Shown here: piece after piece, positions 1-64,000 of the stretch
How the letters are laid out: each line of letters starts with the position of its first letter
How positions within the stretch are numbered: position 1 is the first letter of the stretch
From: Candidatus Culexmicrobium cathedralense
GTDB taxonomy: Archaea > Thermoproteota > Methanomethylicia > Culexarchaeales > Culexmicrobiaceae
Direction of reading: 5' to 3'
Length of the DNA: 64,000 bases
Assembly: GCA_025061115.1 (NCBI GenBank)
Contig: JANZKC010000001.1
Span: 736,001-800,000 of the forward strand
Notes under the pieces: generated by a model
Database searches by the model: none
What the model was told of the DNA's origin: nothing
The model's input: only the letters and a program-made list of their open reading frames with translations
Made by a program: the position numbers and the translations under genes

Positions 1-319
1 TCATAATAATGTAGTATATTGTTGCCATGTACGTGATTGCGGTTATTAGGATTAATGCTTGGCTTTTTACTAGGTATTTGTATGCCAGTGTATCTATGTA
101 GCTCATGTTGGATAGTGCTTCTAGTGGGCCGGGCTCAGTTGGCCAGGGGAAAATTGTTCCCGGCGGGCTAGTTCTCCAGTATACTTGGGATTCTTTAGTG
201 TCTTCATAGATGTGGTGAATTATGCTGTACAATTTAATGGTGAAGGCTGTAGTGTAGATCACGCATATTAAAAGTGCAGTTAAAGTGGTTAAAGTAATTA
301 TTGACTTTGAGAATTTCAT
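1..319 (-). CDS. Partial small membrane protein (runs off the window start; not in the ORF track)
   Basis: Manual translation from ATG at 319 gives MKFSKSIITLTTLTALLICVIYTTAF...QALILITAITYMATIYYIIM, open to position 1. It has two hydrophobic segments and a GGAG just upstream. Confidence 0.65.
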   Translation of the reverse strand, partial: MKFSKSIITLTTLTALLICVIYTTAFTIKLYSIIHHIYEDTKESQVYWRTSPPGTIFPWPTEPGPLEALSNMSYIDTLAYKYLVKSQALILITAITYMATIYYIIM

Positions 320-398
320 GAGCTACTTCTCCTATGGTATTTGTATTGAGTTCCTATTATATTATTGTTTGTGTATTTTGTATTTGGTTGGTGGTTTT

Positions 399-1406
399 AT
401 GGTTGTTTCTTTTGTTTTGAGGAGGTTGGGGTGGAGGGAGGAGGTTGTTCATTCGCCTAGGGGTTTGGTTAAGGATGAGTGTTATTTGGGGAGGGGTGTT
501 GATGTATTAAATGTGTATGAGCGTTGTGGGCATGCGTGTTGTTATTGTTATGCTGAGTGGCCTTGGAGTCCTGGTAGCGTGGTTGTTAGGGTTAATGTTG
601 TTGAGAGGGCTAGGCGGGATTTGGTTAAGCGGTATTTGGGGAGGAGAGTTGTTATTAATTTGGGCTCTGCAGTTGATCCGTATCAGCCTATTGAGAGCAA
701 GTTTAAGTTGACTCGTAGAGTTATTGGGCTTCTCATGAGGTTTAATGCTTCCTTCTACATTTGTACTAAGTCGAGCCTTGTTTGTAGGGATTTGGATCTG
801 CTGAGTGGGTATGAGAATTGTTGGGTTGGCGTTACGGTTACTAGTTTGAATCCGGACTTTCAGAGGGTTTTTGAGCCTTATGCTGCTAGTCCTGAGGAGA
901 GGCTGCGCGTTATTGAGAGGCTTGTTGAAGCTGGCGTGATGGTTATCGCCCGCATATCGCCAATTATTCCTGGAGTTAATGATTCTGCAGAGGAGTTGAG
1001 GAGGCTTGTCAGCGAGCTGAGGAGTGTGGGTGTGCAGTATTTTACTGCTGATGTTTTGAAGTTGGATAGGAGAGGCTACGTGCTTTATGGCTGGAGTGGA
1101 ATGCCTAATTGGAAGAGGCCATTGATTATGGCTTTGGAGGAGTGGGGTGGAAAGAATCTTGTTGAAAAAATTGCTAACATGTACTATAGGGATGGCGAAG
1201 TTCTCTATGGATATGTCGTTCCAAGAGAAGCTGAAAGGCTGAGAATTTTAAGTAGTGTTAAGGCTTTCTGTGGAGAAGCAAAGTTTACGACTTGTAATAT
1301 GGGGATTGAAATTAAGAGGAGGCTGACCAACTGGATTGGAAGTGAAGGAGAGTTCATGTGTGCATGCTACGCCAGGAAGCCAACTGAAATACGTTTGAGT
1401 AAGTAA
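399..1406 (+). CDS. Radical SAM protein, spore photoproduct lyase (SPL)-like family
   Basis: CxxxCxxC (CGHACCYCYA) plus DPYQPIE, CTKS and FEP..SPEERL motifs. Start moved to ATG 399 after GGTGG because 285-319 overlaps the divergent gene. Confidence 0.8.
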   Translation: MVVSFVLRRLGWREEVVHSPRGLVKDECYLGRGVDVLNVYERCGHACCYCYAEWPWSPGSVVVRVNVVERARRDLVKRYLGRRVVINLGSAVDPYQPIESKFKLTRRVIGLLMRFNASFYICTKSSLVCRDLDLLSGYENCWVGVTVTSLNPDFQRVFEPYAASPEERLRVIERLVEAGVMVIARISPIIPGVNDSAEELRRLVSELRSVGVQYFTADVLKLDRRGYVLYGWSGMPNWKRPLIMALEEWGGKNLVEKIANMYYRDGEVLYGYVVPREAERLRILSSVKAFCGEAKFTTCNMGIEIKRRLTNWIGSEGEFMCACYARKPTEIRLSK

Positions 1407-1443
1407 GCATAAATTAGGTCATGACTAAGATTAGAATCGGAGG

Positions 1444-2838
1444 ATGCAGGTGGCCGACATGGAGAAGCTATTCGGAACAAATGGCATAAGAGGCCGCTTT
1501 GGATTCGAGCTTACAGTAGATTTTGCAGTTAAGGTTGCACTTGCAATTGGAACCTACTTCAATCAGGGAGATGTACTTGTTGGATGCGATGGGAGAGTGA
1601 GCGGCCCAGCTCTCAAGGGGGCAGTTATCAGTGGACTTCTCGCATCTGGATGCAATGTTGTAGATGCTGGAATGCTGCCTACCCCCGCCCTTCAATTTGG
1701 AGTTAAGAAATTCAAGTATGATGGAGGAGTCATGATAACTGCAAGCCATAATCCTCCGGAATTCAATGGAATAAAGGTCGTGGGTCCTGATGGAATTGAA
1801 GTTCCCAGAAGCGAGGAAGTGAAGATTGAAAGCATATTTTTTGAGGAGAAGTTTAGGAGAGCAGCGTGGAATGAAGTTGGGAGAATTAAAGAGGCGCCAA
1901 ACATAATTTCAGAGTACATTGATGCGGTAGTTAGCCACGTCAATGCTAGGCGAATAGCTGCCCAAAACTTCAAGGTGATCGTGGACCCAGGAAATGGAGT
2001 GTCAACCTTAACTGTACCGGAAGTTTTGAGCAGGCTTGGATGCCGAATACTTCCAGTAAATGACGCTATAGATGGGCGCTTTCCTGGCCGTGGAGCCGAG
2101 CCCACGCCAGCCGCCCTAACTGGCATTGCAAAAGTAGTTAAGATGTCAGGAGCAGACTTGGGAGCATCATATGATGGAGATGGAGATAGAGCAATATTCA
2201 CAGATGAACTTGGAGTAGTGCATTGGGGAGATAAGAGCGGCGCCATAATTGAAAAGCACTTGCTCAAGAGGGCTGGCGGAGGAATTATCGTGACGCCGGT
2301 GAGCTCATCGAAGTTGATTGAGGAGGTGGCAATAGCTCACGGAGGAAAGGTTGTCTGGACCAAGGTTGGAAGCGTAACTGTATCCCACGTCCTGAAGAAA
2401 GTCAATGGCCTTCTTGGAATCGAGGAAAACGGCGGCGTTTTCTACCCACCGCACCAGCCAGTTAGAGATGGAGCCATGACAACAGCGCTAATCCTCGAAA
2501 TAATGGCTGAGAGAAGCGAAAAGCTGTCGAAGCTAGTTGATGAACTCCCGAAGTACTATAATGTGAAGGAGAAAATTTCATGTCCAAACAACTTGAAGAG
2601 AAGCGTCATCGAAAAAGTAGCGGCAATTGTAAGGGAGGAGGGAGAGGCCGTGAAAATCGAAACCATCGACGGAGTTAAGGTGTGGATTGACAATAACACT
2701 TGGGTTTTAATTAGAGCATCAGGCACGGAGCCCATAATAAGAGTATACGCTGAAGCTAAGAAGAGGAAAAGGGCGGAGGAAATCGCGGAGGCCTATAAGA
2801 GCAAGGTAGCGCATATTGTAAAATCGATTGGAGGATAA
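1444..2838 (+). CDS. glmM: Phosphohexomutase (phosphoglucosamine/phosphomannomutase)
   Basis: FGTNGIRG, TASHNP, DGDGDR and RASGTEP motifs. Confidence 0.9.
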   Translation: MQVADMEKLFGTNGIRGRFGFELTVDFAVKVALAIGTYFNQGDVLVGCDGRVSGPALKGAVISGLLASGCNVVDAGMLPTPALQFGVKKFKYDGGVMITASHNPPEFNGIKVVGPDGIEVPRSEEVKIESIFFEEKFRRAAWNEVGRIKEAPNIISEYIDAVVSHVNARRIAAQNFKVIVDPGNGVSTLTVPEVLSRLGCRILPVNDAIDGRFPGRGAEPTPAALTGIAKVVKMSGADLGASYDGDGDRAIFTDELGVVHWGDKSGAIIEKHLLKRAGGGIIVTPVSSSKLIEEVAIAHGGKVVWTKVGSVTVSHVLKKVNGLLGIEENGGVFYPPHQPVRDGAMTTALILEIMAERSEKLSKLVDELPKYYNVKEKISCPNNLKRSVIEKVAAIVREEGEAVKIETIDGVKVWIDNNTWVLIRASGTEPIIRVYAEAKKRKRAEEIAEAYKSKVAHIVKSIGG

Positions 2839-2841
2839 TTA

Positions 2842-3792
2842 TTGGCTGAAAAGCTTCTTAAAGCTGTAAAGTTCGACTGGTTCGACCAACTGGACAATCT
2901 AGCTGAAATAGCGTTAGGCTCACTTAACCGCATAAGCATAGTAGCAGAAGGTGGAGGATATGCATCTGCCATATCGGCAGTTGCATCATTCAAATCCCTA
3001 TTAGGAGTAAATGTTGGGTGCTTCCACCCACGCGAATACTCTACCTACGCTGCGCCCTACGTGAATGAAGATGAGCTAGTAATATTTCTAACGAGGGGAA
3101 GCCCCTTACCCCCGCGAATTCTGCATTCCATCAGAACATGCAGCATAATGAACTTGAAAACAGCACTAGTAGTTGCTGGAGAGCTGCTTGAGGAAGATGA
3201 GGATGTTCTCGGCTACATAGAAGCGCTAGTAGAGCTAAACGCCCCCCGAGATAATTTAGCGGCGGTTCATTTCATTGCATCCACGTCGGTTCTAATAAGC
3301 CTCGCAGCTGAAATTGCTATGCGAACAATGCAGAATCCAAGGGCGCAGGAAATACTTAATGAATTGGAAAGGCTGAGTAGGGAAGTTGAAGTTGATGAAG
3401 ATATGGAAAGCGCTGCCGCCAAAATCATCAGTGAAGCAGCGAGTAGAAGTAGAGTGTACGTCTACGCAGGACCGACGCTTTACGGACTGGCATTAAAGAT
3501 CTGCAGAGACATGAACTTGAATTCGGAGAGAACATTCATTCCATGCAGAATTGAAGAGCACCCCTACATAACTAGAGGATTAAGGAAGGGAGATTACGCC
3601 TTAATACTTAAAACCGAACTTGAGGAAAAATCCGCTAGGGAGCTATTGAACTTCCTGAAGATAAGGGGAATCGACAACTCAGCGCTGGAATTTAAGGGGG
3701 AGCCGCTCCTAGCCCCCATAGGCCTTGGAGCAGTAATTCTCCAAAAACTAACGCACCTAATCCAACCTGCAAGCGCGGAGGATGTATGGTAG
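2842..3792 (+). CDS. Divergent double SIS-domain (sugar isomerase-like) protein
   Basis: Alpha/beta pattern with GGGYASA and VYVYAGPTLYGLA, resembling GlmS/PGI-PMI SIS domains; lies directly after the phosphohexomutase. Confidence 0.5.
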   Translation: MAEKLLKAVKFDWFDQLDNLAEIALGSLNRISIVAEGGGYASAISAVASFKSLLGVNVGCFHPREYSTYAAPYVNEDELVIFLTRGSPLPPRILHSIRTCSIMNLKTALVVAGELLEEDEDVLGYIEALVELNAPRDNLAAVHFIASTSVLISLAAEIAMRTMQNPRAQEILNELERLSREVEVDEDMESAAAKIISEAASRSRVYVYAGPTLYGLALKICRDMNLNSERTFIPCRIEEHPYITRGLRKGDYALILKTELEEKSARELLNFLKIRGIDNSALEFKGEPLLAPIGLGAVILQKLTHLIQPASAEDVW

Positions 3793-3801
3793 GTGTAAGA
3801 G

Positions 3802-4584
3802 TTGCTGCGCAAAATACTCGAAGTCCTAGGCATCTACAAGATCTACGAGAAGTGGCTTTGGCGGCAGATTAAGCGCGGAGAGAAGCCAGAGCACGTAGCC
3901 ATAATTTTGGATGGAAATAGAAGGTGGGCGAAGATTAGGGGGCTGCCCCCCTGGGCCGGCCATGAAGAGGGAGCCAAGAAAGTTGAAAACCTACTTAGAT
4001 GGTGCTTCGACTCGGGAATAAGAACCCTAACAATCTACGTATTCTCAACCGAAAACTTCCAGAGGCCAAGGGAGGAAGTAGAGGCGATCATGAACCTAGC
4101 CAAGAAGTACATTCAAAGAGCCATGGCGAGCAAGGAGATCCACGACTACCAAGTCAGAGTAAAGGCTATTGGAAAGCTAGAACTACTTCCAGAGGACTTG
4201 AGAGAGGAAATTAGGAAGCTGGAAGAGGCAACCAAGAACTACAGCAAGCACTACCTAAACATTGCAATTGCATATGGCGGTAGAAGCGAAATCATCGACG
4301 CAGTAAAGCGAATAGCAGAAAAAATCAAGTCAGGCGAACTGGACACCCAAGATATTACGGAGGAAGTGTTCGAGAAGCACCTCTACACAGCCCACCTGCC
4401 GAACCCCAATCCAGACCTCATAATTAGAACCAGCGGAGAAGAGCGGCTGAGCGGATTCCTCCTATGGCAATCAGCATACAGTGAACTCATATTCTTAGAC
4501 GTTTACTGGCCGGACTTCAGGAAAATAGACCTTTGGAGGGCAATAAGGACATACCAGAAGCGCGAAAGAAGATTTGGAAGGTGA
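3802..4584 (+). CDS. uppS: cis-prenyltransferase (polyprenyl diphosphate synthase)
   Basis: HVAIILDGNRRWA, FSTENF, YGGR and IRTSGEERLSGFLLWQ motifs. Confidence 0.95.
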   Translation: MLRKILEVLGIYKIYEKWLWRQIKRGEKPEHVAIILDGNRRWAKIRGLPPWAGHEEGAKKVENLLRWCFDSGIRTLTIYVFSTENFQRPREEVEAIMNLAKKYIQRAMASKEIHDYQVRVKAIGKLELLPEDLREEIRKLEEATKNYSKHYLNIAIAYGGRSEIIDAVKRIAEKIKSGELDTQDITEEVFEKHLYTAHLPNPNPDLIIRTSGEERLSGFLLWQSAYSELIFLDVYWPDFRKIDLWRAIRTYQKRERRFGR

Positions 4585-5638
4585 CCGCGTATTGGAAAGC
4601 CTCCCAAAGGTCTCAGTGATAATTCCAGTTAGAAACTGCGAAGAAACCATAGAAGACCTCCTCATATCTCTGATGAACGTAGATTACCCCAAGGACAGAG
4701 TGGAAGTGATACTGGTCGACGGGCAATCCACCGACAACACCGTCAGCATAGCATCCAAATATCCAATAAAGATACTGCAAGAGCCAGGGCTCGGACCAAA
4801 CTACGCTAGGAAAATTGGAGTTGAAGCATCAACTGGAGAGATACTTGCCTTCACCGATGGAGACTGCATAGTGCCTAAGCACTGGATCAAAATCATCGTT
4901 GAAAACCTTTCAAGCCCGGAGGTGGGCTGTGTAGGAGGAAGCGTATATGCAGACAAGTCAATCAGAAACAACATCTTCGCAAGCTACGCTGACAAGTCAG
5001 TGATGCGCGTAATGCCGCTCGCAAAGAAAAGGGAAGTGCTAAGCGAGCCGGAAGTTTTCAAGCACCTGGCATTCTGCAACATGGCGATAAAGAGAGAAGC
5101 TCTAACTAAGATTGGGGGGCTGGACACCTCGCTGAAGACGTTCGAAGACGTTGACACGGTGCAGAGCATATGCGAAGTAGGGTACAAAATGATATTGGAC
5201 CCCAAAATGTACGTTTGGCATAAGCACAGGCAAACGCTAAGAGGTATTTTAAAGCAAACGCACGCCTACGGAATGGGCGGCCCCAAATTCAGGAAAAAGC
5301 ACCCTAAAAGCAAGATAGCTAAGTTCTATAGAGTGGGTTTAACTGCATTTTACATCTTCATGCTAATTCTAGCCTTAGGGCTCGCCGCCTCACTAACTAC
5401 TGGAAACCTAACCCCCCTACTGGCAGCCTTCTCCCCATTCATAATCGGGTATTTAGCTGGATTCGCCTACTACGCGTGGAAGGGAAATGGGTTGAAGGCC
5501 TCGCTGCTATATCCAATGATCGACGCTCTAAGGATATTCGCATTTTGCATTGGCGACTTAAAAGCATCCCTAATGGAAGCTAAAAAAGAAAATACGTTGA
5601 GTTCTAGGTTTCCGACAAATTCCAAGGCTTACCGCTAA
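4574..5638 (+). CDS. GT2 family glycosyltransferase with C-terminal TM helices
   Basis: VSVIIP, VDGQSTDNT, FTDGDC and FEDVD motifs; hydrophobic C-terminus. Confidence 0.9.
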   Translation: MEGDRVLESLPKVSVIIPVRNCEETIEDLLISLMNVDYPKDRVEVILVDGQSTDNTVSIASKYPIKILQEPGLGPNYARKIGVEASTGEILAFTDGDCIVPKHWIKIIVENLSSPEVGCVGGSVYADKSIRNNIFASYADKSVMRVMPLAKKREVLSEPEVFKHLAFCNMAIKREALTKIGGLDTSLKTFEDVDTVQSICEVGYKMILDPKMYVWHKHRQTLRGILKQTHAYGMGGPKFRKKHPKSKIAKFYRVGLTAFYIFMLILALGLAASLTTGNLTPLLAAFSPFIIGYLAGFAYYAWKGNGLKASLLYPMIDALRIFAFCIGDLKASLMEAKKENTLSSRFPTNSKAYR

Positions 5639-5999
5639 CTAGCACTTCCTCCGGTATCTTCTCCCTATAGCGTTTCAGGAAGGCGAGATCCTCATTCTTG
5701 TTTCTCAACTCGTCGGGAAGCATGTGAGGTATCTCCTCAATTATGGGGTACCACCTATTGCAATTACCGCATATTAAAAGTCCTTCAGCAACTTCTCGCT
5801 GAAGGCAGGACGAGCAATCCAAAGCAGCCTCCTTCAGCTCTGAAATAAACTTGCCTAAAAGGCCGCAGTACTCCTCACATACAATCTTCTTCTCCAACTC
5901 TACATTGTAGGAATACTGATTCTCGCTGAAAACTATTAGTTTGAGAGGAAAGCTCTTGCAGATTGGGCAAGCTAATATGTCTAGAAGCCTATACTTCAT
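5604..5999 (-). CDS. trm112: Trm112 family methyltransferase activator
   Basis: LLDILACPICK...LICGNCNRWYPIIEEIPHML. Confidence 0.9.
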   Translation of the reverse strand: MKYRLLDILACPICKSFPLKLIVFSENQYSYNVELEKKIVCEEYCGLLGKFISELKEAALDCSSCLQREVAEGLLICGNCNRWYPIIEEIPHMLPDELRNKNEDLAFLKRYREKIPEEVLVSGKPWNLSET

Positions 6000-6051
6000 T
6001 TAGCACCCCACAACAGATTCTAGTTAGGGCAATTTAAGCTATTCGATGCAA

Positions 6052-6456
6052 TTAAAGGACAACGTGTATTTGCCTAACCTCATTTGGATCTAAACTCAAC
6101 CTCACAACGATCACGTAGTTGCTTTTAACTTCATATTCAAGCCTACTGCCAGTTTTACCGTCTATCACCTGAGTTATACGTGAAACAGGCACACCTTGAC
6201 CGCTCAAATCTATTTCAACATTAGCTACAACTGCCGCCGACCGATCATTTTTAACTTCAAATATCAAGCATATGCGGTAAGCGCCCGAAAACGCGTGAAC
6301 GTGTGCCCCCTTATACTTAGCTTTCAAGTTAACTACGTTCAGTGGCTGAAGGAAGTAGATCGATAAGCCGATAATCGCCATGGAAATTATAGCCGCAGCA
6401 AATAGCTTGAGAATTAATCCACGCTTCCTCTTCACTTTAGGCATTGCAACCACCAC
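6052..6456 (-). CDS. Membrane-anchored hypothetical protein
   Basis: Basic N-terminus, one TM helix, then a beta-rich domain. Confidence 0.65.
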   Translation of the reverse strand: MVVAMPKVKRKRGLILKLFAAAIISMAIIGLSIYFLQPLNVVNLKAKYKGAHVHAFSGAYRICLIFEVKNDRSAAVVANVEIDLSGQGVPVSRITQVIDGKTGSRLEYEVKSNYVIVVRLSLDPNEVRQIHVVL

Positions 6457-6859
6457 CTAGGAGTTTAGCGCACTTGGATAAGTGGCGAGCCAGCCTAATA
6501 ACTTCAGTTGATATCTCGAATACCTTACCTTTCTCAATTACATAGTGCATTATCGGCGTCCGCTCATCCAATACTCGCTTAATGTGCTCCCCAATGAAGT
6601 GTAGCTGAATGCAGTGCGGAGAGCCGTCCACCGTCAAGATAACTAGTTCCCTTATCCCTGAAAGCTTAACTATACTCAGAATTTTGAATCCAACCTTGTT
6701 CATGTGAATTAATTCCATGCAGACGCCAAGCGGCACTCGCCCATTTGAGAACTCTCTCAGGATTTCCGGGCACTCCTGCTCTATGCACTTACTGTAAACT
6801 AGGAGGCTTGCGCCGCTAAGCATTTTACTTTTAACGCTTGTCGAGAGAAGCTCAGACAT
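6437..6859 (-). CDS. Cys-containing protein resembling the domain often fused to 4Fe-4S ferredoxins
   Basis: LLVYSKC...VCME...TVDGSPHCIQLH pattern. Confidence 0.5.
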   Translation of the reverse strand: MSELLSTSVKSKMLSGASLLVYSKCIEQECPEILREFSNGRVPLGVCMELIHMNKVGFKILSIVKLSGIRELVILTVDGSPHCIQLHFIGEHIKRVLDERTPIMHYVIEKGKVFEISTEVIRLARHLSKCAKLLGGGCNA

Positions 6860-6906
6860 GATTAATCCCGCAAAGCATTATGCCGTAAAGCGCAATAACA
6901 TTTACT

Positions 6907-7530
6907 GTGGTGGAGTCATTGAACCTCAACATAGTACTGGCTTCGGCATCGCCGCGTAGAAGAGAAATTTTAGAGAGAGTATTGGGCAGGAGAGTTCAAG
7001 TCGTAGTTCCAAAGGTTGTTGAAGAAGTAAATGAGAAGTTGAGTCCAATTGAGAAAGCTAAGAAACTAGCTCTAAAAAAGGCGGAGTATGTTGCCAATAA
7101 AGTTAAAAGCGGAGTTATAGTTGCGGGAGACACCATAGTTGTCGTCGAAGGCGAAGTTCTTGGTAAGCCCAAGGATGAAATTGAAGCCATCAAAATGCTT
7201 ACGAAGCTGAGCGGCAAGGAGCACACCGTGATCACTGGCATTGCAGTTATAAATGCAGACACAGGCGAAAAGTTGGTGGATGCAGTTGAAACGAGAGTTT
7301 ACATGAGAAAAATGACAAGAAAAGAAATAGAGATGTACGTGAAAAGCCGCGAGCCCTTCGGGAAGGCTGGGGGATATGCTATTCAAGGGCTAGGTGCTCT
7401 ATTAATAGATAAAATTGATGGATGCTTCTTTAACGTCGTAGGCCTACCAATATCAAAGCTCTATGAAATGCTGAAGCAAGTAGGAGTAAACTTGCTTGAA
7501 GCAGCCCTTAGAGGGAGGAGAGGTGAATAA
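6907..7530 (+). CDS. maf: Maf-family nucleoside triphosphate pyrophosphatase
   Basis: LASASPRRREIL, GDTIV, LGKP and KAGGYAIQG motifs. Confidence 0.93.
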   Translation: MVESLNLNIVLASASPRRREILERVLGRRVQVVVPKVVEEVNEKLSPIEKAKKLALKKAEYVANKVKSGVIVAGDTIVVVEGEVLGKPKDEIEAIKMLTKLSGKEHTVITGIAVINADTGEKLVDAVETRVYMRKMTRKEIEMYVKSREPFGKAGGYAIQGLGALLIDKIDGCFFNVVGLPISKLYEMLKQVGVNLLEAALRGRRGE

Positions 7531-8320
7531 GCTTCGCAGCTTCAAAATTCATGAAATCTACTCAACCATGAGGCTGCCTCCAACCACTCCATTCATAGTT
7601 AGGTGCGACGGGCGGAACTTCAGAAGCCTCTGTAGCAGGCTGGGTTTCAAGAAGCCATTTGACGAAGACTTTGCTAAAATCATGGTGGCTGCTGCAAAGG
7701 CAGTCTTCAACTCAGGCTTTAACCCCACCCTAGCGTACATTCAATCAGATGAAATCAGCTATCTATTCACCAAAGAGCAAATATTTAACAGAAGACTTGA
7801 AAAAATTCTGTCCATAATTCCAAGCTTAATTAGCAGTAGATTTACTCTTGAACTATCGAAGATTAAGGGGGTAGAGGAAGTAGCTGCATTTGATGCTAGA
7901 ATAGTTGCTTTAGCGGAAAGCGACATCGTTGACTACTTTGCTTGGAGGCAGATGGAGGCCTGGAGAAATCACATAAACGCGTATGCCCTCCACGCTCTAA
8001 TCAAGAGGGGGATGACGACAAGTCAAGCAGCAAAAAAGCTGTATAAAATGAAGTCTCCGGAGCTTCACGACTTAGTCATGAAGGAGCTTAACGTAAACTT
8101 GGCGAAGACACCTGCATGGCAGAGAAGAGGCATAGTGTTGAGGTGGCGCGTCGTAGAGAAGCAGGGAATAAATCCAGTTACTGGTGAAGCCTCACTCACT
8201 ATTAGGAGGTGCTTAACTGAAGATTGGGATCCGCCGCTCTTCACCTCACCCGAGGGAAGGAAGTACCTTGAAGAGGCGATTTTAGCAGCCGAAAAAGAAA
8301 TCAGCAATACAAGGGATTAG
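7523..8320 (+). CDS. thg1: tRNA(His) guanylyltransferase / Thg1-like 3'-5' polymerase
   Basis: VRCDGRNF, QSDEIS, FDAR and WRQ..AWRN motifs; probable GTG start at 7523 after GGAGG. Confidence 0.9.
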   Translation: MNKLRSFKIHEIYSTMRLPPTTPFIVRCDGRNFRSLCSRLGFKKPFDEDFAKIMVAAAKAVFNSGFNPTLAYIQSDEISYLFTKEQIFNRRLEKILSIIPSLISSRFTLELSKIKGVEEVAAFDARIVALAESDIVDYFAWRQMEAWRNHINAYALHALIKRGMTTSQAAKKLYKMKSPELHDLVMKELNVNLAKTPAWQRRGIVLRWRVVEKQGINPVTGEASLTIRRCLTEDWDPPLFTSPEGRKYLEEAILAAEKEISNTRD

Positions 8321-8329
8321 ATTCATGAG

Positions 8330-9451
8330 TTGGGAATTATGTACTATGCTTTACGTCCAGATTCATTATTAGTTTGGAGGAATGAGGAAGTTAGAGATAG
8401 GCTTTCATGGTACTATGAAGTTATGAGAGATAGGAAGCCTGCGAAGTACTTAATTTGCAAGAGAATACCAGTGGAAGTCAACTTAATTGAGGCTAGCGAG
8501 AAGGAATTGTGGAGCGAGCATGCGCGAGCAGCCGAGAACTTCAGGAAAGTTTTCGACGATATAGTTGAGGGAAAGAAGGAGCTTAACAGCTTACCTAAGC
8601 CCAAAGTGAGCTTTCTGGAATTAAAAATTGAGCTGGTTAAGAGGATGCTAACCCACTGCAACTTCTGCGAGAGGAGATGTGGAGTTAATAGGGCTAAGGG
8701 GGAGAAGGGCTTCTGCAGATTAAACTCCAAATCCTACGTGACATCATGGTTCCACCACTGGGGAGAAGAGGCGCCCCTAGTACCTAGCGGCACCATATTC
8801 TTCGGCTCATGCAACTTCAGATGTGCCTTCTGCCAAAACTACGACATAAGCCAGCTAAATCCATATGGAGGAATACAGGTTAATCCGGAGGAGCTTGCGA
8901 AAATCCAAGCAACATTGCGAAGGGAGGGCGTGAGGAACATCAATTACGTAGGGGGAGAGCCAACGCCAAATCTCCATACCATAATTGAGTCCCTGCGCTA
9001 TCTCGACGTAAATGTCCCCCTACTCTGGAACAGCAACATGTACTGCAGCGTGGAAACGGTAACCATACTTTTAGAGGTAATAGACATTGCTCTTCCAGAC
9101 TTCAAGTACGGCGATAACTCCTGTGCCAAGCGCCTATCAGCCGTAGACAACTACTTCGAAGTTGTTTCTAGAAATCACAAGATGATGCACGACTACGGAA
9201 TAGACATGATAATCAGGCACCTAGTAATGCCAAATCACGTAGAGTGCTGCACCAAACCGATTTTGAAGTGGATAGCTGAAAACCTTCCAAGAGCGCTGGT
9301 CAACATCATGGGGCAGTATAGGCCTGAATACCTAGTTGCATGGGAGCCGGAAAGATATCCAGACATAGCGAGAAGGCCAACGCGCGAGGAAATGGAGCTT
9401 TCCTTTAAATACGCTGACGAGCTTGGAATATGCTATAAGCCAGTTTCTTAA
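8330..9451 (+). CDS. Radical SAM protein, PflX (PFL-activase-like) family
   Basis: CNFCERRC, CNFRCAFCQN, GGEPTP, PDFKYG and RHLVMP motifs. Confidence 0.85.
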   Translation: MGIMYYALRPDSLLVWRNEEVRDRLSWYYEVMRDRKPAKYLICKRIPVEVNLIEASEKELWSEHARAAENFRKVFDDIVEGKKELNSLPKPKVSFLELKIELVKRMLTHCNFCERRCGVNRAKGEKGFCRLNSKSYVTSWFHHWGEEAPLVPSGTIFFGSCNFRCAFCQNYDISQLNPYGGIQVNPEELAKIQATLRREGVRNINYVGGEPTPNLHTIIESLRYLDVNVPLLWNSNMYCSVETVTILLEVIDIALPDFKYGDNSCAKRLSAVDNYFEVVSRNHKMMHDYGIDMIIRHLVMPNHVECCTKPILKWIAENLPRALVNIMGQYRPEYLVAWEPERYPDIARRPTREEMELSFKYADELGICYKPVS

Positions 9452-10035
9452 ATTCTTAGAATTTCAAATGCCAATTTCTCGCTTGAATCCGGAAGGCATG
9501 TCCCCTCACATGAGAAAGCTAGCAATTTCGGCTTTAACTGGCAGAGCCTATTCTCTCTAACCCAGAAAATTGCGTTGGACAACTTTGCAACTACATGATG
9601 AAAGTATGGTAGGGGGCGCCAGCGCCCTCTAATGTAAGTGCATTTAATTGGGGCGACTAAAATCAACCTGTCAACGCCGCAGGAAAATGCGATTGTTGTA
9701 AGAACCTTAAGCTCTCTAAAAACTAGTCTAGACATTGCAGCCCACCTAGCTTTAACCGCATACCCCCTAGCGATTGGAGGAAAGCGCCTTGACATTGAAA
9801 GGTATCGGCGGAAGGCATTATAAAAAATGCATTTAACCTTTGAGAAAACGCTTGATAAACTGTACAAGTAGCTTATTGAGGGCTCGACAACTTCCAGGAT
9901 GAAGGCATCCTCCCCAGCCATGGCGAATGGAGGGCTGTCAACTATTAGTAAGCTGGGCTTCCATTTGCAGGCCAATGCTCCAACTACCCTCTCGAGCTTT
10001 GAGCCATACATCGTCACAACTTTCCAGCTGTTCAA
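9448..10035 (-). CDS. Hypothetical protein, probable inactive RecA/Rad51-fold paralog
   Basis: Segment order follows the RecA core (VVTMYG without GKT, LLIVDS, CIFYNAF, LTTIAFSCGVDRLILV, PLPYFHHVVAKLS); read by eye only. Confidence 0.5.
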   Translation of the reverse strand: MNSWKVVTMYGSKLERVVGALACKWKPSLLIVDSPPFAMAGEDAFILEVVEPSISYLYSLSSVFSKVKCIFYNAFRRYLSMSRRFPPIARGYAVKARWAAMSRLVFRELKVLTTIAFSCGVDRLILVAPIKCTYIRGRWRPLPYFHHVVAKLSNAIFWVRENRLCQLKPKLLAFSCEGTCLPDSSEKLAFEILRI

Positions 10036-10057
10036 CTCAATTTGACACTTGAGCGCG

Positions 10058-10453
10058 TCAGAGATCCAGGAAGTCGTAAATGCTCCTCTCCTTAATCATC
10101 CTCCAGAGAATTACGCTTCCAACATGCGTGCATGTCTGCTTCATCCTACTTGAGGCAAACAGCTTCTTAGGGTCATAGCAGGTGCAGTTATACAGCCTTC
10201 CTCTCGGGTGGAAGGTAACTATGTAGAATGCCTCCCGATCCCCTAAGCTCGCTCTACCTCGCACTATCCACATATTTGGTTTGGGCGCTGGAGATACATC
10301 GATCAATCTGAGCTTGCAGCGGTAAAACCAGGACTTGGGCTTGCCGCTAAACCTCATTTTAAACCTCTTAAGCGCAGCTCTAAGCTGGCCGGCTGAAATG
10401 CCTAGCTTAACCAGCAATGCGATGTTCTTCAAATCTCTATTTTTATAGCACAT
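10058..10453 (-). CDS. SWIM zinc-finger protein
   Basis: YIVTF...YNCTC-x15-CTH matches CxC-xn-CxH; probable ATG at 10453 overlaps the radA-like stop. Confidence 0.8.
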   Translation of the reverse strand: MCYKNRDLKNIALLVKLGISAGQLRAALKRFKMRFSGKPKSWFYRCKLRLIDVSPAPKPNMWIVRGRASLGDREAFYIVTFHPRGRLYNCTCYDPKKLFASSRMKQTCTHVGSVILWRMIKERSIYDFLDL

Positions 10454-11426
10454 CGACAAGCCCCTTATCTGAAATCCCAAATATCGCGAATGATCCCCTT
10501 TCAAGGTAGGGGCTATCCTCCACCACTACTTTTCTAACTAGGATGCGCTCACGCTTCGAATGGTGAGGAGCCATGAATAGCCTATGGGTTGTGCCGTGAG
10601 CCACCACATGGCCTCCTGCAGCAGTAACTCCGCCTCCAGCCACCGGCCTAGCCACTACATGATTTGTCGCGATGACATAGACATTATACATCATCGCCAC
10701 CCTAAGTAGGAAGTTAAGCATGTAGTTGAGAGTTTGCTGCCTAGCTACCAGCATCTCCCTACCCCTATACTCTGCTCTAACGTGGGAGATTAAGCTGTCA
10801 ACAATCACCAGCTTAACTCCCTCCTCCTCAATGCACTTTGGAAGCATCGTTCTTATGCAGTCTATCTGCTCATCAACGTTCATTGGCTGAAATAGCAGGA
10901 CTCCAGATAGTGGATCTTCAATGCCGAATTGCTCTCCAATCTTCGCAATTCTACCTTCAGAAAAGGTGCCTTCAGTATCTATGTAGAAAGCCTTTCCGTC
11001 GGCGCCGCCCCTATTCAATGTCAACTGAACAGTAGTTGAAAGCTGAAAGCACAATTGAGACTTCCCAGTTCCATACTCCCCCACAACCTCATAGATGCAT
11101 CGGGGCTCCAAGCCTCCTCCCAAAAGCTGATCTATTGACTTGACGCCAGTGGTTAATCTTGGAAGCTCGCTGCGCATGGAAGCATATTCTGAAGCTCTAA
11201 TAACCTTCTGCGGCCTAAATGCCTGTCTCACTCTCACTAGAGCCCTATTTATCCTCAAATAATCATCCGCGTCAATGTACATCAGTAGCTCGTCAAGCCC
11301 ATATAACGCCAACTGCCTTGGAGTTAAAATTCCAGCCTTCCGCAACTTCTCCGCAGTTGCAGGCCCCACCCCAGGAATGTCTTCAAGCTCCTTAAAAACC
11401 CCGTCATCAAAATCCACCACCTTCAA
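10443..11426 (-). CDS. Divergent full-length RadA/Rad51-family recombinase
   Basis: N-terminal HhH (LEDIPGVGPATAEKL), Walker A GEYGTGKS, YIDTEGTF, Walker B VIVDS, RAEY.GR..L..RQQ and EDSPYL. Confidence 0.9.
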   Translation of the reverse strand: MKVVDFDDGVFKELEDIPGVGPATAEKLRKAGILTPRQLALYGLDELLMYIDADDYLRINRALVRVRQAFRPQKVIRASEYASMRSELPRLTTGVKSIDQLLGGGLEPRCIYEVVGEYGTGKSQLCFQLSTTVQLTLNRGGADGKAFYIDTEGTFSEGRIAKIGEQFGIEDPLSGVLLFQPMNVDEQIDCIRTMLPKCIEEEGVKLVIVDSLISHVRAEYRGREMLVARQQTLNYMLNFLLRVAMMYNVYVIATNHVVARPVAGGGVTAAGGHVVAHGTTHRLFMAPHHSKRERILVRKVVVEDSPYLERGSFAIFGISDKGLVDVL

Positions 11427-11793
11427 TCACCCCCAAAACCAGCTTTTTCAAAAAATTAAGGTGAAGGATGACCTTGTCAAGCTCAGAAACTAAATCCTCA
11501 AGGGAGCTGCGGGAAGAGATGGAAGACAGGTCTTTAAGGGCTTGAATCAAGGAACTCACTTTAAATTTATCATAATGCTCCTCGAAGAGAAGCTTACCTC
11601 CACCCCTACCTACTTCAGATCGCTTATGCACAAGAATTAGCTCGCGCCTGACACCCCCACTTCTCATCAACCTGTAGTTAGCTATTATGAGCCCCTTTGG
11701 GGAAGCCATAACCACGTGGCTAAAGCCCCTTCCATCCCTATGCCATCTAATCCAACTACTCAAAAACGCCACCTCTAAAGCTCGAATACTCAT
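11407..11793 (-). CDS. Hypothetical protein in the RadA-like operon
   Basis: 128-aa ORF overlapping both neighbours; no family recognised. Confidence 0.6.
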   Translation of the reverse strand: MSIRALEVAFLSSWIRWHRDGRGFSHVVMASPKGLIIANYRLMRSGGVRRELILVHKRSEVGRGGGKLLFEEHYDKFKVSSLIQALKDLSSISSRSSLEDLVSELDKVILHLNFLKKLVLGVIEGGGF

Positions 11794-13105
11794 TTAATGC
11801 TGCTATGCCAGACGGCGTAATTCTAAAGTAGTATTTTCCATCCCTCCCAACGACGTCTGTAATAAAGCCGTAGGCAGAGAGCACTCCAATCATGCGTTGC
11901 GCTTCCTCGCTGCTTAAACCTAAAACGCCTACAGCGTATCCCATGATCGTATCTCGGTCGGCGGCTCCCTGAAGTAAGAATGAAAGTATTTGCGAAGCGA
12001 AGTCCGCCGCTCCCCTAAATATTTTCTGAAGAACAGCTCCTACCTTCGGCTTAGCAGGCTTGATCTTTTCTTCAATTGAAACTTGAACCTCTGGAAGCTC
12101 CTTAAACCTGAGTTCAGCGATCTTAACTTTACCATCGTGGAAAACGAGGAAGGAATCCCTTGAAATGCAAGTTACATGCTCCCATCGGAAGGTAGTTGTG
12201 GGAAAGACTGCTGATAGAGCTTCAAACTCCTCCCTTGAGCGTGGAAGGCTGGAGAAGGCACATTGAAGATCTAGTCTAGCTCTAACTGCAAGTAGTAGTG
12301 GGCTCCTACATGATAGAACTGCCAATCCACTCCTCGACCGCCTTAAAGTGTTCAGGGTGAACAGCGTTCGCTCAAAAGCTAAAGCATACTCCTCCCGCAA
12401 AGCCCTCATGAGGCCCGGCATCAGCAGATCTGACTCCTCAACCACCATTACCATGTCGCTCTCATCGGAGAATTTCAAGAGAAGTAATGTTGAAGCTAAA
12501 ACCCTAAATTCCCTAGGCAAGTGATGGACATCAATTACGAGTAGAGGCGCATCCGCGGAGCTTAACTCCATGGAGCCGCTAAACGATGATCCAATTCGCC
12601 CATACGTCAAGTTGTCGAGAAGTCTTAGAAGCCTATAGCTAAATGGCCTGCTCGACGCAATTTGAGATTGCGACTCTACTTCTAGAATTACATCCTCCAC
12701 GCTTGGCTCATAAACTCCTCTAGCTATAAGGCGAGCTAGGGCTTGCTGCAAAAGTCTAGCCGAGGACTCGCTTATGTGAAAGCTCAACTTGAAAGCTTCA
12801 GCAATTTCGAAAGCTCTAATGTATGGGTCGGAGAGGGACAAGTCGAAGGGAGCGATGGAAGCATTAAATCCAAGGCGAAGCACTTTGCAATTATTGAAGA
12901 AGAAGCTTAAAGCTGAATACGCTCCATAAGCGTCAATCACCATGACGCGGCTCCAATCAAGCACACCCAGCACTGAGGCATTAATTTTAACTCTATCACC
13001 AATGGGGCCAAAAGTGCCTATAATGCACTTGCCAACATGAAAACCTGAGAGAATTGACCTCAAATCAACTCTTTCAAGAAACCTAGGAATAACCACCAAG
13101 GCCAA
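11756..13105 (-). CDS. Degenerate HerA/VirB4(CedB)-like P-loop protein with C-terminal winged helix
   Basis: GTFGPIGDRVK in place of Walker A, then VIDAYGAY, PSVEDV, LLVIDV and VVEESD in place of EEAH; C-terminal helix followed by YYFRITPSG. Confidence 0.6.
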   Translation of the reverse strand: MALVVIPRFLERVDLRSILSGFHVGKCIIGTFGPIGDRVKINASVLGVLDWSRVMVIDAYGAYSALSFFFNNCKVLRLGFNASIAPFDLSLSDPYIRAFEIAEAFKLSFHISESSARLLQQALARLIARGVYEPSVEDVILEVESQSQIASSRPFSYRLLRLLDNLTYGRIGSSFSGSMELSSADAPLLVIDVHHLPREFRVLASTLLLLKFSDESDMVMVVEESDLLMPGLMRALREEYALAFERTLFTLNTLRRSRSGLAVLSCRSPLLLAVRARLDLQCAFSSLPRSREEFEALSAVFPTTTFRWEHVTCISRDSFLVFHDGKVKIAELRFKELPEVQVSIEEKIKPAKPKVGAVLQKIFRGAADFASQILSFLLQGAADRDTIMGYAVGVLGLSSEEAQRMIGVLSAYGFITDVVGRDGKYYFRITPSGIAALNEYSSFRGGVFE

Positions 13106-13496
13106 CCAACCTCCAAATGCAAGTGATTTTCATCAAAATCGAAATTGCTATCAAAGGCGCGGCGGAAGCATAAGCCCCACTAAGTAGGAACCCGCATGTA
13201 ACCGCATCAATTAAGAAGGAGCAGAGTAGAAGCCTTTTCACTTGCCTTACAGCTCGTGGAGGAAAAGGCAAGGAAAGCTTCCTAATATCGAATAGAGCTT
13301 TCAACTCAGGAGATGGAAATACCACTCCATCCCGCTTCTGAGCATAATTACTTTGTAAAAGCACATTCAACGCATCATCCAACCCCTCACTTGAAATTAT
13401 AAATGATGGGAGCATCCCCCTAACAAGTAAAGCTATGGAAAGAGACTCTACATCCTCTCTTTGACAAATATCACCAGCTTTACCCCTGAAAATCAA
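13083..13496 (-). CDS. Hypothetical membrane protein (two C-terminal TM helices)
   Basis: Hydrophobic hairpin LLLCSFLIDAVTCGFLL / APLIAISILMKITCIW; overlaps both neighbours. Confidence 0.65.
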   Translation of the reverse strand: MIFRGKAGDICQREDVESLSIALLVRGMLPSFIISSEGLDDALNVLLQSNYAQKRDGVVFPSPELKALFDIRKLSLPFPPRAVRQVKRLLLCSFLIDAVTCGFLLSGAYASAAPLIAISILMKITCIWRLVGLGGYS

Positions 13497-14074
13497 AGCT
13501 CAACACCTCGAAAACTAGCCGTTAGTAGAGCGTTCACAAGCTCTTTACCTTCCAAAATCCTAACCTCATTGGCAGGTATGGCCGTGGCCAGCGAGTTTAG
13601 AATGCCAGTTATTATCGATACTGCTTCATCTTTACCTTTAATAGACGATGATGTGCGTGGGCAAAGGAGGTATAGATCTCCATGCGCCTTACTCTTTACA
13701 TAGATGAGCGAGTAATCAACTGGAATGCTCTGTAAAAGCCTTTTTAATAATTCTTCATCTTGAACCTCGCGAAAAGCTACAGCTCCGGAAACTGAAAATC
13801 CCCCTAAACCTACTGAGGAAAGAGCAACATAGCCGAGCACGGCCAACCTCATACTGATGTCAAAAATTGCTTTTTGGAGGTCTCTCACCTTTATTTTCTT
13901 GAAAATTATAGTTTTATGGATGTTATACTTCTTAACTTTATGCTTTTTACTTCTATTTTTAAATTTTTTAATTAAATAATAAGCAAGGATAAATAGTAGC
14001 AGTGTGAAGGCGATGAGGGGCAAGTTTGCTACAAGCAAGATTATTGAAAGCAGCACAGCCACGCTGCCAAGCAC
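13493..14074 (-). CDS. Hypothetical membrane protein (N-terminal TM hairpin, Lys-rich linker)
   Basis: About 35 hydrophobic N-terminal residues followed by KKFKNRSKKHKVKK; first gene of the operon. Confidence 0.7.
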   Translation of the reverse strand: MLGSVAVLLSIILLVANLPLIAFTLLLFILAYYLIKKFKNRSKKHKVKKYNIHKTIIFKKIKVRDLQKAIFDISMRLAVLGYVALSSVGLGGFSVSGAVAFREVQDEELLKRLLQSIPVDYSLIYVKSKAHGDLYLLCPRTSSSIKGKDEAVSIITGILNSLATAIPANEVRILEGKELVNALLTASFRGVEL

Positions 14075-14112
14075 GCCTAGACCCCAGCCTAAAGGGGGGC
14101 GATGTAGAAGTT

Positions 14113-14168
14113 AAGCATGCTTCAGCTGTTCGCCGAATAGCTAACGTTCGATGAGAAGCGAACAGTTA
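14113..14168. promoter_or_regulatory. Cluster of palindromes, candidate operators in the divergent promoter
   Basis: AAGCATGCTT (14113-14122), AGCTGTTCG-C-CGAATAGCT (14124-14142) and GTTCG-N8-CGAAC (14146-14163). Confidence 0.45.
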
Positions 14169-14216
14169 ATTGCCAGTGAAATTAGTTATTTGATTGAAAA
14201 GGAAGCTGGTGGAAAG

Positions 14217-14876
14217 TTGAATAGTAGCATAGAGTTGAAAGCCGAGGAACTAAGGGTATTAGCGGATAAGACAAGGCTGAAAATACTTGCATTGCTTAAG
14301 GAGCGGAGAGAACTCAGTTTAAATGAAATTTCAAATTTAACTGGAAAAACTAAGTCTACTATTTCAGATCACTTGAAGCTTCTGATGAAAGCAGGATTTA
14401 TAGATAGAAGAGGAGTTGATAGAGGCTACTTATACTTCTTGACTGAGAAGGGGGAGGGAGTTCTTCCACTAATAGAAGATAAGCCGTACAAGATTGAGGC
14501 TGTGGAGGAAGGCATGGGGAAATCTGAAGCTTATGGTTTTTTGGCTGATGCCGAGGAATGGCTGGAGAAGGTTAGCGGCGGCAGGAGACATGTGATACCC
14601 TCAATCATTCTTGGGCTTTCAATGATCGCATTTGGGTACATGCCGTTATCCGCAGTGGCAACGTCATTGGCTTTAGGGCTGATCTTAGGGTTATTAAACG
14701 TTGGCGGTCACGAATTCATCGAAAGCTCGCTTTTATACGCGATCTTCGCTACCCTATCAGCCATTTTAAGGGAGGGAAATCTCGGCATGATACTCACGAT
14801 TCTACCCTCCCTCGCAATATTCATTTTAGTCGGTGGAATTGCGTGGATGGGGGTTAAACTCATAATTCAGAAGTAA
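14217..14876 (+). CDS. ArsR-type winged-HTH regulator with C-terminal multi-TM domain
   Basis: LADKTRLKILALL...KSTISDHLKLL..AG followed by 3-4 hydrophobic helices; probable TTG start at 14217 after GGTGG (ORF track starts at 14151). Confidence 0.85.
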   Translation: MNSSIELKAEELRVLADKTRLKILALLKERRELSLNEISNLTGKTKSTISDHLKLLMKAGFIDRRGVDRGYLYFLTEKGEGVLPLIEDKPYKIEAVEEGMGKSEAYGFLADAEEWLEKVSGGRRHVIPSIILGLSMIAFGYMPLSAVATSLALGLILGLLNVGGHEFIESSLLYAIFATLSAILREGNLGMILTILPSLAIFILVGGIAWMGVKLIIQK

Positions 14877-14898
14877 GTACTGTAGTGTGGGGTAGAAA

Positions 14899-15096
14899 GT
14901 GGTTAGAATATGTCCGGAATGCGGCGGAGAAATGATCTTTGACAGGAGCAGGTATGCTTATGTCTGTAGAACTTGCGGCTTAACCCTAACTAGATTTGAG
15001 CTGGACAAGTACAGGGATAGGAAGGGCTCTAGGAAGGAAGATGAAGATTCTTGGAAGAAGGAATACCTGAAGTGGTGGTTAAGCTCTAAAAAGTAA
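14899..15096 (+). CDS. Small zinc-ribbon protein
   Basis: CPECGG...CRTCG. Confidence 0.75.
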   Translation: MVRICPECGGEMIFDRSRYAYVCRTCGLTLTRFELDKYRDRKGSRKEDEDSWKKEYLKWWLSSKK

Positions 15097-15107
15097 GGCG
15101 ATGAGCA

Positions 15108-15887
15108 TTGCTGCCGCGTCTAAAGCTAGTTGAGATTATAAACATAGGTGAAGAGCTGTTAATAGGTAGGGTGGTTAATACAAATGCGGCTTGGCTAGCT
15201 AAGAGAATAACTGAGCTTGGCGGCAGAGTTAGGCGAATAACGGTTGTGGGCGACGATATAAATGAAATATCTTCAGCAATTATTGATGCGGTGAGGAGGA
15301 AGCCTGACCTCATAATAACCACTGGCGGGCTTGGGCCGACATTTGATGACAAAACCATGGAGGCGCTTGCAAGGGCTATTGGAAAAACCCTCAAATTAGA
15401 CCCAAAGGCATTAGCAGCTCTAGAGGAGGCATGTAATAGGAGAGGAGTGCCGCTGGATGAGAATCGAAGGAAAATGGCTTTGATGCCTGAAGGAGGAGAA
15501 GTCCTGCCAAACTCGGTTGGATTAGCTCCTGGCGTAATAATTAGGTATGAGGGCGTGACTATAGCCGCTCTCCCCGGAGTTCCTTCTGAAATGAAAAGCA
15601 TGTTCGATGAAAATTTGGCAGACATGATTTCAGGAGGAAAATTTGTTGAGGCTGAACTGCGAGTAGAGGGGGTTTATGAGGCTGATCTATCCCCAATTCT
15701 AAGTAGGGTAACCGAGCTATTTCCCGAGATATATGTGAAATCGCACCCCCAAATTAGGGGAGGCAAGCCGCTTATAATTCTGCATTTATATGGTAGGGGA
15801 ATAACACTTCAAGAATTGAATAGGACATGTGAAAGCATCACTGAGATGATTTCAACATTGGGTGGAAGAGTAAGTCGAGTGAAGTAG
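15108..15887 (+). CDS. cinA: CinA-like (MoCF-biosynthesis domain) protein
   Basis: IGEELLIG.VVNTNA.WLA, TGGLGPT.DD.T and LPGVP.EM motifs. Confidence 0.85.
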   Translation: MLPRLKLVEIINIGEELLIGRVVNTNAAWLAKRITELGGRVRRITVVGDDINEISSAIIDAVRRKPDLIITTGGLGPTFDDKTMEALARAIGKTLKLDPKALAALEEACNRRGVPLDENRRKMALMPEGGEVLPNSVGLAPGVIIRYEGVTIAALPGVPSEMKSMFDENLADMISGGKFVEAELRVEGVYEADLSPILSRVTELFPEIYVKSHPQIRGGKPLIILHLYGRGITLQELNRTCESITEMISTLGGRVSRVK

Positions 15888-15897
15888 AGGTGATTTC

Positions 15898-16641
15898 ATG
15901 CTTTCAATAATGGTTATTGGAACAGCAGGATCTGGAAAAAGCGCCCTTACAGCAGCTTTCTCGGAGTGGCTGAGCAACTTGGAGAAGAAGGTGGGAACGA
16001 TAAATCTTGATCCAGGTGTTAAGTGGTTGCCCTACTCCCCAGATGTGGATATCAGGGAGTACATAAGCATCGATGAAGTAATGGAGAAGTATGGGCTGGG
16101 CCCTAATGGAGCGCTCATTGCATGCGTAGACATGATGTCAAATTACATCCAGGAAGTTAGAGAGGAAGTCCGCGACTTAGGAGTTGATTACCTCATCATA
16201 GATACGCCGGGACAAATGGAGCTCTTCGCATTTAGAAGTACGGGTCCATATATAACTGCTAAAATCGGCGGCGAAAAGCTAATCGTACTATGCCTCCTAG
16301 ATTCAATGTTTACAAAATACCCGAGCGATTTCATATCAATTCTTCTGCTAGCAACTTCAGTGCAATACAGATTCCTAAAGCCGCAGATAAATGTGATTTC
16401 AAAGTCAGACATGCTATCCACTGAAGAGAAGATGCGAATAGATAGCTGGATTGAAAATCCAGATGAACTTAGAGCTGCAGTAATGGATGAAAGGCAAGTA
16501 ATGCGGAGAGAGCTTAGCAAAAGAATAAGCGAAATAATAAGTTTAGAGCTGCTGGCAGACCTGGTTTTCACGTCCGCAGCAACATGGGAAGGATTCGACA
16601 ACCTATATGCACTAATACAGAGAATAGCGGGAGAAGTCTAG
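15898..16641 (+). CDS. GPN-loop GTPase
   Basis: GTAGSGKS, NLDPG, LGPNG, DTPGQME and SKSD motifs. Confidence 0.92.
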   Translation: MLSIMVIGTAGSGKSALTAAFSEWLSNLEKKVGTINLDPGVKWLPYSPDVDIREYISIDEVMEKYGLGPNGALIACVDMMSNYIQEVREEVRDLGVDYLIIDTPGQMELFAFRSTGPYITAKIGGEKLIVLCLLDSMFTKYPSDFISILLLATSVQYRFLKPQINVISKSDMLSTEEKMRIDSWIENPDELRAAVMDERQVMRRELSKRISEIISLELLADLVFTSAATWEGFDNLYALIQRIAGEV

Positions 16642-16706
16642 CGCGAAATGGAAGAGTATTTTAATTAGACTTAGGTAAAAGCTGATTGCACAAGAGGAGG
16701 TAGACT

Positions 16707-17402
16707 ATGGAGGAGGTCAAGATTATAATTGAGAAGGCTCTAGCTGAAAACAGGAAGTACTTGTTAGAGAGTGAAGCTAAGAAAATTTGCGCAGCATATG
16801 GTATACCGGTAACGCGATTTAAAGTTGCAACCAGCGAGGAGGAAGCCGTTAAATTTGCCAGGGAATTAGGGTACCCAGTAGTTTTCAAGATAGTTTCGCC
16901 TGACGTAATTCACAAATCAGATGTGGGAGGCGTAATACTTAACATTAAAGATGATGACGATGCGAAGAAAGCCTATAAGCAAATCCTAGAAAACGTCAAG
17001 AAGCACGTGCCGGATGCAAGGATAGTTGGAGTTTTCGTTCAGGAAATGGCACCGCAAGGATTGGAAGTAATAGTTGGAGCAATAAAGGATCCACAGTTCG
17101 GTCCAACAATAATGTTCGGGCTTGGAGGGATTTTCGTGGAAATATTGAAAGACGTTACCTTCAGAATAGCGCCAGTAACCAGGGAAGACGCTGAAGAAAT
17201 GATCAAGGAGATAAAAGGCTACCCACTGCTCAAAGGCTACAGGGGAAAGCCGCCTGCAGATGAGAAGGCAATAATTGACATTATACTTAAAGTGTCGAAG
17301 CTTATAGTAGACTATCCGCAAATAAGCCAGCTGGACTTAAACCCCATATTCGTCTATGAGAAGGGAGCAAAAGTCATCGACGCGAGGATAATACTAGAAT
17401 GA
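16707..17402 (+). CDS. acdB: ADP-forming acetate/acyl-CoA ligase, beta subunit
   Basis: KIVSPDVIHKSDVGGV, FGPTIMFGLGGIFVE and DLNP motifs. Confidence 0.9.
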   Translation: MEEVKIIIEKALAENRKYLLESEAKKICAAYGIPVTRFKVATSEEEAVKFARELGYPVVFKIVSPDVIHKSDVGGVILNIKDDDDAKKAYKQILENVKKHVPDARIVGVFVQEMAPQGLEVIVGAIKDPQFGPTIMFGLGGIFVEILKDVTFRIAPVTREDAEEMIKEIKGYPLLKGYRGKPPADEKAIIDIILKVSKLIVDYPQISQLDLNPIFVYEKGAKVIDARIILE

Positions 17403-18295
17403 AAGAAGCGTACGAACAAGCGCTGAAGGAGATAGAAGCCAAAATTAGCGAAGTTGAGAAGCTCATAAAAGATTTGAGAGTAAAGCAAAAGGAACTTAAA
17501 ACTCATCTGAGGAGCATAGTAGAGCACATAAGGAGAGAGAAGCAATCACTGGACGGCATTATTGATGGTGAAAAGAAAATAAAATTAAAGTTAAATGAAA
17601 TAAGAAACAAAATAAGAGAAGTTAAAAATGAAATAAGAAGCATAAAGGAAAGCATCAGGGGGAAAGCGGAGAAAGCGAGAAAAATCAGGCTTCAAGCTAT
17701 AAAGATAAGAAGAGACGTTAGGAGCAGCCTAAAGCAAATCAAAGATAAAATTGAGAAGCTAGAATGGTACTATCAAACGCATCCACTAAGCAAAGAGGAA
17801 GAGAAAAGAATAGTTAGCCAAATAGATGAGCTGCTTAGAAAGGAGAAGAGGCTTGAAAAGGCAAAGTTACTTGAGGAGAAAGCCATTGAACTTCAAGCTG
17901 AAGTCCAAGCTTCCAAAAGCAAAATAAATAAGTTAAAGGAGCAGCTGGAGGAGCTTCTAGGTAAATTAGACGAGTTGAAGGAAGAAAGAGACAAAGTGCA
18001 GCTAGCGAAAAGGGATAAGCTGCAGAAAATATGCAAAATGAAAGATGATGCCAATAGATTTAGAAGCGATCTAAAGATGATCAGTGAAAAACTCAAAGAA
18101 CTTCAAAACCAAATTCTTGAACTCAAGGCTAAGCGTAATGCAATTCTTCTTACAATTGAGAAGGAAAGGGAAAGGGAAGTGATGGTGAGGCTGGCTGAAG
18201 TGGCGAGGGAAAAATTAAGGCGTGGAGAGAAGCTGAGCTTCGAAGAATTTAAAGCACTGATGGAAGTAGATAAAAATGTGATTACAACTTTATAG
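17399..18295 (+). CDS. Archaeal coiled-coil protein (COG1340-like)
   Basis: Long K/E heptad coiled coil; LEW..QT..LS.EEE and GEKLSFEE motifs. Confidence 0.75.
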   Translation: MKEAYEQALKEIEAKISEVEKLIKDLRVKQKELKTHLRSIVEHIRREKQSLDGIIDGEKKIKLKLNEIRNKIREVKNEIRSIKESIRGKAEKARKIRLQAIKIRRDVRSSLKQIKDKIEKLEWYYQTHPLSKEEEKRIVSQIDELLRKEKRLEKAKLLEEKAIELQAEVQASKSKINKLKEQLEELLGKLDELKEERDKVQLAKRDKLQKICKMKDDANRFRSDLKMISEKLKELQNQILELKAKRNAILLTIEKEREREVMVRLAEVAREKLRRGEKLSFEEFKALMEVDKNVITTL

Positions 18296-18320
18296 TTAGT
18301 TTGGATTTAAGTGAGGCGTA

Positions 18321-19448
18321 ATGAGCGAAGGCGAAGCACAGAAGATGAATAAAGTGTTAATTTTATGTGTTGATAGAGATAATGACGTTGGCATGGTTAC
18401 AGGCGCGAAAAGCCCGATTCTCGGCCGCAATGAAAACTTGAGGGCAGCCACCGAATTCGCGCTAAAAGCCCCCGAAGACTCGGATGTAAATGCTATTTTT
18501 GCTGCAATTGGCCTTTATGATGAGTTGAAGAAAGAGGGAATTGAATGTGAAATAGCAACAATAACTGGGCTAGCTGAGGGCGGCTTAAAGGCGGATATGA
18601 AGATTATTGGAGAGTTAAATCAGGTTTTAGAGAAGTTCCCTGCAGATGGCGTTATACTTGTGACCGATGGAGCAGCAGATGAAGTAGTTATTCCAGTTAT
18701 ACAGTCAAGAATACCCATACTATCAGTTAAGAGAGTGCTTGTGCAGCAGCAGAGAGGTGTTGAGGAAACCTATATCCTAATAGCCCGATATTTAAGGAGA
18801 ATACTGGAGGAGCCGCAGTATGCTAAGATGTTCTTGGGAGTCCCGGGAGTGATATTCCTACTCCTTGCAGCACTAACTATCGCTGGTTATGGACAATACA
18901 CAACGCTGGGAGCTTTAATAGTCATAGGAGCTGCCTTCGTCATTAGGGGGTTTTCAATGGATAAGATTATAATGAGGTGGTGGGCTTCATCCCCAATAAT
19001 TTTCTTCACGGGATTCATAACCCTCATAGCATGTAGCGTAGCAGTTTATGAGGGAGTGAATAGAGTTGTCTCGGAGATGCAGGCGAACCCCGCCTTAATT
19101 TCAAGCATCCCGAAGATGGCTGGCTTCTTCCTCGGCCAAGCTACCGACATATTTCTTGTCGGCATTGGAATTCTCTTAACTGGAAGAATGATAGACAAGT
19201 ACTTGAGGGAAAAGCCGAAGTTATGGCATGACTTTGTTGGATTAATGTTCCTCGGCACCATTCGCCCGGTACTTCAAAATGTATCCTACATATTAACTAC
19301 TCCTGGAAGCAGTCATGAAGCGCTAATTTACTCGCTTATAATTACGGCGGGAATATGCTCCAGCCTCATAGTTACGTTCACTTTGATCGATAAAATCAAG
19401 GAGAGGCGAGGTAGGGGAGGCTCCACGCAAAATGAGCAACAAGGTTAG
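18321..19448 (+). CDS. DUF373 family membrane protein
   Basis: LCVDRDND, PEDSD.N and DGA.DE motifs; TM-rich C-terminus. Confidence 0.85.
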   Translation: MSEGEAQKMNKVLILCVDRDNDVGMVTGAKSPILGRNENLRAATEFALKAPEDSDVNAIFAAIGLYDELKKEGIECEIATITGLAEGGLKADMKIIGELNQVLEKFPADGVILVTDGAADEVVIPVIQSRIPILSVKRVLVQQQRGVEETYILIARYLRRILEEPQYAKMFLGVPGVIFLLLAALTIAGYGQYTTLGALIVIGAAFVIRGFSMDKIIMRWWASSPIIFFTGFITLIACSVAVYEGVNRVVSEMQANPALISSIPKMAGFFLGQATDIFLVGIGILLTGRMIDKYLREKPKLWHDFVGLMFLGTIRPVLQNVSYILTTPGSSHEALIYSLIITAGICSSLIVTFTLIDKIKERRGRGGSTQNEQQG

Positions 19449-20205
19449 ATTGGCAATTATTGGGGGTTCAGGCCTAGAAAAGGCATTTGAAGATGGAGTT
19501 GAAAAACGCATTCAAACACCTTATGGAGCGGTTAGCGTTACAATTGGCACTTTAAGCGGCAAAACAGTGGCCTTCATACCTAGGCATGGAAGGCGCCACG
19601 AAAAACCGCCGCACAAAGTAAACTATAGGGGAAATATTTGGGCTTTAAGTCATCTTGGAGTCGAGAGAATACTAGCTTCAAATGCAGTTGGAGGAATACG
19701 TGATGGACTTAAGCCTGGAGACTTCGTTATCGTGCATGACTTCATAGACTTAACTAAGAGCAGGCCGCTAACATTTTATGAAGGGCCAAAGGTCGTTCAC
19801 GTAGATATGACTGAGCCCTACTGCCCGGAGTTAAGGGGAGTTCTAATTAAAGTTGCCAGAGGCCTTCCAGTAAGAGTTTGGGATGACGGGGTTTACGCTT
19901 GCACTGAAGGACCGAGATTTGAAACACCAGCAGAAATAAAAATGCTAAGGCTGCTGGGAGCTGACGTCGTTGGAATGACGAGCGTCCCCGAAGTTGTTTT
20001 ATCTAGAGAGCTAGGCATATGCTATGCAACTGTATGCGTAGTTACAAATTATGCAGCAGGCATTCAGGAGAGAGTTAGCGCTAAGGAAGTGGAGGAAATT
20101 ATGGGCAATGCAGTACCACTGCTAATAAAGCTATTTGAAAGAGCCATAATGGAAATTCCCGAAAAAAGAAGTTGTAAGTGCAGTGCCTCCTTAATGGAAG
20201 CATGA
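19432..20205 (+). CDS. mtnP: 5'-methylthioadenosine/purine nucleoside phosphorylase
   Basis: IIGGSG, RHG..H..PPH.VNY, EGPRFET and VVGMT motifs. Confidence 0.9.
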   Translation: MSNKVRLAIIGGSGLEKAFEDGVEKRIQTPYGAVSVTIGTLSGKTVAFIPRHGRRHEKPPHKVNYRGNIWALSHLGVERILASNAVGGIRDGLKPGDFVIVHDFIDLTKSRPLTFYEGPKVVHVDMTEPYCPELRGVLIKVARGLPVRVWDDGVYACTEGPRFETPAEIKMLRLLGADVVGMTSVPEVVLSRELGICYATVCVVTNYAAGIQERVSAKEVEEIMGNAVPLLIKLFERAIMEIPEKRSCKCSASLMEA

Positions 20206-20209
20206 GCGC

Positions 20210-21307
20210 TCAAATTATTCGGCTCAACTCGTTTAGAAGCTCATAACCATCCTCTTTTACTAAAACCATTTCCTCAATCCTAACTCCACCGAAGCCCGGC
20301 ACATATATCCCTGGCTCAACTGTAACTACATTGCCAGCTTGAAGTACATCTTCACTTTGAGGACTTAATCTAGGGTCTTCATGAACACTCAAGCCAACGC
20401 CATGACCTAGGCTATGAACGAAATATTTTCCATAACCCCTCTGAACAATAATTTGCCTCGCAGCCAAATCAACATCTGAAGCCTTAATGCCAGCGGAAAT
20501 CCTGCTTAGTGCAGCTTCAATGGCATCATTGACGCATTCAAACAACTTCATGGCATCCCCACTAACTTTACCCCCAACAACACAGGTTCTCGTGATGTCG
20601 GAGCAGTATCCTCCAAACTTCGCTCCTAAATCGATGACTACAAGCTCGCCGCTTTTTAAAGGCTTATGGGAGGAAAAGCCGTGTGGATAGGCTGACCTCT
20701 CGCCTGAAGCAATAATTGTTTCGAAGGAAAACCACTCAGCGCCAGCTTTTCTCATGGCATGCTCAGCTTCACCAGCGACCTCAACCTCACTAACCCCCTC
20801 TCTCAATGCATTAACCGCAGCTAAAACGCCCCTCTCTGCAATTCTCAAAGCCCTTTTGATGAGCTCAACTTCTTCAGCACTTTTAACTGCTCTCAAATTG
20901 CTGACAATCTTGGATGCAAACTTGAAGCTGTAGCTCTTCAATTTGTCGGCCAAGGCGTTATAAAGTGAGAGCGGCATTACATCCTCCTCAACGCCGACAG
21001 CCCCATTCGCAACAATTTCACTTAGCTCCAGAGAAATTGCCTCAGCAAGCTTTACTCCCCTCTTAACAGCAACTATAGATCCAAGCTTAATGGCCGACGA
21101 TGCCTCTTCATACTCCAATTCTGGAACTAAGAGCACTGGTTCCCCATCAAGAGGCATTAGTAGAGCGGAGCCCCTAGGGAAACCCGTGAAGTAATAGAAA
21201 TTCTCCCTTTTCAATATGATCATTGCATCAAGGGCCTCTTCCTCCATCACCCTTTTAATAGCTGAAAGTCTATTTTTAAAAGTGCTAATGCTCAACATGA
21301 CAAACAC
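20210..21307 (-). CDS. pepQ: Xaa-Pro aminopeptidase/prolidase (M24B)
   Basis: DLG, SDITRT, HSLGHGVG, EPGIY and GVRIEE motifs. Confidence 0.9.
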   Translation of the reverse strand: MFVMLSISTFKNRLSAIKRVMEEEALDAMIILKRENFYYFTGFPRGSALLMPLDGEPVLLVPELEYEEASSAIKLGSIVAVKRGVKLAEAISLELSEIVANGAVGVEEDVMPLSLYNALADKLKSYSFKFASKIVSNLRAVKSAEEVELIKRALRIAERGVLAAVNALREGVSEVEVAGEAEHAMRKAGAEWFSFETIIASGERSAYPHGFSSHKPLKSGELVVIDLGAKFGGYCSDITRTCVVGGKVSGDAMKLFECVNDAIEAALSRISAGIKASDVDLAARQIIVQRGYGKYFVHSLGHGVGLSVHEDPRLSPQSEDVLQAGNVVTVEPGIYVPGFGGVRIEEMVLVKEDGYELLNELSRII

Positions 21308-21310
21308 CTG

Positions 21311-22348
21311 GTGGGAACATTATTGATTATGTCTGAAGACATTTTAAGCATTACACTTCAAGTGCGAAAGGAGCTGGGCTACCCAACAGTTAGCCTTCCT
21401 AAGATAATTTCAGTTCGAGTGCATGAGGATGAAGGCAAGATGTACGTGCTATGCGGCGACCGCCCTGATAGGGCAGTTTTAATGGGGCCAGGAGGAAGGG
21501 TTCTAAAGGAGCTGATGAAGAGACTAAATGTTAAAGTCATCGTTGTGAGAGCTTTAACGGACATCATTGCTAGAGCTGAGAGAATAAGGCAGGCAATAGA
21601 GAGGGCGAGGAAAATCATGGATAAACCGGTTCCAAGCAGCGTGAAGAAGCTTCTCAAGGAGCGGCTTATCCCAATGGCTGAAGGAGAGCTAAATGACCCC
21701 ATCAGGCGGCATGTACCTGACTTTGAAGAGATAGATGTTAACGTGGCAGTGGCATTTTCAGGCGGAGTGGATAGTGCTGCCACGCTAGTTTATGCAAAAA
21801 TGCTTGGATTGCATGTAATTTCGATCACAGCCAATCCCGGCCCATTCATAATTCCCAGCCACGTAGAAAAGGCGATTAAATGCTTCAATGAAAAAATTAA
21901 TGTTGACTATACATTCGTTAAGCCAGAGCATAGCTTTGATGATATCATTTCGAAAGCAATGGCAGGTCATGCAGCGCCATGTAAGCGATGCCACGATATT
22001 GTTGAAAGAACCGTGTACGATGAAGCTTTCAAGCGTGGTGCTGAAGCAGTATTCTTTGGAGATCTGCTTCCAACAGGATGCCACTCGATAAGGCTCATAG
22101 GTAATGGCATTAGAGTGAATTTGCCGGCTTTCTTAGCGTTAACTAAAACTGACACCATTATAATTTCCAAGCAGCACGGTCACCCCAATGTTAGCCTCAA
22201 ATATGGCTGCCCCCTCTTGAGGGCAGTCTTAAAGAGGCATAAGCACTTGAGGTTAGCTGCAATTCAGCGAGTATTGAGGGAGACTAGGGCGGGAGTGCTG
22301 GAGCCTAATCAAGCGCTAAAGTTGATAAAGAGCGTAATCGAGCTTTAG
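21311..22348 (+). CDS. KH-like domain fused to a PP-loop ATPase (COG1365-like)
   Basis: LMGPGG in the N-terminal part; AFSGGVDS, PCKRCH and GCPLL. Confidence 0.75.
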   Translation: MGTLLIMSEDILSITLQVRKELGYPTVSLPKIISVRVHEDEGKMYVLCGDRPDRAVLMGPGGRVLKELMKRLNVKVIVVRALTDIIARAERIRQAIERARKIMDKPVPSSVKKLLKERLIPMAEGELNDPIRRHVPDFEEIDVNVAVAFSGGVDSAATLVYAKMLGLHVISITANPGPFIIPSHVEKAIKCFNEKINVDYTFVKPEHSFDDIISKAMAGHAAPCKRCHDIVERTVYDEAFKRGAEAVFFGDLLPTGCHSIRLIGNGIRVNLPAFLALTKTDTIIISKQHGHPNVSLKYGCPLLRAVLKRHKHLRLAAIQRVLRETRAGVLEPNQALKLIKSVIEL

Positions 22349-23397
22349 CACACCCTTGGTAGGGGCATTCCCACAGGGGGCTCAAGTATCCTCTTGCCGC
22401 CGATTAGAGTCTCCAAGACAACATAGCCTGGACTTTCGCTTCGAGCTTCACCAATTATGGTCGCATCCCTCCCGAGCTTCGTGGACTTAATTGCCTCCAA
22501 CACTTCATCAGCCTTGTCCGCCCTAACTCCTATAACTGCTCTTCCTTCGCATGCCAAATATAGGGGGTCTAGGCCCAGCATTTCAGCTGCAGCTTTCACC
22601 TCATTCTTTATCGGTATTCTATCCTCATTAACCCAAATGCTCACAGCCGACTTCTTCGCAAGTTCATTAAGTGCAGCGGCTAAACCACCTCTCGTAGGGT
22701 CTTTTGCAGCTGAAACGCCTCCAACCTTAAGGGCAGCTTCCATTACCGGCCAAATTGGAGCTACATCAGAAACTATGCTGCACTCGAAGGAGATTCCCTC
22801 TCTAACCGAAATTAGGGATAGCTCATGATCGCCAATGGTGCCGGTTACAATTATTTTGTCTCCTGGTTTAAGTCCGGAATCCCGTATTGCTTTCCCCCTC
22901 TCAACTAAGCCAACTCCAGCAGTGGCGATAACTACTTTATCCACTTTCCCCCGCGGCATAACTTTGAAGTCTCCTCCAATAACCGCTACGCCGACTTCCT
23001 CGGCAGTAGTGGCCATTGAGCGAATTATTCTCTTCAAATCTTGAATCGAGAATCCTTCTTCGACAATTATTGAGTCTAAAATTGCAAGGGGCCTCGCCCC
23101 CATAACTGCCAAGTCATTTATTGTGCCAGCAATAGCTAGTTTCCCTATATCTCCCCCTGGAAAGAATATTGGATCTACAGTGTAGCCGTCAGAGGTCATC
23201 ACGATTTCGAAGTCTTTGAGTGGAATTGTCGAGCCGTCATCCATATCTTTGAGCCCCAACCCTCCAAAAACGCTTCCACGTTTAAAGCCAGCTACTATTA
23301 CCTCCTCAATAAGCCTCACCATTGCTTCGCCGCCGCTACCGTGGATGAGCTCGACCTTATCGCCAGCTGCCACTTCATCACCACCCTTGGAGACCAT
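22345..23397 (-). CDS. hypE: Hydrogenase maturation protein HypE
   Basis: HGSGG, FFPGGDIGKLA, DPTRGG and C-terminal PRVC. Confidence 0.95.
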   Translation of the reverse strand: MVSKGGDEVAAGDKVELIHGSGGEAMVRLIEEVIVAGFKRGSVFGGLGLKDMDDGSTIPLKDFEIVMTSDGYTVDPIFFPGGDIGKLAIAGTINDLAVMGARPLAILDSIIVEEGFSIQDLKRIIRSMATTAEEVGVAVIGGDFKVMPRGKVDKVVIATAGVGLVERGKAIRDSGLKPGDKIIVTGTIGDHELSLISVREGISFECSIVSDVAPIWPVMEAALKVGGVSAAKDPTRGGLAAALNELAKKSAVSIWVNEDRIPIKNEVKAAAEMLGLDPLYLACEGRAVIGVRADKADEVLEAIKSTKLGRDATIIGEARSESPGYVVLETLIGGKRILEPPVGMPLPRVC

Positions 23398-23459
23398 AAT
23401 ACTTAATAGTTAGCGATAAAAGTAGCGTTAAATTGATATAAAAAGTAGGAGGCGTAGCA

Positions 23460-23852
23460 GTGAGCTTCTATCAAGGAAAGGATTTGCGCAAACCAAGCGG
23501 CGGAAGAATAAGGCCGCATAGGAAGAAGAGGAAATTCGAGTTAGGGAGACCTCCAACTGAAACACTGCTTGGAAGAGAGGAAATTAGGAAAGTTGAGAGA
23601 GTTAAGGGAGGAAACATTAAGATCAGGTTGAAACTATCGGTTTTCGCCAATGTAACCGACCCAGAAACAGGGAAGACCCAGAGAGTCCCGATCACCAGAG
23701 TTAAGAAGAACCCAGCCAACCCGGACTATTCAAGGCGAGGCGTCATAACAAGAGGGGCAATTATCGAAACACCGCTAGGTGAGGCAGTAATCACTTCAAG
23801 GCCGGGCCAAGATGGCGTTGTAAATGCCGTTTTGATCAAAAGTAAGAAGTAA
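23460..23852 (+). CDS. rps8e: 30S ribosomal protein S8e
   Basis: RKPSGG...KRKFELGR and TSRPGQDG motifs. Confidence 0.97.
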   Translation: MSFYQGKDLRKPSGGRIRPHRKKRKFELGRPPTETLLGREEIRKVERVKGGNIKIRLKLSVFANVTDPETGKTQRVPITRVKKNPANPDYSRRGVITRGAIIETPLGEAVITSRPGQDGVVNAVLIKSKK

Positions 23853-23854
23853 TA

Positions 23855-24169
23855 ATGGCGATTTATTTGCGCAAGAGAGATAAGGTAGTTGTTTGGCCCA
23901 TCTACTTCAATTCTAAAGTTAGCAGAAGCTATGGCCGCAAAGTGCCTCTAAGCCTCTCAGTTGAAGATCCTAAACTTGAAGAGGTAGTGGAGGCTGCACG
24001 AAAAGCGGGATTTAATCCGATAACTGAAGTGGACAAGGCATACCCGAAAATGTGGTGGAAGGAGAAAGGCAGAATTCTAGTTGAAAAGCGTGCAAGTAAA
24101 ACTAAAATTCTCAAAGAAATAGCGCTAGCTCTTAAAGAAATTAGGCGTAAAAAGGGGAGAAGCAGTTAG
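23855..24169 (+). CDS. srp19: Signal recognition particle protein SRP19
   Basis: VWPIYF...SRSYGRKVP and YPK.W...GR motifs. Confidence 0.93.
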   Translation: MAIYLRKRDKVVVWPIYFNSKVSRSYGRKVPLSLSVEDPKLEEVVEAARKAGFNPITEVDKAYPKMWWKEKGRILVEKRASKTKILKEIALALKEIRRKKGRSS

Positions 24170-24262
24170 ATCAAGCGCTTCGATTTTAAGGCGCTCCAGG
24201 GCAAGTGCGCTACACTTATAAGATTATTCTGTATTTCAATAACACGCCTCGGGGTTGATGTA

Positions 24263-24538
24263 TTGAAGCGCCTCGGAAGAGTACTTCGCGTCACGAGGCG
24301 AGGCCTAATCCTTGTTAAGGCAACTGCAGCGCCGCCAATTGATGCGAAAATCCTAGATGCAAAGGGCAGATTTGTAGGGCGAGTTTACGACATCTTTGGA
24401 CCTGTAAAAGCGCCATACGTTCTAGTTAAGCCTTCTACTTCTTTGGATGAGCTGAAAAGCTCCCTGAAAGGTGCGGTTTATTTTCCCGTTACTCCTAAAA
24501 GGAGGTTTAAGTCTTGGAAAAGGGTGAAACGCAAATAG
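24263..24538 (+). CDS. gar1: H/ACA RNP protein Gar1
   Basis: [14 protein letters not shown]; sits directly upstream of tfb. Confidence 0.9.
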
Positions 24539-25437
24539 AGAGATGTCCGGAATGCGGTAGTGATAAGCTCATAAGAGATTATGAGAGAGCTGAAATAACC
24601 TGCCTAAATTGCGGGTTAGTCATAAGCGAAAGAATAGCTGATCCTGGACCTGAGTGGAGGGCCTTTGATCAAGAGCAAAAGGAGAAGCGTGCAAGAGTTG
24701 GTGCACCCATGACGCTCACGATACACGACAAGGGACTTTCTACGATAATCGACTGGAGAGATAAGGATAGTTATGGCAAAGACCTGACTCCGAGGAGGAG
24801 AGCTCAAATTTATAGGCTTAGAAAGTGGCAGCGAAGAGTTAGAGTTTCAGATGCATCGGAGAGAAACCTAGCCTTCGCACTACAAGAAATTGAAAGAATA
24901 GCATCGCAACTAGGCTTGCCGAGGAGCGTGCACGAGGAGTCGGCGCTGATCTATAGGAAAGCCGTCGAAGAGAAGCTTGTTAGAGGAAGGTCCATCGAAA
25001 GCATGGCGGCTGCCGCTCTATATGCAGCATGCCGCAGATTTGGCATACCCAGAACACTTGACGAAATAACGAAAGTTGCGCGAGTTGGAAAGAAGGAAAT
25101 TGGGAGAAGCTATAGATTTATAGCTCGAGAGCTCCTGAGAAAGATACCTCCAACCAATCCAATCGAGTACATCCCTAGGCTCGTAAGCCAGCTCGAGCTG
25201 GCGGGAGAAGTTCAAATGAAAGCAAGTGAAATAGTTCAGCAAGCTAGCAAGGTAGGGCTAACTTCAGGCAGAGGCCCAATAGGCGTAGCAGCAGCCGCAG
25301 TTTACATTGCAAGTGTAGTGCTAAATAGAAAGCGCACGCAGAGGGATATTGCAACTGCAGCAGGAGTAACTGAAGTCACGATAAGAAATAGGTACAAAGA
25401 GCTTGTAGAGAGATTAGTAATAGACATACCCCTATAA
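24514..25437 (+). CDS. tfb: Transcription initiation factor TFB
   Basis: Zn ribbon CPECG/CLNCG, GPEWRAF and two cyclin repeats ending [10 protein letters not shown]. Confidence 0.97.
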
Positions 25438-25560
25438 AAACACCAACATTATTTCACATACCCCTTTATTTCACCTCGCAAAACCAGCTCGAGGTTAACG
25501 CGACATAAAAAGAGAAAAATACCATTACACGAATTAGGGTATAATGGGCTGGGAGCAAAC

Positions 25561-25974
25561 TTGCCCAGAGTAAGACTTAGCCTAATGGAGAAGAGGGCCA
25601 TAGAAATAATAAAGAAAGCCGGAGACGAAGGAGTGCTACAAAGTGATTTGTGGAAAATGCTAGGTACAGACAGCAGAGAGGGCTCTAGAATAGCAATAAG
25701 ACTCGAGCGGAAGGGCTTCATCCAAAGAGAACCGACCGTGCACGCTGGCAAGAAAACCTATAGGCTGAGGCTGATAAAACGCCCTCCAAGGAAGATATCG
25801 ATAGCAACCGTCAAAGGATGCCCATGCTTCGTATGCCCAGATTTAACAAAGTGCGGAATAGGCCATTTCATAAATCCAGTAACCTGCAAAAAACTCACCT
25901 CCTGGATAATAGAGCAGATAGCCACCCAATCCATAAGAGAAGAGATGAAAGGTAATGAGAAGGTGGAGGGATAA
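25561..25974 (+). CDS. TFE beta / RPC34-like protein (wHTH plus FeS Cys cluster)
   Basis: GVLQSDLWK.LG.DSR wHTH and PCFVC..L.KC.......P..C..L..W. Confidence 0.8.
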   Translation: MPRVRLSLMEKRAIEIIKKAGDEGVLQSDLWKMLGTDSREGSRIAIRLERKGFIQREPTVHAGKKTYRLRLIKRPPRKISIATVKGCPCFVCPDLTKCGIGHFINPVTCKKLTSWIIEQIATQSIREEMKGNEKVEG

Positions 25975-26578
25975 AAAGGATTTTTACTACTTAAAAGCTA
26001 AGGCAGAAGGATATAGATCTCGAGCGGCTTTTAAGCTTAAACAGATACTTAAGAAGTTCAAACTCATAAAGAAGGGAGATGTTGTCGTCGACTTAGGAGC
26101 AGCTCCGGGAGGATGGTTGCAGGTAGCTAGGGAGGCTGTAGGGAATAAGGGAGTCGTCGTAGGGGTGGACGTCGCTTCGATATCACCACTACCGTGGCCA
26201 AATGTTAAAACGATGTTGCTAGACGTCACTTCGAAAGATGCAGCGAAGGAAATTAGGAAGCTTCTACCTAAAGGCTCAGCAGATGTTTTACTTTCAGACT
26301 TAGCTCCCAAAGTTTCTGGAATATGGGATTTAGATCATGCGAGGCAAATCTTCCTAGCTGAAAAGGCCTTAGATATAGCTAAGCAAATCTTGAGGCCGGG
26401 AGGAAACGCGGTCATCAAGATCTTTCAAGGATCCATGACTGAGGACTTCATCCGGAAAATTAAGCAGACATTTAAAGTAGTCAAGCTTTACAAGCCTCCA
26501 GCTTCCCGCAAGGAGAGCGCTGAAATATACATTATTGCAATTAGCATGAAGAGAGGGCCTTGCGAATCTTCGATATAG
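25955..26578 (+). CDS. rlmE: 23S rRNA Um2552 methyltransferase
   Basis: YRSRAAFKL, DLGAAPGGW, SDLAP and KP.ASR..S.E.Y motifs. Confidence 0.95.
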   Translation: MRRWRDKKDFYYLKAKAEGYRSRAAFKLKQILKKFKLIKKGDVVVDLGAAPGGWLQVAREAVGNKGVVVGVDVASISPLPWPNVKTMLLDVTSKDAAKEIRKLLPKGSADVLLSDLAPKVSGIWDLDHARQIFLAEKALDIAKQILRPGGNAVIKIFQGSMTEDFIRKIKQTFKVVKLYKPPASRKESAEIYIIAISMKRGPCESSI

Positions 26579-27728
26579 GAGCGTTAGTGCGAATTCCTTT
26601 TGGGTGAAAGTGGGTTCTCGACGCAAAAAAGCCCATTTCCCGAAGCTTCCTGACAACTTCACCTATGGGTGGAGACGATCTCCTAAGTTTGCTTGCAATT
26701 GCATCTAGGATAAAGTAGGTTGGAGGTCCATCAACCTCTTCTAAAATTACATTTAGAAGGCGCTTCACCCGCGCAGCGTTATCTAATTCCTTTTCACTGA
26801 AAGCATTCAGCATCCCCTCGACAAAGCTTCTGTCAAATATCGGCCCGCACCACATTGGGCCTCCAATGAGGAGGGGGGATTTGCATTGGGGACATGAGGA
26901 GGGAATGGGGGAAGCCACTCCACCAACAATGCCTCTAAAATAGCAATTTTTACAGTAAACAACGTAGCCCATTAACTTGAGCACCTCATTCGCCTTCATA
27001 GCGCTTCTCCTAAGAGCAGCGTAAACTCTAATGTAATGGTCGGTTGCATGGGAGAAGACGATCTGCGCAGCGAAATTTGCTTCCGCAGCTTTCTTAATTA
27101 GACATCCAGCTAATAGGCGGATGGCAATTTCATGGCAGAAGTCCACTCTCAGGGGCATGCCGCCGTACTTTCTCAGGCAGGTTAGCGGATACTTCCCGCA
27201 AAGAGGCGGCATGTCAGTTGCAGTTAAGCATAGAAGGCCTCCATCCCTGAGAGCTCGAATTGAAGATTCTATGAAGGGCACTGGAGAGCCGAATGGATCT
27301 ATGTCAATTACATCAAAACGCAGTTGAGAAGAAGAATGTCTTAGGAGAAGCAGTCTCGCATCAAGGCACGTGACATCTACTAGAGACTCAAGATTGTTTA
27401 ACTTGACATTTTCAAGGGCAAGGTCCGCGGCTTTGGGATCTACATCGTTTAATAAAACATGCTCTACGCCATCAACCTCGGATGCGTACCGCAACCCCCT
27501 AACACCAGTTGCAGTTAGAGGATCACAAACTCTAATGGGCTTTTTGACCTGCCGCTGGAAGGTTTGGATTGCAAGTACGCCGACATCTCTGCTAAGAGAT
27601 GCTCTAGAATTGTAAAACACGGGGGCATATGTAGGGTCAAATCTACCCTCACTATTTTTAAAGTAGTTTGGATCTGGAATTAGGAGCTTCACCTTCCCCT
27701 CTTTAATTAATAGCTTCGGAAAGCTCAA
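26541..27728 (-). CDS. trm1: tRNA (guanine26-N2)-dimethyltransferase
   Basis: VFYN, ATGVRGLRY, DIDPFGSP and RTHF motifs; probable TTG start at 27728 after GAGGAGG. Confidence 0.95.
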   Translation of the reverse strand: MSFPKLLIKEGKVKLLIPDPNYFKNSEGRFDPTYAPVFYNSRASLSRDVGVLAIQTFQRQVKKPIRVCDPLTATGVRGLRYASEVDGVEHVLLNDVDPKAADLALENVKLNNLESLVDVTCLDARLLLLRHSSSQLRFDVIDIDPFGSPVPFIESSIRALRDGGLLCLTATDMPPLCGKYPLTCLRKYGGMPLRVDFCHEIAIRLLAGCLIKKAAEANFAAQIVFSHATDHYIRVYAALRRSAMKANEVLKLMGYVVYCKNCYFRGIVGGVASPIPSSCPQCKSPLLIGGPMWCGPIFDRSFVEGMLNAFSEKELDNAARVKRLLNVILEEVDGPPTYFILDAIASKLRRSSPPIGEVVRKLREMGFFASRTHFHPKGIRTNAPISKIRKALSSC

Positions 27729-27735
27729 TGGAAAG

Positions 27736-28269
27736 CTACCTCCTCGATTGGGATAGGATTCTTCTGAGGATGATTTCGGGCAGCCTTTCGCGGTTTTGCA
27801 GTGTGACTTCAAACACCTCGGGATTAAGATTGCTGAAAACCCTTTGCATAGCACCACTTAATCGCCAGTGAATCACGGCGATTACAGGCTTACCGCTCTT
27901 AAATGCAGTATAAACTGCATTTTCAAAGGACTTGCTTTTCAACTCCATTGGGCCTACCTCATCGATAACTATGACGTCTGCTGACGTAAGCGCTTTAGAA
28001 ATGGCATTAACACCTATGCTTTCCAAGTCGCGCAAGTTCACCCCATACTTGCCAACGCGAACTCTTGTTTTGAAATTTACATGGGCAAGCCAGCCCTCAG
28101 AACTGGAAAGAAGGTCGATTATTTTGAATCCAACACGGCTACGACCAATCCTCACCTCTGGGCAGATGACGCCGCCCACCCTCAAATTCAAAGATTTAAG
28201 TGAATCTATAACTCTCCTGCACACCGTCGATTTGCCGACGCCTGGACGTCCAGTTATGAAAATAAGCAT
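27736..28269 (-). CDS. THEP1/NTPCR-type NTPase
   Basis: ITGRPGVGKST, VGKY.V and IDEVGPME motifs. Confidence 0.92.
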   Translation of the reverse strand: MLIFITGRPGVGKSTVCRRVIDSLKSLNLRVGGVICPEVRIGRSRVGFKIIDLLSSSEGWLAHVNFKTRVRVGKYGVNLRDLESIGVNAISKALTSADVIVIDEVGPMELKSKSFENAVYTAFKSGKPVIAVIHWRLSGAMQRVFSNLNPEVFEVTLQNRERLPEIILRRILSQSRR

Positions 28270-28331
28270 AATGCAAGCCCCAAAACATACAAAAAACATT
28301 AACTTATTAAGACTCTCGCATCAATTGCTAC

Positions 28332-29042
28332 TTGGTATTTGAAATGATGAAGCAAAGCCATGGCGGAGAAAAACTAATTGCAGGAGTGGACGACGCGGGG
28401 CGGGGGCCTGTAATAGGGCCGCTGGTAATTGCAGGAGTGCTGATTAATGAGACCAACGTTCAGAAGCTCGTAGAAATTGGCGTTCGAGATTCCAAACTAT
28501 TAACACCTCAAAAAAGAAGCAAGCTTGCAGTGAAAATAATGCAAATTGCAGAAAAGTGGACTTATGAAGTAATTCCCCCAAGCACGATAGACCGCGCAGT
28601 GCGCTGCAAACGCAGGGGGAAGGGAGGGCTACTTAATGAATTAGAGGCTGAAGCAATGGCACGAGTAATACTGAAACTGAAGCCAGACGTAGCGTACGTC
28701 GACGCCTCGGACACTAATGAAGAGCGGTTTGGCGAACTAATTAGGAGAAGCCTACCATTCAAAGTTGAGATAGTATCCAAGCATAAAGCTGATGAAATTT
28801 TCCCAGCGGTCTCAGCAGCATCAATACTTGCTAAGGTTAAGCGAGACAGGATAATAGGGGAGTTAAGAAGGATTTATGGGGATTTTGGCTCCGGATATCC
28901 TACAGATCCTAAAACGGTAGAATTTTTAAAGCGATATTTGAGAGAGCACGGAGAGTATCCTGACATTGTTAGAAAAAGCTGGAAAACAGTCAGGAAAATT
29001 AAAAATGAAATTCACCAAGAAAAGCTCGATAAACACTTATAG
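28332..29042 (+). CDS. rnhB: Ribonuclease HII
   Basis: GVDDAGRGPVIGP, DSK.L, AASILAK and GSGYP.D motifs. Confidence 0.95.
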   Translation: MVFEMMKQSHGGEKLIAGVDDAGRGPVIGPLVIAGVLINETNVQKLVEIGVRDSKLLTPQKRSKLAVKIMQIAEKWTYEVIPPSTIDRAVRCKRRGKGGLLNELEAEAMARVILKLKPDVAYVDASDTNEERFGELIRRSLPFKVEIVSKHKADEIFPAVSAASILAKVKRDRIIGELRRIYGDFGSGYPTDPKTVEFLKRYLREHGEYPDIVRKSWKTVRKIKNEIHQEKLDKHL

Positions 29043-29549
29043 GCGAGATGAAAAGGCAAAGCCAATGACGATTGACGTTCTAAGCTTCCTTCTCAATTTG
29101 AAAACTTGGGGTCGATATAAGTATACTGGTAAGGCGACTTCCTCTACGGATTGCACCCCCTCACTTCCGAGGACTTTGAGAACTACATATGCTTCAACCT
29201 TATCTCCTAGGACTTGAAAAACGCCTCCGCCTAGGTCTATGCGCCTTAAAAGCACTATTGGTAGCTTTAGTTTATCATGTAAATTTTCAGGGATAATTTC
29301 TGAAAGCCTTTCAAGTTCCTCCTTGTCGAATATGATTTGAGAGCCGCTTTTCGTTTTAACCATTGGAGTGGGCGATTCGAGTAATTGGCTCAGCGCCTTG
29401 AATTCCTTAGGTAAGTGGTCATTTATTCGCTCTATATCTGCCTTCCAAATCTTATTTAGAAGGCCCTCGGCTACCCTAACATTCCTATTAAACATTTCAA
29501 CTTCAACCTTTCTCGTATCTAGCAACCACCATTGCATGAGCCTTATCAA
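29037..29549 (-). CDS. DUF61 family protein
   Basis: RIN.HLP....L..LL, F...EL and LKLPI motifs; next to fibrillarin. Confidence 0.7.
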   Translation of the reverse strand: MIRLMQWWLLDTRKVEVEMFNRNVRVAEGLLNKIWKADIERINDHLPKEFKALSQLLESPTPMVKTKSGSQIIFDKEELERLSEIIPENLHDKLKLPIVLLRRIDLGGGVFQVLGDKVEAYVVLKVLGSEGVQSVEEVALPVYLYRPQVFKLRRKLRTSIVIGFAFSSRL

Positions 29550-30198
29550 ATGGCTCTAAATGGACTGTCCCTATAATTTCGAATCCTCTCCTCTTCAGAG
29601 TGTCGATCTCTCGCTTGTACACCTCTGAGGGTGCCATGGTTACATCTACACTTCTAGCCTTTATTGCCAACATTATTTCCCCACCATCCTTTAGGAACAT
29701 GTCTGCATTATCCGCAAGAAGCTTTGCCTGTTCAGGCTGAGCAACATCGCAGTAAATTGCATCGACTTGAGGAACTATTGTTCTATAAAGCGAAGGTTTG
29801 CGGGCGTCGGCAAGTATTGGAATCATGTTTTTCCTGCGTTCACATACTGTGATTAGCTCTCTAACGACTCTAGGGGCAAACTCGACGCAGTAAACGGTGC
29901 CTTCTGGGCCGACAATATCGCTGACGTGGCTAGCGGTTGTTCCCGTAGCTGCACCTAAATATAGTACCTTTAATCTAGGTTTTACTGAGATGTGCTCTAT
30001 CCCCTTTAGGATTGCAGCTGCGAGCTTGCTTCTATAAGCATTCCAAATTCGGTACTCAACACCCTGGTATTTTATGAGAAGCTCGCCATAAACTTTAAAG
30101 CCTGGAGCCAGATTTACTGTTGCCAACCTTTTTGAGCCGTCCTCCATCTCAGCCCAGTAAACTCCTTCAAATTTCTCATGAGGATAGATTTCCACCAT
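29503..30198 (-). CDS. flpA: Fibrillarin-like rRNA/tRNA 2'-O-methyltransferase
   Basis: RSKLAAAI, LYLGAATGTT.SH and DVAQPEQ motifs. Confidence 0.97.
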   Translation of the reverse strand: MVEIYPHEKFEGVYWAEMEDGSKRLATVNLAPGFKVYGELLIKYQGVEYRIWNAYRSKLAAAILKGIEHISVKPRLKVLYLGAATGTTASHVSDIVGPEGTVYCVEFAPRVVRELITVCERRKNMIPILADARKPSLYRTIVPQVDAIYCDVAQPEQAKLLADNADMFLKDGGEIMLAIKARSVDVTMAPSEVYKREIDTLKRRGFEIIGTVHLEPFDKAHAMVVARYEKG

Positions 30199-30203
30199 TT
30201 ATT

Positions 30204-31436
30204 TCACCTCTTCTTCCTTCTCTTTTTGGGAGGTCTTCTTCTCACAATTCTCTTGGGAGGCTTAGCGTAGAGCTTCTTAATTTCTTCAATTCTTTTTCTC
30301 AAATCCTCTTTTAACTCATCGGCAATATATGTACCTGTGAAGGCATCAACCCTTGCAGCTATAGCGAGCTTGCCTGCTAATGCCCTCGCAATTTTACCTC
30401 TCTGCCACCTCGGAGATCTATGAATCTCAGGATACTGAAATATTACTCCGTGCTTAGGCGGCTTAGCTCCACTTCGCAGGGCGCGGAACAGCGCTTTCTC
30501 AGCGCCGAGAACCTGTATGGTGCTCGCTGGAAGTCGAGACAACTCCTCAAGGCCGCCAGCCAAAGCTATTAGCCTAGCTCCAATTAGAGCGCCTACTAAG
30601 CCTTTAATGTTTGGAGCGACTTCATCCATGGTTTGCTCGATGTAATTTTCAAGCTCATCTCTCATCCTGTACATTTCATTGATTATGGAGGATATTCTCA
30701 TTATTGGCTCGATGTCCATCTCAGCTATATCCGCACCGACGGAAGCACTTGCAATTGAGGATATCTTCCTTGCACGGGATTCAGGAAACCCTAATTTAAT
30801 GAGGTTTTCTTCAGTGAAATTGCGTCTCAACCCTAGTGATGACACCAGCCTGATGAAGCTGCTGTGATCTCTTACAAGGTCATTTAGCTCTGGAAAGTGT
30901 ACTCCATACCACTCCCTTAGCCTTGAAACTAGAAGATTTATCGATTTATTTAAGTCGTCTATGGCATTAACTGCATGGGCAATTAGTAGGTCTCTCTTCT
31001 CAGCAGCTTCCCTAAGCTTCTTCCTAGTCATGATGACTGAGACTGAAGAAATGAAGCTGGAGGCCTCTTCAAGGGATTGGGAGAGGCCCAACTTTAAAGC
31101 CAAATCCTCGATCTCGCCCCTAATCTTCTTAGCTACAAGATTACCTACCTCAACAGTTACAGGGATGTCAATAATTGACTTTAAAGATCTGGCCAGCACC
31201 TCATCTTCAACAACTGCAGCTTTGACACCCATGGAAATCAGCTTATTACATAGCCTCTTCAGTTCCTCAATGACCTTTCCTTCCTCCAGCTTGAGTAGTT
31301 TCTCAGCCACTTCATCAGCATCTTTGGGCATGGCTTCAAAAGCTAATACTTCGCCCTTCTCATCACAAGCGAAAAGCGCAAATCCCGTTTCAACCAGGTA
31401 AGCTTTTCCAATGTCAGATTTTTTAAAATTGCTCAT
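30204..31436 (-). CDS. nop5: C/D box RNP protein Nop5 (Nop56/58)
   Basis: REWYG.HFPEL, PASTIQVLGAEKALF and PKHGVIFQ motifs. Confidence 0.97.
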   Translation of the reverse strand: MSNFKKSDIGKAYLVETGFALFACDEKGEVLAFEAMPKDADEVAEKLLKLEEGKVIEELKRLCNKLISMGVKAAVVEDEVLARSLKSIIDIPVTVEVGNLVAKKIRGEIEDLALKLGLSQSLEEASSFISSVSVIMTRKKLREAAEKRDLLIAHAVNAIDDLNKSINLLVSRLREWYGVHFPELNDLVRDHSSFIRLVSSLGLRRNFTEENLIKLGFPESRARKISSIASASVGADIAEMDIEPIMRISSIINEMYRMRDELENYIEQTMDEVAPNIKGLVGALIGARLIALAGGLEELSRLPASTIQVLGAEKALFRALRSGAKPPKHGVIFQYPEIHRSPRWQRGKIARALAGKLAIAARVDAFTGTYIADELKEDLRKRIEEIKKLYAKPPKRIVRRRPPKKRRKKR

Positions 31437-31512
31437 TGACTACACCACCCATGATTTTCTCAACAATCCTTTAAAGCTTTTACATAATAAGGTAATAAGG
31501 GTTGCAGTCACA

Positions 31513-32427
31513 ATGGCTTCAGCAGACTTAACGGTCAAGATAGCCTCACTTAAATTGAGAAACCCATTAATTTTAGCTTCAGGCGTTTTAGGGAATACCG
31601 GCGCGATTCTTCGACGAGTTGCTGAAGCAGGAGCTGGAGCTGTCACTACAAAGTCTATAGGGCTTAAGCCTAGAAAGGGGTACGCAAACCCAACTATAGT
31701 TGAAGTAGACTGCGGATTCATAAACGCCATGGGGCTGCCAAATCCAGGAGTTGACGAATTCATAGAGGAGCTGAAAATAGCGAAGGAGGGGGGAGTCCCA
31801 GTTATAGCATCTGTCTTTGGCTCGAGCCCGAAGGAGTACGCGGAGGTCGCGCATAAGCTGGAGGATGCTGGAGCTGACGCTATTGAACTTAACCTGTCCT
31901 GCCCCCATGCAGGCGGATTAATACATTTCTCGCAAAACCCCAAGAAAGCATATGAAGTAGTAAAAGAGGTGAAAAGCACGGTTCGAATCCCCGTTTTCGC
32001 TAAGTTGACTGCGGAAGTGCCAAGCATAGCTGAAGTTGGATTAGCCGTGGAAAAAGCGGGGGCAGATGGCGTGACCGCAATAAATACGCTGAGAGCAATG
32101 GTGATAGATATAGAATTAGGATTGCCAGTATTGGCAAATGCCTTTGGAGGGCTTAGTGGGCGAGCCATTAAGCCAATTGCAGTCAGATGCGTATACGAGC
32201 TCTACGAGAAGCTGAGCATTCCAATAATTGGAGTAGGAGGAGTATTAACATCTGAAGATGTCATTGAATTTTTAATGGCCGGAGCAAGCGCAGTGCAGGT
32301 TGGATCAGCCATCGCAATAAAAGACCTATCAATATTTAAGGAGCTTACGGAGGGGCTTAAGAGCTTCATGATGAGAAAGGGGTATGAAAGGATTAGTGAA
32401 ATCGCTGGATTGGCCCATAGGAGGTGA
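31513..32427 (+). CDS. pyrD: Dihydroorotate dehydrogenase, catalytic subunit (family 1B)
   Basis: NP.ILASG, NAMGL.NPG, NLSCPH and GGLSG motifs; ATG at 31513. Confidence 0.95.
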   Translation: MASADLTVKIASLKLRNPLILASGVLGNTGAILRRVAEAGAGAVTTKSIGLKPRKGYANPTIVEVDCGFINAMGLPNPGVDEFIEELKIAKEGGVPVIASVFGSSPKEYAEVAHKLEDAGADAIELNLSCPHAGGLIHFSQNPKKAYEVVKEVKSTVRIPVFAKLTAEVPSIAEVGLAVEKAGADGVTAINTLRAMVIDIELGLPVLANAFGGLSGRAIKPIAVRCVYELYEKLSIPIIGVGGVLTSEDVIEFLMAGASAVQVGSAIAIKDLSIFKELTEGLKSFMMRKGYERISEIAGLAHRR

Positions 32428-33245
32428 CTTTCATGATTAACAGACCTATTCCATGCAAAGTGATTCAAGTAGTTGATGAAGCAGCGAATAGGCGAACCAT
32501 ATCAGTAAAGTGCCCGCAAATAGCCGAAGAAGCCCGTCCAGGGCAATTCTTAATGGTTTGGATACCGCGAGTTGACGAAATACCCATGGGAATTTCAGGA
32601 ATAGGAAAGGAAGCCATCTCATTCACAGTTCATAAAGTCGGAGAAGCCACGGAAGCTCTATACAACATTAAGGTAGGCGACTGCATAGGGCTTCGCGGAC
32701 CCTATGGTAATGGCTTCAAGATAATTAGGGGGAAAGCTCTAGTTGTTGGCGGCGGAACTGGAATGGCACCGCTAATTCCACTAATTGAAAAACTAATTGA
32801 AGTGGGCTCAAAAGTCACGGTAGTGAATGGCGCTAAAAGAAAGTGCGAACTCGTCTTCTTAAATAAATTGAGGACATTGCAAAGCATGAATAAAATAAAA
32901 TTGATAATAGCCACTGATGACGGCTCTCTAGGGATGAAAGCTACTGCCGCAGAAATGGCTGAAAAACTCCTTAGCCAAGAAAGCTACGACGAACTATACG
33001 TTTGCGGGCCAGAACTGATGATACTTAAAATTTTAGAGATCGCAAAGAGAAGGGGGGTTCATATGCAGGCATCACTGGAGAGATATATGAAGTGTGCAAT
33101 TGGAATATGCGGTTCATGCGTTATGGACCCCTTAGGACTTAGAGTATGCAAAGACGGCCCCGTCTTCCCCATTGAAATACTGGAAAAGATACGTGAATTG
33201 GGAAGGTACAGAAGAAATGCTGCAGGGATAAAAGAGCAAATCTAG
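32424..33245 (+). CDS. pyrK: Dihydroorotate dehydrogenase electron transfer subunit
   Basis: PGQF.M, RGPYGNGF, GGGTG.AP and CAIGICGSC...VCKDGPVF motifs. Confidence 0.93.
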   Translation: MTFMINRPIPCKVIQVVDEAANRRTISVKCPQIAEEARPGQFLMVWIPRVDEIPMGISGIGKEAISFTVHKVGEATEALYNIKVGDCIGLRGPYGNGFKIIRGKALVVGGGTGMAPLIPLIEKLIEVGSKVTVVNGAKRKCELVFLNKLRTLQSMNKIKLIIATDDGSLGMKATAAEMAEKLLSQESYDELYVCGPELMILKILEIAKRRGVHMQASLERYMKCAIGICGSCVMDPLGLRVCKDGPVFPIEILEKIRELGRYRRNAAGIKEQI

Positions 33246-33304
33246 GTTAGAGCCATTAAGTTTAAGTATCCGGATGATAAGTATGGTAAATCAGGTGAAA
33301 AAAT

Positions 33305-33469
33305 ATGCCCAGCCACGGATCACTTACAAAAGCAGGTAAAGTAAGAGCAGCCACTCCAAAGATTCCTCGCAAGCCGAGGACTAATCCATTCCCAAGAAAG
33401 CGAAGTAGGCGTAACTATTTCAGAAGAGTGATCATGGGAGGACTGCCCTGGCAGAGAAGGAGAAGGTAG
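33305..33469 (+). CDS. rps30e: 30S ribosomal protein S30e (below the ORF-track cutoff)
   Basis: Manual translation MPSHGSLTKAGKVRAATPKI...RRRR*, 54 aa, preceded by GGTGA. Confidence 0.93.
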   Translation: MPSHGSLTKAGKVRAATPKIPRKPRTNPFPRKRSRRNYFRRVIMGGLPWQRRRR

Positions 33470-33491
33470 TTTAGCAGATTGTAGACATCTT

Positions 33492-34655
33492 TTAACTCAT
33501 AGACATAATTCTTGATGTCGTTATAGTTTCATGAATGTAGATGCCCCTATCAGCAAGCTCTTTTACGAACAATTCAAAGCGCTCAGGTGAAAGAGCTAGT
33601 TCTGGAGGAATAACTCCAGGGCCCTCAACTTCGCCCTTAACCACCATTCTAAGCATAATTGCGCAGGTGAATCCGGAGGTTCTGCCCATGGAAGTTACCT
33701 TTTCAACCTCGTCATAGTAGTCGATCATCTTATAGTTGCAGTGAACGCGCATGTTGCCTTTTAGCCCAACCACGTCGACGAGAAGTACAGTTATGTCCTT
33801 TTCTCCCTCTTCCATTCTAAGCTTCTCGCTCATCAACTTAGCTGATAATAGCTTTGGCGAAATCCTAATTCCTTCAACTTCAACTGGGTCGGTGTCGAAA
33901 AACCCTAAGTCCCTTAAAACCCTTACTTTCTCAGCATGGCCAGGCCACCTTATGGTTTTCTCGCACATGTTCTTTACATGCTTCATGGTGTGGATTAACG
34001 TTGATAGCCCATCCGTGTAAAAGCACTCCAACTCGCCGAGCTCAGGAAGAGTAAACTTTTCTAAGCCAGATAATGCAGGCACACAAATTACTTTGCCATT
34101 TTTAACTATTCTCGCAGGACTACAGTACTCGGCAATTAAGCTTTCAACCGAAAATACGATTTTGTAGTCGAGCGGGGGCGTGGGGCTGTACGGAATTCCT
34201 CCAACCCTTATGCATACCTCCTCAACCACATCCAAGTTACTAGCACCATACGCGACAAGCATGTTACTTAACCCTGGAGCTACTCCGCAGCCAGGAATTA
34301 AGGTCACTCCGGCTTTCCTAGCCAAGGCATCTAGCTCGAGTTGCTCCGGCTCAAATGCCAGATCCACCATGCTTACTCCCGCTTCAATGGCAGTTTTGTT
34401 AGCTTGAACCGTAAGCCTATGAGGGAGGGCTCCCGCAACACAATCAAAGTTCTTCATGATCTTTAAGAGGTCAGGTTTATTAGTTACATCCATTTGAATA
34501 ATCGTAACTTTATCGCTCTTTATAGAAGTTCTTAGATTTTCTAGACGTTTGCTACTTATGTCAACTACAGCCACTTCGCCAATATTGTCGTCTCTCACCA
34601 AGTCTTTGACTATTGCATATCCCATTGGGCCGCAGCCTAAAACTAGCATGCGCAT
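33492..34655 (-). CDS. Saccharopine dehydrogenase / lysine 6-dehydrogenase family protein
   Basis: Rossmann VLGCGPMG, GCGVAPGLSN, KTIRWPGH and GVIPPE motifs. Confidence 0.88.
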   Translation of the reverse strand: MRMLVLGCGPMGYAIVKDLVRDDNIGEVAVVDISSKRLENLRTSIKSDKVTIIQMDVTNKPDLLKIMKNFDCVAGALPHRLTVQANKTAIEAGVSMVDLAFEPEQLELDALARKAGVTLIPGCGVAPGLSNMLVAYGASNLDVVEEVCIRVGGIPYSPTPPLDYKIVFSVESLIAEYCSPARIVKNGKVICVPALSGLEKFTLPELGELECFYTDGLSTLIHTMKHVKNMCEKTIRWPGHAEKVRVLRDLGFFDTDPVEVEGIRISPKLLSAKLMSEKLRMEEGEKDITVLLVDVVGLKGNMRVHCNYKMIDYYDEVEKVTSMGRTSGFTCAIMLRMVVKGEVEGPGVIPPELALSPERFELFVKELADRGIYIHETITTSRIMSMS

Positions 34656-34734
34656 TTAATTCACCTACTGTGGCTATCATGATTTGAGCACATATATCTT
34701 GTGGGCATGAGGCAATGCTCAGCGAAGCTTAAAC

Positions 34735-35757
34735 TTAAAGTCTCTTGCTCTGAAAGGTTTCAAGCCAGCTTATTAGGGAAAGCGCGAGGTGATCCACGCC
34801 CTTAGAGGCTATGCTGTTAAATAGCTTGACAAGCATGTCCCTAATACGCTTGCTCCACGAAACAATCGCTATATCAACAATAAAGTTAGGGTAAAGGTAT
34901 TTTGGCGTAGCAATTACAAACCTGTTGGAGCCAACTCTAGCTATAATACCAGCAATCTCTCCGAGCTGCGTTGAAGGAGACTTAAGCGCAGAGGCAGCTC
35001 TTTGAAACTCGCGATCTATGGGGGATATTGTTGATTGGGTTCTTAAAATGTAATCGAGAACATCAGAATATTTAGCTTTAAGTCTCCCTATAATTTCATC
35101 CTTCAAGAAGCCTTTAAGAGATAATGATACCACGTCTTCCTCTATGTAGCCCATCACTAGAGTTAATATGTCAAGCTTAGCATGCCTATTTCCAAAAGCT
35201 TCTAGCTCCCCCACTAGAAGCCTAGTAAAGTCCCTAGCAGTCTTGCCAATTAATGATTTGAAGAAATTTAACAGAAGAAATCTTTGCTCATCATCGTACT
35301 TCTCAATCGTTATTGAAAGGTCGAGATATGCGGGGGAAAGTCTATCGCCATACAACTTAAACGTAAGCAGTGGACCAGCGTGATCAGTAGCTAAAAACAA
35401 TTCTCCTTCACCCTTTAAGCGAGAAAAAAGTTCATCTAGCTCTTTTAAGGGAGCCTTGCACGTCTTAGAGGCGGCTGCATCTGCCGCTTCCTTCAAAGCA
35501 AGATTTAATATTTGAAGTGGAAGAGTTCCTCGAAGCGGCTTTAGCTCCCTCAATATTTCATTGCTAGCAAAACCTTGCTTGAAGAGGTCAGAAGCCGCCT
35601 TAAGGAATAGGTTACGCCTAACTTCTAGAATTAATTCGTAAAGTTGATCATCACTTAGCGACGAGACTTCATCGAAAGGTGCTTTACGTGCTAACCTAAG
35701 TACTTCACTATCAGGTTTGCCGTACAGAATCAAACACTTAACTAGCTGTTTTAGCAC
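34735..35757 (-). CDS. Hypothetical protein with apparent internal duplication
   Basis: Long ORF; probable GTG start at 35757 after GGTGG; no family recognised. Confidence 0.65.
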   Translation of the reverse strand: MLKQLVKCLILYGKPDSEVLRLARKAPFDEVSSLSDDQLYELILEVRRNLFLKAASDLFKQGFASNEILRELKPLRGTLPLQILNLALKEAADAAASKTCKAPLKELDELFSRLKGEGELFLATDHAGPLLTFKLYGDRLSPAYLDLSITIEKYDDEQRFLLLNFFKSLIGKTARDFTRLLVGELEAFGNRHAKLDILTLVMGYIEEDVVSLSLKGFLKDEIIGRLKAKYSDVLDYILRTQSTISPIDREFQRAASALKSPSTQLGEIAGIIARVGSNRFVIATPKYLYPNFIVDIAIVSWSKRIRDMLVKLFNSIASKGVDHLALSLISWLETFQSKRL

Positions 35758-35862
35758 ATTACCACCAACACTAATCCAATAAAAATTAAAGTAAACAAGT
35801 AGATAAAGTGCTTGCACTTACCGTTAAAGATTTAGTTCAAACCCGAGTAAGAGAATACTCGA

Positions 35863-35947
35863 GCGGGGGTGGCCGAGCCAGGTCAAAGGCGCGAGGTTCA
35901 GGACCTCGTGCCGAAGGGCTGCGTGGGTTCAAATCCCACCCCCCGCA
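35863..35947 (+). tRNA. tRNA-Leu(CAG)
   Basis: GCGGGGG/CCCCCGC acceptor stem, CGAGG-TTCAGGA-CCTCG anticodon arm, long variable arm, GTTCAAATC; CCA not encoded. Confidence 0.95.
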
Positions 35948-36279
35948 CTACAATTACAAATTCCTTTTCGAATATTGAAGCAGTATTAGCAGGAATTGAA
36001 GGTAAAGCTAACATGCCAGCCAAGATTAAAGGTTATGAATGGCTATAAAATGGAGTAGTAGACGTGATGAGTAATTGACACCATAACATGTGAAGCGCAT
36101 AGGGCAATTAGCAACTCCTAAAAAGTGACCAAATAAGTGGATTTAATGAAGATTACATTCGCAGGTGAGATGCGTAATTACCTAGCAGTTATTCGAGCTA
36201 AACATGTAACCATGCAAATTTAGCTTTGACAATACAAATGCTTCTAACGTGTTGAGTTAAGTGGCTTCAGTAAAATAAC

Positions 36280-36354
36280 TGGTGGGCCCGGTGGGATTCG
36301 AACCCACGACCCCCCGGTTATGAGCCGGGTGCTCTACCGCTAAGCTACGGGCCC
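36280..36354 (-). tRNA. tRNA-Ile2(CAT), agmatidine type
   Basis: GGGCCCG acceptor stem typical of Ile, CAT anticodon, encoded CCA. Confidence 0.85.
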
Positions 36355-36407
36355 GCTGTAAATTAGGTAGCTAATTGAGGATTATAGGTTTTTCTCTACC
36401 AATTAAT

Positions 36408-36484
36408 TGGCGCCGGGGGCCGGACTCGAACCGGCGACCAACGGGTTAACAGCCCGTCGCTCTACCATGCTGAGCTACCCCGGC
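36408..36484 (-). tRNA. tRNA-Asn(GTT)
   Basis: GCCGGGG acceptor, ACGGG-CTGTTAA-CCCGT anticodon arm, GCCA end. Confidence 0.95.
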
Positions 36485-36548
36485 TCTATCTTAAATTGAA
36501 ATACGATACGATTTAAGCTTGTTGGAAAATAGTAGTGAAATGAGTATT

Positions 36549-36803
36549 CTAATCCTTTATTGTCTCTAATATCGAGGTTATGTTCCACAGTTGAACTCGT
36601 GTGTGAGTCGGCATGTTTGGGTCCTGAGAAACCTCTTCCAAAATTCCAATGGCATTTGAGGCCCTTACACCAGGAGTGTACTTTGAGGTTTGCAGCGCTT
36701 TTATTGCTTCACTCGCAGCTCTCCTGATATTTCTTGGTACACTCGTATCTTCAACAATTCGTTGCAAGAGAGCTATTGCTTGTTGAATTTTATCCTCGAC
36801 CAT
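36549..36803 (-). CDS. UPF0147 family protein
   Basis: [11 protein letters not shown] and DPNMP.HTR motifs. Confidence 0.9.
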
Positions 36804-36880
36804 CGTGAATCAGCCTCCGCTTATTTACAATTCTCGGGGGCAAATTTAACTTTCACCTTTTATAATTTTTCTACAGCTTA

Positions 36881-37234
36881 ATGGTAGAGGGAAAGCATAT
36901 GGAGGAAGATAGAGCCAAGCTGAAGGAAATGGCCAACCTGCTTAGGTCAGGAGCAACAATGCTATCTCAAATATGCCCAGAGTGTAGTGCTCCATTATTT
37001 AAATTAAAGACTGGAGAAATAATCTGCCCACTATGTAAACGAAGAATCATCTTTGCAAAGAAGGGCGAAGAAGTGGGGGAGCTGCCAACGATGGCTGCAG
37101 AAAGGCTTAAGGAAGTTCTCTCCATCAAACTCTTGAAAGTTGCCGAGGAAATTGAAAAAACTGAAGATATCGAAGAAATATATCGCTTAACCGAATTGGC
37201 TAAGGCAATAGTGGATGTAATCAGCAAAATTTAG
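36881..37234 (+). CDS. UPF0148 / SSSCA1-like zinc-ribbon protein
   Basis: LLRSGATML...CPEC.APLF......CPLC. Confidence 0.85.
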   Translation: MVEGKHMEEDRAKLKEMANLLRSGATMLSQICPECSAPLFKLKTGEIICPLCKRRIIFAKKGEEVGELPTMAAERLKEVLSIKLLKVAEEIEKTEDIEEIYRLTELAKAIVDVISKI

Positions 37235-37258
37235 AGAATAGAGCAAAAGGCGAGTTAT

Positions 37259-37807
37259 ATGAAGAGAGATTTTCTTTTAGGAAAATGCGTCAGCTTCCCT
37301 AAATACAGCCATTACACAGCGCATTATAGTACAGTGCAAGACATCAAATACATAAAGAGAGCAATAGTTAAGGCTTTAAAGTCAATTGATGGGAAAAGGG
37401 ATCGCATCATATTGTCCATTGCGGGCAGAATGGGAGAAGTTAATGGTGAAAGAATTTTTCAAGTGAAGGTTGCAGATGGAAATAAATTTAAAAAAATAAA
37501 TAGCAATATTCTAAGAATTTTAATCAACTCAGTTGTCGATAACATATTAAATTTTATTGATTTTGAAGTTAAGATAAGGTATAGATATCTAGATGAAAAC
37601 GGGAGAAGGAGATCTTCTTGGTCGGATAGGTACCTCGTGCGAGTTTATTTTACTGAATTAACATTTAAAATTCAGATATCCCACATTGGCGGTTTAAGGA
37701 GGTTTACTCCCAGAGAGCTGGGGAAAATGATTTACCTAGCTCTTGTTCAAAATTTGAGGAAAATGGGTATTCGGCCGTCAATTAGGAAAATTTACGAATT
37801 GTCCTAG
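37259..37807 (+). CDS. Hypothetical basic protein
   Basis: 182-aa AT-rich ORF co-oriented between conserved genes. Confidence 0.6.
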   Translation: MKRDFLLGKCVSFPKYSHYTAHYSTVQDIKYIKRAIVKALKSIDGKRDRIILSIAGRMGEVNGERIFQVKVADGNKFKKINSNILRILINSVVDNILNFIDFEVKIRYRYLDENGRRRSSWSDRYLVRVYFTELTFKIQISHIGGLRRFTPRELGKMIYLALVQNLRKMGIRPSIRKIYELS

Positions 37808-37824
37808 CTATGGAGGATTAGAAA

Positions 37825-39315
37825 GTGAGAAGGACGAAGGACTTTCTATTTAGAGTTGGTAAGGAAAAATTTTGGTGGTGCGATAACTGCAACATCCCTA
37901 CTTTAAGTTCAACGTGTCTCCGCTGCGGAGGTAAATCTAGAGGCCTTAAAGCATCATTACCGGGCGACTTGAGGCCTGCCTGGAATTTCGACTTAAAGCT
38001 CATTAGAAAAGTAGTTAATGAAGACTTTGGCAATGGAATCGGCGAAAAGCTACTTCCAAGTAATAAGCTTGTTCTGCTAAATAAAATACCTGGCATAGAC
38101 TGGACTGATGAAGTCATCATAGATGGATTAGCAGTTGGATTAATGATGTTTGATGTCAGGGAGAAGCGTTGGAGATTTATGCCTAAAATTGAGGGAGCGC
38201 GACGCATATACCATTACGGAGGAAGAAAATGGGTTCGCGTGGATGAGGGCGCTACTAGACAGATAATTAATAAGAGAAACGTCATGGCTGCCGGCATTCT
38301 AGACGTTGATGATTCAATAAGGAAGGGAGACTACGTGTACATTCTATCCCACGACTACCAAGTAATTGCTGTTGGAAGAGCCAGAATGAATGGTAAAGAT
38401 ATGAAAGCCGGAGGACTCGGAGTAGCAGTTAAAACGAAAATGGCAGATAAACCTGGAGATATCTGCGAATTGAAATCCGAATCAACTTGGAGCAAGGCAG
38501 TTGAAGCAAATAGGGAATATGTGGAGGAGATTGCGAAGAAAGCCACTAAATTCATAATAGAAACTACTGAGAAACAACGCAAACCCATAGTGGTTGCATT
38601 TAGCGGCGGAAAGGATAGCGCATGCGTTTTGAATTTAGCAATGGATGCTCTTGGAGACAGCTTCAAGATAGCCTTCTTAGATACTGGCCTCGAATTCCCG
38701 GAAACCATTAACTACACTAAGGAGGCATTGAAGGAGCTCGACGTTGAAAACTTGCTGCTCTACGAAACTGCAGGGGATGCATTTTGGAAATGCGTAAACA
38801 AGCTGGGGCCGCCAAGTCGCGATCATAGGTGGTGCTGCAAAGTATGTAAGCTGAGATTAATGTCAAAGATAGTTAAGGAATTAGGTGGCGAGTGCTTAAC
38901 ATTTGTTGGGCAGAGAAAGTATGAATCCATGTCTAGAGCCGCTGAGCCACGCATTACCAGAACAATTCACGTCCCAGGACAGGTGAGAGCCAGCCCCATA
39001 AAGAATTGGAATTTACTGCACGTATGGCTATACTTAGGCTATAAGAAAATGAAAGTAAACTCCCTGTACTTTAAAGGACACGTAAGAATAGGCTGCTTCA
39101 TGTGCCCAGCAAGCGACTTGGCTGAACTCGAACTTGTAAGAGAAAGTCATGCAGAGCTGTGGAGTAAATGGGAACACGCTTTAAAGCTGTGGGCTGAAAC
39201 CCATAATTTAGATTCATCTTGGATCAAGTATGGTTTATGGAGATGGCGTAGACTTCCGCGCTATTGGAAGGACATTCTAGGTGAAGAACGTTTCTGGTCG
39301 CTGAAAAATTTGTGA
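37825..39315 (+). CDS. Zn-ribbon + PUA + PAPS-reductase-like (PP-loop) protein
   Basis: WCDNC/CLRC, PUA-like region, FSGGKDS, RWCCKVCK and RIGCFMCP. Confidence 0.88.
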   Translation: MRRTKDFLFRVGKEKFWWCDNCNIPTLSSTCLRCGGKSRGLKASLPGDLRPAWNFDLKLIRKVVNEDFGNGIGEKLLPSNKLVLLNKIPGIDWTDEVIIDGLAVGLMMFDVREKRWRFMPKIEGARRIYHYGGRKWVRVDEGATRQIINKRNVMAAGILDVDDSIRKGDYVYILSHDYQVIAVGRARMNGKDMKAGGLGVAVKTKMADKPGDICELKSESTWSKAVEANREYVEEIAKKATKFIIETTEKQRKPIVVAFSGGKDSACVLNLAMDALGDSFKIAFLDTGLEFPETINYTKEALKELDVENLLLYETAGDAFWKCVNKLGPPSRDHRWCCKVCKLRLMSKIVKELGGECLTFVGQRKYESMSRAAEPRITRTIHVPGQVRASPIKNWNLLHVWLYLGYKKMKVNSLYFKGHVRIGCFMCPASDLAELELVRESHAELWSKWEHALKLWAETHNLDSSWIKYGLWRWRRLPRYWKDILGEERFWSLKNL

Positions 39316-39319
39316 TGAC

Positions 39320-39832
39320 CTTTCATACGCCTCACGATTAATACTTAGTCTAGGGGCAGCATACATAATTACCATCATGAACCCGAGGACAAAATCATGG
39401 AGTTAGGTCGATTGGTAAGAATTAATCCTAGGGGAATATGGAGAGATGAAGGGGAATTTAATAGATGGCTTGTAGGTAACATAGATATTCTCGCTGAAGC
39501 AAGAACAAAGCGCAATAGCACTTACCTAGCACCATCAGAGGGGTTATAGGTCCGTAGGCAAGATAATAGAGGAACGTGGAGGCAGAACCTAAGGCATCTA
39601 TAGCCATGAGACCTTTATGCATGTCAGCTTTAGTGAAGGCCCTACCTAGCAACAGAGTGAGGGGTATTCCGAGAAGTTGAGCAGCAGTGAATATCACGCC
39701 TACTTCAAGGACCGTATAGCCAGTAATTAGTAAGTAGAATGGGAGAGCGTACCATAAGATGAGAGGAGGACACGCAAGTGTGTGGTAGAGTATGTACCTA
39801 CGTGCTTCAGAAAGGAGGCCCCTGAACCGCAT
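39320..39832 (-). pseudogene. Truncated MFS transporter
   Basis: The first ~100 aa read as an MFS N-terminus (LPFYLLITGYTVLEVGVIFT), then the frame collapses; hydrophobic fragments continue downstream. Confidence 0.6.
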
Positions 39833-40060
39833 CGGCAGGCACCACTCACTCGCAGCGCCCCACTAAGTTGCTCGAAGCATCTCAAAACCCTATTAATCTT
39901 TATCGCCATTAGTTGCCTCAGTAAGGGTAGCAGGAAGAGAGCTTTAAGTTTTATTCAATCTCAGAAAGATATATGCGACTAAGAACTTCGGAAGACTATT
40001 ATCACGGAATTTATACGTCTTGTTAATAGGATGTAGTATTGTTAAATCAGTTTAATAGGC

Positions 40061-40514
40061 TTAATAAATGTAGGGGATGAACCTCTTAGTCTTCTTCATA
40101 TATTCCAAACAGTCTTCCCCGAATTTCTTATGAGCATTCTCTTCTCGATCTTTATTCTATACAGGATGCATGTGATAAGTAGCAGCATTGTGAGGAAGCT
40201 ATATAAACTGGAAAAGAACAGGGGATTCCTAGGCTATACAGAATCATGGCTAGATAGCATGGATGCCTAATATGCCTATAAATATCATGCTTTACAAGCT
40301 TATGACCTGGGAGAACCTTGAGAGCATAAGTGTAGTACTTGCCAAGGGTCTTACTAGCAACCCAGCGGACATAGGCGCCCGCTATGAGCAGAATTAGGCC
40401 AATAACATTTACTGATGTAAACTTATAGTTCATTTCTCGTAGTATTACGAAATCCCACATAGTCGCAAGCAGAGCTATAGATCACACTAGCGTGGCTAAA
40501 ACTATGACGTACAT
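40061..40514 (-). pseudogene. Isoprenylcysteine carboxyl methyltransferase (ICMT/Ste14)-family pseudogene
   Basis: HKLV...IYRHIRHPCY motif, in-frame TGA at 40482-40484, and a C-terminus (IEKRML / KFGEDCLEYMKKTKRFIPYIY) reached only via two frameshifts. Confidence 0.75.
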
Positions 40515-40656
40515 GTCATCTCTCCATCTTGCACTTCATACACCTTCACTCAGCCTTATCACTGGTTTACCGCACAAGTAAGTTTACTCACTATCAATAA
40601 CTCTTAACACTACTTAGAGAGTACTTGATTGGGGAGGCTCTATGGGAAGGGCTCTC

Positions 40657-41268
40657 TCAAGAGGGTGCGGAGGTTTCTGTCCGCCCTAAGAAAGACTCAA
40701 CAACCATTTTTATGTCACTGAACACCTCACCGACACTTCGCTCACCATCAACAACGACCCAATTAAATTCCTTGGAAAGTTTGAGGTAACAATTCCTTAC
40801 TTTCTCGAGAAAAGCATAGTTCCGCTCATATATGTCCTGCTCTTTCTTCATACGTTTAAATGACGTATCAACGGTTATGTCTATGACTACCACTAAGTCC
40901 GCCTTTGGAAGACCTTCTTCAAGGCATAACAGCCACTTGAGTGGAAGGTCATTGGCTAAGCCATAGGCAATCCCTGAGGGGGTATATCGGTCTGCTATGA
41001 CTATTCTTCCATCATCGATCCACTTTTCAATGTCGCGCTTTCTCTCCCACCTATTTGCTACGTATAGAAGCTGGCGAACTTCGGCTGAAAAGTTGCGCTT
41101 GCCATCGAGAAAAGCTTTAATTTCCTTTCCAATTGGCGTTGAGTAGTCTGGAAACTCTATTGTCTCAACTTTAAGGCCCAAATTTTCAAGCCAAGCTTTA
41201 AGCAACCTTGCCTGAGTTCCCTTACCAGACTTATCTATTCCCTCTAAGGCGACTAGGCGCCCAGCCAA
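40657..41268 (-). CDS. tmk: Thymidylate kinase
   Basis: LEGIDKSGKGTQ, FPDY.T.IG and DRY..SG.AY motifs. Confidence 0.93.
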   Translation of the reverse strand: MAGRLVALEGIDKSGKGTQARLLKAWLENLGLKVETIEFPDYSTPIGKEIKAFLDGKRNFSAEVRQLLYVANRWERKRDIEKWIDDGRIVIADRYTPSGIAYGLANDLPLKWLLCLEEGLPKADLVVVIDITVDTSFKRMKKEQDIYERNYAFLEKVRNCYLKLSKEFNWVVVDGERSVGEVFSDIKMVVESFLGRTETSAPS

Positions 41269-41371
41269 TTAGGCACCTCCAAGCCATGAGCCTGTTTAAG
41301 CACGAAATATATAGCCCTTGTCTTTATAACAACATAGCGACTTAAAGCATTAAAACGCGGAGAAAGTCAAC

Positions 41372-42670
41372 ATGTGGAAGAGCTATTCGGAGATTAGAGA
41401 TCCAATTTATGGATATATCTTCATAAGTGAAGTAGAGCGAAAAATTATAGATACTGAGGTATTTCAGCGGTTAAGGAGGATCAAACAACTTGGAGGAGCA
41501 TACTTAACCTATCCAGGAGCTGAACACACGAGGTTTGGGCACTCCATAGGGACAATGCATCTTGCAGGCAAGCTCGGCGAGCACTTGTTAAAGCTTGGAT
41601 TAATCGAAGAAGAGGATATAGAGCGCATTCGCATCGCAGCCCTCCTCCACGACGTGGGTCATGGCCCATTCTCTCACGTATACGAAGACGTATCTACGAA
41701 ATACATTGGCAAAAATCATGAGGATTTGACGCACTGGCTAGTGTTGGAGAGCGAAATAAAGGACATTCTTGACGACCAAGGATTAAATCCAATTGACATT
41801 GCGAATTTAGCCGTAGGAAGGAAGGCTACGAGCGGAAAGCAGTTTTTGGACCAAGTAATTTCAAGTCAGTTTGACGTGGATAAGATGGACTTTCTAGTTA
41901 GGGACTCGCACTTCACAGGAGTACAGTACGGGTTAATTGACGTTTTTAGAATAATATATTCGATCGACGCGATAAATGGAAACTTGGCAGTAGAAATACC
42001 TGGGGCACTTTATGCTCTTGAAGCTTTTTTGATAGCTAGATATGAAATGTTTAAGGCAGTATATTACCATCGAACGGTTAGAAGTGCGAATGTTATGCTT
42101 TCCAAAGCAATGGAGCTAGCCAAGGATTACTTAGGGCTCGTGGACTTCAAAACCCCAGAGGAGTACCTGAAGTTGGATGATGCATTTGTCATCACTAAAA
42201 TTAAAGAACTGAAGAGCAGCAACGATGAGGAATTGAAGCAAGCATTCAAGCTAGTAGACATGCTAAGTAAACGAAGGCTACTCAAGTGCGCATATGAAGT
42301 TACAGTTCACATTAAAGACAAGTTCATGGCCAGCATGCTCACCCGAGAAAGAGTTAGGGAAGAGCTGGAGCAGGAAATCGCTAAAAGAGCAGGAGTAAGT
42401 GAGGAGGAAGTATTTATTGACGTGCCAACACTCCCATCCATTCCATACAATCCGAGGCAGCTTGACCCTATGGAAATAGTAGTCTTTGAGGAGGAGAAAG
42501 GCAGAAAGATTCTGCACCGTCTAAGTGAAATCTCCGACATAGTTAATGTGCTTAAGGGATACCTCGACGTTGTAAGAGCATATACGTTCCCAGAGTACAG
42601 GGAGAAGGTAAGGGAAGCTGCGCGGAGCATTTTAGGGGAAGGCCCTACTTCAACTAAAATTTCACTTTAG
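41372..42670 (+). CDS. HD-domain phosphohydrolase (dNTPase/SAMHD1-like)
   Basis: DPIYG, FQRLRRIKQLG, HTRF.HS.G, LLHDVGHGPFSH and DVDKMD motifs. Confidence 0.92.
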   Translation: MWKSYSEIRDPIYGYIFISEVERKIIDTEVFQRLRRIKQLGGAYLTYPGAEHTRFGHSIGTMHLAGKLGEHLLKLGLIEEEDIERIRIAALLHDVGHGPFSHVYEDVSTKYIGKNHEDLTHWLVLESEIKDILDDQGLNPIDIANLAVGRKATSGKQFLDQVISSQFDVDKMDFLVRDSHFTGVQYGLIDVFRIIYSIDAINGNLAVEIPGALYALEAFLIARYEMFKAVYYHRTVRSANVMLSKAMELAKDYLGLVDFKTPEEYLKLDDAFVITKIKELKSSNDEELKQAFKLVDMLSKRRLLKCAYEVTVHIKDKFMASMLTRERVREELEQEIAKRAGVSEEEVFIDVPTLPSIPYNPRQLDPMEIVVFEEEKGRKILHRLSEISDIVNVLKGYLDVVRAYTFPEYREKVREAARSILGEGPTSTKISL

Positions 42671-42685
42671 CGGTAAAGCAATCCA

Positions 42686-43105
42686 TTAAGCCCTAACCAC
42701 CTTAACTCTTCCAGCAGCGCCATCAACGTAGACGTAATCGCCATCGCGAATTACTTCGAGGGGGTTAATCAATAAGTGGTCGACTAATGGGATATTTGAA
42801 ATTATGCATCCAACAATCACGACATGATCAGCTTCAATATTTATTATCGCTGCAGGAGCTGTTCCAAGTTTCGACATCCAATACAAGGTGTAGGCGCCTA
42901 CTGTGCTGCCCTTGCCATGAGGAAAGACCAGCACCTTACCTGAAATGGATCTCCCATTAAGAGGATGCCCCGATTCAATTATTAAGCCAGTGGGGGGGTC
43001 TACGCCACCAAAGAAGGATATCGGCTCACTGGAAACTAGAGCAGGTCCTTCTCCAGCACTTCCTGATAATCCACGCCCCTTAAGGAGCAGTTCCCTTCCC
43101 TTCAA
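42686..43105 (-). CDS. AcnX small (swivel) subunit, probable phosphomevalonate dehydratase small subunit (DUF126)
   Basis: ISFFGGVDP.TG and GKGSTVG motifs. Confidence 0.88.
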   Translation of the reverse strand: MKGRELLLKGRGLSGSAGEGPALVSSEPISFFGGVDPPTGLIIESGHPLNGRSISGKVLVFPHGKGSTVGAYTLYWMSKLGTAPAAIINIEADHVVIVGCIISNIPLVDHLLINPLEVIRDGDYVYVDGAAGRVKVVRA

Positions 43106-43107
43106 GG

Positions 43108-44289
43108 CTAACTTGCCTCCGCAAAGCTTTGAATGCAGGTTTTCATATCCATGAGAGTTACCGTAACTTTCTGTAGAGAGGTTAAGTAATGCGCCGCTTT
43201 ACATGAATTTGTAGCGACAATAGCATCCTTAAGTACATTTCTCGGCATTACTACCGGGCAAGTGTCACAGAAAATTTGTCCTCCAGCAGCTTCTATGGCC
43301 GTTACATATCCGCACCTCTCTGCTTCCTTAAAAACGGTTTGAGAAGTAAATATCCATAGCTTAACGCCCTTCTTAATGCGTTTGCCCCTTAGTAGATGTG
43401 AGAGATTCCTGATTTCATTCAAGCTGCAGTGCGGACAGCCAAAGATTATGAACTGTGACTTCAAAGTGGAAGAGAATTCATCGATAAGTCTGGAAATGTC
43501 GCTTTTGTCGATTTGAATTTTCTCTACAGCAGTTGAAGAGCATTCATCATCTAGGTGAAACATAGAGATGCCTCCAGAAGTAGCCAACCCCGCGGAAAGT
43601 GCTTTTAAAAGCTCTAGTTGCTTACGCCTAAATCCGCAAATAGCAGGCACGCCAATTCCCAAAGTTTTGCCTATGAGGTATCCAAGTGCGCTGGCCTCAA
43701 GAATAGAGGAAATTTTAGTTGATACCAAAACTTTGCATGTTGCACCTCGCATACTTTCAAGGTGGTACCCACAATATGGCGTCAGCCCCGTAATTGCAGA
43801 GGCAAGCGCTGATGGGCCGCTTTCTCTATTGGTCTTAGCGCCAACAACTGAATTTACATATACAACTGCTGAAGACTCAGCCCACGCAACATCACTGCCA
43901 CGCTTAGGTAGATTCCCGGAGAGATATGGAGTACAAGTACATATGGGCTTGGCACCCATCCGCTTGAAAGCTTCAATTATGCGTTTCTGCTTTACGTAAA
44001 ACTCTTCAGATACGCCCATTTCCCTCCATTTTATAAGATCAATTCCAGCGGGGTTTAGGGTTGTGAGAACTTTAACTCGAGCGCCCAGCAACGAAAAATC
44101 TTCGATAAAGGATAATCCCGCATCGCCGATGTTAGCGTAGCTAATACCCGAAATGTGGGCGCTTGAAATTGGAATCAGCTTTTCAGCTCCTAATGCATCT
44201 CCTAGAGCTACGAGCAACTCCATGGCTTTCTGAACTGCTAAGCCCCGCTCGCCTTTAAGCATTAATTCCTGCTCTTTAGTGAGGTGCAA
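43108..44289 (-). CDS. AcnX large subunit, probable phosphomevalonate dehydratase large subunit (DUF521)
   Basis: CTCTPY, AWAESSA, N.V.GA.TNRE, GCPHCS and DTC motifs; TTG at 44289. Confidence 0.9.
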   Translation of the reverse strand: MHLTKEQELMLKGERGLAVQKAMELLVALGDALGAEKLIPISSAHISGISYANIGDAGLSFIEDFSLLGARVKVLTTLNPAGIDLIKWREMGVSEEFYVKQKRIIEAFKRMGAKPICTCTPYLSGNLPKRGSDVAWAESSAVVYVNSVVGAKTNRESGPSALASAITGLTPYCGYHLESMRGATCKVLVSTKISSILEASALGYLIGKTLGIGVPAICGFRRKQLELLKALSAGLATSGGISMFHLDDECSSTAVEKIQIDKSDISRLIDEFSSTLKSQFIIFGCPHCSLNEIRNLSHLLRGKRIKKGVKLWIFTSQTVFKEAERCGYVTAIEAAGGQIFCDTCPVVMPRNVLKDAIVATNSCKAAHYLTSLQKVTVTLMDMKTCIQSFAEAS

Positions 44290-45631
44290 TGCGAAGGGCC
44301 TCCAAGATCTTCTTAACTTCACTCAACCGGGGAATTGCGGCCTTTTGAAAGTGATGAGCAGGCTTATTTAAGGGCTTTGTAGCATCAATTCCCATCTTCG
44401 CAGTTATTAGTTGCTCTTGGTCCGCTGATGGATCAATACTTGAGCCCCTCACATGCCTTATGATCAAAAGGTCTTCATCTGCTTGAAAGCGCGTTGCAAT
44501 GGCCCACTCAACCTCGTTAATGTCGTCTATGTTGATGTCTTCATCAACAACGATTACATGCTTTAAACTTGGATGAGCTGCAAAGGCTGCTAGAATTGCA
44601 TTTTTCGCATCACCTTCGCATGCCTTTTTTATTGATATAATTGCATGAAGCCAGCCGCACCCTCCAAATGAAAGCTTGACATCCTTAACCTCTGGAACTA
44701 CTTGGCTGACGTATTTGCGAATTAGAGCCTCCCTGTGAAATCCCATTAGAAGTCGGTGTTCAGAGCTTGCTGGGAGAATGGCTTGATAAATCGCATCTTC
44801 TCTCATGAAAATCTTACTAACTTTTATCACAGGCTGCTTTCGAATCACATCATATGTTCCAGTTATGTCGACAAATGGACCTTCGTCTGAGAGCGTATTA
44901 GGGTAGAGAAAGCCTTCAATGAGGATCTCTGCATCTGCAGGAATTAAAATATCAGCATGGGTACAGCGCGTGACTTTGAGCTTATTTCCCACTAATGAGT
45001 TTGCCACGTGAAGCTCATCAACCCCTAAAGGTGGAGATGAAGATGCAGCTAGGAGAACTGCGGGGTGAAGCCCAATGACAATTGCTATTGGAAGGGGTTC
45101 TCCCATACGCTCTGCCCTCTTCATCATGTGGTATAAATGTCTGGGAACTACACGGATTACCAATGTTCTCTCATCTAGAACGAGCATTCTATGAATCGAA
45201 GCGTTTTGGTAGTGTTCCTTTAAATCTTTAGCAATAACTACTCCAGCAGTAATGTAAGGCCCAGCATCTCGCTCATAATGAGTGAGGGCCGGCAGCCTAT
45301 ACAAGCTGGTTTCTTCTAAGTCTTTAACTGGAGCATCCTCAACTTCAGTTGGAGGAGTAGGCTTCTCAATTGCCTCTAGAAGCAGGTCATGCAATTTGTA
45401 GCTCGACACACCTAGAGCCAAACTAAGCTTATTCCGAGAATTGCAAACACCGCCTACAACTTTAATGCTAAATCCCTTCACACTCTTAAAAAGTGCTGCT
45501 GGGCCGCGATCCAACACTTTCAGTGCCGCAGCTATCTCGTACTTAGGTGAAAGCGAATGCTCAACGTGAACCAGCTCTCCTGCCTGCTCAAGCACCTTTA
45601 AAGCACGCCTCAAATCTACATCAGCCAACAT
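44276..45631 (-). CDS. UbiD-family decarboxylase, probable anhydromevalonate phosphate decarboxylase
   Basis: D.GPYITAG, EGPF.D.TG.Y, VVDEDI and WAIATR motifs; in an operon with the AcnX pair. Confidence 0.88.
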   Translation of the reverse strand: MLADVDLRRALKVLEQAGELVHVEHSLSPKYEIAAALKVLDRGPAALFKSVKGFSIKVVGGVCNSRNKLSLALGVSSYKLHDLLLEAIEKPTPPTEVEDAPVKDLEETSLYRLPALTHYERDAGPYITAGVVIAKDLKEHYQNASIHRMLVLDERTLVIRVVPRHLYHMMKRAERMGEPLPIAIVIGLHPAVLLAASSSPPLGVDELHVANSLVGNKLKVTRCTHADILIPADAEILIEGFLYPNTLSDEGPFVDITGTYDVIRKQPVIKVSKIFMREDAIYQAILPASSEHRLLMGFHREALIRKYVSQVVPEVKDVKLSFGGCGWLHAIISIKKACEGDAKNAILAAFAAHPSLKHVIVVDEDINIDDINEVEWAIATRFQADEDLLIIRHVRGSSIDPSADQEQLITAKMGIDATKPLNKPAHHFQKAAIPRLSEVKKILEALRIAPH

Positions 45632-45768
45632 TCACACCAAGAAAAAGGGGCATCGCCGCACAATTAAACATTTTCGAATACAAAAGGTAGAGGTTCGCAT
45701 CTTGAATTAAGAGGTAAAAAATAAATAATCCGCCACATTTTGCAGTAACGGTATAGGAGGAGATCACC

Positions 45769-47397
45769 ATGACGGCTGTAACTGGTCAACCTGTGCTTCT
45801 TTTAAAGGAAGGAGCAAGTAGAACCATAGGGCGGGAAGCATTAAGGTCTAACATACTAGCCGCTAGAATATTGGCTGAAACAATAAGAAGTTCACTCGGT
45901 CCTCGCGGTATGGATAAAATGCTAGTAGACAGCTTCGGAGACATCGTGATAACTAATGATGGTGCGACGATCCTAAAGGAAATGGATGTTCAGCACCCAG
46001 CTGCAAAAATGATGGTTGAAGTAGCAAAGGCACAGGACGACGAAGTTGGAGATGGAACAACAACGTCAGTAATTCTAGCTGGAGAACTGCTAAAACAAGC
46101 TGAAGACCTCTTGCTACAGGATGTCCACCCAACAATCATAATAGAAGGTTACAAGAAAGCCATGGACAAAGCTCTAGAGATAATTGATGAAATCGCAGTC
46201 CCAATAGACCCAACCGATAAGGAGACGCTGAAGAAAGCAGGAATAACATCATTGTCAAGCAAAGCAATGATAGTTGGCGCAATTGAAAGGCTAACCGAAA
46301 TGGCCGTAGATGCAGTTCTACAAGTTGCTGAGAAGAAGGATGACAAATGGCACGTAGACATAGATAATGTGAAGGTAGAGAAGAAGGAAGGCGGATCTCT
46401 AGATGACACCAAGCTGGTTTACGGCATAGTTCTGGATAAGGAAGTTGTTCACCCAGGCATGCCAAAGCGCGTGGAAAATGCAAAGATTGCACTGCTAAAT
46501 TGCCCAATTGAAGTCGAAAAAACCGAAATCAGTGCAAAGATACACATTACAAGCCCAGAACAGATGCGCGCATTCCTAGAGCGAGAAACTGAAATGCTTA
46601 AGAAAATGGTTGAAAAAATAGCCGAAGTTGGAGCAAACGTGGTCATATGCCAGAAGGGCATTGACGACGTAGCCCAGCACTACCTAGCCAAAAAGAAAAT
46701 CCTGGCAGTGAGGAGAGTCAAGGAGTCAGACATGGCAAAAATAGCGAAAGCTACAGGTGGAAAAATCATTACCAGCATTGACGACTTATCATCAAAGGAC
46801 TTAGGAGAAGCTGAGCTTGTTGAAGAAAGAAAAGTCGGCGAGGACAAGATGGTATTCATCGAGGGTTGCAAGAACCCTAAGGCAGTAACTATTCTGGTAC
46901 GCGGAGGAACAAAGCACCTCATTGATGAGGCAGAGAGATCACTGCACGATGCACTGTGCGTTGTAAGAAACCTAGTTAGAGAGCCTAAGATTGTGGCTGG
47001 AGGAGGAGCTCCAGAAGCAGAAGTAGCGCATAGAATTCGAGAGTGGGCCAGAACACTAAGAGGAAAAGAGCAACTTGCGGCATTGAAGTTTGCAGATGCC
47101 TTAGAGGTCATACCATTAACACTAGCTGAAAACGCAGGACTAGACCCAGTAGACATCATGGTCGATTTGAGAGCCAGACACGAGAAGGGCGAGAAATGGA
47201 CAGGAATCGACATTGTAAATGGAAAAGTGACAAACATGTGGGAGAAGGGAGTACTAGAGCCAGCTTGTGTGAAGAAGCAAGCAATCAAATCTGGAACGGA
47301 AGCTGCAATAATGATTCTGAGAATAGATGACATAATTGCAGCTGCACCACCAAGCAAGGAAGAGAAAGGAAAGAGTGGAGGAGAAGAATTTAGTTAA
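45769..47397 (+). CDS. Thermosome (group II chaperonin) subunit
   Basis: [16 protein letters not shown] and GGGAPE motifs. Confidence 0.97.
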
Positions 47398-47410
47398 ATA
47401 GATAATTAGT

Positions 47411-47453
47411 TAAATAGATAAAAAAATAATTATATTATTTTTTTATCTATTTA
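47411..47453. terminator. AT-rich perfect inverted repeat between convergent thermosome genes; likely bidirectional terminator
   Basis: TAAATAGATAAAAAAATAAT-TAT-ATTATTTTTTTATCTATTTA, with 20-bp arms giving a T7 run on each strand. Confidence 0.65.
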
Positions 47454-47474
47454 CATGTTTAAAATATTGTGTTT

Positions 47475-49151
47475 TTAGAATTTAGTCTCGCTTTCTTCTT
47501 CCTCTTCTTTCTTCTCCTTTTCCTTCTCCTTTTCTTCTTCAAACCTTGATGCAGCGATTATATCGTCTATCCTCAAAATCATTGCCGCTGCTTCAACTGC
47601 CGACTTGATGGCATTGAATTTAACTATTAATGGTTCGACTACGTCCAATTTTAGCATGTCCGCTGGCTTTCCGCCGAATACGTCAACTCCATACCATTTT
47701 CCTTCTGGTTTCTCGTGTGATGCTCGTAGCTCTGCAAGAATGTCTATTGGATCTAGCCCTGCGTTCTCAGCTAACGTTCTGGGGACAACTTCTATCGCAT
47801 TTGCAAACGCTTCTATTGCAAGCTGCTCTCTTCCACCTACGCTTACTGCATATTCTCTTAATGCCTTGGCAATTTCAAGCTCTGGAGCTCCTCCTCCAGC
47901 CACAATCTTAGGCTCTCTTATTACATCCGCTACCACGTAGAGTGCATCCTTTATTGCTCGCTCCGCTTCATCTACGAAGCGCTCAAGACCGCCTCTGATT
48001 AGGATGCTCACTGATCTTGGATTCTTGCAGCCCTCAACAAACACCACTTTTTCGTCTGCAACTTTTCTCTCTTCAACAAGCTCAGCTTCTCCCAAGTCAC
48101 TGGCTGTTAGGTCGTCTATATTAGTGACTATTCTCCCACCAGTAGCTCTGGACAGCTTCTCCATGTCTGACTTCTTTACTCTCCTTACAGCGAGTATTCC
48201 ATTTTTGGCTAGGTAGTGCTGAGCAATGTCATCGATGCCCTTCTGGCAGAAGAGGACGTTCGCTCCAATGGATTTGATTTTCTCTACCATTGACTTAAGT
48301 AGGCGCTCTTCTTCTTCTAGGAATGCGCGCATTTGCTCTGGGTCTGTTATTCTAATTTCAGCATCGATCTCGGTTTTTTCAACTTCCAGTGGACAGTCTA
48401 ATAGTGCAATTTTCGCGTTTTCCACGCGCTTTGGCATGCCTGGGTGAACAACTTCCTTATCAACTATGATGCCGTAGATCAGCGTTGTGTCCAGCAGTCC
48501 ACCGCCCTTCTTTTTGATAATTTGAATTTGGTCGATATCAGCAAATAGCTTGCCATCCCTTTCTTCTGCTATTTGCTTTACTGCTTTAACTGCTATTTCA
48601 GCCAAGTGCTCTTTGGCCACGGCAACTACCTTTCCACTCATGGAGGTCATTGCAATTTTCTTTAGGGTTTCTTCGTCATCGATGTTTACGGGTATGGCTA
48701 TTTTTTCTAGAACTTCCTTGGCTTTATCCACAGCTTTCTTAAAGCCATTAATTATTAAGGTTGGATGAATGTTCTTCTCTAGCAGGGATTCCGCCTCTTT
48801 CAGTAGCTCACCTGCAAGAACTACAGCTGTTGTTGTCCCATCACCAACTTCCTTGTCTTGAGACTTTGCTACTTCAACCATCATTTTTGCAGCTGGGTGC
48901 TGAACATCCATTTCTTCTAGGATTGTTGCACCGTCATTAGTTATGGTAATATCGCCTAAGCTGTCTACTAGCATTTTATCCATACCGCGAGGGCCAAGCG
49001 AGCTCCTAACGATTTCAGCAACAGCTCTTGCTGCCATGACATTTACTCTTTGAGCTTCCTTTCCAAAAGTCCTACTTGTTCCCTCCTTCAGGATTAGTAC
49101 TGGAACACCACCAATTTGCCCAATAGTAGCTACCTTAGGTCTAGCCGTCAT
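47475..49151 (-). CDS. Thermosome (group II chaperonin) subunit
   Basis: Same motifs as the first subunit plus an acidic tail; ATG at 49151. Confidence 0.97.
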
Positions 49152-49257
49152 CTCTATCGCCCCAACAATAAACACTAGTGCGACTATATATTCATTTCTT
49201 CATAAGGGATGAGCCTGTTAAGGTAAGTGTTGAAAATAATGGATCTAATGGCGCGGG

Positions 49258-50553
49258 CTAAAATGACCACGGATCGAGTTTTTTAATCTCTCTTCCAGTA
49301 TCGCTTATCTTCACATTGCCTAGCACTATTAACCCTACTTCTTCATTAACTGGAGTTAATGTCTCAATAGACCGCTTTGAAAAGTTTACTTCTTTAATAA
49401 TCCCTATTCCTAGGAAGAGGCCTTCAGAGCTGAAGAGGCCGGCCAAAAGTCCTTTTTCGAAGCCTTGCGGCAGCAGTATTATCTCTTCCTTACCAGTTTC
49501 CTGTTTGATTAATTCTTTAGCCTGCTCTTTCAGCTCATTTGAAATGTCGCCCTTTGAAATTAATAGGAGAGCGTCAGAGCAGTGTTCACCATATAGGAAC
49601 TGGAGGCCAGTTAATGATTCAAGGTTTTTAAGCTCTTCGCGGGGGAGCGGGAAGCCTGAGCCCATAAATGAGAACATTAGCCCAACCCTATCCATTGAGA
49701 AAACTCTAGTTTTAGCTCCTGAAAGATATTTGTTGTATGAGGCTTCCCTAATGAGTCTTCGTTCTTCTTTACTCCTTGACCTAATCACTCTTGGAGTGGG
49801 TATGCGAATGATCTCCAAGTTGGTGAGCCCTTGGAAGGGCTTTAATAGATGCTCTAGCTCACTGCCGCGCTGAATTGCAACTACTGTTTTTGGGTTAAGA
49901 AGCAACATTAAAGATAACTTTAAGGTTCGCGCTCCTCTACCAGAAATCCACCCACTTGTATTAACTACGATTACTTCTGCTCCTTCCTTAAGCGCAGCAT
50001 CCAAGAGCGTTCTCGCACCGACGATAACTCTATCGATCAACCCTTTAGGTGAAGTTGAGCCGACGAAAAAGGCATTAAAGAGGGGAACGACGGATAATGA
50101 GGCTACGGGCTTCTCTAGGAAGCCCAATCCTATGGTTGTCGGAGGTCCTATGTCAGATTGACCCAAGTCGTTATCTATAATTGCCGTTTTGAATCCCCTA
50201 ATGTAAGATTGGTTGGCTAGGAACGTGCAGAACGTGCTTTTTCCGCTGTCAACATCCCCAAGCACTATAATGGTCATGGGCTTCTCCATATTGAGAATTC
50301 TATCCACCGCATTTTTCCATTCAGGGGGGATGGTAATGTCCTCCAGCTCCTCCAATCCACCACCCTCTCCAATTCTCACTTCTATGATGGAATCTTCTAA
50401 GGCTTCGAACACCATAACTTTGGACTTTGGAACTACAGTGGATTCTCTAGGTAGCATCCTCTTTCCGAGAACTGTCAAAGAGCCTTCAATTACCTGAATA
50501 AATGCTGGTCCTTCAACTTTGATCACTCTAGATTTTGCTAACTCCACCTTCAT
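49258..50553 (-). CDS. Clp1/Grc3-family polynucleotide 5'-kinase
   Basis: GDVDSGKST, D.DLGQ.DIGPP and NTSGW motifs. Confidence 0.88.
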   Translation of the reverse strand: MKVELAKSRVIKVEGPAFIQVIEGSLTVLGKRMLPRESTVVPKSKVMVFEALEDSIIEVRIGEGGGLEELEDITIPPEWKNAVDRILNMEKPMTIIVLGDVDSGKSTFCTFLANQSYIRGFKTAIIDNDLGQSDIGPPTTIGLGFLEKPVASLSVVPLFNAFFVGSTSPKGLIDRVIVGARTLLDAALKEGAEVIVVNTSGWISGRGARTLKLSLMLLLNPKTVVAIQRGSELEHLLKPFQGLTNLEIIRIPTPRVIRSRSKEERRLIREASYNKYLSGAKTRVFSMDRVGLMFSFMGSGFPLPREELKNLESLTGLQFLYGEHCSDALLLISKGDISNELKEQAKELIKQETGKEEIILLPQGFEKGLLAGLFSSEGLFLGIGIIKEVNFSKRSIETLTPVNEEVGLIVLGNVKISDTGREIKKLDPWSF

Positions 50554-51178
50554 GTCCAGACACCTCGAGCCTATTTATGGGAGCTCCTCTACTCAAAGCG
50601 ATGTTACATGCCGCCTTAACGTCAGATGGGAGAGGATATTGCTTAATATAGGGGGACATGGGCAGGGATTCGCTAACTAACTCCAAATGCGTCTTAGGAG
50701 GTAAAATGATTTCACGCAATCTAGCGAGGATGGTATGTAGATATTTATCTCCACCGCTTCCAATTCGTATAATTCTCCTTCTAGCTGGGCACATGGAAAG
50801 CAATTTAGTTAGAAATTCAACTAGTTTATCCGTGCTGTAAAATACCTTTAGCGCTATGGGCGTTCCGTCAGCAAGAGCTGCAAAGCCCAATTTGGCACCA
50901 GGATCTATTCCTATTATCAAGTTATCGAACATGGTTTTGCCCTTGAGCGCACAAATAACCTTGAAAATGGACTCTTCAGCATTCTCCTCAGTGACAGTTA
51001 TTACAGTTTTCCGATCATCGCATTTTGCTTCACCGCGTGAAGTGAGCACAACCTTGATGTCATTTGGTACGGCAAGTCCAGGAGTAATGCTTACGAAATC
51101 AATGCTGTGCTCCTTAAGCAGCCTGGATATGATGTAGTAAATTCTCGGGTCCCTTGTCATTATTGCAACCTTTGCCAA
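50528..51178 (-). CDS. Protein with RNase H-fold (YqgF/RuvC-like) domain
   Basis: IIGIDPG..LGFA, IRIGSG and late D..AA..IA. Confidence 0.65.
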   Translation of the reverse strand: MAKVAIMTRDPRIYYIISRLLKEHSIDFVSITPGLAVPNDIKVVLTSRGEAKCDDRKTVITVTEENAEESIFKVICALKGKTMFDNLIIGIDPGAKLGFAALADGTPIALKVFYSTDKLVEFLTKLLSMCPARRRIIRIGSGGDKYLHTILARLREIILPPKTHLELVSESLPMSPYIKQYPLPSDVKAACNIALSRGAPINRLEVSGHEGGVSKI

Positions 51179-51258
51179 CGCTCCATCACCAAATGTAGCT
51201 CATCATAACTAGAGAAAAGTCGAGAGTTATATACCCTTTGCGCCAATGTGATTTTGAA

Positions 51259-51945
51259 ATGAAACCCAACGCAATAGCGACAGGACACAGGAAGCTTGAT
51301 AGAGCTTTGAATGGAGGAATCAACATAGGGAAAGTAACGCTGATTTATGGAGAAGCAGGAACAGGTAAAACAGCCATCTCATTAAGCTGCTCTGCAACCT
51401 GCGCACTTTTAGGCTTGAAAGCAATCTATCTAACCTCTGAAAAGCCTTTTCCAGCAGAAAGGCTAGCTACTATTGTTGGCAGAAACCTTGAAAAAGCAGC
51501 TAAAAGGATAGTGGTCATTGAACTGGAAGACTTCGAGCAGCAACTGGAAACGATAGAGAAGCTCGAATTTTTCATTACGCCCACGGTGGGATTAGTTGTA
51601 GTCGACACGATTACGGCTAGGTATAGGGAGGCAATTTCTAGAGGTGTGGACTCAATTAGCGCGAATAAATCGCTAAGTAGGCAACTCGCGATGTTACGGT
51701 ACATTGCAGAGAGAAGGGGTGTAGCAGTAATTGTAACAGGACAAGTTAGGGAGGTCATAGGTGAAGACAGGGAAGAGGTTGTCGCTTCAAAAGTCATGCA
51801 ATTTTGGCCAAACACCATAATTAGGCTAGAGAAAATCGAGAATAGAAGAATCGCATTTATAGAGAAAAGCGAAAATAAAGATGCATTAGGATTCAGGGTG
51901 CTGTTCAAGATAACTAGCCGAGGAATAGAAGATGGAGAATATTGA
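51259..51945 (+). CDS. RadB-like RecA-family paralog (no N-terminal domain)
   Basis: TG...LD..L.GG, YGEAGTGKT, VVVDT and VTGQV motifs. Confidence 0.85.
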   Translation: MKPNAIATGHRKLDRALNGGINIGKVTLIYGEAGTGKTAISLSCSATCALLGLKAIYLTSEKPFPAERLATIVGRNLEKAAKRIVVIELEDFEQQLETIEKLEFFITPTVGLVVVDTITARYREAISRGVDSISANKSLSRQLAMLRYIAERRGVAVIVTGQVREVIGEDREEVVASKVMQFWPNTIIRLEKIENRRIAFIEKSENKDALGFRVLFKITSRGIEDGEY

Positions 51946-52414
51946 ATGGGTTTTGCAATTAATTTGGAGAATATTGCCAGCATACATTGCAAATGCGGCG
52001 CCAGTCGCTTTCGTGAGGAAGGGGCATCCGATCGACTTCGGCAAAAAAATGAGGGACGGAAATCCGATATTTGGGCGAGGAAAGACCTTTGAGGGGTTTA
52101 TTGTTGGCGTAACTGCAGGCACGTTGATTGGTTTGATTCAAAGTAGAGTCGCTGCATCGTTCATGCTGGCCCTTGGAGCTATGATTGGAGATCTCACGGG
52201 ATCCTTTTTAAAGAGAAGATTAGGTATCCGGAGCAGTGAGCCCGCACCTTTGCTGGATCAGGTGTCCTTCCTTATAGGTGCAATAGCTCTTTCAAGCATA
52301 TTGGAGGCATACTCGCTGGAGGAAGTCGTAGTCTTAATTTTAATTACCATACCATTACATCTAATAACAAACATTTTCGCGTACTTCATGAAGCTTAAAA
52401 AAGTGCCGTGGTGA
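51932..52414 (+). CDS. carS: CDP-archaeol synthase
   Basis: PAYIAN..P, PIDFG, GKT.EG, GD..GSF.KRR, LDQ and K.VPW motifs. Confidence 0.93.
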   Translation: MENIEWVLQLIWRILPAYIANAAPVAFVRKGHPIDFGKKMRDGNPIFGRGKTFEGFIVGVTAGTLIGLIQSRVAASFMLALGAMIGDLTGSFLKRRLGIRSSEPAPLLDQVSFLIGAIALSSILEAYSLEEVVVLILITIPLHLITNIFAYFMKLKKVPW

Positions 52415-52424
52415 TGATTTGAAG

Positions 52425-52838
52425 CTAAATCCATCCAACCTTTTTAGCGAATAGGTATTGAAGTGAAAGTAGAGATACTATCAGCAGTATTGAGCCAAAA
52501 GCTAATAGCATATTTGTATATTTGGGGTCATGCGTTATTTTACTGCTCATTTGAATAAGTAAAAGACCTAAAAACCCACATAAGATTAACATGGAAACAA
52601 CTACTGCCTCAACAACTGTTTGAAAATCAAGGTATGGAGCAAGGAAAGATATTCTCCCTCCAATTGGAATGAACCATATTGGTGGCTCTACCAACACATA
52701 TACAGCTCCACTCATCAAGAAAATACATGTAAATACGGAAATTAGAGGTATAAGTTTATAGAATAAAGCTCGCATAGAAGTTGCAATTTTCACTACACTT
52801 GAGAGGCTTCTTGGCAGTCTGCGCAAACGCAACACCAA
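52425..52838 (-). CDS. DC2/OSTC (OST3/OST6-like) membrane protein
   Basis: Three TM helices with FL.SG.VY.LVEPP...FL....Q..VE...GFLG...KK pattern. Confidence 0.6.
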   Translation of the reverse strand: MVLRLRRLPRSLSSVVKIATSMRALFYKLIPLISVFTCIFLMSGAVYVLVEPPIWFIPIGGRISFLAPYLDFQTVVEAVVVSMLILCGFLGLLLIQMSSKITHDPKYTNMLLAFGSILLIVSLLSLQYLFAKKVGWI

Positions 52839-52916
52839 AAAGCAATGGGAATTAGGATAGAATTAAGCTTTACCATAGCTAGGTGTAGGAAAAAATAAAT
52901 TTCCGATATCCAATTT

Positions 52917-53675
52917 GTGGGCGGAGGCCACCAGATGCGAGCAGTGGAGTTAGCTTGCTCAATGTACTTTTATAAAAGCAACTTAGGACTTCTCTTTCCA
53001 TCGATAGAGGCAAACGCAGAAACATCTAAAGTAATAGCTGAAATTGCAAAATACTCTGAAATGGTTAATAAGAAGATAGCTGATCTAGGGGCGAAAAGAA
53101 ACCTAGAGGTTGCGCCAGCAATAGGATATTCGGAGTTTATGGGTAGAGAATTAGAGATTGCATATCTCTCAATAGGTGACGATTTTCCGGATGTAGGATA
53201 CGTTTTAAGACCAATATTCATAGAATTGGGGGACATCGGGTTAGAAAGACCAAGCGTGAGCGTCTTTGCATTTTACCATCCGCCAGTTAAGGTCATAATA
53301 GATAATGTGCCCGGATGGGTAACCCCTCAAGGCATGACGTTAAGGGACGTAAGGGCGCTGGGAGCCCCAAAGCAGATTCAAATTAACATATATAATGTAG
53401 ACTTTAACTTGACGAAGATGCTTACTAAAGCCATTATAAGGTGTGCCTTATGGGAGAGGGCTTTTTCGGTTCCTTCAGAAAAAGCCGTTGAAGCATATAC
53501 TGAAAAAATCATGAGGAAACTTAACAGCCGAGAAAAAACGCAGATAGTTATGGGAATAAAGGAAATTGCAGAAGGTGTTTTAAAGAGAATAGAGAATCTA
53601 AGCAACGAACTTGAAGCATGTATGGGAGATGAACTTAGCAAAGTAGATCTACTAATAAGATCGATTATCAAATAA
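52917..53675 (+). CDS. Hypothetical protein
   Basis: 252-aa ORF; no family recognised. Confidence 0.65.
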   Translation: MGGGHQMRAVELACSMYFYKSNLGLLFPSIEANAETSKVIAEIAKYSEMVNKKIADLGAKRNLEVAPAIGYSEFMGRELEIAYLSIGDDFPDVGYVLRPIFIELGDIGLERPSVSVFAFYHPPVKVIIDNVPGWVTPQGMTLRDVRALGAPKQIQINIYNVDFNLTKMLTKAIIRCALWERAFSVPSEKAVEAYTEKIMRKLNSREKTQIVMGIKEIAEGVLKRIENLSNELEACMGDELSKVDLLIRSIIK

Positions 53676-54069
53676 AGCGCTTCTTAAATGTCTTAGCATA
53701 TACTGCCACCACAACTAGTGGACTGTTACACTTTGGACAGCTTCCAACTTCCTTAAAGATGTAATCTCCCCGCCTAAACTCTCGCTCCTCCTTAAAGTTA
53801 CAACTTTCATTTGTGCACTTAATTGTTACTACGCTTAAGAATCTAGGTCGAAGTCTATATTGCAGCTGCCTCTTATGCTGAAAAGCAAATATGAACGATA
53901 ATGCTAGGCATATTATACCGGAAAGGATATAGTCGAGAGACAGGCTTTCACCGGCTTCACCCTTAAGATCCGCTAAGCCTAAGAAGAAAAGTACAAAGGC
54001 AGCAAACGAGAATATCACTGACATTATCATTAATATTTGCGACTTTCCACTCTTTGCCATGCAACTCAC
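53668..54069 (-). CDS. Two-TM protein with C-terminal zinc ribbon
   Basis: CTNESC...R.F..GDYIFK....CPKC. Confidence 0.75.
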   Translation of the reverse strand: MSCMAKSGKSQILMIMSVIFSFAAFVLFFLGLADLKGEAGESLSLDYILSGIICLALSFIFAFQHKRQLQYRLRPRFLSVVTIKCTNESCNFKEEREFRRGDYIFKEVGSCPKCNSPLVVVAVYAKTFKKRFI

Positions 54070-54072
54070 CCA

Positions 54073-55182
54073 TTACTGACCGATGCCAATGGTATTTCCA
54101 ATTCCTGCAATAATCACTGTCTCCCCCTCCTTAACCCGCTCCCTGATTATGTCCAGCACTTTCTGAACCGCCTTTTCAGCAGCTTCTAAAACTTCCCTAC
54201 GCATAACTGTTATGGCTTCTTCTAATGAAATCTTTATTGCAATAGCATCTATTGGAATGTTGTATTTAACTGCAATTTCCTCTATTTTATATTTTTCAGG
54301 GCCAGGGTCACCAATAGCAGCTCCTACACCCTCTGCTATCCTGCCTGTCTTTTCCCCTTCGAGTTTGGCCGCAGCATCAACCATAATTATTCTGGCAATA
54401 GACCCCCCGTTTTGAGCTACAATTCTGGCGATAGCCTCTCCCGGCTTTCCAACTTCTGCCCCCGGACCTTTAGCCTTAATTACTATGACCTTCCGACCTT
54501 CAAAGTCAAACTCTGAGGCAACGACATTTTTAGCTATCTCTTTATATGGCTTTCCACGCATAAGCTTTGCTGCAACAAGCGCTCCAACGCCATCTCCGAT
54601 TGGCTTGCCATTCGAAAAAGCGTCTACTGCGCCGAAGAAAGCTTCAGCATAACGCAGTATTATTGGAAGATACATCTGAAGTTGCATTATGAAGACAACG
54701 CTTTTCGTTTTCTTACTAAGAAGAAGCAAATGCCGTATTTCTCTATATAGAGTGTTGAGTACAATGGTTGCCTCCAATAATCCCTCTATATTTGAAATAA
54801 AAGTAGGATCAGCGTTGGGAGCAATTTTCCTGGCGAAAGCTTCAATTCTCCTATCACGCGTATTCAGTACATGTTCAAGTCTTCTAATAACTCCAGCAGG
54901 ATCAAGAGAAACCGGCGCTATGTAAAAGAAGTCCAGAAAGTCTTCAATTAAAGGAGTGGGGTCAAAGTTCGGGTTGCCTAATTCCTTGACAGTTTTTATG
55001 GTGATGCTCTTTGCGCTAGATGCAAGATAATGCAATCGCCGAAGTGCTCCCTCCGCCTCCCTAATCCACATCCAAACCTGAATACGCTGATTAAACAGCG
55101 TTATAAATAGAGCAAAACCCAAGAAGAATATTATGTCAAGTACATATTTATTAAGGGAATCCTCAATTGGCAAGAAAGACAT
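54073..55182 (-). CDS. DUF1512 family protein
   Basis: PV.LDP.G, PIGDG.G.LVA, DAA.KLEGE.TG and GIGNTIGIGQ motifs; start approximate. Confidence 0.85.
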   Translation of the reverse strand: MSFLPIEDSLNKYVLDIIFFLGFALFITLFNQRIQVWMWIREAEGALRRLHYLASSAKSITIKTVKELGNPNFDPTPLIEDFLDFFYIAPVSLDPAGVIRRLEHVLNTRDRRIEAFARKIAPNADPTFISNIEGLLEATIVLNTLYREIRHLLLLSKKTKSVVFIMQLQMYLPIILRYAEAFFGAVDAFSNGKPIGDGVGALVAAKLMRGKPYKEIAKNVVASEFDFEGRKVIVIKAKGPGAEVGKPGEAIARIVAQNGGSIARIIMVDAAAKLEGEKTGRIAEGVGAAIGDPGPEKYKIEEIAVKYNIPIDAIAIKISLEEAITVMRREVLEAAEKAVQKVLDIIRERVKEGETVIIAGIGNTIGIGQ

Positions 55183-55304
55183 GATAATTAACTTCAAGCC
55201 GCCTCTAAACCTCCCAATTCGGTTAGAAACATGATGAAAACTATAAATAAATTTATTCATCCCATTAAGGCTTAATAAAATCAAAAATGAAATTGCAAAT
55301 TAAT

Positions 55305-55437
55305 GAGTGCACCGCCAGCACGCCCCTTTCCCGGTGCCTCTCGGACACCAGTACTCAGGCGCGCGGCAGTGGGCTTGACTTCCGGGTTCGGAATGAGTCC
55401 GGGTATTTCCCCACTGCCTATGGCCGGCGGTGCACTC
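55305..55437 (-). rRNA. rrf: 5S rRNA (no 16S/23S in the window)
   Basis: Minus strand GGCCATAG...ACCCGGACTCATTCCGAACCCGGAAGTCAAGC...AGTACTG, with complementary termini; ends approximate. Confidence 0.95.
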
Positions 55438-55550
55438 AAAATATGGGAGTTACTTGCACACTAATAAACCTTCCTTCATCAACTGAACTTAACTATCAAA
55501 AGACAATCGATAAGTTAAGCTTATAAAACATGGATACAAGCTTTTCTTGG

Positions 55551-55662
55551 GCCGGGGTCGCCTAGCCTGGTTAGGGCGCCGGACTCATAATCTAAGCGAT
55601 ATAGGGGACCAGACATAGGTGGAATCCGGTTTTCGCGGGTTCGAAGCCCGCCCCCGGCACCA
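55551..55662 (+). tRNA. Elongator tRNA-Met(CAT) with 34-nt anticodon-loop intron
   Basis: GCCGGGG/CCCCGGC acceptor, CCGGA-CTCATA...ATCCGG arm split by an insert at ~55590-55624, encoded CCA, TTATAAAA at 55521. Confidence 0.9.
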
Positions 55663-55754
55663 AACACTGGTACCCTTCTAAACCAGCAATACTCGCCATG
55701 GGCATAATAGAAGAATCTAAGGTCTTATTCCTTAAACACTCATTTTCAAAATAA

Positions 55755-55826
55755 AGCCGGGGAGGGGATTTGAACCCCTGTAAAGCGGATCTGCAGTCCG
55801 CCGCCTAACCACTTGGCTACCCCGGC
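55755..55826 (-). tRNA. tRNA-Cys(GCA)
   Basis: GCGGA-CTGCAGA-TCCGC anticodon arm and U73 discriminator. Confidence 0.95.
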
Positions 55827-55903
55827 TCTATATTAAGCTACTTGCAAGGTGGATTATATAAGTTTGACTTGAAGAAACTTAGTGGATAGCTATAGTAAAG
55901 TGC

Positions 55904-56425
55904 TTACTTAGCTTGCAGAGGCTCTTGGAGAGCTTCTATTACTATTCTTGTAGGTACAGATATCTTTGAGCCAGCAACTTTAAGCGCTCTTTTAGCTTGC
56001 TCTATGTGTTCAGGTTTTGTGCGTATGAGGATTATTGTTTGTCCTGGCCTTACTCTTGCAGCAGTTCCAATTGGTTTTCCAAATGCTAGGCGCATGCCAT
56101 CTTGAAGACGGTCTGCGCCGGCGAAAGCCATCATTTTATTTTCTCTTAGGACGTGGTGTGGGTAAACTTTGATTTTTAGGTGATAATTTGAGCGCCCGAT
56201 TTTCTCCATAATTTTATTAGCGGATACGCGTGCAGCTTCTAACGCGTTGTGCCTAATTTGACCAATTTCTTTGGAAACGAGCCTCACTTCTATTGGAAAA
56301 TCACCTTTAGGGTTACCCATATCGAATCTTGCAATTTTTGGGGGCGGAACTCCACTTATATACTCTCGTCTGGTATATGGTGGTCCGCTTATGTGTCTGT
56401 AGCATCTCCCTGGTCTTAGAGGCAT
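55904..56425 (-). CDS. rpl10e: 50S ribosomal protein L10e (uL16)
   Basis: [18 protein letters not shown] and [16 protein letters not shown] motifs. Confidence 0.97.
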
Positions 56426-56488
56426 GACTTATCCACTCGGCTAGTGATTACGCAAAACCATAATTTAAGGATTGCTGAGGATGTATGG

Positions 56489-57553
56489 CTAGATTTTTTC
56501 TAGCATAATTATGAATGGGTGTAGATTTCCGTGAAATACGCGCCTATACCCTTTAACTGTGTAATTTAGGTCATTGGCAAGTCGTTTTATTAAGCGTAGC
56601 TCGGTTGATAGGAGGGTTATTAAACCATTGTCTTTCAAGGTTTCTCTGGCAGAAGAGAGAAATTCTCGATATAATGATTTAATTATTGACCGCCTGCCAG
56701 TTCTTATGCCATATGGTAGATTTGAAATTATCCTGTCAATGTCAAAGTTTAATTCCTCATTTATTCGTCTTGCATCACCAACCTTAAAACATACTTTATC
56801 ATGCACGCCAGCTGCCAGTGCGTTTAGCTTTGCACCTTTCACATGCTTTGGGGAAATGTCCATCCCATAAATTTCGCATGATGAATTGATAAAGCAGCAC
56901 TCTATGGGGATGGTGCCACCGCCGCACATTGGGTCTACCACTATACAACCTTTGAATAATTGCGACATCATGGACATTGCATAGGCAATTGTGGGCTTAA
57001 GAGCAGCTGGGTGATCGTAGACTCTATAGCCACGCCTATGTAATGATTGGTCACCAGTAGTGCATATACTCACAAAGCAGACTTCACCGACAACGTCTAC
57101 TCGAACAATTACTGCAGGATTATCGAGATTTACCGGAGGGGACTGACTCCCACTTGAAAATAAGTCTTTGACTGCTTTTCCAGCTATTCTGGCAATATCC
57201 ATAGAGGTATATTCGTGCGAGCCTAGCCGCTCTGCTCGAACGGCGAAGCTGATATGCGGATTTAGGTACTCTTCAATACCAGATTTCAATATGCAGTCAT
57301 ATATGTCATTCAATCCAGCAGTTCTCCTTGAAATCTTGCTGGTAGAGAGAAGTATGGAAACTCGATGAAGTAGCCTAGACTTCGAATTCAGTAGGGATGA
57401 TGCGTAATCTCCATTTTCAGTACACTCTACGATGAGCCTTCCTTGAACTCCCAAGGGCTTAATTCTTGCTTCCGAGATGGTGAGCAAGTTGCTGACTTCT
57501 TCAAGAGCAATGTCTTCTATTCCAGGGCATGTTGTTAGTAGGAGGCGAGTCAT
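56489..57553 (-). CDS. trm14: THUMP-domain tRNA (guanine6-N2)-methyltransferase
   Basis: SLHRRGYRVYDHPAAL, DPMCGGGTI and NLPYG motifs. Confidence 0.85.
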   Translation of the reverse strand: MTRLLLTTCPGIEDIALEEVSNLLTISEARIKPLGVQGRLIVECTENGDYASSLLNSKSRLLHRVSILLSTSKISRRTAGLNDIYDCILKSGIEEYLNPHISFAVRAERLGSHEYTSMDIARIAGKAVKDLFSSGSQSPPVNLDNPAVIVRVDVVGEVCFVSICTTGDQSLHRRGYRVYDHPAALKPTIAYAMSMMSQLFKGCIVVDPMCGGGTIPIECCFINSSCEIYGMDISPKHVKGAKLNALAAGVHDKVCFKVGDARRINEELNFDIDRIISNLPYGIRTGRRSIIKSLYREFLSSARETLKDNGLITLLSTELRLIKRLANDLNYTVKGYRRVFHGNLHPFIIMLEKI

Positions 57554-57566
57554 TTTCTACTCCATC

Positions 57567-58595
57567 CTACTCAACTCTTGCAATGTAGATGTTGTGTTTA
57601 GTTCGTAGTATGCGCGCATAAACTTTAACTCCAATTGGAATGTCATCGGCATCGACGAGGGTAATTACTCTTCCCTTGGCAGTCGCTATTTTTTCGCCCT
57701 TGAGCCACCCTGGACCTACGACGGTGACCTTAACTTTTTCAAAGCGCTTGAATGGACGCGGCAACATAGGCAATTTAATTATATTGAAGTCCTCGGGTTT
57801 AAGTATGAGCTTTACATTTAACTCCTTCTCCCAAACCCTTAGAGTTTTATAGAACTTGTACCACGAAATGGGTTTAACTCCAGGAGGTTTCCTTCCAAAT
57901 TTATGATACTCATATTTCTGTATTCCTAATGGTGGCCACTTCTTTCCTGCGCCAATTTTCTTCGCGAACTCTACGATCTTTGGAATTTCGCTATTGTTGA
58001 TTCCAGGAATCCAAACTGGAGCTATGAGTAAGTCTATCTTAGACTGCGAAATATATTCAGCAATGCTGGTGATGTGGTTGATGTCGTAGAAATCGGCTCC
58101 AGCAATTTTCCTTGCAAGATCCTCATTTAAGGCATCAATCGACAGGTTTATTCTAGATAGACCTGCATCAGCCAGCTCATCAATCATGCGCTCATTAAGT
58201 AGGGTTCCATGTGTCTGCATGGATATAACTTCAATTCCAGGAATGTCTGCCAGTTTACATACTAAGTCTATGAGGTGAGGGTAAGTTGTCGGGTCGCCAA
58301 CGGTGTCGATATGAGCTTCTATGTGTCTTCCACCTTTAAAAGCTACAAGCTCTCTAACCACGTGGATTAGGTAGTCCAATTCAACAAAATACTCTGTTTG
58401 GCGCCATTTTGACTTTGGACCTGCATCAGTTGAGCAAAATATGCAAGAAAGAGGGCAGGTCGAACTGGGGCGAATTTGCAGTATGTTAGTTCCCCTATCT
58501 ATAACTCCAAAAGCAATGCATCCTACTAGGGGGATGTCATCGCTCCAATTAATTTTGAACAATTTCCGCGTATTGCTGCATTGACAATTTGGCAT
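57567..58595 (-). CDS. Radical SAM protein with C-terminal TRAM-like domain (COG2100-like)
   Basis: FG.IDRGTN..Q.RP...CPLSCIFCS and SMQTHG motifs; start approximate. Confidence 0.85.
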   Translation of the reverse strand: MPNCQCSNTRKLFKINWSDDIPLVGCIAFGVIDRGTNILQIRPSSTCPLSCIFCSTDAGPKSKWRQTEYFVELDYLIHVVRELVAFKGGRHIEAHIDTVGDPTTYPHLIDLVCKLADIPGIEVISMQTHGTLLNERMIDELADAGLSRINLSIDALNEDLARKIAGADFYDINHITSIAEYISQSKIDLLIAPVWIPGINNSEIPKIVEFAKKIGAGKKWPPLGIQKYEYHKFGRKPPGVKPISWYKFYKTLRVWEKELNVKLILKPEDFNIIKLPMLPRPFKRFEKVKVTVVGPGWLKGEKIATAKGRVITLVDADDIPIGVKVYARILRTKHNIYIARVE

Positions 58596-58678
58596 TTCAA
58601 GCACCAGCATTAACCCGCATATTATTGCATGCAAAACACATAGATAGCTTTAATTCTTCGCTCGATAAAATTGTAAGG

Positions 58679-58885
58679 GGGCTCTGCCGCATACCACGCT
58701 AGACGGACCTAGGGGAGAAGGAGAATCCATCGATGACCCTTAGGGGTACCCAGGCGTGGGACAGGTAGAGCCCATTCATGGGGTGGGGAGCTAAGTCCCG
58801 CCGTCGAGAGTGCCCAAAGAGAGAGGCTTGCCCCCTCCCAATGAAATTGGGTGATCGCGTGCGGGGGACAGCTCCGCCACCCCAT
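58679..58885 (+). ncRNA. Two tandem H/ACA-like guide RNA hairpins
   Basis: Each unit has a lower stem, an open pocket and an upper stem capped by AGA/TGA (K-turn-like), with ACA at 58761 and 58868. G-U pairs favour the + strand; CTTTAATT lies about 25 bp upstream. Confidence 0.7.
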
Positions 58886-58987
58886 GCGCCCAATAATTCA
58901 GAAGAAAACAGCTTAGAACCTAAGAAGTTATTTATGTGAAAGCATAAACTGCTTTGAAAGAGCCTAAAATGGCGAAGATGCCAATAA

Positions 58988-59455
58988 TTACTTAGCAATA
59001 AAGCTTTTCCATAAGCGTTCTTGACGCCTAATCTTAGCTGCAGATAAAGGACGCAGATCATTATCTTTTACAAGAGAGACAACGACGATTTCTAGTGGTG
59101 AAAGACCCCGGCTTTCTCTAATGCGGTTTATTTCTAAGGCTCGAGGCAAAGTTTCTTCACTAACCACAATGGCGGAGATGTCTTCGCTATTTATCGTTGG
59201 TCCATAAGGATCGTTAAGAATTACAATTTGCGCTCTTTCACTAACGCCTATGCTTTCTAAAAACCGCTTCAAAAGTTTCACTCTTTCATTGAGTGGGGGC
59301 ACGTAATGCGCTTTAAATCTTGCCAGCTTATCGCTTGTAATGCCTATTATCACTTTATTTCCCACTTCAAAGCATTTTTTTAGTAAGAGCTTATGTCCCT
59401 CGTGAAGAGAGTCGAAAGTGCCTCCAACTGCAACGCATTCATGCTTTTGTTTCAT
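58988..59455 (-). CDS. coaD: Phosphopantetheine adenylyltransferase (archaeal type)
   Basis: GGTFD.LH.GH, DPYGP, VVSEET and IN..R...GL motifs. Confidence 0.92.
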   Translation of the reverse strand: MKQKHECVAVGGTFDSLHEGHKLLLKKCFEVGNKVIIGITSDKLARFKAHYVPPLNERVKLLKRFLESIGVSERAQIVILNDPYGPTINSEDISAIVVSEETLPRALEINRIRESRGLSPLEIVVVSLVKDNDLRPLSAAKIRRQERLWKSFIAK

Positions 59456-59682
59456 AAGTTCACCACGCAGGAGCAGTACTGGTACTATTGTTAGATGAAG
59501 CGTTTTTAAATAGTTCTTTGTCAAAAAATTGCGTTAACTTCAACTGATAACTCAAGTTAACTTGAATTTTGAGGCGTTGCACTTATCCCGCCATATTCAC
59601 AGGCAAATTACGATTTAAAGGCTAGGTGAAGAAAAGCTTATCACCTGCTAGGGAAATTTTGGTACATGGGGCTGGCTGGGCT

Positions 59683-59836
59683 GGGACCCCCTTTAGGGGG
59701 CAGCATGCCGTAGCTCAGCAAGGTAGAGCGGCGGGCTCCAGAGCGCATAGGTAGAATTTGACCGGAAGGGATGATGTAGCTCTGGAGCGCGGGAGCAACC
59801 CGTTGGTCGTGGGTTCAAGTCCCACCGGCCCCACCA
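59683..59836 (+). tRNA. tRNA-Trp(CCA) with two introns (3/4: 59686-59706; 37/38: 59742-59797)
   Basis: Removing both introns gives a GGGGCCG/CGGCCCC acceptor, GCGGG-CTCCAGA-CCCGT anticodon arm and ACCA end; BHB-type pairing at both. Confidence 0.9.
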
Positions 59837-59956
59837 ATAATCACATCTAACTTCTAGCTTAACAGCAGGCGTCTAGTTCAATGTAAGTAATATAAAATTC
59901 GAATATGCCAAATAGGCTATTAGCTGTTTAGAAGCATATTACATCGAGGTGGAAAA

Positions 59957-60667
59957 TTGAGTACTGATAAGGCTAAGCTCATGGCTGCTAAGGCAGCTTT
60001 AAAGCACATATCATCCGGGCTAGTCGTAGGGCTTGGCTCCGGCTCTACCGTCGAAATTTTCATTGAGGAACTTGCCAAGGAAGTAAAGCGCAGGAAGCTG
60101 GAGATCCAAGTAATTCCTTCATCATATCAAGTATTATTCCTGGCGCATAAGCATGGGCTGGAAGTTAAATTGCCGAGCGACGTAGAAAGAGTCGATATAG
60201 CCATCGATGGTGCTGACGAAATAGATCCAAAGTTGAATCTGCTTAAGGGTGGCGGCGCAGCTCTAGTGCGAGAAAAAATTGTTGCTTATATGGCTGAGAA
60301 GTATGTGATAATCGCAGATTACACGAAATTAGTTGAAAGGCTTGGGGAGAAAAAACCCATTCCAGTAGAGATACTTCCTTTTGCTTGGAAATGGACCCTT
60401 AATCACCTCAAGAAATATGGTGATGTAAAAATAAGGATGGCAAAAGGCGGAAAAGTTGGGCCAATAGTGACAGATAACGGCAATTTCATAGCGGATCTGT
60501 ACGTAAAGACAGTTGACGCCCCCGAAATACTCGAAAGGGAAATCAAGAGAATACCAGGGGTTATAGAGGTCGGGATTTTCACTGGGTTAACTGATGTCGC
60601 GTACATTGGCCATGTTGATAGTGTTGAGGTTCTCACTTCAAAGCAGCGGGTAAGTACTATCAATTAA
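59957..60667 (+). CDS. rpiA: Ribose-5-phosphate isomerase A
   Basis: GLGSGST, DGADE, KGGGAA..REK and TDNGN motifs. Confidence 0.96.
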   Translation: MSTDKAKLMAAKAALKHISSGLVVGLGSGSTVEIFIEELAKEVKRRKLEIQVIPSSYQVLFLAHKHGLEVKLPSDVERVDIAIDGADEIDPKLNLLKGGGAALVREKIVAYMAEKYVIIADYTKLVERLGEKKPIPVEILPFAWKWTLNHLKKYGDVKIRMAKGGKVGPIVTDNGNFIADLYVKTVDAPEILEREIKRIPGVIEVGIFTGLTDVAYIGHVDSVEVLTSKQRVSTIN

Positions 60668-60709
60668 CTTTGGTGTTAAGAACTATGCTGTGGGCATCAT
60701 AGGGAGTAT

Positions 60710-60802
60710 TGGAGCCCCGGGCGGGATTTGAACCCGCGACCAACGGCTTACGAGGCTCGGCGCCAAAGGCTCCGCCGCTCTGCCGGACTGAGCTACCGGG
60801 GC
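60710..60802 (-). tRNA. tRNA-Thr(CGT) with 16-nt intron at 30/31 (60756-60771)
   Basis: Strict BHB GAG-CGGC-GGA-GCC-ttt-GGC-GCCG-AGC-CTC; spliced arm GCGGC-CTCGTAA-GCCGT; TCCA end. Confidence 0.92.
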
Positions 60803-60964
60803 ATTTATATCCATATGCCCCATGACTGAAATAAAACTTAAAATTTTTGTATATGTCCTGATAGGCTAAACTTAATGCCCCCTAGAACTTAGAAAGACTT
60901 AGATAAGATAAGCACCTTAGGATTGAGTGAATTAAAATGAGGAGCAATACATGGAGGAAGTTAA

Positions 60965-62119
60965 ATGGGCGGTGTAGCTGTGACTGCAAAATATAATATT
61001 CGCGTTCACTTTGAAGTAGAGGGTATTGTTGAAAAGCCAGATGTTATCGGGGCAATATTTGGTCAAACAGAAGGATTGTTAGGAGACGAGCTTGATCTAA
61101 GGGAGCTGCAGAGAACTGGAAGAATCGGCAGAATACAAGTCCACTTAGAGACGAAGGGAGGAAAAACTTCGGGAGCCGTCATTATACCGTCAAGCTTGGG
61201 CAGAGTGGAAACAGCACTAATCGCAGCAGCCATTGAAACAATAGACAAAGTGGGACCATGCACTGCGAAATTCACACTTAAGGATATAGAGGATCTAAGA
61301 GAAGAGAAGAGAAGGTGGGTAATTGAGCGCGCAAAAGAAATATTGCTTAAATGGGAACAGGAAAAAATTCCTGAAACTAAAGAGCTCATTGAAAACCTAC
61401 TTCGTGAAATTAGAGTTGCAGAAATCATAAAGTTTGGAGATGAAGGATTGCCTGCAGGGCCGGATGTCCCCCACGAGGACACAATAATTATCGTAGAGGG
61501 TAGAGCTGATGTGTTAAATCTATTGAAACACGGCTATAGAAACGCCATAGCAATTGAAGGAACATCGATACCAAAAACAATTATTGAACTTAGCAAGAAA
61601 AAGAAAACCATAGCCTTCGTAGATGGAGATAGGGCAGGAGAACTAATTTTAAAGGAGCTACTTCAGGTAGCAGATATCGATTACATTGCTCGCGCTCCAC
61701 CTGGGAAAGAAGTAGAAGAATTAACTGCTAAGGAGATAGTCAAGTGCTTATCAAGCTTAACTCCTGCAGGCCAGTTTCTATCTCAGTTAGAAAAAGCCAA
61801 ACAAAAAGCTAGAGTAACATATGTACCGCAAATTCCTGATCATGCCATTAGAAAGGCCAAGGAAATCATAGGAACACTAAAGGCAGTAATATATGATAAA
61901 AGGTGGAAAGCAATTAAGGAAATTTCAGTTAGGGATCTAGCAGAACAACTACAGAAAATTGAAAACGTCTATGCAATAGTATTTGACGGAATAATAACAC
62001 AACGACTAGTTGACATCGCAGGGGAAAAAGGAGTAAACTTAATTGTTGGAGCAAGAATTGGAAGCATAACTAAACGGCCAGCAACACTCACACTACTAAC
62101 ATTCGAAAACATAATTTAA
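60965..62119 (+). CDS. dnaG: Archaeal DnaG (primase-like, exosome-associated)
   Basis: DVIGAIFGQTEGLLG, VEGRADV and DGDR.G motifs. Confidence 0.95.
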   Translation: MGGVAVTAKYNIRVHFEVEGIVEKPDVIGAIFGQTEGLLGDELDLRELQRTGRIGRIQVHLETKGGKTSGAVIIPSSLGRVETALIAAAIETIDKVGPCTAKFTLKDIEDLREEKRRWVIERAKEILLKWEQEKIPETKELIENLLREIRVAEIIKFGDEGLPAGPDVPHEDTIIIVEGRADVLNLLKHGYRNAIAIEGTSIPKTIIELSKKKKTIAFVDGDRAGELILKELLQVADIDYIARAPPGKEVEELTAKEIVKCLSSLTPAGQFLSQLEKAKQKARVTYVPQIPDHAIRKAKEIIGTLKAVIYDKRWKAIKEISVRDLAEQLQKIENVYAIVFDGIITQRLVDIAGEKGVNLIVGARIGSITKRPATLTLLTFENII

Positions 62120-62179
62120 TTTATTACCGCCCAAACCAATAATATTTTGATTTGAAAAGAGCTGCCGAAGGCGAGAATA

Positions 62180-63430
62180 TTGGAAAATGAGAGAGTTAAA
62201 AAGTTATTTGATGATTTTAAGTGTGCAGCTGAAACCCTCAAAGAGAAAGCTGTTGAGAAAGTGCATATAATTTATCATGATGACGCAGATGGAGTGACAG
62301 CAGCAGCCATATTAAAAGCATCACTTGAAAGAAGGCAAATTCAAGTTAAAATGATATGCATTGAAAAGCTCTACCCAGAAATCATCGAAAAACTACATAG
62401 CGAGAAAGGCAAAGTCTACATTTATGCAGATATCGGAGCACCTCATGCAGATAGGATATCCAGCGTAAACAAGGGAAGAAATCTAACTATAATACTAGAT
62501 CACCACGACACCTTACTCTCATCAGATCCAGCAGTGATCAACTTGGATCCAGAGCTTTATGGAATTAGCGGAGAGGAGGAAGCTAGCGGCGCAACTGTTT
62601 GCTACCTCTTCTCTAAAATTCTCTCTGAAAGAAATGTTGACTTAGCGCATTTAGCAGTAATTGGCTCATCAGAGATACCAGGCCCAGTTAGAGGCTTAAA
62701 CTTGATAGCTTTAGAAGATGCTTTAAAGGTCGGAACTATCCAAGTGAAGCAAGTAAATGAAGAAAAGAAGTATTTAGTTACAGCTTATGGGAGGCCTGAG
62801 CCTAGAGAGAAGATAGCATCTAAATTGACAGCCATGGCAGCAATTGGATACTACATAGGCGGCCCTAAAAGGGCAGTAAATGCTTGTCTATCAGGTTTTT
62901 CGGAGAGAGACTTGCAATTTATTAAGGAGCTCGATCAACAGCGCAGGAAAGTAAATCGACAACTCATAGCAAAACTCAAACATTCAGGCATTCGACAAGC
63001 TAGATTTGTCCAGTGGTTTCACGCCTACGACGCCTACAAGGGCATGGGAGTAAAAACCATAGGTACCTTCTGTAGCTACTTATCATTTCAAAAGTGGATT
63101 AACCAAGGGAAGTATTTGATCGGCTTCATGTACATGTCCAGAGTCATACCTGAATTAGGAGAATTAAGTAGGGATTACGTTAAATTTTCGGCAAGAGTCC
63201 CTAAACAATTAGCTCTAGCAATAAGGGATGGACGAATGCCACCTATATCAACAGCACTATCAGAAGCTGCCAAGGTATTTGGAGGATTCGCGGATGGGCA
63301 TGACGTTGCAGCATCGGGGGTAATACCTAGGGGTTTCGAAAAAGAGTTCATCAAGAAATTAGATGAAATCATTTCAAGATGTGCCGCAAGTTCATCGCCG
63401 TTTAAACCAAAAGTCCAGCGTTACAGTTGA
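62180..63430 (+). CDS. DHH-family phosphoesterase (RecJ-like)
   Basis: HDDADG, ADIG, LDHH and C-terminal DGH..AASG. Confidence 0.85.
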   Translation: MENERVKKLFDDFKCAAETLKEKAVEKVHIIYHDDADGVTAAAILKASLERRQIQVKMICIEKLYPEIIEKLHSEKGKVYIYADIGAPHADRISSVNKGRNLTIILDHHDTLLSSDPAVINLDPELYGISGEEEASGATVCYLFSKILSERNVDLAHLAVIGSSEIPGPVRGLNLIALEDALKVGTIQVKQVNEEKKYLVTAYGRPEPREKIASKLTAMAAIGYYIGGPKRAVNACLSGFSERDLQFIKELDQQRRKVNRQLIAKLKHSGIRQARFVQWFHAYDAYKGMGVKTIGTFCSYLSFQKWINQGKYLIGFMYMSRVIPELGELSRDYVKFSARVPKQLALAIRDGRMPPISTALSEAAKVFGGFADGHDVAASGVIPRGFEKEFIKKLDEIISRCAASSSPFKPKVQRYS

Positions 63431-64000
63431 AGGAGGCTTAAGTATAGAATCTTCTGTGAAGCCGAAGACTGACAATACGCGTAAAGCTGATGGCAAGATC
63501 TGCTTGGAGACATAGTAATCTAAGTCTAAGTCATCATAATCGGCCATAAAGTAAGGCTTGGCTCTATCGGAAAGCCTCTTCGATGTTCCTTTAATTATCA
63601 CGAAGCCAACCTTATCTCCAACTTCAAGGGAATACCCTGCGCTTAGTAGCATTCTTGCAACTCTTACGTGGGGAGCGTCAACTTCATACTCGTTAAGGGA
63701 TTTTGCCAGTGTTTTCCAGATTATTAGCTTCTCAAAGGGAACTCGCTTAGACCTCAAATCATCAACTACTTTTCTAACATATTCTGCAGCTGCGCTTGGG
63801 GATCTTCGCTTTAAAATTATTTCAATTACTTTGAGCTGCACTTCTTGTGCAAGTTCGCACCAGTCTCCACGTACAGCCTCGAAACCGATAACCTCAACAC
63901 GCCCATCTTGAAGGAGACCGGCGTACCGCTTAGCAGCTTCAGTGAATATGCATGCTTCGTAAATTTTATCAATTTTAATTTCCAGCCCAATTTCTCTCTC
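63392..64000 (-). CDS. polB: Family B DNA polymerase (PolB3-like), 3' part
   Basis: Manual extension to the window edge gives FTEAAKRYAGL..GFEAVRGDWCELA; also YY..KQILP and a PIP-like TLDFWF. Confidence 0.92.
   Translation of the reverse strand, partial: EREIGLEIKIDKIYEACIFTEAAKRYAGLLQDGRVEVIGFEAVRGDWCELAQEVQLKVIEIILKRRSPSAAAEYVRKVVDDLRSKRVPFEKLIIWKTLAKSLNEYEVDAPHVRVARMLLSAGYSLEVGDKVGFVIIKGTSKRLSDRAKPYFMADYDDLDLDYYVSKQILPSALRVLSVFGFTEDSILKPPSTVTLDFWFKRR

Follow-up and report, generated by a model that had tools for sequence, protein, structure and literature searches.

Non-canonical introns that lie between tRNA positions 3 and 4 and carry a motif of the bulge-helix-bulge (BHB) type have been described in tRNAs of Thermoproteales (Sugahara et al. 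2008, according to the review PMC4090602). In the relevant sections of that review, these introns are spliced by proteins after base 3, have a BHB recognised by the splicing endonuclease and occur alongside a canonical 37/38 intron, and in all three respects they resemble the intron reported here. An earlier note on the present locus had placed acceptor-stem introns mainly in Thermoproteales, in agreement with the same sections. In contrast to the Thermoproteales introns, the one described below lies in Culexarchaeales, interrupts tRNA-Trp, is fixed across the order and is accompanied by an extra acceptor strand that is conserved at the presumed transcript start. Because 3/4 introns are already known in Thermoproteales, the novelty of the intron itself is its new lineage. 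The host belongs to Culexarchaeales and not to Thermoproteales, and lineage is a description of the 3/4 class that carries no mechanistic requirement.

BHB motifs built from leader or trailer sequence are known from the split and permuted tRNA genes of Nanoarchaeum, Caldivirga, Thermofilum and Cyanidioschyzon (PMC4090602, PMC4033280, PMC3218864). As these genes are presented in the parts of the three articles devoted to them, a flank that is not tRNA forms one side of the BHB, and the cut precedes trimming by RNase P or RNase Z; the same would apply here. The present gene differs from them in having one contiguous transcript, a normal exon order, 5 pairing bases in the leader and a look-alike of its own acceptor strand. 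With its exons in normal order, one promoter motif and all parts within 170 nt, it is not a split or permuted gene.

In the paper on Culexarchaeia (PMC9723716), the word "intron" occurs 0 times and tRNA is mentioned only as tRNAscan-SE counts. A literature search yielded no account of a spare acceptor strand conserved in this way, a provisional result because the original reports (Marck and Grosjean 2003; Sugahara 2007, 2008) lay outside its reach. This spare strand is a more unusual feature of the locus than the 3/4 intron.

Results

A tRNA-Trp gene with two introns

The window analysed here is the whole stretch of 64,000 nucleotides from a Culexarchaeales genome, and all coordinates refer to it. 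The tRNA-Trp(CCA) gene occupies positions 59668-59836 of the forward strand and contains two introns, one of 21 nt at 3/4 (59686-59706) and one of 56 nt at 37/38 (59742-59797). Its features are listed below; a slash within a motif marks the cut.

59632..59643, + strand: promoter motif, BRE/TATA-like AAAAGCTTATCA, identified from its score against the tRNA-gene motif and from equivalents in orthologues
59668..59674, + strand: spare 5' acceptor strand, GGGGCTG; GGGGCYG in 14/14 parsed orthologues
59675..59682, + strand: remainder of the leader, comprising the spacer GCT, the outer-helix GG (59678-79) and the central-helix GCT (59680-82), read from the sequence
59683..59685, + strand: exon 1, GGG, tRNA positions 1-3, delimited by the BHB cut rule GGG/A
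59686..59706, + strand: intron 1 at 3/4, 21 nt, with the CCCCC-TTTA-GGGGG hairpin, the CAGC strand and the bulge bases AT
59707..59741, + strand: exon 2, positions 4-37, with GCCG, U8 and A9, the D arm, the anticodon stem and the anticodon CCA (59738-40)
59742..59797, + strand: intron 2 at the canonical 37/38 position, 56 nt, with box C/D-like motifs and a complement of the anticodon loop
59798..59836, + strand: exon 3, positions 38-73, with the T arm, CGGCCCC (59826-32), A73 (59833) and the encoded CCA (59834-36)

Immediately 5' of U8, A9 and the GCTC of the D arm, only GCCG is present (59707-59710). The Rfam tRNA model covered positions 4-67 only (59707-59829, 39.3 bits), and this was the sole 5'-shortened match among the 44 tRNA matches in the genome. 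ARAGORN missed the gene at default settings; with introns allowed, it returned 45 tRNAs from the whole genome and 0 for Trp. The expectation that standard finders may mis-annotate this gene, raised in the earlier note, holds for ARAGORN and plain Rfam only; tRNAscan-SE 2.0, according to the section of its description that deals with such introns (PMC8450103), scans 60-nt flanks for such motifs. Since that program already scans the flanks, we limit the remark to the other two. Contigs from four public DNA runs gave an identical sequence for the locus, and two of these runs are possibly its source; the search of sequencing runs turned up no RNA run that contains it.

Permissive Rfam searches also returned a tmRNA match (23.6 bits against a cut-off of 47), which arose from the tRNA-like ends, and sub-threshold matches to HPnc0260 and Plastid-ycf2; all three were rejected.

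A splice motif built from the leader

The earlier note had proposed a strict BHB at 3/4, and all of its elements are present in the sequence at the positions given there. A central helix of 4 bp is formed by GCTG (59680-83) and CAGC (59701-04) and is bordered by 3-nt bulges on opposite strands, GGA (59684-86) and ATG (59705-07). The inner hairpin CCCCC-TTTA-GGGGG (59687-59700) has a 5-bp helix, and the outer helix consists of GG (59678-79) and CC (59708-09), with a possible extra pair T59677.G59710. Cuts behind the second base of each bulge (59685/86 and 59706/07) would release 21 nt and join GGG to GCCG. The excision of 59686-59706 and the junction that the note had predicted are thus reproduced, and the product is the exact Watson-Crick complement of CGGCCCC, all seven acceptor pairs being Watson-Crick. 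The 37/38 intron follows the usual cut rule (AG/A, CA/A), and the same rule was used for the 3/4 motif. Placement of the intron between tRNA positions 3 and 4 agrees with the start of the Rfam match at position 4.

The motif has the features of an archaeal BHB (hBHBh'), namely the bulges with the 4-bp helix, the flanking helices, a canonical product, and genes for the endonuclease and RtcB in the genome. From these features, we infer that the 3/4 intron is spliced out in vivo and that GGG is joined to GCCG. G59683 is both the mature +1 and the last base of the central helix. On the 5' side of the BHB, all outer-helix bases and three of the four central-helix bases (59680-82, upstream of +1 at 59683) belong to the leader, the latter count being that of the earlier note. 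Because leader bases form the 5' side, an endonuclease that needs the motif must act before RNase P trims the leader. The order that the note had put forward, with splicing ahead of RNase P, is supported by the position of the motif, the covariation described below and the enzymes encoded.

Searches of the genome returned an archaeal RNase P RNA (173.9 bits), two PF01974 splicing-endonuclease paralogues (scores of 110.7 and 81.6 bits; 188- and 180-aa open frames) and an RtcB gene (601 bits). The PF01974 genes are located at C1:462959-463216 and C2:433801-434061 of G000. The two PF01974 paralogues are consistent with the two-subunit enzyme of Thermoproteota, in which each would have a putative subunit role.

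A minimal BHB-like pattern is frequent by chance. It occurred 1037 times on the forward strand and 1236 times on the reverse strand of the window, compared with 978-1078 times in five shuffles, and alone it is not above chance. The local minimum-free-energy fold of 59660-59720 did not return the BHB, and the stability of the local fold was no greater than that of shuffles (z -0.70). At the level of sequence comparison, what is above chance is the exact restoration of the acceptor stem, the conservation in orthologues, the covariation and the agreement with RNAalifold.

Conservation and covariation in orthologues

The tRNA-Trp gene was found in 11/12 genomes of the order, and the remaining genome is 74% complete. 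Orthologous contigs were assigned to Candidatus Culexmicrobium, Candidatus Culexarchaeum and Methanomethylicia. Genomes and metagenome contigs together gave 15 distinct orthologous sequences, one of which ends at a contig end, so that 14 were parsed. The comparison of orthologous tRNA-Trp loci, which the earlier note had suggested as a check, recovered the same module with 4/4 central pairs in 14/14 parsed sequences, and the central helix covaries.

The exons are nearly invariant across the orthologues, whereas the introns vary. The 3/4 introns are 14-30 nt long, and their inner helix is weak in those of 14-17 nt. In relatives, the spacer is variable with 3-7 nt, the central helix is preceded by GG or AG, and the GCCG downstream of the intron is invariant. 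The terminal CCA is not encoded in 5/15 distinct sequences (L008, L009, L011, L050 and L052).

Covariation was assessed in an alignment of 12 distinct 5' modules. In these 12 sequences, 95.8% of the cells were paired, compared with at most 56.8% when the partners were slid, and the central helix was paired in 48/48 cells. Compensatory exchange was found at two central pairs, 28/59 (CG in 8, UA in 4) and 29/58 (CG in 6, UA in 6), and the covariation score was reached by 0/500 shuffles. In the relatives, pairing amounted to 91.7% in the outer helix and to 91.3% at the first two inner pairs. RNAalifold independently yielded the same central helix. The aligned sequences are related and the figures therefore overstate independence; the compensatory changes are nonetheless clear.

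A conserved spare acceptor strand

At 59668-59674 stands GGGGCTG, which resembles the 5' acceptor strand over its full length, a feature overlooked in the earlier note. It can pair with CGGCCCC at 7/7 positions, one G.U pair included. Either GGGGCCG or GGGGCTG is found at the same place in 14/14 orthologues, GGGGCCG being the form in most relatives. In the alignment, 6/7 columns of this 7-mer never vary and the remaining one shows either C or T, while the same alignment contains no invariant column in the 10-nt leader and spacer. The flanking leader and spacer have no identity left across three families and are variable in length. The only change within the 7-mer, C to T (G000 and G002), keeps the pairing with G67. 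When the other tRNA genes of the genome were searched for an upstream copy of their own acceptor strand (within 40 nt, one mismatch allowed), it was found in 0/43. Within the order, the 3' acceptor strand shows no variation, and its pairing with the spare copy is therefore beyond a covariation test.

The position of the spare copy relative to the promoter is also conserved. A promoter motif was built from the other 43 tRNA genes in the same genome; AAAAGCTTATCA at 59632-43 scored 8.2 against it, and the top score among those 43 genes was 8.5. The idea that a TATA-like motif at 59632 fits a leader starting near 59668 is strengthened by this match to the tRNA promoter motif of the genome. From the motif, the distance is 36 nt to the spare 7-mer and 51 nt to the spliced +1. 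In 11 Culexarchaeales loci, the promoter-to-7-mer distance was 33-40 nt with a median of 36, and in 18 sister-order loci with an ordinary 5' end, the promoter-to-mature +1 distance was 35-42 nt, with one locus at 54. Since the 7-mer lies at the promoter spacing of the sister orders, it would occupy the ancestral 5' end, and the transcript probably starts at the 7-mer or just before it.

Folding models of the precursor

In nearest-neighbour ensembles of the full precursor at 75 C, the 7-mer was paired with the 3' strand with a probability of 0.47-0.94, and the full-length minimum-free-energy fold likewise paired the 7-mer with the 3' end. When the 7-mer was removed or replaced, the modelled probability of the strict BHB, the absolute value of which is at most 0.012 in the nearest-neighbour model, was 6- to 2300-fold lower in 14/14 sequences, and a premature acceptor stem became more probable. 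Of 20-41 permuted 7-mers, 0-4 equalled the native order, and the native order was the single best in 3/11 loci only. In these models, the effect of the 7-mer is only partly specific.

Removal of the intron in silico left the spare copy on the 3' strand with a probability of 0.33-1.00, compared with 0.00-0.47 for the native stem. Only in 1/56 locus-by-condition cells, L010 at 37 C after removal of one intron, did the native stem prevail (0.47 vs 0.33). Because the model keeps the spare copy on the 3' strand after splicing, a hand-over to the native strand would need tertiary folding or irreversible cleavage by RNase P.

Discussion

Taken as a whole, our best explanation is very probable: in this hot-vent archaeon of the Culexarchaeales (class Methanomethylicia, Thermoproteota), the locus would be the sole tRNA-Trp(CCA) gene and a functional one, with a 3/4 intron whose BHB is built from the leader and is spliced before RNase P acts. 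Since the intron interrupts the only tRNA-Trp gene, splicing would be essential and the order of processing forced. In the sequence of events that we propose, transcription from the promoter motif at 59632 would start at about 59666-59668 and yield a precursor with two protein-spliced introns. The 21-nt intron would be presented as a strict helix-bulge-helix-bulge-helix, the 5' side of which consists of leader bases -5 to -1 plus G1. The splicing endonuclease would cut each bulge behind its second base, and RtcB would ligate GGG to GCCG. Then, and only after ligation, RNase P would cut between U59682 and G59683.

For the spare copy, conservation and the folding models suggest the role of a surrogate strand, by which the BHB would be freed and RNase P delayed, a proposal for and against which we see the case as evenly balanced. 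For as long as the real 5' strand is interrupted and engaged in the BHB, the spare copy would hold the free 3' acceptor strand. The 5' side of the BHB, GGGCYGGG, resembles the acceptor strand, so that a free 3' strand would be expected to invade it. Held by the spare copy, the 3' strand would be kept out of this G-rich arm, an acceptor stem open to cleavage by RNase P would not form too early, and the precursor would acquire a body resembling that of a tRNA. Once splicing is complete, the contiguous strand would replace the copy, and RNase P would remove the 15-nt leader.

The spare 7-mer might instead be a neutral relic with no role, left after a cassette carrying the intron-split second strand was inserted at 7/8 of a gene that started at 59668. 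Its promoter distance, which is that of the mature 5' end in sister orders, fits an ancestral exon, and the support that the folding models lend to a function is modest. However, 6/7 positions are invariant beside a leader and spacer that share no identity across three families, and the sole change, C to T in G000 and G002, retains pairing with G67. A similar spare copy at a 9/10 intron (G111 and G132, described below) also speaks against a relic. We therefore regard this explanation as unlikely.

A further possibility is that the 7-mer is conserved for some other purpose, such as extension of the outer helix by GGGC:GCUC pairing with the D stem, an initiator or leader element used by RNA polymerase or RNase P, or an acceptor stem used before splicing for 3' trimming or CCA addition. 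RNAalifold, given the 5' module alone, paired positions 2-5 of the 7-mer with GCUC in 12/12 sequences, and the probability of GGGC:GCUC in the nascent 5' module was 0.02-0.30. The five sequences without an encoded CCA are also relevant, as their 3' end processing needs an acceptor stem. The GGGC:GCUC pairs, however, are invariant and thus provide no covariation, and they account for only 4/7 conserved positions. In the full-length ensemble, their probability is at most 8e-5, compared with 0.47-0.93 for pairing with the 3' strand, and we rejected the extension of the outer helix by 7-mer/D-stem pairing for the full-length RNA. The earlier note had suggested that leader GGGCTG can pair with exon TAGCTC; this pairing is lost in the relatives with GGGGCCG and, scored as GGGC:GCUC, has the low full-length probability just given. 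The idea of 3' processing is a variant of the surrogate role and not a true rival to it. Some other purpose is, in our view, rather improbable.

It could also be argued that the upstream 7-mer is the real mature 5' strand and that the 36 nt at 59675-59710 are an insertion at 7/8 that is removed otherwise, the BHB being incidental. The 7-mer pairs at 7/7 positions with the 3' strand, stands at the usual distance from the promoter and is dominant in the modelled ensembles, and the sub-threshold Rfam tmRNA match takes 59668-74 and the 3' end as an acceptor stem. In contrast, no BHB gives this product. Splice registers 3/4 to 8/9 that use the upstream 7-mer as exon have 4 central pairs in only 3/84 register-by-locus cells, while the 3/4 register has them in 14/14, and the three cells are flawed, two (8/9 in L004 and L052) being without U8 and the third (L055) leaning on three G.U pairs. 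The upstream 7-mer was thus rejected as a spliced exon. The upstream copy would moreover give a U6.G67 pair, whereas the spliced GGGGCCG gives C-G; in sister-order tRNA-Trp, seven Watson-Crick acceptor pairs are found in 19/19 genes, with C-G (12) or U-A (7) at 6:67. The GCCG downstream of the intron is invariant, whereas the upstream copy has changed from C to T in G000 and G002, which also favours the spliced strand. Covariation of the 3/4 BHB is likewise unexpected of an incidental motif. We consider this explanation very improbable, and on sequence grounds we favour the spliced GGGGCCG, and not the upstream copy, as the probable mature 5' strand. A second BHB nested in the product of 3/4 splicing was also sought, by hand in L007 only, and was rejected, as none was seen.

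That the locus is a decaying pseudogene, with a functional tRNA-Trp elsewhere or unassembled, is scarcely credible: the Rfam score is low (39.3 bits) and the genome is a metagenome bin of 25 contigs with 7.65% contamination, but Rfam and ARAGORN found no other tRNA-Trp in the genome, the two-intron gene has intact exons in 11/12 genomes of the order, and its exons, unlike its introns, hardly vary.

The proposed surrogate role of the spare copy may extend to other genes. A tRNA gene of G111, with an orthologue in G132, has a BHB intron at 9/10; the two are species of another family. In both, the outer and central helices of the 9/10 BHB use up the whole acceptor strand GGGCCCG, and an exact second GGGCCCG stands 1 nt upstream, 35 nt after a promoter-like motif, although the search pattern had not demanded it. 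The G111 gene was one of 7 matches in a pattern search of 401 Thermoproteota genomes, in which a reversed-pattern control also gave 7, i.e., no enrichment. A spare leader-encoded strand may serve archaeal acceptor-proximal BHB introns in general as a selected, cis-acting aid to folding; we offer this tentatively and lean slightly against it. If true, such a device would occupy the orphaned 3' strand, restrain RNase P and fix the order "splice first, trim later".

This study extends the rare acceptor-stem 3/4 intron class from Thermoproteales to another thermophilic lineage. If functional, the spare strand would provide a simple, testable case of a precursor that carries its own folding helper, and it would explain how an intron persists where end-processing and splicing enzymes compete for the same bases. 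There is a practical consequence as well: misled by such a copy, a gene finder or a reader can set the 5' end 15 nt upstream of its true position. The spliced strand and the upstream copy can be told apart in this organism by position 6, which is C in the former and U in the latter.

The second intron deserves a separate comment. Its motif at 37/38 is formed by pairing of CTCC (positions 32-35) with GGAG (59792-95), and its bulges are AG/A and CA/A. In Haloferax and other Euryarchaeota, the canonical intron of tRNA-Trp is said, in work attributed to Singh et al. 2004, to carry a box C/D guide. Intron 2 (59742-59797) resembles such guide introns in having C/D-like motifs and a 9-nt complement of the anticodon loop. 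It differs from them in that no clear terminal C/D box pair was identified in it, and it gave no Rfam match. The C/D-like motifs in intron 2 are GGGATGA and TTGA, and the complement is GCTCTGGAG at 59779-87, which is complementary over 9 nt to CTCCAGAGC at 59736-44 in the anticodon loop. On inspection by eye, relatives throughout the class retain GGGATGA and a TGACC motif.

Placement of the second tRNA-Trp intron

The tRNA-Trp genes of the sister orders within the class Methanomethylicia (loci L012-L030) have an ordinary 5' end, and carry an extra intron after the D arm, at about position 28/29, in addition to the canonical intron. The extra intron of the window gene lies at 3/4; thus, the second tRNA-Trp intron is differently placed within a single class.

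The window gene encodes the 3' CCA of its tRNA-Trp, as do 10 of the 15 distinct orthologous sequences. The CCA is not encoded in the same-order orthologues L008, L009, L011, L050, and L052, where the acceptor strand is followed by ATTC, ATCA, or ATCAG.

The canonical intron

Three elements were recognized inside the canonical intron (59742-59797):

59758-61, TTGA
59768-74, GGGATGA
59779-87, GCTCTGGAG, complementary to CTCCAGAGC (59736-44) in the anticodon loop region

All three are apparently retained throughout the class, as judged by eye on the orthologue sequences compared. Box C/D guides are known in the tRNA-Trp introns of Euryarchaeota. The canonical intron of the window gene resembles a reduced version of such a guide. 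In public DNA sequencing runs X1 and X2, the samples also yielded contigs of other organisms that match the exons of tRNA-Trp; in these DNA contigs, a different sequence of 22 nt replaces the 56-nt canonical intron at 59741/59798.

An additional acceptor strand beside a 9/10 intron

A tRNA gene with a bulge-helix-bulge (BHB) intron at 9/10 was found in two species of a distant Thermoproteota genus, G111 (contig C78, loci L062/L068) and G132 (contig C169, locus L069). The whole 5' acceptor strand, GGGCCCG, constitutes the outer and central helices of the 9/10 BHB at these loci, and a second, exact GGGCCCG lies 1 nt upstream in both species. The 3' acceptor strand of G111 reads CGGGCAT and is located at the contig end, which may point to one more intron or to a break in the assembly.

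Other RNA features of the window

Three further features were located in the window:

55310-55431 (-), 5S rRNA gene
55551-55659 (+), intron-containing tRNA (Rfam, 48.5 bits), missed by ARAGORN at default settings
58679-58890, GC-rich island between two genes, without a credible open frame

An Rfam search with the island returned no match at E 0.1 or better. The island folds far better than its shuffles on both the + strand (z -5.67) and the - strand (z -4.14), and is a candidate for an unannotated structured RNA.
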